The notes: generated by a model not told the origin, from the letters alone. 22,777 nt of DNA from Candidatus Micrarchaeota archaeon (GCA_013331805.1 DUFS01000057.1:4215-26991); one strand, 5' to 3'. Counted from the first letter of the stretch, positions 1 to 22,777 are shown. Numbers and translations are program-made.

Positions 1-104
1 TAAGCCAATTCAGTTCCGGTATGCCCAAATAGGCATCAGCAAACATGACTCGTCCGCGCATCGCCAGCGGACAAAACTCGCGTCGTCTACTATATTGAGG
101 AGAG

Positions 105-112
105 TTTAAATA
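105..112 (-). promoter_or_regulatory. TATA box for a leftward transcript running off the window start
   Basis: TTTAAATA at 105-112 in intergenic DNA; a minus-strand ATG at 46 opens a frame (MFADAYLGIPELNWL...) that runs to the window edge. Confidence 0.45.
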
Positions 113-179
113 GCTTGCTCCGGTCCTCGCATTCTCCATGTTCTTCTAGACCGGCCCTTGCGAACGCCAAAAAACTGGC

Positions 180-512
180 CTACTTCTTCCTGCGCTTCCT
201 TCCAAGCTGCTCGCCCAGCCTCAGGGCGTATTCCTTCATCTGCCTAAGCTCCACTAGCCTGTAGCGCTCTGACATTTTCTTCACTTCCCAGGCTGCGAAG
301 AAAATCACGAAGCTGAGGATTACGAACACGCCGGAGGAGAAACCCAGGAAGTCGTCGGCTGAGGCCTGATAAATGCCGAACGCCCATGCTGCCGCGGCTA
401 TCCTGTGAAACGCTATGATGCCAGCAGCCACTGCGAGGAGGGTCCAGCCTATGGAGGCAGGGTGGTATTTGCTCCTGACCTGGAGCGAGAAATAGAATGC
501 CAGCGAGGAAAG
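180..512 (-). CDS. Small multi-pass membrane protein, apparently lacking its N-terminus
   Basis: Hydrophobic segments and a basic tail (RKRRKK). The frame stays open and membrane-protein-like upstream of the GTG at 431 (LSSLAFYFSLQVRSKYHPASIGWTLLAVAAGII) with no ATG before the in-frame stop at 558-560. The 5' boundary is approximate. Confidence 0.6.
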   Translation of the reverse strand, partial: LSSLAFYFSLQVRSKYHPASIGWTLLAVAAGIIAFHRIAAAAWAFGIYQASADDFLGFSSGVFVILSFVIFFAAWEVKKMSERYRLVELRQMKEYALRLGEQLGRKRRKK

Positions 513-838
513 GCGCGGCTGAAAAGTATCGCGGCGGCTCGATAAAATTATCCGAGTTCAAGGGCATTGTGTCATCGATCTGGATAAACCTGAACGAGAC
601 GCCCCTAAACGAATTCCTCAAATCAATAAAAAATTCGCGCAACATTGAAGACGGGCTGATGGGGAGTGAAGTTAAAATTGCGCTTTTCAAAATAAAGCGG
701 CTCAATGATGATCGCGCGATATCCCAAAAAGCCCTAATGAACGATAAAAAATTCCCGACCAAAGGAAAACCGGTTTCCCAGGCCGTTTTGGATATGAGGA
801 AAAGTAAGACGCCGTTCGATTACAAGCACAGTATCTAG
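497..838 (+). CDS. Hypothetical Lys-rich protein, possibly a C-terminal fragment
   Basis: 113-aa ORF, more AT-rich than its neighbours, with amphipathic-helix-like sequence. The stop overlaps the aspS stop (CTAG 835-838). The ATG lies inside the opposite-strand membrane ORF, with no promoter space. Confidence 0.45.
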   Translation: MPARKGAAEKYRGGSIKLSEFKGIVSSIWINLNETPLNEFLKSIKNSRNIEDGLMGSEVKIALFKIKRLNDDRAISQKALMNDKKFPTKGKPVSQAVLDMRKSKTPFDYKHSI

Positions 839-2127
839 GGCTTGACCCTTACCCTGTCCCGCGGGAAGAGCACCGCCTCGCGGATGTTGTGCAAGCCGCA
901 CACCTTCATTGTCAGCCTGTCCAATCCGATTGACCAGCCTGCGTGCGGGGGCGCCCCTACCCTGAAGGCGTTTATGTAGAATTCGAAGTCAGATGTGTTG
1001 AGCCCCCTCTTTTTCAGCTGGCTGATGAGAACTTCAGGCCTGTGCGCCCGCTGCGCGCCCGAGGCTATTTCCAATGACTCATAGTTCAGGTCGTATGCAT
1101 GGCAGATTTTCGGATTTTCCTCAGAGGGCTGCGAGTAGAATGCGCGGATGTCCGAGGGCCACTCTGTTATGAAAAAGGTCGAATAACCTAGCACTTGGGC
1201 AAGCTGCGCCTCGGTCTCCCTGGAAAAGTCATTGCCCCACTTGAATTCCCCCTTGCCTTGGTTCAATTTTTCCACAAGCCCGGTATAGGTGTGGCGAGGT
1301 ATGGAGGATGGCACAATAAGCTCGCGCTTGAGCGTTTTCAATTCCTCGTCGCACTCCTTTTTCACCTTTTTTAGGCAGTGCAGCACCACAGTCTCAAGCG
1401 CATCCACAGCTTCTTCATGAGTAATAAAGCCCATCTCAATGTCCATCTGAAGAGCCTCGTTCAGGTGCGTGAGCGTGTTGTGCTTCTCTGCCCGGAATAC
1501 CGGAACCGTCATGAAAACCTTGTCCATGCCCCCGATGACTGCCAGCTGCTTGTAGAGCTGGGGAGACTGCACTAAGTAGGCGTCCTTCTCGAAATACTGC
1601 ACCTTGAAAACGTCAGCCCCTCCCTCTGTGGCAGCTTCGACTATGGTGGGCGGGTGGATTTCCACGCAGCCCAGAAAGCGCGCAGCCTCGCGGAAAGCGC
1701 CTGCCAATTCACTTCTTATCTGAAATATTGCTGAAGCGTTCGCAGTCCTCAGATCCACGTAGCGGAAGTCCAGCCGGACGTCGAGATCCGCAGGCACCTT
1801 GCCTGTCACCTCGAAGGGGACCTTGGTGGTAATCTCATTGAGTATTTCGAATTTGGAAGGGATAAGCTCGCAGCCTGCCTCGGCAATCTTGCTTTCCGCC
1901 ACCTTCCCAGTGACAGAAACAACGGTTTCCTTGGGAACGGACATTGCGCCAAGCACTGCGTCTTCGGCAACTCCCTTCTTTGCAGTCACCTGGATGATGC
2001 CGGTCCTGTCTCGGACCTGGACGAACTTGAGCTTGCCCAGGTCGCGAACCTCGTGCACCCAGCCAGCGATGCTGACCTCCTTTCCGATCAGCCTTTTCGC
2101 ATCCGATACGTAATGTGTCCTGTACAT
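835..2127 (-). CDS. aspS: Aspartyl-tRNA synthetase, archaeal type, probably non-discriminating (Asp/Asn)
   Basis: OB-fold start MYRTHY...AGWVHEVRDLG; LVQSPQLYKQ; motif 2 FRAEKHNT; motif 3 PPHAGWSIGLDRL; C-terminal FPRD. ATG at 2127 (alternative GTG 2136). Confidence 0.96.
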   Translation of the reverse strand: MYRTHYVSDAKRLIGKEVSIAGWVHEVRDLGKLKFVQVRDRTGIIQVTAKKGVAEDAVLGAMSVPKETVVSVTGKVAESKIAEAGCELIPSKFEILNEITTKVPFEVTGKVPADLDVRLDFRYVDLRTANASAIFQIRSELAGAFREAARFLGCVEIHPPTIVEAATEGGADVFKVQYFEKDAYLVQSPQLYKQLAVIGGMDKVFMTVPVFRAEKHNTLTHLNEALQMDIEMGFITHEEAVDALETVVLHCLKKVKKECDEELKTLKRELIVPSSIPRHTYTGLVEKLNQGKGEFKWGNDFSRETEAQLAQVLGYSTFFITEWPSDIRAFYSQPSEENPKICHAYDLNYESLEIASGAQRAHRPEVLISQLKKRGLNTSDFEFYINAFRVGAPPHAGWSIGLDRLTMKVCGLHNIREAVLFPRDRVRVKP

Positions 2128-2167
2128 TTTTCGCACCAGTAAGAATTTCCCGCAATCAATTATATTT

Positions 2168-2224
2168 GTAGTGGGATCCGCTTGCGTTCATCCCACTGCG
2201 GACAAATTTTTCCGCAAATTGTCC
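2168..2224. repeat. Intergenic inverted repeats (hairpins)
   Basis: AGTGGGAT 2170-2177 / ATCCCACT 2190-2197; TGCGGA 2197-2202 / TCCGCA 2211-2216; GGACAA 2200-2205 / TTGTCC 2219-2224. Confidence 0.7.
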
Positions 2225-2226
2225 TC

Positions 2227-2724
2227 CTATTCGAAGACCAGCTGCACTTCCTCCTCCAGAAGCGACCGAAGCGCCTTCTCGAGCGTGGGTATGTCGATCG
2301 GAAGGTGGGCAAGATCGTGCTTTGAAATCCTGACCTTGGTCATTTCCTTGCCATCGTGGAACACGTGGTTTATGCCAAGCAGCCTCGCGGGCATGATGAC
2401 GTCGGCAACCGACTTTTTCACATCGCCTTTTATCTCGGCAATCCTCACCTTCTTCCCAAGCGCAGAGGAAAGCTCAGCCACAATCTTGCCCTGCTTGCCT
2501 ATAAGAAGGCCTGCCTCGCCCCTTGTCAATATGAGAACCGCCCTTCCAAGGTCCAGCGCCTTGTGGAATTCCGCATCCGATATGTTGTAGCGCTCGTTTA
2601 TCTTGTGCAGTATCTGCGCGACTTCGAAGTCCAGCTCGGTTATTTTGCCCTCTGAGAGCCTTTTTTTCGACTCATCAGAGAGTGCTCCCGCTTTGACTTC
2701 ATCATCAGGTATTGGAGTTTTCAT
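2227..2724 (-). CDS. Archaeal NusA-like KH-domain protein (NusA2-type paralogue)
   Basis: KH GxxG loop GLLIGKQGKIVAELSSALGKKVRIAE; GKITELDFEV and PARLLGINHVF segments are typical of the family. ATG at 2724. Confidence 0.82.
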   Translation of the reverse strand: MKTPIPDDEVKAGALSDESKKRLSEGKITELDFEVAQILHKINERYNISDAEFHKALDLGRAVLILTRGEAGLLIGKQGKIVAELSSALGKKVRIAEIKGDVKKSVADVIMPARLLGINHVFHDGKEMTKVRISKHDLAHLPIDIPTLEKALRSLLEEEVQLVFE

Positions 2725-2765
2725 CCCGTGCACCTTCCTTGGTGACAGAAAGCAGGGGGAGAAAA

Positions 2766-3089
2766 CTATCTTAGGAGCCTGATTTCGATTACCGACACTT
2801 TCGTTTTGGAGCCGTCCTCTGAGTCGAGCTCCTCTGTCTTGATAAGTATGTTGTCCACCTTAACGCCAGGCAGGAACCGGTTGCGGACTATTTCAGCCAC
2901 GTCAACAGCCCTGGAAATCGCCTTTCCCCGGGCCTTTATGTACACGTCCGGAGTGCCCCCGTTGAACTGCGTGACCACGGCAAGAACATAGCCCATGACC
3001 GACTTTTTCCCGATGTAAATGACATTCGCGTCCTTCCGCTCGGCCCTTTCCTGCGGCTGAGGGGCTGGTGCGCTTGCGATTTCGTCCAT
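2766..3089 (-). CDS. albA: DNA/RNA-binding protein Alba
   Basis: [38 protein letters not shown] and VSVIEIRL are Alba signatures; GGGGTG RBS upstream. Confidence 0.97.
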
Positions 3090-3107
3090 GGTAGCACCCC
3101 TTGTTTT

Positions 3108-4076
3108 TTATGCCTGTTTCCTTCCCCTGCGATAGTCTGTCACCATTTTTTCAAGGTCAACGTTAGGGCTGCCCAACCTATTTAAATCATCGTTTTCCCG
3201 GTGCAAGCGCTCGGCCTTCCCTTCTTCCTTTTTCTGCGTCGCAACAGCCGCGGCTTTGCGACCTGAGGATTTTGACGAGCCTGCAGGCGAGTCAAAAGCT
3301 GGTGCTCCCGCAGGAGCACTGGAGAGCGCACTCCCCTCGGCAGGTTTCCTGCCCGGCTGCAGCCTCTGAAGGGCCTGCTGCAGCCTGAAGCGCAGCTTGC
3401 GAAGCTCGGAGTCGTGCAACAAAGACTGCCTGGCTCCGTTTTCGAGCAGGCGGATCCTGTCTTGCAGCTGCGCACGTTCATTTTCCAGCTTGCCCATCAT
3501 CAGCTTCAGGTTGGCATTCTCCCGGGCAAGAAATGACACTCTTGCCTTCAAATCGTCTATGGAAACTTTCTGCGCTTCTGTTCTTTTATGCTCCTTTTTC
3601 TCGGGCTTTTCCTCAGGCTCTCGAAGTTCCAGGAATGCGTCCTTGATCCGGTAGCCCTTGAGCATGAGATGCTGCAGCCTCTCCTTTTCCCCTTCGCTGA
3701 GGTCAGGAAATGCAGCTATCTGGCGCAATTTGTTCGCGTGCGCGCGAAAGGCGAACACCGCAGAGGAATAGGCATCGCGCTCGTGGTTGTTTTTTGTTCC
3801 AACGCCAGATGCCACAATCCTTTTTTCCTCTTCCATTATTCCCCTGTTCGGCACAAAGAGCCTGCAGGAAAAGTAGGAGGCAATCTTCTGTGCCGCTTCA
3901 GGCGCAGGGGAAACGTCGCAAGCAACAAGCGAGGGCGTTCCGTGCCTTTCGATTATTCGCACAGCTTCGGAAAAGCCCGCATCCGTTGAATGCAGCGAAA
4001 GCTTCCTTCCTGAAAGTGAGAGTATGGCTATGCCGTAAGTGTTCCCTGGGTCGATGCCGGCGATGATGTATTGCAC
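3108..4076 (-). CDS. DUF460-family protein (RNase H-like N-terminus plus coiled coil; COG2433-like)
   Basis: IIAGIDPGNTYGIAILSLSG, GTPSLVACDV, NNHERDA, then a heptad coiled coil. GTG at 4076 follows a GGAGG RBS at 4081-4085 (alternative ATG 4091). Confidence 0.85.
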   Translation of the reverse strand: MQYIIAGIDPGNTYGIAILSLSGRKLSLHSTDAGFSEAVRIIERHGTPSLVACDVSPAPEAAQKIASYFSCRLFVPNRGIMEEEKRIVASGVGTKNNHERDAYSSAVFAFRAHANKLRQIAAFPDLSEGEKERLQHLMLKGYRIKDAFLELREPEEKPEKKEHKRTEAQKVSIDDLKARVSFLARENANLKLMMGKLENERAQLQDRIRLLENGARQSLLHDSELRKLRFRLQQALQRLQPGRKPAEGSALSSAPAGAPAFDSPAGSSKSSGRKAAAVATQKKEEGKAERLHRENDDLNRLGSPNVDLEKMVTDYRRGRKQA

Positions 4077-4161
4077 AAGACCTCCTTGCATTGATTTTCA
4101 TCAAAAGTAAGAAAAATGCATGGCTTTGGATTAAAAACCCTTCTAACCACATCCTGCAACC

Positions 4162-4932
4162 ATGTCAAATGACAAGCGCCTAACAGCAACCGTAGTAGGT
4201 GCAAACGGGAACATGGGCTCCATAATATGCATAAGACTGGAAAAGAAACCTAACCGGCTCGTGATATACGGCGTCGTGAACCAGAACGAGGACAGGGTGC
4301 CGAGCTCAGTGAGGAACGGAAAGTTCAGAGTGACAAATGACATTAAAACCGCACTGCACGATTCAAAAATAGTCCTTTTTGCCCTGCACCCGGAAAACCT
4401 TCAGAAATGCCTCATGGAAAACAGGGAATTGCTTGAAGGCAGAGTCGTTCTCTCCTCGGATTCAAAGTATACGGTAAATCAGCTGGAAAACATGTCAGGC
4501 ACCGCATCTGGCAAGTTCGTGCCAAGCCCTGCCATTATGACGCCTTTCAGCATCATACCAGTCTGCTATTCCACAAACATGACAAAACTGAAAATCAAGC
4601 TCTCCGAGCGGGTGCTTTCAAGCCTTGGCAAGGTGATTCGGGTGGCCGAGAAAGGGTTGCCTGGGTGCCTTGCGCATAGCATGGACATAGTGCTCACCTA
4701 TGCCAGAATTATCGAGCTTCGGAAGAAAGACGGTTTGAATCCAAATGTGTCTGATGAGCTTACGATAAACAACTTGAAGGCAGCGGCTTACTTAAGCGAA
4801 CGCTTTTCCTGGGAAGAGCCGATAAAATACACCGTGACCCCAGGGAGCACGGCTGAAGAGGTCATCAAAAAGCTTAAATTTGGCTGGCAGGGCGAAGTTG
4901 TCATGCGAGAAGTGAAGAGAAAAAGCCATTGA
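4162..4932 (+). CDS. Divergent pyrroline-5-carboxylate reductase (ProC)-like NAD(P)-binding protein
   Basis: Rossmann start VVGANGNMGSII; IVLFALHP (cf. ProC IxLAVKP); VLSSLGKV; C-terminal VTPGSTA (cf. SPGGTT); ProC-like length. TTAAAAA at 4131-4137. Confidence 0.68.
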   Translation: MSNDKRLTATVVGANGNMGSIICIRLEKKPNRLVIYGVVNQNEDRVPSSVRNGKFRVTNDIKTALHDSKIVLFALHPENLQKCLMENRELLEGRVVLSSDSKYTVNQLENMSGTASGKFVPSPAIMTPFSIIPVCYSTNMTKLKIKLSERVLSSLGKVIRVAEKGLPGCLAHSMDIVLTYARIIELRKKDGLNPNVSDELTINNLKAAAYLSERFSWEEPIKYTVTPGSTAEEVIKKLKFGWQGEVVMREVKRKSH

Positions 4933-4954
4933 TTCGTTCCGCCTAAAAACGACT

Positions 4955-6190
4955 TCACTCCAGCTTCTTTTTGGTTATCGCCTGGTGCAGTATGACGTGC
5001 GTCTTCCTTTCGACGTTCTCGTGGACAACAACGCCGGCGTCCACCCAGCAGCCGTCCCCGATTATCTTGCCCGGCATTACTGAGGAGAGCACGCCCATTT
5101 TCACTCCGTCGCCTATTATCGCGCCGAGCTTGTTCCTTTTGGTGTCTATGGTGACGTCGTTCACAACCGCATGGATGTTTCCCGCGTCAAAGCGGTAGTT
5201 CGCTATCTGCGTGGCAGCGCCGAAGTTGCAGCCCGAGCCGATTATGGAGTCGCCGATGTAGGTCAGGTGCTTGGCATTCACGTGGTCGAATATTATGCTG
5301 TTCTTTATGGTGGTCGAGTCGCCTATTCCGCAGTCCTTGCCTATTGAAGTCGTGCCGCGTATGTAGGCGTGCGGGCCAACGTAGCTCCCCTCCCCGATGT
5401 AGACGTTGCCCTCGATGACCGAGTCGTGCATCTCTGCGTCCTTCTCCATGACTATCTTCCCCCGGATCGTGCAGTTTTCCACCCTGTCGCGGTTGTCCGG
5501 AAGCTTGGAGAGCAGAAATTCGTTTGCCGAGAAAAGCTGCCAGGGCATCCCCATGTCCAGCCAGTAGTCGGATATTTCCACCGCGGTAGCGCCCTTGAGA
5601 ACGTCGATTATCTCGTACTCCCCGCGGAGACTTTTTTTGATGTTTTTGATTTTCCGGAAAACAGAAGGCTCGAAAACGTACAATGAGCAGTTGGCAAGGT
5701 TGCTTTTGGGCTTCTGCGCCTTTTCCTCGAAAGCTGAAATCTTCCCTGACTTGACAATCGCAGTGCCGTACTCCCTCGCATCTTCAACCGCATGAAGGGC
5801 GGCTGTCACCTCGCCCTGCGACCGCTCGGCAAGCTTTTTGAGCGCGGATGCCTCTGTGATGATGTCGCCCGCCACGCCGAAGAATGTTTCTGTTGCAAAC
5901 CCCTCGGCATACCCGAAAGCCGCTGCAGTCCCGTACCTCTCCCCCTGGTCGATAAAAGCCAGCTTCATGCCTTCGACCGGGTTTGCCTTGAAGTAGTCTG
6001 TGATCGCCTCTTTCTTGTACTTCACCACAACAGCGGCTTCGTTCACTCCCGCGACTTTCAGGTTCTCAAGAACGAGCCGAAGTATGGGCTTCCCGGCAAG
6101 CTGTATCATGCACTTGGGCCTGGTATAGGTGAGCGGCCGCAGCCTCTTCCCCTCCCCGGCTGCGAGCACAACCGCCTTTCTTATAGCCAT
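4955..6190 (-). CDS. glmU: Bifunctional sugar-1-phosphate nucleotidylyltransferase/acetyltransferase (archaeal GlmU)
   Basis: KAVVLAAGEGKRLRPLTYTRPK; RGEYEI; WLDMGMPWQL; hexapeptide beta-helix with HLTYIGDSIIG and NFGAATQIAN. ATG at 6190. Confidence 0.92.
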   Translation of the reverse strand: MAIRKAVVLAAGEGKRLRPLTYTRPKCMIQLAGKPILRLVLENLKVAGVNEAAVVVKYKKEAITDYFKANPVEGMKLAFIDQGERYGTAAAFGYAEGFATETFFGVAGDIITEASALKKLAERSQGEVTAALHAVEDAREYGTAIVKSGKISAFEEKAQKPKSNLANCSLYVFEPSVFRKIKNIKKSLRGEYEIIDVLKGATAVEISDYWLDMGMPWQLFSANEFLLSKLPDNRDRVENCTIRGKIVMEKDAEMHDSVIEGNVYIGEGSYVGPHAYIRGTTSIGKDCGIGDSTTIKNSIIFDHVNAKHLTYIGDSIIGSGCNFGAATQIANYRFDAGNIHAVVNDVTIDTKRNKLGAIIGDGVKMGVLSSVMPGKIIGDGCWVDAGVVVHENVERKTHVILHQAITKKKLE

Positions 6191-6207
6191 ATTGGAATTA
6201 GAGGGAA

Positions 6208-6651
6208 TTGAGTTTATTAAGTTTGTTTGCGACCGCTTTCCTTGCCTATAATTCACTGCCCGCAATAACAAGCGCTCTGCAGGCAAAAACGCCCGGAGAA
6301 TTGTTCTCTGGGCTGGTTGACGCGCTTTCCACCGCCCTGATAGCCTTCTTAGGCGCCATCCTGGTGATGTGGGTCATGGGATTCTTTTTCTCTGCGCTCT
6401 GGATGTACTACGCGATGGACAGGAACGGCTTTTTCGATTCGCTATCAAAGTCGTTTTCGCTTGTTTCGTCCAACATACTCGAGTTCCTGATAGTGGGCAT
6501 AATTTTCGGGCTGCTCATGCTTGGCGGATGGGCCCTTGCCGTGGCATGCTGCTGCTTTGCCTGGGTAATCTCGCCTGTCCTGGACGTCTTCCTCACTGTC
6601 CTTTACGGGATAACATTGATGAAAATGAAGCTTGCGCTTGAGAAAAAGTAG
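6208..6651 (+). CDS. Multi-pass membrane protein, probably 5'-truncated
   Basis: About 3-4 hydrophobic helices with GFFDSLSKSFSLV linker and CCC motif. The TTG start is only 17 bp from the divergent glmU ATG and the first codons overlap the glmU TATA box. Confidence 0.65.
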   Translation: MSLLSLFATAFLAYNSLPAITSALQAKTPGELFSGLVDALSTALIAFLGAILVMWVMGFFFSALWMYYAMDRNGFFDSLSKSFSLVSSNILEFLIVGIIFGLLMLGGWALAVACCCFAWVISPVLDVFLTVLYGITLMKMKLALEKK

Positions 6652-7428
6652 CTAAGGGCGGGATTTGGGCCTCTTGGCGAGAAGATCGTAGATTCCAAAA
6701 CTGAGCCTTCCCGAATTTTCAAGCTCAGGCACTATTCGTTCAAGAAGCTGCGCCTTGATCTGCAGGTACTTTTCCTTCCCCACTACCCTGTTCCCTATTG
6801 CGTACCGCTTGCTTTTTGTGTTGAAGCAGAACATGCAGCTGTCCAGATTCTCAACGTTGTGGCAGAAATAGCTGTCGTTGCAGTTTTTTGCCCCGTCTAT
6901 CTCAAAGCAGCGCTGCACGTAGTAGGCATTGTATATGTGCATGGAAAAGCTGGAATTTATCACCCTGTGCGCACCGAAAAGCGATTCGGATTCCATTATG
7001 GAAAAAACGTGGCTGCAGTTCTTGGAAGTCCAGGGGTCGAACGACTCGCGCACATTTATGCAGTCCAGTGTGGAAAATGCGTTTTCGACGTCGATATTCT
7101 TGCCTTCAGAGTAGGTGGGCACGAAATATGCGAAATCCTTCAGTCTCGATGCGATGGATGAAATGGATTCGACATCGCTGATTTTTCCTATTGTTTTCCC
7201 TGCAGCAATCGGTGCGTCCTCGTCCGATGCCACTTTTTTTTCAGGCACTTTTGAAAAAAATCCGTAATCCGGCACATAGGCAGTGCCATGCCCAAAGCAG
7301 GAGGGAACGCTTTTCCCCCCAGGCACGCTCTGGGAAAGCCACTTGCAGTATTTTTTCCAGGGTGAAAGCGGCTTTCCGAACAGGAGCTTTGTGACCTGCG
7401 CAAATGCGGTGTCCATTTTATCAGCCAT
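6652..7428 (-). CDS. Cys/Ser-rich repeat protein of unknown function, paralogue 2
   Basis: RCFEIDGAKNCNDSYFCHNVENLDSCMFCFNTKSKRYAIGN...KEKY; 9 Cys. ATG at 7428 overlaps the upstream TGA (TGATG). Confidence 0.85.
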   Translation of the reverse strand: MADKMDTAFAQVTKLLFGKPLSPWKKYCKWLSQSVPGGKSVPSCFGHGTAYVPDYGFFSKVPEKKVASDEDAPIAAGKTIGKISDVESISSIASRLKDFAYFVPTYSEGKNIDVENAFSTLDCINVRESFDPWTSKNCSHVFSIMESESLFGAHRVINSSFSMHIYNAYYVQRCFEIDGAKNCNDSYFCHNVENLDSCMFCFNTKSKRYAIGNRVVGKEKYLQIKAQLLERIVPELENSGRLSFGIYDLLAKRPKSRP

Positions 7429-8168
7429 CAGCATGCACCCTTTTCCAGGAGATCGAATACCGAGGGAAACGACTTCTTGTCTTTCAGAACCTCGGCAATT
7501 TCGGAAGTGAGCTTCCTTTTCAGCTGCAGGTATTTTCCCTTTTCAAGCTCCAGGTTGCCTATCATGTGGCGCTTGGAGCTTTGGTTAAAGGAAAACATCG
7601 CTTCAGTGCAGTTCCTGCAGTTGAAGCAGCAGTAAAGGTCGCTTGAGTGGAAGCAGAGATATGCGTCAAAGCAGCGCTTGGAATAGAAAAAGACCTGCGA
7701 GTGGATGGAGAACCCCACTTCGCCCCCGAGCTGGCATCCGAAAATCCCCTCGCTCTTGCGGACGCCGTTGGAATATGCCACATGCTTGGAGGAAATCACG
7801 TTTTGCGAGGAGAGTATGTCCAGGCTGTCGCTGCACATGTCGCTTTCAAACACATCAATGGAAGTCCCGAGATTCTTGTTCCCGCAATAGGCAAGCTCCT
7901 GCGGAAGAGCGGAAAGAACCGAATCAATGTCCTTTACCTCATTTATGGAAAGCGCAGATTGCCGATCTGAAGCCTCGTTGACTTCGATGAATCTTGCCGA
8001 CGTTGCATAGGGGCGGGAAAGGTACACTTTCTTGCCAGAAAGATGCGAGGCAGCCTGCCTGGGCTGGTCCACCATCTCTTTCAGGTATTGCGCAAAATCC
8101 GATAGCTCGCCTATGGGCTGCCCGAACAGCACCTGGCAGGTTGAGCTGAATGCCTTTTCTATGTCCAT
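7428..8168 (-). CDS. Cys/Ser-rich repeat protein of unknown function, paralogue 1
   Basis: RCFDAYLCFHSSDLYCCFNCRNCTEAMFSFNQSSKRHMIGN...KGKY; 11 Cys. N-terminus (KAFSSTCQVLFGQP) aligns with paralogue 2 (TAFAQVTKLLFGKP). Confidence 0.85.
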   Translation of the reverse strand: MDIEKAFSSTCQVLFGQPIGELSDFAQYLKEMVDQPRQAASHLSGKKVYLSRPYATSARFIEVNEASDRQSALSINEVKDIDSVLSALPQELAYCGNKNLGTSIDVFESDMCSDSLDILSSQNVISSKHVAYSNGVRKSEGIFGCQLGGEVGFSIHSQVFFYSKRCFDAYLCFHSSDLYCCFNCRNCTEAMFSFNQSSKRHMIGNLELEKGKYLQLKRKLTSEIAEVLKDKKSFPSVFDLLEKGAC

Positions 8169-8263
8169 GAGGAAGTGTTTGTTTATAAAGATATATAAGA
8201 ATTTATATTAATATTTTTAATATAACACTAATAATACTAGATAAAATAAGTGAAAGTGAAAAA
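8169..8263. promoter_or_regulatory. Divergent AT-rich promoter region with a candidate operator
   Basis: Most AT-rich stretch of the window; inverted repeat TTATATTAA (8203-8211)-N5-TTAATATAA (8217-8225); minus-strand TTATATAT box at 8191-8198. Confidence 0.7.
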
Positions 8264-9262
8264 ATGCACAAAATCGACAAAACAGACGGGGAGATCCTGT
8301 TCCAGCTGGACCTGGACGCCAGGCAGCCCAATTCCTCAATTGCCGCAAAAGTCAGGGCGAGCAAGGAGGTTGTTGGCTACAGGATAAGGCGCATGGAGGA
8401 GGAGGGGATAATCGAGGGCTATTATGCGCTTGTGGACATGACCCGCTTAGGCTTCCAGAACGCCAGGATATTCATCAAGCTGAAGAACAGCAGCCCTGCC
8501 GAGGAGCGGGAAACCATAGACTATTTCCAGAAAAGCAGCCGGTGCTGGTGGGTGAACAGCATTTCCGGCTCCTTCACAGACATGGGAATAGCATTCTGGG
8601 TAAGGGACCTCAACGATTTCCATTCATTCAAGGAGGAGCTGATGAACAGGTTCGGGGACAGGATCGAATTCTACCGCGAGTCTTACTATTCGAGGATACA
8701 TGTCTGGCGGAGGAATTACCTTTCCTCAGGGAATGAAAAGCCTTGCTACAGCCTCATTCCGGGGAACAGTCTGAAGATAGAATATGACATGCGCGACATC
8801 AGGCTGCTCTCAGCCCTTTCACAGGACGCCAGGCTGCCCATTGTGAAACTTTCGCAAAAAGTCGGGCTGAGCGTGACTGCCACTTCATACAGATTGGCAA
8901 GCCTGAAGAAAAAGGGCATTATACTGGGCTTCAGGCCGAAAATATCCTTCCCGAAAACCGGCCACTATTGGTACAAGGTTGAATTTCGGCTGGGGGACAA
9001 TCGGGTCAAGCAAAAAATGCTTTCGTACTTCGGCTCGCACCCCAACATAGTCTGGGCGTACGAAAGCATTGGCGGCGGGACCGAGCTTGAAATGGAGATG
9101 GAAGTGGAGTCGCACGAGAAGTTCAGGGAAGTGGCAGATGATTTGCGTTCGAAATTCAGCGCTGCGATCCGGACCTACAACTATTACCTTTGGTCAGCAG
9201 AGCACAAGATCGTCTTTTTCCCGCCTAAGGAGTTCTTCGGGCTGAAAAACCTGAAAGGCTAG
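8264..9262 (+). CDS. Lrp/AsnC-family transcriptional regulator with two tandem HTH plus effector modules
   Basis: IDKTDGEILFQLDLDARQPNSSIAAKV...VGYRIRRMEEEGII, and a second copy DMRDIRLLSALSQDARLPIVKLSQKVGLS...YRLASLKKKGII, each followed by a RAM-like alpha/beta domain. Confidence 0.92.
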   Translation: MHKIDKTDGEILFQLDLDARQPNSSIAAKVRASKEVVGYRIRRMEEEGIIEGYYALVDMTRLGFQNARIFIKLKNSSPAEERETIDYFQKSSRCWWVNSISGSFTDMGIAFWVRDLNDFHSFKEELMNRFGDRIEFYRESYYSRIHVWRRNYLSSGNEKPCYSLIPGNSLKIEYDMRDIRLLSALSQDARLPIVKLSQKVGLSVTATSYRLASLKKKGIILGFRPKISFPKTGHYWYKVEFRLGDNRVKQKMLSYFGSHPNIVWAYESIGGGTELEMEMEVESHEKFREVADDLRSKFSAAIRTYNYYLWSAEHKIVFFPPKEFFGLKNLKG

Positions 9263-10593
9263 TGCGCGCTTTCAATTTCCTTCATTATCAGGTTCCCTGC
9301 GCGCTGGACTATTTCGGAAAGCTTTTTCTCACTTTTTGCCTCCGCGGTGAGGCGTATGGCGGGCTCGGTGCCTGATGGGCGTATTAGGAGCCAGCCGTCC
9401 TCAAAGTCGTACCTCAGGCCGTCCACGGTTGAAAGCCTTCCTTCCAGCTGGGGCTTTTCCGAAATCTTCCTCATTATCTCCCCTTTCATGTCAGCCCTGC
9501 ACTTGTATTTTGTCCTGGCCATGTGGTGCGCCTTGATGCCCCTGGATGCGCCTGAAAGCGGGCCTCTTTGCGCGAATATTTCCGCGACCATGATTGCCGA
9601 AAGCAGCCCCTCTGCGCAGGGGGTGGCAAAGGGAAAAACGTATTCCCCGCACGGCTCGCCCCCGAACGCGGCTGACTGGCGCTTCACCTCGTCCGCAACG
9701 TGAAGGCTTCCCACGGGCGTGATGAAAAGCCTGCCCCCGTGCCGCTCCACGGTCTCGCGGACCGAAAGCGAGGCCTCCACCGTGGTTACGAATTTCTTGT
9801 TGTGGTCCCTGGAAAGCATGTGGCTGCAGAAAACCGCAAGCTGCGTGTCAAGCGGGAGAACAACGCCTTTTTCGTCTATTGCTATCGCCCGGTCTCCGTC
9901 GCCGTCGAACGCAATGCCAAAGTCGCATTTTTCCTTCACCACCAGCGCCGCCGACTCGGAGAGTGTGGAGGGCTTTGGCTCGAGATTCCTTGTGAATTGC
10001 CCGGGCTTGTCGCAGTTGACCCGGACCACGCTGCAGCCCGCGGCTTCGAAAAGCCTTGGAGCAATCGAATAGGCTGCTGCATTTCCGGCGTCAATGAGCA
10101 CCCTGATCTTGCGCTTTCCTATTGCCTGTGAATCGACCCTGGCAATCAGGAACTTTATGTAGTCCTCAGAAAAGTCCTTCCTGCCTTTCTGCCCAGCTTT
10201 GTCCCAGGGAGCCTTTTTCAAATCAGAGGAGACTGCCTCTTCCACCTTTTTTTCCTGTGCCTTGGAATATTCGCCCCCTTTTGAAAAAAGCTTGATGCCG
10301 TTGTATTCCGGAGGGTTGTGCGAGGCGGTGATCATTGCCCCGTCGCACTTTTCCACAAAGGTGGCGTAGGCAAGCAGAGGGGTGGGGCCCACTCCCAAGT
10401 CTATCACTTCGGCGCCCGACTGCATTGCGCCTGCCGCAAGCGCGCCTGCAAGTATGGGAGAGGTCTGCCTGGTGTCGGAGCAGAGGATGACCTTCCTGCC
10501 CGCCCCGCCCATGGCATTGCCGACCTTTGCGGCAAGCTCGGCAGCGACTTCCTTGCCATAAAGCCCTCGGATTCCTGATGTGCCGAACAGCAT
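9259..10593 (-). CDS. glmM: Phosphoglucosamine mutase / alpha-D-phosphohexomutase
   Basis: LFGTSGIRG; phosphoserine motif ITASHNP; metal loop FDGDGDR; GGEPCG; LIRPSGTEP. PGM/PMM specificity cannot be excluded. Confidence 0.88.
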   Translation of the reverse strand: MLFGTSGIRGLYGKEVAAELAAKVGNAMGGAGRKVILCSDTRQTSPILAGALAAGAMQSGAEVIDLGVGPTPLLAYATFVEKCDGAMITASHNPPEYNGIKLFSKGGEYSKAQEKKVEEAVSSDLKKAPWDKAGQKGRKDFSEDYIKFLIARVDSQAIGKRKIRVLIDAGNAAAYSIAPRLFEAAGCSVVRVNCDKPGQFTRNLEPKPSTLSESAALVVKEKCDFGIAFDGDGDRAIAIDEKGVVLPLDTQLAVFCSHMLSRDHNKKFVTTVEASLSVRETVERHGGRLFITPVGSLHVADEVKRQSAAFGGEPCGEYVFPFATPCAEGLLSAIMVAEIFAQRGPLSGASRGIKAHHMARTKYKCRADMKGEIMRKISEKPQLEGRLSTVDGLRYDFEDGWLLIRPSGTEPAIRLTAEAKSEKKLSEIVQRAGNLIMKEIESAH

Positions 10594-10614
10594 GGAGCAT
10601 TCTTCGAAAATAGG

Positions 10615-10622
10615 TTTTTAAA
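10615..10622. promoter_or_regulatory. Shared bidirectional TATA box between glmM and secG
   Basis: TTTTTAAA centred between divergent ATGs at 10593 and 10646. Confidence 0.6.
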
Positions 10623-10645
10623 CTCTTGATATTGAAACATCGACC

Positions 10646-10825
10646 ATGAGCGTAGACAGGATGTCGGTCTCAGGGCCGCAGTCTTCGGCAGGCATACTGG
10701 GGATTTCCTCCAACACCAATCTCGGCGGCTGGAAGTTCAACCCCCGCGGAGTGGTCATCTTCGCAGCGGCATTCATAATACTGGTCAAGATAATCGACGT
10801 GGTAATCAACAGGAGATTGCTCTAA
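10646..10825 (+). CDS. secG: Preprotein translocase subunit Sec61beta/SecG (59 aa; absent from the ORF track)
   Basis: Manual translation: MSVDRMSVSGPQSSAGILGISSNTNLGGWKFNPRGVVIFAAAFIILVKIIDVVINRRLL*. The SSAG[IL] motif, K-x-x-P-x-x-V-V and single C-terminal TM helix match archaeal Sec61beta. It fills the glmM-HD gap exactly. Confidence 0.82.
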   Translation: MSVDRMSVSGPQSSAGILGISSNTNLGGWKFNPRGVVIFAAAFIILVKIIDVVINRRLL

Positions 10826-11931
10826 GAAGAAAGGAGCCTTTTTGCCGCAGCCGAAACCTTTGCCGCATTTTTCCCATCGCACATCACAATGGCTTCCAGC
10901 CTGCTTTTCTCTATCCTCTCAAGCGAGGCCACGATTTCCGACCCATTTGACAAAAGCGACTTCTTCCCCTCGCAGTCCAGCCTGACTTGGGTGGAAAGCG
11001 ACAGGCGCGGGATGTCTATCAGCACAGGGCATCCGCATTTTTCCGACAGGAGTTTTTCCGCTTTCGAGGGCGAAACCTTAAGCGAGGAAAGTGGAAGCGA
11101 GTGGGCCTTTTTGAAAAGGCGCCTTTCCATGAGGCGCCTTGCGAATTCCCTGCCCTTGCTGGAGCGCTGCAACAGCATTAGCATTTCCGCGTCGTTGAGC
11201 TGCAGCGCGTCTTTCGGAGGCAGTGTGCCGTCCCCGATGGCAAGCGAAATCGACTGCTGCAGCATGCGCGAGGCAATGCGCACTGTCTTGTGAAGGTAAA
11301 CCGTGGAGAACATCGTGAACCGGGCGACCAGCAGGCTTTCCGCAGCAGGAAGGCCGCGCTCGGTTGCATATAGCCCCTTGGAGTCCAGGCCGACAGTGGA
11401 GCAGATCCGGTCAGCGTCGATCACCCCGTAAGCCACGCCTGTGTAGTGCGAGTCGCGCAGAAGATAGTCCATCCTGTCAGCCCCTATGTCAGAAGTAATT
11501 ATCTGCCCAAGCGGCGTGCTTGCCAATCGGGCTATTTCTGCAGGCTGGAACTCCGTAGCGAGTATGTCTGCAATGTTTCCCGAAAGGATCATCTTTTCCC
11601 CGATTTTTTCGTGATTCCCCAGGTGCTTTTCCAGGACGGCTTCTGCCTCGTGGGAGAATGCCACGTGCCCGATGTCGTGCAGCAGGGCTGCGGCGCGGAC
11701 TTTCTTTGCCTTGCCCTCGGGAAGGAGCAGCTCATGGCACATCCTGTCCGCAAGGTGAAGCGCGCCTATGGAGTGCTCGAATCGCGTGTGGTTCGCCCCT
11801 GGATAGACCAGGTGCGCCATGGCGAGCTGGCGTATGCCCCGCAGCCGCTGCATCTGCGGCGTGTCAAGCAGCCGCTCCTCAAGGTCGGAAAGCACCACTG
11901 TTCCGTGCAATGGGTCGCGTATCCTTACCAT
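10822..11931 (-). CDS. HD-domain phosphohydrolase (COG1078, SAMHD1/dNTPase-like)
   Basis: IRDPLHG, MQRLRGIRQL, VYPGANHTRFEHSIG, LLHDIGH..FSH, DRMDYLLRD, VYLHKT. ATG at 11931. Confidence 0.93.
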   Translation of the reverse strand: MVRIRDPLHGTVVLSDLEERLLDTPQMQRLRGIRQLAMAHLVYPGANHTRFEHSIGALHLADRMCHELLLPEGKAKKVRAAALLHDIGHVAFSHEAEAVLEKHLGNHEKIGEKMILSGNIADILATEFQPAEIARLASTPLGQIITSDIGADRMDYLLRDSHYTGVAYGVIDADRICSTVGLDSKGLYATERGLPAAESLLVARFTMFSTVYLHKTVRIASRMLQQSISLAIGDGTLPPKDALQLNDAEMLMLLQRSSKGREFARRLMERRLFKKAHSLPLSSLKVSPSKAEKLLSEKCGCPVLIDIPRLSLSTQVRLDCEGKKSLLSNGSEIVASLERIEKSRLEAIVMCDGKNAAKVSAAAKRLLSS

Positions 11932-11935
11932 TTTT

Positions 11936-12718
11936 TCAAGCCTTTGAGAATTTTCCCTTCCTCTTTTCCAGAACCTCGCCCTCCTCCAGCAGGTGCACCA
12001 GTATGGCACGGCAGCCCTCTGACGGGATGCCTGCCTCTTCCGCTATTTCCTCAGGCGTCTTGTCCGACTTGCCAAGGCGGATGAGAACCTCTTTTTCATG
12101 CGACTCGAAGAATCCCTTGGTGACAAAATAGTATTTCCTGTCAAATGCGCGCTGGCCCCGCACCTCGCCTGACTTGACCTTGTCCGAAAAGGCATTCCCG
12201 AAATTGCGCGCCTCGGAGTCGTTTTCCAGCACCATCCAGCCGGTTTTCTCCAGGTGGGCAATCGAATTTTGCGGAAGCTGGGGAACAAGTGCCTGGGAGG
12301 GGGCTGCGGCAGGCTCGCGGACTGCCGCAAACGCCGCCTCTGAAACGTTTAAGACCCCTGTCTTTTCGTACTTGCCGCCGTGGAAGATTTGGACCGCCTC
12401 GTTCTTGAGCAGTGCTTCGAGCGTCTCCTTTTCCTCCTTGGAAAGGGCTTTTCCCACCTCGGCAGGGATGCGCGACTCGAACCTGATGGAAAGGAGCTTT
12501 CTCACCAGCGCCTTTTCCTTTTCGCTTAGGCTTTTTGCAGCAGCCGCCTTTTGCTCCCGGGCAGAGTGCGGATGGACCACAAATCCCTTGACGGTCAATA
12601 AATAGGCGCCGTCCCTGAGGGGGAAAAGCTCCAGTGTCTGCGACTGGAAAATCTCCTGCGGCAGCTGCCCTGAAAGCAGCACCCCATCCTTTGTCCGAGT
12701 CACCCGAAGTTCAGCCAA
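11936..12718 (-). CDS. Hypothetical protein with a C-terminal winged-helix domain
   Basis: TTG at 12718 follows an AGGTGA RBS overlapping the upstream stop. C-terminus KTPEEIAEEAGIPSEGCRAILVHLLEEGEVLEKRKGKF looks like a wHTH. Confidence 0.72.
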   Translation of the reverse strand: MAELRVTRTKDGVLLSGQLPQEIFQSQTLELFPLRDGAYLLTVKGFVVHPHSAREQKAAAAKSLSEKEKALVRKLLSIRFESRIPAEVGKALSKEEKETLEALLKNEAVQIFHGGKYEKTGVLNVSEAAFAAVREPAAAPSQALVPQLPQNSIAHLEKTGWMVLENDSEARNFGNAFSDKVKSGEVRGQRAFDRKYYFVTKGFFESHEKEVLIRLGKSDKTPEEIAEEAGIPSEGCRAILVHLLEEGEVLEKRKGKFSKA

Positions 12719-12723
12719 AATGA

Positions 12724-13335
12724 TCACCTGATAAGCCTTTTTTGAACTGCTTTTGCGCCCGGCTGCAGTTCCGAGAATATCTTTGCCTGGAAACTGCTTA
12801 TTTTCACCGAGGCCGAGCGCCACATCTCGCGGGGCAGGCCTGCTTTTTCGCACAGGTGCGCCAAGAACTCGCGCTCGTCCCAGTTCCACTCGATCGGGAC
12901 CTGCGGAAGCAGCAGGCCTGATGCGTACCCGTAGCTGATGATCAGCCCGTCCCTGCCGACCTTTATTTTCTTCAAATACTCCTCGGAATTTTTCACCTCG
13001 ATCTCCTCGGGGACGCTGAGCACCGAGACCTCGACCGTGATTTTCCCAAGCTCGCCCTTTTCAAGCGGGGGGAACCGCGGGTCCTCGAATGCTGCAGAAA
13101 GCGAGCTGTCCACAACTGCCTGCGAAAGCTCCTTTATGGGAAGCGGATAGCCGATGCAGCCCCGAAGCTCGTGCGAGGGGTAGGACTCCAGGGTGACGAA
13201 CACCCCCCTTTTTTCTGAAAAGACACCGTTGGTCTTTTCTGGCCTCATTTTCCTGCCCGTGGCAAAATAGCCCTCTATGGCATTCCTTGCAAGCTGCACC
13301 AGGTAAGCGCCCTCTGCGTCCGAAAGATCAGCCAT
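12724..13335 (-). CDS. AMMECR1 / TIGR00296 family protein
   Basis: KRGVFVTL, LRGCIG, AAFEDPRFPP, VEVSVLS, GRDGLII, GLLLPQVP, LCEKAGL. ATG at 13335 with GGGTG RBS. Confidence 0.96.
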   Translation of the reverse strand: MADLSDAEGAYLVQLARNAIEGYFATGRKMRPEKTNGVFSEKRGVFVTLESYPSHELRGCIGYPLPIKELSQAVVDSSLSAAFEDPRFPPLEKGELGKITVEVSVLSVPEEIEVKNSEEYLKKIKVGRDGLIISYGYASGLLLPQVPIEWNWDEREFLAHLCEKAGLPREMWRSASVKISSFQAKIFSELQPGAKAVQKRLIR

Positions 13336-13402
13336 TGCCCACACCCGATAAGCCAAATTGTGCAGAGATTAATTTAAAATGAGCGCCAGCCCTTATTTAG
13401 CC

Positions 13403-13906
13403 ATGGAATACATTGACGAGATAATGCGCGTCAAAAAGCCTTCAGGAAAGCTTTTGGACCATCTTGCCGAGCAGTATTCCGCAATCTCCTTCAGGTTCGG
13501 CTATCTCGAGGCGCAGTCGCCCTGCTGGCTTTACTTCATGAGGAAGGACGGGCAATCCTCGGCATTCGAGCTGCAGTTCGGCAATGTCTCGGAATTCAAG
13601 TCCTCGCTCGAGAAGCTGAACAAGTCGGGCGCGCAGCTTTGCTTTTTCATAACCAGCTCGCTTGCCCACACAATGAAGCTGGAGGAGGTGAGGGGCTTGC
13701 TGCTTCGCAATTTCCAGATAAAGAGCCAGAAGTTCGTGCTCATCGACATCGAGGCAGGCAGGTCCCTGAAGGTCAACTTCGAGTGGGACGAGTTCGAAAA
13801 GAAGATGGAAGCGCCCCAGGCAAGGCAGGACGGAAAGCCTGTTTTCCGGCAGGAGAGGAGGAAGAAGATATACGGAAGAAGGGGGGAGCATAAGGAGCAG
13901 GACTGA
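13403..13906 (+). CDS. Hypothetical protein, possibly restriction-endonuclease-like alpha/beta fold, with basic tail
   Basis: Typical coding codon pattern (G/C third positions). TTTAAAA at 13373-13379 overlaps the first ATG (13379), which favours ATG 13403. Confidence 0.7.
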   Translation: MEYIDEIMRVKKPSGKLLDHLAEQYSAISFRFGYLEAQSPCWLYFMRKDGQSSAFELQFGNVSEFKSSLEKLNKSGAQLCFFITSSLAHTMKLEEVRGLLLRNFQIKSQKFVLIDIEAGRSLKVNFEWDEFEKKMEAPQARQDGKPVFRQERRKKIYGRRGEHKEQD

Positions 13907-13997
13907 TGACGCGGCTCTTTTTGCCAAGAAAACACCCCATACCACTACATTTAAATAGGATTATAGGCAGAATTCAAGTGTCTAAGGGAGGTTTCGC

Positions 13998-15503
13998 ATG
14001 AGATTAATTCTTCTGGCATTTTCAGTGCTGGCGCTCCTTCAGGCAGCATTTGCGGCCGCCTATACTAACTCCTATTCGAATGAATGGGCGAAAATCACCA
14101 GGACAACCACGGTTTCGGAATCCTTGTGCCCAGAAGGGGTCACAGGAGTCTGCGCCAGCACAGGCGCATCCAGCCCCTCCGGCATATACGGCACGGAGGT
14201 CAACATCACGGTTGAAAATGCCGGCCTGATTGAAAGGAAGCAGGTGCAGGTGACCGAAAGCCTGCTGCACGTGCCCGCGGGTGCGAGAATAAATTTTGAA
14301 GCCTCGCCCAGCGTTTCGGACGGCCATTCCGCCACTTTCCATCTGGGCAACCTTTTCCCTGGAGGGAAAAAGTCGTTCTTGTACTCATTTGCAGCCAGAA
14401 TTTCAGAAAAGGAAGCCCTGGCAATGGCTGCGCCCATAGTAAGCTCGGAAACAGTGCGGGTTATGCTGGCTGCAACCGAGTTCTCCAAAGTGGGCTCCCG
14501 CGTTTCCCTGACGCTTCGGACGCTTTCGGGCCAGGCAATCCCAGGGACGCTGATCAGGGTGGGATACCCGGACGGCACCAGCCAGGACATGAGAACTGAT
14601 TTCCGGGGGCAGGTAAGCTTCATTGCAGAAAAGGAAGGATTCTACACCTATGCTGCCAGGGGTTATACCCTTGAAAGGATTGTTTCCACCTCTGTGGGGC
14701 CGGAAGAGGAGCCTTCGGTCCCGACGGGTGCGGGCGCGGTGCTGGTGGACGAGGGGCTGGGCGCCTCTCTGAGCGGGCTTTTGCCCGTACTTGCCGCAAT
14801 GTTCGGCCTTGGAGTGCTTGCCCTTATCATCTACAATTTCTTTGTCTCCCGCGAGGAAGAGGAAGAGGTGCCCGAGCAGCCGTCCAAGCCGCAGCAATAC
14901 TATAGCACAAAAGAGCCCGAGCAGCCATCAAAGAAGCAGCAGTACTACGGAAAAGAGCCAGAGACCCAATCCCCTATGTATTCGCAAAAGATCACCTTTG
15001 CCCCTGCCAGCAATGCTGATGAGGGCAGCCTGCATGATGCCACCCGCGGGCTGGTGGAAAGCCGGAAGAAAATGATGCAGGCCTCGGAAGTGGCATCAAA
15101 TGAGCCGCAGCACAACAATCTCCAGGCAGGGGCAAAGCTCGGCAAAGCTTTGTCCGCAGCGGAAAATTCCACTGCAACAAGCAGGAAGGGGGCGCAAGAA
15201 GAAATCCGGGCGCCGGCAGATGAGGCGGAAGTGGAGCAGGAGCTTGAGAAACTGGAGGAGGAGGCTGAGGGCGAACTGGAAGGCCAGGAAGAGGAAATCG
15301 AAAAGGCAATCGCAGAGCTCGAGGAAATTAGGAAAAAGCTTCGCGAGCGGCGCGAACAGGTGCTTTCCGTTGAGGAGAAGCTTGAGCGCGAGGTTGAGGA
15401 GGAGCGCGAACCTGAGCCCCAGAAAAAGCCCCAGCCCAGGATAATGCCCCCGACCGAGAGGCAGGAACCCAAGATAAACCCTTCCTTTGGCAAGAAGAAA
15501 TAG
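13998..15503 (+). CDS. Type I membrane-anchored surface protein (signal peptide, Ig-like beta domains, TM helix, acidic coiled-coil tail)
   Basis: Signal MRLILLAFSVLALLQAAFA; beta-rich EVNITVEN and TDFRGQVSF..EGFYTY; TM LLPVLAAMFGLGVLALIIYNFFV; Glu-rich heptads. TATA at 13950-13957, GGGAGG at 13986-13991. Confidence 0.85.
   Translation: MRLILLAFSVLALLQAAFAAAYTNSYSNEWAKITRTTTVSESLCPEGVTGVCASTGASSPSGIYGTEVNITVENAGLIERKQVQVTESLLHVPAGARINFEASPSVSDGHSATFHLGNLFPGGKKSFLYSFAARISEKEALAMAAPIVSSETVRVMLAATEFSKVGSRVSLTLRTLSGQAIPGTLIRVGYPDGTSQDMRTDFRGQVSFIAEKEGFYTYAARGYTLERIVSTSVGPEEEPSVPTGAGAVLVDEGLGASLSGLLPVLAAMFGLGVLALIIYNFFVSREEEEEVPEQPSKPQQYYSTKEPEQPSKKQQYYGKEPETQSPMYSQKITFAPASNADEGSLHDATRGLVESRKKMMQASEVASNEPQHNNLQAGAKLGKALSAAENSTATSRKGAQEEIRAPADEAEVEQELEKLEEEAEGELEGQEEEIEKAIAELEEIRKKLRERREQVLSVEEKLEREVEEEREPEPQKKPQPRIMPPTERQEPKINPSFGKKK
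14871..14957 (+). repeat. Intragenic tandem duplication (45 bp + 42 bp)
   Basis: PEQPSKPQQYYSTKE / PEQPSKKQQYYGKE; both units start CCCGAGCAGCC and end AAAAGAG. Confidence 0.88.
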
Positions 15504-15514
15504 CTGCTTTTCAA

Positions 15515-16162
15515 TCAGCCAGGGCAGACCATTGAGTTTGCAGTATCAGCCGTGATTTCGTCGGGCAGGCACTCGAGGAATCCAGTGCCGCAGGCATTGC
15601 ACTCCATGCGGCCGAACCTGCAGGCGTCAAGCGTGCAGCCGGTCCTTTCGCCTGGCACGCAGATTTTCCTGGGAAGAACGCACTCTGAGAAAAATCCGCC
15701 TATGCAGGTTTTTTCGCCCTCGCACCCGCCAACCAGGCATTTTTCGCGTTCAGTCGGCTCGCATTCCCTTCTTATCACGGAAAACGTGACCGAGTCGCTG
15801 CATGCGCCGCCTTTTGCCTGAATAGTGTGCTGCCCTATTTTCGGCGAGAGAACCGCCTCAGCACGGGAGGTGCCTTCAGCCACCTTTTCCCCGTCAAGAA
15901 GCAACTCGAATCTTCCGCAAGATGAAAACGCGCGCACAATCGCACTTCCGTTTTCAAGCAGGGGAGTTGGCCCTTCAAGATAAATTTCCACGCTGCCTTC
16001 GCCTTGCTGCGCAATCTGCCTGGGAAAGAAGAGCCAGAAGCCGGCTGCAACGGCTGCGAAAATCACGATTAGCGAAAAAAGCGCTGCAAGGTTGGGCTGG
16101 GAAGGAGAAGACTTTGGCCCGAGCGGCATTGCCCCGATGTCAAGCGGCTTTTTCTTTTTCAT
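15515..16162 (-). CDS. Membrane-anchored protein with a beta domain and two Cys-rich repeats
   Basis: Basic N-terminus, TM LAALFSLIVIFAAVAAGFWLFF, then CEPTEREKCLVGGCEGEKTCIGGFFSEC and CVPGERTGCTLDACRFGRMECNACGTGFLEC. ATG at 16162 (alternative GTG 16168). Confidence 0.82.
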   Translation of the reverse strand: MKKKKPLDIGAMPLGPKSSPSQPNLAALFSLIVIFAAVAAGFWLFFPRQIAQQGEGSVEIYLEGPTPLLENGSAIVRAFSSCGRFELLLDGEKVAEGTSRAEAVLSPKIGQHTIQAKGGACSDSVTFSVIRRECEPTEREKCLVGGCEGEKTCIGGFFSECVLPRKICVPGERTGCTLDACRFGRMECNACGTGFLECLPDEITADTANSMVCPG

Positions 16163-16172
16163 GGTCACAAGC

Positions 16173-17108
16173 TCACTGGTAGGACAGCCTGGGGGCGCCA
16201 GCGCCCCTTACGAGAAAGTCGATTGCCTGTGAGGAGAGCGATCCGAACAGCCCTTTTCTCCCCTGCCCTTCTGAAAGGTCACAAAGAGAGGGCTCCTCTG
16301 ACTTGATGCCGCCAAGCTCGGCAGCCTTTTTGATGGCAAGCTTCTTGTTGCCCAGCTCGTCCACAAGGCCGATCTTTTTAGCCTGCCTGCCGCTCACTAT
16401 CCTTGCGTCAAGCACTGTCTGGAACTCCACACGCTTGAGCCGCTCGCCCCTGCCACGCTCAACATCAGACCTAAACTCCTGGAAGCTTTCGTTGATGATG
16501 CTCTCGAGGACCGCCCTCTCCTCAATCGTCATGGGCCGCGAGGAAGAGCCTATGTCCTTCATTGCGCCCGTCTTTATGGTCGTCTCATTGAATCCGATTT
16601 TTTCGAAAAGCCCGCTCATGTCCGCAAAGGTAGCCCTTGCGCCAATGTTGGCTGTTATTGCGTCAGGCTGGGAGACAATGTAATCGTTTGCTGCTGCAAC
16701 ATAATAGCCTCCTGACGCCGCCATCTCGTTTATGTAGGCAACGCTGGACTTGTTGAGAGACATGATGGCATCATATATCTCCTTGCTTCCGACCACCGAG
16801 CCGCCGGGCGAGTCGATTATGACCAGCACTGACTTCACTTCCTGCCGCTCGTCCGCTGAACGTATCTCCTCTGCTATTGTCTCCGCCCCCTTAACCTCGT
16901 CGGAAAATATGGTTGCCCCGATGTCCTGCGAAACGATAGGGCCGTCGATTTTCACCACGCCCACGCAGCCCTCCAGGGGCAGGAAGGATAGGGCTGGCGC
17001 AAAGGCGAACGCCAGGATGACTGCCAGCGCGGCTATGAAAATGCCGCCGAGCAGCCAGAACAGGTAGTTTTTTTCGCCGCCCCTCTGCACTGCAGTGTTC
17101 CTTGCCAT
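16173..17108 (-). CDS. sppA: Signal peptide peptidase SppA (S49)
   Basis: N-terminal TM helix; IDSPGGSV; catalytic MAASGGYYVA; IKTGAMKD; GLVDELG. GGGAGGT RBS. Confidence 0.95.
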   Translation of the reverse strand: MARNTAVQRGGEKNYLFWLLGGIFIAALAVILAFAFAPALSFLPLEGCVGVVKIDGPIVSQDIGATIFSDEVKGAETIAEEIRSADERQEVKSVLVIIDSPGGSVVGSKEIYDAIMSLNKSSVAYINEMAASGGYYVAAANDYIVSQPDAITANIGARATFADMSGLFEKIGFNETTIKTGAMKDIGSSSRPMTIEERAVLESIINESFQEFRSDVERGRGERLKRVEFQTVLDARIVSGRQAKKIGLVDELGNKKLAIKKAAELGGIKSEEPSLCDLSEGQGRKGLFGSLSSQAIDFLVRGAGAPRLSYQ

Positions 17109-17185
17109 CTGAAAACCTCCCGTTCAAAATGTCTGTTCGTAGATTATTTAAGCTTCCCTCCCAAAAAGGAAAATCAGGTTTTCGC

Positions 17186-17722
17186 ATGGATGCGTTGTCG
17201 ATTGCCATCCGGTCCATACTTTTCATCCTTCCCTCTTACTTTGCCAACTCCATACCGGTTGTGCTGGGAGGGGGCGCTCCTCTTGACGGCAAGAGGAAGT
17301 TCTCCGACGGGCAGCGCATATTCGGCGATGGCAAAACGGTTCGCGGCTTTTTCTCTGGCATAGCCACAGGGACGCTGGTCGGCGCTCTTGAAGGGATAAT
17401 GCTCTCAGGAACAGCGTGGGACATATACGGAAGCGGCGCCTCTGCTTATGTTGCTGCCGGCTTTCTTTTGGGAGCAGGCACAATGGCAGGCGACCTTGTT
17501 GGAAGCTTCGTTAAAAGAAGGCAGAAGGTTGCCCGGGGAAAGCCCTCCTGGATAATGGACCAGCTGATGTTTCTGCTTTTCGCCTTCCTGTTCTCATACC
17601 CGCTGGCAGCCCACCTGCTCACGCTGGAATCGGTTCTCTTCCTCACAATCCTCACCTATTTCGTGCACATCGGGGCAAACGTGCTTGCCAACCGCTGGGG
17701 CTTGAAAAAGGTCCCCTGGTAA
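17186..17722 (+). CDS. carS: CDP-archaeol synthase (CDP-2,3-bis-O-geranylgeranyl-sn-glycerol synthase)
   Basis: ILPSYFANSIPV..GGGAPLD, DGQRIFGDGKTVRG, GDLVGSFVKRR, MDQL, GLKKVPW. ATG at 17186. Confidence 0.94.
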   Translation: MDALSIAIRSILFILPSYFANSIPVVLGGGAPLDGKRKFSDGQRIFGDGKTVRGFFSGIATGTLVGALEGIMLSGTAWDIYGSGASAYVAAGFLLGAGTMAGDLVGSFVKRRQKVARGKPSWIMDQLMFLLFAFLFSYPLAAHLLTLESVLFLTILTYFVHIGANVLANRWGLKKVPW

Positions 17723-17728
17723 GGACAA

Positions 17729-18124
17729 CTAGACTGAGACTTCCCCCTTTTTCCCATCTACTTTTGCATTAATTCCATCCTTCAGGAAAGTGAACGGGTC
17801 CTTTTCAGGCTTGTCGACCATGGGAATTCCTGAAATGATTGCGCCCACAGCGATTATGGGCTCAGCTTCAAGGTTGATTATTGCCGAAGGCGCAACGCCG
17901 CCCTTCTTGAGCTGCAGCATGACGTACGAGCCCACTGTGGAGCCCTTTCCGCGCGGGAAGACCAGCACCCTGCCTGCGATGCACTTTCCCTCCAGGCAGT
18001 GGCCCTTTTCCACAACCACGCCGGTTTTGGGATCTACGCCTCCAAGAAAGGAGATGGCGTCCTTGCTGAGCAGCACTTTTCCCTCCCCCATCCCCCTGCT
18101 TATGCTCCGTCCTTTCACTTGCAT
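17729..18124 (-). CDS. Aconitase X swivel subunit (DUF126), phosphomevalonate dehydratase small subunit
   Basis: ISFLGGVDPKTG, FPRGKGSTVGSYV, IIAVGAIISGIP; overlaps the large-subunit gene. Confidence 0.93.
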   Translation of the reverse strand: MQVKGRSISRGMGEGKVLLSKDAISFLGGVDPKTGVVVEKGHCLEGKCIAGRVLVFPRGKGSTVGSYVMLQLKKGGVAPSAIINLEAEPIIAVGAIISGIPMVDKPEKDPFTFLKDGINAKVDGKKGEVSV

Positions 18125-19287
18125 ATGAAAGCACCCAATTCATCGAATACCACTTGCTGCTTGCACAGGCTTCCCAGGTATTTTGCCGCTTTGCCCGAAT
18201 GGGTGGCGGTTTTCCTGTAGCCCATTTCCTCAAGCGGGCAGACCACCATGCAGGTGTCAGCAACAACCTTGCCGCCCGCCTTTTCAATTGTTGCGGAATA
18301 GCCTGCCTTGTCAGCCTTTTCCTTTGTCTGCCTTGCTGTGCAGACCCAAAGCTCGCAGGCGAGTTTTTTCCCCCTAAGCAATGCAGCTATGGATCCGATT
18401 TCCTGAAGAGAAGCGTGAGGGCAGCCAAGCGTAATGAGGTCCGGCTTTTCTGGCACGCCCATTTTCCCCTTCATTTCAGTAATTTCATTTTGTCCAACTG
18501 ATATCTCCTCTGCAGAATCTGAAACCCGCCATTCGGGGGTTATTCCCTTGGCGAAAAACAATGCATTTGATCCCCAGGAAGCCAAAGCAGCCCCCAGCCC
18601 CTTAAGCTGGTCCTCTGTTGCCTTTTTCAACCCAAAAAAAGCAGTGTTTTTCCCTTTGGAAGCCTCGCCCACAAACGCACCAAGCGCGCCAAAGTCTGTT
18701 GCTGACTTTGGCTCGGATCCAAGCTTTACAGTGAAATCCGCGACCCTGTTCTTGTCAAGGTGCATTCCGTAGTTAGGAGTAACTCCGCATATTGCAGCTG
18801 CAAGGGCAGAGGGCCCGCCCTCGCGGTTGGTTCTTGCGCCAAGCACGGAATTTGCAAATACAACCGCAGAGCTTTCCGACCAGGCTATGTGCTCGCCTTT
18901 CTTGGGGCGCAAGCCCACAAGGTAAGGAGCGCAGGTGCAGGTCATGTCTATGCCCATTGAGGCATAGGCGTCAAGAACTGCAATCTGCTTTTTTGCAAAA
19001 CCTTCCGGCACGCGCATCTTCTGCCACTGCTCCCGGTCCATGCCTGCCGGATTGAGGAATGTTTTCACCTTGACTTTTGCGCCTTTTGAGGACAAATCCC
19101 TAAGATAATCCAGGCCAGCCTCGCCGATCGTCTTGCAGGAAACTCCGGCCACCTGAACAGAAGAAACCGGAATCAAGTTTTGCGCGCCGTAAATTTTCCC
19201 AAGCGCAAAGAGTATTTCCATTGACTGGCGGGCAGCCTCTCCCAATTCGCCTTCCAACATTTTTTGCTCTTTCGAGGTTAATTCCAT
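18115..19287 (-). CDS. Aconitase X catalytic subunit (DUF521), phosphomevalonate dehydratase large subunit
   Basis: TCTCAPY, AWSESSAVVFANSVLGARTNREGGPSALAAA, LGCPH, DTCMVVCP (candidate Fe-S ligands). Confidence 0.94.
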   Translation of the reverse strand: MELTSKEQKMLEGELGEAARQSMEILFALGKIYGAQNLIPVSSVQVAGVSCKTIGEAGLDYLRDLSSKGAKVKVKTFLNPAGMDREQWQKMRVPEGFAKKQIAVLDAYASMGIDMTCTCAPYLVGLRPKKGEHIAWSESSAVVFANSVLGARTNREGGPSALAAAICGVTPNYGMHLDKNRVADFTVKLGSEPKSATDFGALGAFVGEASKGKNTAFFGLKKATEDQLKGLGAALASWGSNALFFAKGITPEWRVSDSAEEISVGQNEITEMKGKMGVPEKPDLITLGCPHASLQEIGSIAALLRGKKLACELWVCTARQTKEKADKAGYSATIEKAGGKVVADTCMVVCPLEEMGYRKTATHSGKAAKYLGSLCKQQVVFDELGAFICK

Positions 19288-19296
19288 TGGAATTCC

Positions 19297-20604
19297 TCAG
19301 ATGTAATCTTGCACATTGACTTTTTTCCATCCTGCCTTTTCGAAATTCTTGCCGTGCGCCACAAGAGGCTTGGTGGCGTCTATCCCCATCTTGGCAGTTG
19401 CATATGTGTGCGGGTCTGCGGAAGGGTCAAGCGAGGAGCCTTTTTCATTGGATTTGATTATTGCGCTTTTATCTGCCTGCACCCTGGTTGCTATGGCCCA
19501 TTCCACTGAAGCCGGATCATGGATGTCGATGTCCTCGTCCACTATTACGACGTGCTTAAGCGACTTGTGGCCTGCGAATGCCGCCTCTATTGCCTTTTTG
19601 CCGTCTTCTTCACTCTTCTTCCTTATTGCAATAACTGCGTGCAGCCAGGAGCAGCCTCCGGGGGTTATGTTCACGCCAGTGCATTCAGCCGCCTTGGAAA
19701 CTTCGTTCCAAATTGTGGGCTCGCGGGGCATGCCCATGAGTATTTTGTGCTCCAGGCCCCCTGGCAGAAGAACGTGGAAAAGCGGATTTTTCCTGTGGTG
19801 GACTGCAGTGATTTTCACCACGCGCTGCTTGCGCACTATGTCATAGGTTTCGGTCAGGTCCACAAACGGCCCTTCGTCATGAAGTTCACTTGTGATTTTC
19901 GCTTCGAATGCGTATTCGCAGTCTGCAGGCACCTCTATTCCGTTGCCGAGCTTGACTGTTTCCAGGCTGGCAAGCGAGTTGGCAATTGAAAGCTCGTCCT
20001 TTCCTATTTCCACTGAAGTTGCGGCAGCCAGAAGCACATTGATTGGCGCGCCCACCACTATTGCTACGTCAAGTCCCTTTCCGTCTGCCCGAAGGAGGTA
20101 CTCGTCCAGGTGGCGCTTGAGTATGCGGGCGACCACAGTGTCCTTGCCAATTACCATAAGCCTGTGAAAGGAGCAGTTCCTGCCGTATTCCCTGTCATTG
20201 GAAATAACAACTGCCGAGGAGAAATAGGGCCCGCCGTCCTTTGGAGCGTGAAAGGGGATTGGGATTTTTGACAAGTCCACCATTGGCTCAGTGACTTCGA
20301 GGACAGGGGCATTTCCTGCGCTTGTTAGCTCGGGTTTGGTCGGATTGTTTATTGCGTGAATTAGTCTCCCGACAAGCTCCTCCTTTTTTGCCCCAAGGTA
20401 TTCTGCCACCAGGTCCTTGGTGGAAAAAACGTTGCCCACTGCCTCTGCGCCAGGGAGTTCTGGAATTCTGTTGGTATAAACCACCCTGCCGTCCAACTCC
20501 TTCATTACGGAAGCAAGCTCAAGCTTCAGGGAGCAAGGCTTTTTCAGCTCCAGCATCCTGCCCTCGCGCCTTAATTGCCCCACAAAATCCCTGAACGATT
20601 TCAT
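19297..20604 (-). CDS. ubiD: UbiD-family prFMN decarboxylase, by context trans-anhydromevalonate 5-phosphate decarboxylase
   Basis: DGGPY, SFHRL, EGPFVDLT, KHVVIVDEDIDI, VEWAIATR, GSSLDPS, KMGIDATKP. ATGA overlap with ubiX at 20601-20604. Confidence 0.92.
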   Translation of the reverse strand: MKSFRDFVGQLRREGRMLELKKPCSLKLELASVMKELDGRVVYTNRIPELPGAEAVGNVFSTKDLVAEYLGAKKEELVGRLIHAINNPTKPELTSAGNAPVLEVTEPMVDLSKIPIPFHAPKDGGPYFSSAVVISNDREYGRNCSFHRLMVIGKDTVVARILKRHLDEYLLRADGKGLDVAIVVGAPINVLLAAATSVEIGKDELSIANSLASLETVKLGNGIEVPADCEYAFEAKITSELHDEGPFVDLTETYDIVRKQRVVKITAVHHRKNPLFHVLLPGGLEHKILMGMPREPTIWNEVSKAAECTGVNITPGGCSWLHAVIAIRKKSEEDGKKAIEAAFAGHKSLKHVVIVDEDIDIHDPASVEWAIATRVQADKSAIIKSNEKGSSLDPSADPHTYATAKMGIDATKPLVAHGKNFEKAGWKKVNVQDYI

Positions 20605-21134
20605 TCTTTCCACCTTTTGAACAATTTGTTTTCCACGCCAAGCTGGTCAAGGGTTTTTCCCACCACAAAATCCACCAAATCCCCTATTTTTTTCGGCTTA
20701 TGGTAGAACCCAGGACAGGCGGGCAGTATCACTCCGCCAGCAAGAGTGACTTTCTCCATGTTCTTTATCGCAATGTAGGAAAGGGGTGTTTCCCGCACCA
20801 CCAAGACAAGCTTGCGCCGCTCCTTGAGCATGACTTCTGCTGCACGGGAAACAAGGTTACTCCCCACGCCAGCAGCTATTTCTCCAAGCGTTTTCAGCGA
20901 GCAGGGGCAGATAGCCATGGCACCCAGTCGGTGCGAGCCTGAGGCAAAGGGCGCGGAAAGGTCATTTTCATCAAAGTCGCTTTTTGGAATCAGGGCGCCC
21001 TCTGCTTTTGCCACTTTTTTCGCGCCCCCGGTAACAATAACGTACGTCTTGTGGCTGGTTTTTTTCAGCTCCTCGGCCAGCCTTGATCCGTAGACTATGC
21101 CCGATGCTCCGGATATGGCTACCAAAATACGCAT
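20601..21134 (-). CDS. ubiX: Flavin prenyltransferase UbiX
   Basis: MRILVAISGASG, FASGS, PCSLKTL, RETPL, PGFYHKP. ATG at 21134. Confidence 0.95.
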   Translation of the reverse strand: MRILVAISGASGIVYGSRLAEELKKTSHKTYVIVTGGAKKVAKAEGALIPKSDFDENDLSAPFASGSHRLGAMAICPCSLKTLGEIAAGVGSNLVSRAAEVMLKERRKLVLVVRETPLSYIAIKNMEKVTLAGGVILPACPGFYHKPKKIGDLVDFVVGKTLDQLGVENKLFKRWKE

Positions 21135-21154
21135 GGGAAAATATTGCTCCACTC

Positions 21155-21163
21155 TTTTAAATA
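21155..21163. promoter_or_regulatory. Shared bidirectional TATA box between ubiX and ipk
   Basis: TTTTAAATA is equidistant (about 20 bp) from the divergent ATGs at 21134 and 21184. Confidence 0.62.
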
Positions 21164-21183
21164 GTCTTTGCCAATAGCAGGGT

Positions 21184-21939
21184 ATGCAATTGCTCAAGCT
21201 GGGCGGAAGCGCAATCACCGTAAAGGGAGGCTACATGAAGGCAAACAGCGGAAGCATTGCCGCTCTTTCGAAAGCCGTCGCTGCAGCATGGAAAACAGGA
21301 GTTCGTGATCTGATTATCGTGCACGGGGCAGGCTCGTTCGGGCACGCGCTGGTGCTCAAGTACGGAATTGGCAATGGCGTTGTCACCATGGAAGAGCAAA
21401 AGGGCTGCAGGGAAACACAGGAGGCGTGCGAGAAACTGTCCTCCATGGTTGTGGCTGCGCTCCAAAAACAGGGCGTGCCTGCTGCATCCATTCCACCGCA
21501 TTCCTTGATTATTTCGAAAAACAAACGAATTGAAACATTCGATGAAAAGCCGGTGCTCGAGTGCCTGACCGAGGGCAGCCTGCCTGTGCTCTACGGAGAC
21601 ATGGTAATGGACAGCGAGCTCGGCTTCTCTGTCTGCTCCGGGGACCAGATAATCGCCTTTCTCGCAAAATGGGCGGACAGGGTGGTGATGGCAAGCAACG
21701 TGGAAGGAATACTCATGAACGGCAAGGTGGTGCCGAAGATCACCTCGAAGAACTTTGCCAAAATAAGAAAGCACCTATCAGGCTCCAAATCCCCTGACGT
21801 GACCGGGGGCATGGCTGGAAAGGTGGCTGAGCTCTTGAAAGTAAAGGCTCCCATTTACATAGTGAATGCGGCAAAGCCCGAAAGGGTTACAGCACTCCTT
21901 TTGGGGAAAGGGGCGGTCTGCACCGAAATAAGGTTCTGA
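21184..21939 (+). CDS. ipk: Isopentenyl phosphate kinase
   Basis: LKLGGSAIT, IVHGAGSFGH (IPK-specific His), PVLYGD, SGDQI, DVTGGMAGK. Confidence 0.94.
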   Translation: MQLLKLGGSAITVKGGYMKANSGSIAALSKAVAAAWKTGVRDLIIVHGAGSFGHALVLKYGIGNGVVTMEEQKGCRETQEACEKLSSMVVAALQKQGVPAASIPPHSLIISKNKRIETFDEKPVLECLTEGSLPVLYGDMVMDSELGFSVCSGDQIIAFLAKWADRVVMASNVEGILMNGKVVPKITSKNFAKIRKHLSGSKSPDVTGGMAGKVAELLKVKAPIYIVNAAKPERVTALLLGKGAVCTEIRF

Positions 21940-21952
21940 CGCAGGTAGTTTC

Positions 21953-22744
21953 ATGGTCTGTCCGGCGAAAAAAGTGGCTGCTGGCCAAGGCGCGATTGAG
22001 TGCTTCTCCTGCAGCACTGCTCACACCTTGTCAGGCCAAGGTGCGACCGAATACCTGGTTCTGCTTTCGGCAGTTCTGATAGTTGCGCTGGTCTCCATAT
22101 CATTGCTTGGTTTTTTCCCAGGGACCGCATCCAGTGCGCAGGAAGAGGAATCCAGGGTTTACTGGCAGTCTGCAGCACCCATAGCAATTGTGGAGGCAGC
22201 AGCAAAATACGAACCCAACCACGTGTTTCCCCTGACGCTTCCCTATCTGCGGGTAAAAAATACCGGCAGCCATCCGTTAAGGATAACCAAGATTTTTGGA
22301 GGAGACTACTCGATTTCCATGATCTGGCGGGATGGCGATACAGGGTTTACCCGAACGTATGGGGATTACCAGAACATCAGCGAGATCGGATACGTCCAAC
22401 CTGGCGAGGAGACATACTTTGGGCACAGGAGGGACGGCCCTGGGGCGATGGTCTACCCGAATGTTCCGTACACCTACGGTCTGGTTTTTTGCTCTGCGCC
22501 ATGCAGCGGAAGCTGGGCAATTCCGTCTGTCAATTGCACCTGCTCAGGAGGAACCACCGGCACCTGGGCAGACGCGCTTTACAACGCCCAGTCAATGTGC
22601 AACGCGGACGGAACGGGCTACGCAGTCTTCAAGGAATTCGGATTCGAGTATGAGGCATATTCCGAGGGACAGCAGGTGACAAAGAGGCAGATCTCCAAAT
22701 TTCCGCTAGTAATACGCTGCTCTGGTACCGTCCCTCCGCCTTAA
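21953..22744 (+). CDS. Class III signal peptide (type IV pilin-like) surface protein
   Basis: GQGATEYLVLLSAVLIVALVSISLLGFFPG prepilin-like helix with Glu at +5, followed by a beta-rich, Cys-containing domain. The true start is uncertain. Confidence 0.82.
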   Translation: MVCPAKKVAAGQGAIECFSCSTAHTLSGQGATEYLVLLSAVLIVALVSISLLGFFPGTASSAQEEESRVYWQSAAPIAIVEAAAKYEPNHVFPLTLPYLRVKNTGSHPLRITKIFGGDYSISMIWRDGDTGFTRTYGDYQNISEIGYVQPGEETYFGHRRDGPGAMVYPNVPYTYGLVFCSAPCSGSWAIPSVNCTCSGGTTGTWADALYNAQSMCNADGTGYAVFKEFGFEYEAYSEGQQVTKRQISKFPLVIRCSGTVPPP

Positions 22745-22750
22745 AAAAAA
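22743..22750 (-). terminator. Oligo-T terminator for a convergent minus-strand gene
   Basis: A8 run on + (T8 on -) directly after a minus-strand TAA at 22752-22754. Confidence 0.45.
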
Positions 22751-22751
22751 G

Positions 22752-22777
22752 TTACCGTATGTAGCTCAGGTCGTGCT
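22752..22777 (-). CDS. Probable 3' end of a gene entering from the right edge
   Basis: Minus strand reads ...CAC GAC CTG AGC TAC ATA CGG TAA (HDLSYIR*), then T8. Confidence 0.3.

Follow-up and report, generated by a model that had tools for sequence, protein, structure and literature searches.

What do two adjacent genes for cysteine- and serine-repeat proteins do in a micrarchaeal symbiont, and what does the regulator gene that faces them control? The window analysed here is a stretch of 22,777 nucleotides from Candidatus Micrarchaeota archaeon (GCA_013331805.1 DUFS01000057.1:4215-26991), and the locus within it has four features:

6652-7428, minus strand: gene B, 258 aa from the conserved ATG at 7428, a C-type module
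7428-8168, minus strand: gene A, 246 aa, an N-type module, from the ORF call
8169-8263, no strand: spacer of 95 bp, AT-rich, with two TATA-like boxes; putative divergent promoter/operator
8264-9262, plus strand: gene R, 332 aa, a tandem Lrp/AsnC-type regulator, divergent from A-B

The best explanation overall, which we hold with a little better than even confidence, is that A and B are a split double-solenoid unit in which the cysteines pack the core, which is under the control of R and which acts as an adaptor-type body. A sequence-only reading of this DNA had described two paralogues of about 250 aa that align end to end, and the comparison agrees with it: A and B are 28% identical over 250 residues (E 1e-28), and their profiles align over 240 columns with a probability of 100 (E 2.3e-53). 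The motifs quoted at that stage, AFxxxxxxLFGxP and RCF...FxFN..SKR..IGN, are seen in the alignments, and B bears the C-module signature RCFE...FCHN.EN...FCFN.KS.RYAIGN. The junction of the two genes reads GGGTGCATGCTGATGGCTGA. Because the TGA stop of A overlaps the ATG at 7428, which B orthologues have in common as their start (MADK...), the TGATG overlap proposed earlier is borne out, and B is, judging from this overlap, translationally coupled to A. An in-frame ATG at 7434 is an alternative start for B and would give an ORF at 6652-7434, of 260 aa, with a 7-nt overlap with A. The peak Kyte-Doolittle hydropathy in a 19-residue window is 0.8 in A and 0.66 in B; in an adjacent 147-aa membrane ORF it is 2.5 by the same measure. 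By these low values, crude as the measure is, both proteins are without a transmembrane segment or a signal-like N-terminus, as had been suggested.

Neither A nor B matches a Pfam family at E<=0.01, or any family in NCBIfam, and a Pfam scan of seven relatives at E<=1 gave only sub-threshold chance matches. A has 49 relatives of ~248 aa, at 36-80% identity, whose only names are 'hypothetical protein' of Micrarchaeota/Anstonellaceae. With B as the query, phmmer returned 413 matches at E<=0.001 among 1.84 billion representatives; most of those listed are 505-560 aa long and align via their C-terminal half. The usual form of the family is a single chain of ~525 aa with two modules. Compared with 99 fused relatives, A aligns best to the N half of all 99 and B to the C half of 98, and the C module comes directly after the N module for all 50 of the 50 full N modules. 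These comparisons make A the N-type half and B the C-type half of a single unit in a predicted double beta-solenoid family. Because the relatives are mostly single fused chains, N then C, the two proteins most likely form a 1:1 body with two solenoids, as in the fused paralogues; gene fusion strongly implies this pairing, which the sequence-only reading had put forward. The split point falls in the gap-rich linker of the fused proteins, their most variable part (entropy 3.57 vs ~2.0-2.7 elsewhere). On the N-module tree there are 8 changes between fused and split forms, at least 4 of them required by well-supported branches, so split forms arose more than once. The A protein of the window sits in an all-split clade of 7 on that tree (SH-aLRT 100).

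The idea of a self-contained A-B system did not survive, as the source genome (G000, 1.19 Mb) carries 14 units of this multi-copy family, the pair among them, with 15 N modules and 16 C modules in all. The symbiont spends ~1.9% of this genome on one family that is absent from curated libraries. Lineage-specific expansions in reduced genomes usually mark lineage-defining biology; host interaction, defence and nutrient sensing are examples. The family is present in 60 of 301 sampled genomes of the phylum, concentrated in one order; within one genus the copies range from 0 to 53 module matches per genome, and paralogues occur in tandem arrays. A genome of the same genus that is 100% complete (G009) is without the family, which is therefore dispensable. 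Among the titles of the 79 best-scoring loci in 185,579 species genomes, 71 name Micrarchaeota, Micrarchaeia or Anstonellaceae, 7 an unspecified archaeon, 1 an 'ainarchaeum' and none a bacterium. The earlier expectation that such proteins recur in CPR bacteria finds no counterpart among these loci, all archaeal by title; the sole CPR trace is a structure-only neighbour in the ESM Atlas (399 aa, Nomuraibacteriota, TM 0.58/0.73). The family thus appears to be confined almost wholly to Micrarchaeota. A search of PDB sequences with A gave no matches at E<=10, and one with the alignment of relatives gave 4 (E 0.48-9.7), none meaningful. A and B match no characterised enzyme family in Pfam, NCBIfam or PDB. 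Neither A, B nor a fused paralogue matched a PADLOC family at E<=0.01. PHROGs returned only phrog_15341, of unknown function, at E 7e-4 to 8e-3, which is too weak for use. A literature search, with supplements outside its scope, found nothing that joins Micrarchaeota with a solenoid.

The predicted fold comes mainly from a fused paralogue, whose model (pLDDT 93.7, pTM 0.92) has two narrow beta-solenoids with strands 6 residues apart. The AF2 model of A alone is mediocre (pLDDT 70.3); it shows helices and a series of short strands and ends in a long helix. In each half, a small head of helices and strands would precede a very narrow solenoid, with a long helix at the C-terminus. With the A model, Foldseek found no match and VIA only YadA, at Z 2.0. 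With the fused model, Foldseek found no match at E<=0.001 in PDB or BFVD, and VIA gave neighbours at Z<=4.2 only. Every one of these structural neighbours is a beta-solenoid, which, with the pLDDT of the fused model, upholds the fold proposed from the sequence; the head domains (residues 1-93 and 263-371 of the fused model; in the split pair, residues 1-93 of A and 1-105 of B) are barely covered by the structural matches. The fold class, a thin beta-solenoid, is known, and no solved structure closely resembles the double-solenoid family; the family itself and its gene arrangement are new.

The best Foldseek and VIA neighbours are left-handed beta-helix (LbH) proteins, at a Foldseek E of ~1e-2 and TM-scores of ~0.1; LpxA (7ojp) gave Z 4.2 and an rmsd of 3.9 over 130. 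LbH acyltransferases and gamma-carbonic anhydrases (LpxA, LpxD, GlmU) share the 6-residue strand spacing of the family, and LpxA also has a helical C-terminal part after its solenoid. In contrast to them, A, B and the seven relatives have no Hexapep match in Pfam, a domain that a GlmU-like neighbour gene matches at E 9e-11, and no trimer-interface active-site residues were identified in the family. Antifreeze and ice-binding beta-helices (TmAFP 1ezg, CfAFP 1m8n, Lolium perenne IBP 3ult) are likewise thin solenoids of short coils with small or Cys residues at fixed repeat positions, and a 12-residue register fits the family sequence. The superpositions on the fused model are weak: Z 3.6 and an rmsd of 2.5 A over 96 residues for 3ult, Z 3.8 and 4.0 over 91 for 1m8n (spruce budworm), and Z 3.2 and 8.3 A over 81 residues for 1ezg (Tenebrio molitor). 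Unlike the antifreeze proteins, to which A, B and the seven relatives show no sequence relation by Pfam, the Micrarchaeota proteins are predicted to be cytoplasmic and have two solenoids per unit, with heads and long C-terminal helices.

R was described from the sequence as a two-module Lrp/AsnC regulator, and this description stands. It contains two stretches each of HTH_24 (PF13412, E 2e-22) and HTH_AsnC-type (PF13404, E 1.3e-17), above the curated cut-offs, and each half matches a whole Lrp/AsnC unit: residues 3-144 and 164-304 align to full-length solved proteins (4pcq with 3-132, 7fby with 3-144, 2cfx with 174-304 and 1ri7 with 164-288), and the alignments extend through the effector (RAM-type) domain after each HTH. 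R did not match Pfam AsnC_trans_reg at E<=0.01, and its scores against the curated NCBIfam Lrp-type models all lie far below cut-off (59 bits vs 250). Its identification as a siroheme decarboxylase (AhbA, 21.5 bits vs a cut-off of 140; AhbB, 20.6 vs 125) or as NirDL (NirdL-like_HTH, 20.7 vs 27), Lrp-like enzymes whose fused forms are of similar size, was rejected. Like E. coli AsnC, archaeal LrpA and FL11, R has an AsnC-type wHTH and an effector domain, twice over, and as in the AsnC-asnA pair it lies head-to-head with its presumed target across ~100 bp. It differs from the known Lrp/AsnC proteins, a regulator class that is itself well established, in fusing two complete Lrp units in one chain. 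Tandem Lrp regulators are an expanded class of local regulators in these archaea, with up to 13 matches to the R family in one genome.

Most likely, R would act on the shared 95-bp spacer to set the transcription of A and B. Lrp/AsnC 'feast/famine' regulators respond to small metabolites, and R would be expected to do the same. Seven aligned orthologous spacers keep a TATA-like ATATATAAAA, a T6 run and a block beside the start of R; 19 paralogous spacers have two TATA-like boxes and central motifs that differ by regulator clade. The sequence-only reading had drawn attention to an AT-rich spacer with a palindrome. Both are present, the palindrome being TTATATTAA-N5-TTAATATAA, perfect, with 9-nt arms, at 8203-8225. 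However, it is not kept in six aligned orthologous spacers, and as a conserved operator it was rejected. A scan for sigma-70 promoters and terminators was set aside because its bacterial consensus is uninformative for an archaeon.

The link between regulator and family is real but partial. Orthologues of R, at 55-66% identity, adjoin orthologues of A, and R is kept at 7 of 8 orthologous loci. The locus in one genome (G030) is without R, and in another (G002) an inserted receiver-domain ORF separates A from R. In a second sample, which overlaps the first, 8 of the 9 closest B orthologues have R. All three double-Lrp genes of the source genome face the start of an N module, vs 2 of 603 other long ORFs. 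Regulator distances correlate with the distances of the adjacent N modules (Mantel r 0.89, with 0 of 2000 permutations as high), and most R paralogues likewise lie head-to-head with a presumed target, at gaps of mostly 84-133 bp. The proposed link between the tandem Lrp gene and these proteins is supported; it is close at the orthologous loci and in the source genome and partial in the wider surveys, which were centred on R or on B and drew on related genomes: 19 of 78 surveyed double-Lrp genes lie head-to-head with an N module within 700 bp, 44 of the 78 have no family gene within the 5 kb examined, and R lies within 3 kb at 24 of 79 family loci and not at the other 55. Other genes facing double-Lrp regulators are Asn-synthase-like (5), methyltransferases (2), ATP-grasp (1) and radical SAM (1), and 25 of 44 scanned genes facing them have no Pfam family. 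Since these regulators face such varied genes, R is a general type of local regulator rather than a dedicated part. The notion of a dedicated regulator subfamily was likewise rejected, as the family-adjacent regulators are scattered on the R tree (17 changes; shuffled mean 26.1). The window offers the simplest handle on the family: a conserved split pair of ~250 aa each, easy to express, next to a regulator that looks dedicated to it and a control region of 95 bp.

The conservation of the C module allows us to address what such a body might do. In the C-module solenoid, the positions conserved at 85% or more fall almost entirely within 433-478. His455 is one of only two residues invariant in 99 fused proteins, and Glu441, Asn456, Glu458 and Lys470, kept in at least 97%, are clustered in the last coils. 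The N module lacks this histidine; B retains these C-module residues (His190, Asn191, Glu193), its His190 and Glu193 being equivalent to His455 and Glu458. We tentatively propose, at clearly less than even confidence, that the double-solenoid unit is a non-enzymatic binding or adaptor body. The last three to four coils and the cap would form a conserved docking face, and each paralogue would owe its specificity to the variable first coils. This proposal is drawn from conservation patterns, and the function of the family as a whole is one that we infer.

His455 with Glu458 and Lys470 could instead mark an active site. The unit would then be an enzyme with a single active site in the C-type module (B), A being a degenerate partner and the Lrp protein sensing the substrate or product. 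Besides the conserved cluster and the histidine that is specific to the C module, this is consistent with the amide-bond and tailoring enzymes among the genes that face these regulators; local regulators of metabolic genes often sense substrate or product. We consider it unlikely. No enzyme family matches, by sequence or fold, and in the 12-residue register Glu458/Lys470 and Arg438/Asp450 lie one coil apart, spaced like inter-coil salt bridges, while Asn456/Asn468 form an Asn ladder, all of which points to structural roles. Moreover, 14 diverged paralogues in a 1.2-Mb genome would be unusual for one enzyme.

The adaptor-type body may have had an ATPase as a partner. Among neighbours from outside the family, a DUF87/HerA-like gene cluster is second in frequency only to R, at 9 of 79 loci, and R, the ATPase and N-C genes lie in one divergent unit at three loci (L129, L106 and G000:C21). 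The source genome has a single such ATPase (G000:C21:24303-25951), encoded immediately downstream of a fused gene linked to R; the locus in the window has none. In PADLOC the ATPase has weak HerA and mad8 matches. In the ancestral arrangement the double-solenoid body probably worked with this recurrent ATPase, and the A-B-R trio of the window would be a reduced version without it. HerA-NurA, Sir2-HerA and DUF4297-HerA assemblies likewise join a DUF87/HerA-like ATPase to a partner in one unit, as the N-C genes do at a subset of loci. Unlike the partners in those assemblies, the N-C protein lacks effector domains such as nuclease or Sir2 and matches nothing in PADLOC, and there are many N-C partners per ATPase.

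One step further, R, the phylum-specific HerA/VirB4-like ATPase and the N-C solenoids might make up a three-part system of Micrarchaeota in which bodies of uniform structure and variable surface are turned on singly by a regulator that senses metabolites and then loaded onto or moved by the ATPase; we regard this as a long shot. If it were true, the bodies might serve as effectors or adaptors toward the host cell of the symbiont, and the ATPase-less split trio of the window would be the most conserved, stand-alone member. Equally doubtful is that the N-C proteins are cargo, clients of a HerA/VirB4/TrwB-like ATPase that form an individually regulated, effector-like repertoire for a host cell or a cell-cell bridge. 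The rank of the ATPase among neighbours, the three divergent units, the tandem arrays and the variable copy number would all fit, as would the slightly basic C-terminal tails (the last 12 residues carry a mean net charge of +1.05, vs -0.02 in other 12-residue windows). This charge bias is weak, however; the window's locus lacks the ATPase, the source genome has one for its 14 units, and in the annotated loci no membrane channel or pilus genes lie beside the arrays. We know of no secretion signal for such an ATPase-cargo system.

For the solenoid body of the preferred reading, the cysteines are read as core packing rather than metal ligands. The run of S/C-x-x units seen in the sequence is real: Cys autocorrelation is 0.32-0.58 at lags 3, 6, 9 and 12 and negative at all other lags up to 12. 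Every third solenoid residue is small (Cys, Ser, Ala, Thr or Val) and would fill the core, the inward or outward facing of residues being taken from sequence periodicity, not from model coordinates. This strict period, the free exchange with Ser, Ala, Thr and Val and the lack of an invariant column together argue for packing. The family cysteines also differ from those of TmAFP, which form disulfides, in that they swap with Ser, Ala or Val and are not fixed disulfide partners.

The suggestion made from the sequence, a Cys ladder that binds metal or Fe-S or does sulfur or redox chemistry in a ligand-responsive storage or handling module, is on these data very improbable. Cys makes up ~4% of residues (median of fused proteins), Cys is fairly well conserved in a few columns (B203 90%, B176 79%, A187 78%), and a CxxCxxCC-domain gene occurs in 6 surveyed loci and in one case faces a double-Lrp gene. 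However, across 100 N and 100 C modules not one Cys column is invariant; most hold Cys in 20-60% of cases and otherwise Ser, Ala, Thr or Val, which are unable to ligate metal, and in A orthologues only 3 of 11 Cys reach 90%. The 3-residue period suits inward core positions of a narrow solenoid, and the Pfam scans of A, B and the seven relatives returned no CxxC or CxxxC knuckle family. Least probable of all is that the solenoids polymerise end to end into bactofilin- or curli-like cytoplasmic filaments or scaffolds, as narrow solenoids with exposed ends often do: the weak structural matches include CsgA curli and autotransporter solenoids (Z 3.2-4.1), but the head domain and long C-terminal helix that flank each solenoid, with the conserved ...IGN in the last coils, can be read as end caps that would block such growth, and there is no bactofilin match in Pfam.

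Two minor observations concern the source material and its literature. The 20 sequencing runs listed are all of DNA, from groundwater or soil. A mention of Lrp in the Micrarchaeota literature concerns a copper island (PMC5498576).

The trio examined here, the paired genes A and B and the tandem Lrp/AsnC regulator gene R, lies among the following features of the window:

4955-6286, minus strand, GlmU-like gene (NTP_transferase and LbH domains), flanking the trio
6208-6651, plus strand, ORF of 147 aa, oriented towards B, with its end at the stop codon of B
6652-7434, minus strand, B, ORF of 260 aa (258 aa from a conserved ATG at 7428)
7428-8168, minus strand, A, ORF of 246 aa
A/R spacer, 95 bp, AT-rich, between divergent start sides
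8203-8225, perfect palindrome with 9-nt arms, inside the spacer
8264-9262, plus strand, R, ORF of 332 aa with two AsnC-type wHTH stretches
9259-10593, minus strand, phosphoglucosamine/phosphomannomutase-like gene, flanking the trio
10822-12009, HD-domain gene, after the mutase-like gene

As the sequence-only reading had proposed, A and B are paralogues alignable end to end (28% identity over 250 residues, E 1e-28; profiles of their respective relatives align over 240 columns, E 2.3e-53), and they are coupled through a TGATG, the TGA of A lying within the ATG start of B's orthologues (MADK...) at the junction GGGTGCATGCTGATGGCTGA. The absence of a TM helix was borne out, with no hydrophobic stretch in A or B and 19-residue hydropathy maxima of 0.8 and 0.66, respectively, compared with 2.5 for the 147-aa ORF. 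The latter had no match in Pfam or NCBIfam and, from its strongly hydrophobic segments, is likely a small membrane protein. The AT-rich spacer with its palindrome was correctly described, as was the two-module regulator, since each half of R aligns to complete solved Lrp/AsnC proteins, effector domain included. The trio is surrounded by a UDP-sugar gene neighbourhood; the order GlmU-like gene, trio, mutase-like gene, HD gene is the same in a related genome, G002 (locus L048), and we read this placement as inherited synteny.

Neither A nor B matched anything in Pfam, NCBIfam, PADLOC or, profile search included, the PDB sequences. The 49 relatives of A (~248 aa) are named only "hypothetical protein" of Micrarchaeota, while B has 413 relatives at E<=0.001 among 1.84 billion representatives. 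Most of the 150 B matches listed are 505-560 aa long with two matched stretches, B aligning to the C-terminal half. When 99 such fused proteins, in which an N module precedes a C module, were divided at the module boundary, A was closest to the N half in every case, and B to the C half in 98. In the fetched loci a C module directly follows a full-length N module on the same strand in 50 of 50 cases, and the units are fused in 34 and split in about 12, a few "split" rows at locus ends being possible artefacts. From the half-matching and the N-then-C order, the window pair is thus a two-module protein that has been split. The cut lies in the linker, where the fused proteins vary most and have the most gaps. 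When 50 N modules are placed on a tree, A falls within an all-split clade of seven (SH-aLRT 100); 8 changes between split and fused states are required, and well-supported branches force at least 4. A and B probably assemble 1:1 into a body resembling that of the fused proteins, a view with good support.

The proposed beta-solenoid was upheld by modeling. A alone (built with 45 orthologues) reached a middling pLDDT of 70.3, and a fused paralogue (G000:C21:22662-24227, that is L043:8662-10227, in the window's own genome; 99 relatives) gave pLDDT 93.7 and pTM 0.92. In the model each module begins with two helices and a few strands, continues as a series of strands 4 residues long at 6-residue spacing, and ends in a long helix. 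Structure searches returned exclusively beta-solenoids, all weakly matched (best Z 4.1-4.2; Foldseek E ~1e-2, TM ~0.1), among them autotransporters, YadA/UspA1 heads, antifreeze and ice-binding proteins, LbH transferases and curli, and BFVD gave no match; the fold class is therefore a thin solenoid without a close solved relative. In the ESM Atlas, a 399-aa CPR (Nomuraibacteriota) cluster is a structure-only neighbour of the fused paralogue (TM 0.58 by query, 0.73 by row, 344 residues aligned).

The window's genome, G000 (1,189,147 bp, 91.5% complete), encodes 15 N and 16 C modules, and its 14 full units cover 22,356 nt, or 1.88% of the genome. The family is present in 26 of 41 relatives, with 0 to 53 module matches each (G009, reported 100% complete, is among the zeros), and in 60 of 301 genomes of a phylum sample, concentrated in one order (groups f1, 14/22; f8, 33/65; f13, 0/75). 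When 185,579 species were scanned, each through one genome, 267 stretches proved to encode a relative. Of the best 79, 71 are titled Micrarchaeota, Micrarchaeia or Anstonellaceae, 7 unspecified archaeon and 1 'ainarchaeum'; none bears a bacterial title, against the occurrence in CPR bacteria put forward in the sequence-only reading.

All three double-Lrp genes of G000 (C10, which is the window, C21 and C47) face the start of an N module head-to-head at no more than 700 bp, whereas only 2 of the 603 other non-family ORFs of at least 250 aa do. In six relatives (G002, G003, G008, G014, G015, G038) an A orthologue (56-67% identity) has a divergent R orthologue (55-66%) beside it; the gap in G002 is 874 bp and contains an inserted ORF:

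L048:7357-8154, A's strand, directly upstream of A, receiver-domain ORF of 265 aa (E 9.7e-9)

G030 carries the pair with no R within 7 kb, and in a second, partly overlapping sample R is upstream of A in 8 of the 9 closest B orthologues. Only two module matches occur in G002 (0.8 Mb, 87% complete), the A-B orthologue pair beside R, so the split trio can persist in a genome that yielded no further copy of the family.

Searching 41 genomes for R gave 89 matches in 27. With nine partial matches left out and ~5 kb fetched on each side (some flanks end at contig ends), 19 of 78 full-length R genes had an N module facing them head-to-head at 700 bp or less, and a family module lay within 1.5 kb in 25 and within 5 kb in 34. 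The remaining 44 had none, and the proposed linkage to tandem Lrp genes is real but partial. Seen from the family, R lies within 3 kb in 24 of 79 loci. Distances among regulators and among their adjacent N modules are correlated (Mantel r 0.89, matched by none of 2000 permutations, but dropping to 0.27 among deep pairs), the two being inherited together; on the R tree, however, the regulators next to family genes do not group but are dispersed (17 changes versus a shuffled mean of 26.1). The linkage is non-random.

An upstream ORF was present for 73 R genes and was a family gene facing R in 18. We scanned 44 of 54 others, the 10 excluded being on R's strand: 5 were asparagine-synthase-like, 2 methyltransferases, 1 each ATP-grasp, radical SAM, HerA/TrwB ATPase and several others, and 25 had no Pfam family. 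The spacing to non-family genes is the same, ~100 bp. R thus belongs to an expanded class of divergently placed local regulators, which pair most often with this family but also occur without it. The second commonest, the asparagine-synthase-like genes (L091:5034-7283, L093:6106-8364, L098:4308-6575, L068:1992-3332, L073:6091-7440), comprise three with and two without a glutamine amidotransferase domain; L091 and L098 have N-C family genes downstream on the same strand.

The palindrome is not conserved in orthologous spacers, whose common elements are a TATA-like box, a T run and a block next to the start of R. Paralogous spacers contain two TATA-like boxes and central motifs particular to each regulator clade. 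One clade has AAATTGCACAAAA.AGCAA between the boxes (L050:2808-2945, L070:1085-1192, L071:6045-6228 and L074:4905-5050), and other clades have different motifs; all are candidate clade-specific operators. We infer with good support that R controls A-B from the shared spacer.

After R, the commonest non-family cluster in the 79 loci is a DUF87/HerA-like ATPase of ~617 aa (9/79; Pfam identity from the representative alone). R with a divergent ATPase plus N-C gene, or N-C gene then ATPase, occurs in L129, L106 and C21. The window's locus has no such ATPase, and G000 has one for its 14 units, with a long, highly charged Glu/Lys-rich tail in its C-terminal part:

C21:24294-26794 (L043:10294-12794), HerA-like ATPase, read as two ORFs that overlap, with X residues where they join (from an N run or a frame problem in the assembly)

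Whereas the fold and regulator classes are already known, the family and the way its genes are arranged are new. Curated families, solved structures and literature as searched held no description of A/B-type proteins; the passages of interest in PMC5498576 concern a copper island. What is contributed here is the regulator linkage in numbers, a group of orthologues in which the split is conserved, and the R/ATPase/N-C arrangement.

Conservation in the modules is strongest in the cap and the three to four coils before it, with the motifs RCFE, FCHN.EN, FxFN.K and IGN, and each solenoid varies much more in its first coils. Pairs one coil apart in the 12-residue register (E458/K470, R438/D450, N456/N468) have the spacing expected of salt bridges and of an Asn ladder. 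We tentatively favour a body that would bind or act as an adaptor without being an enzyme, with a conserved end, a variable start and a HerA-like ATPase as ancestral partner, a reading that may well prove wrong. FCHN.EN is confined to the C module and its H455 is invariant; an active site around this His seems improbable, and it is slightly less probable still that the N-C proteins are cargo or effector of the ATPase.

Binding of metal or Fe-S by A-B, proposed together with a Cys ladder, is quite unlikely. Cys frequency along the solenoid is periodic (autocorrelation 0.32-0.58 at lags 3, 6, 9 and 12, negative at others up to 12), and conserved small residues occupy positions 2, 5, 8 and 11 of the register, a period suggesting that they face inward. 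Not one Cys column is fully conserved across 100 N or across 100 C modules; the best-kept reach 90%, 79% and 78%, most 20-60%, alternating with Ser, Ala, Thr and Val, and only 3 of 11 Cys are kept at >=90% in A's orthologues. The ladder is thus not supported as a metal site, and the periodic Cys are interchangeable, behaving like core-filling residues rather than a ligand set. Filament formation by A-B is the least credible alternative. A, B and the fused paralogue also weakly match phrog_15341, a phage family of unknown function (E 7e-4 to 8e-3), possibly through compositional or repeat similarity.
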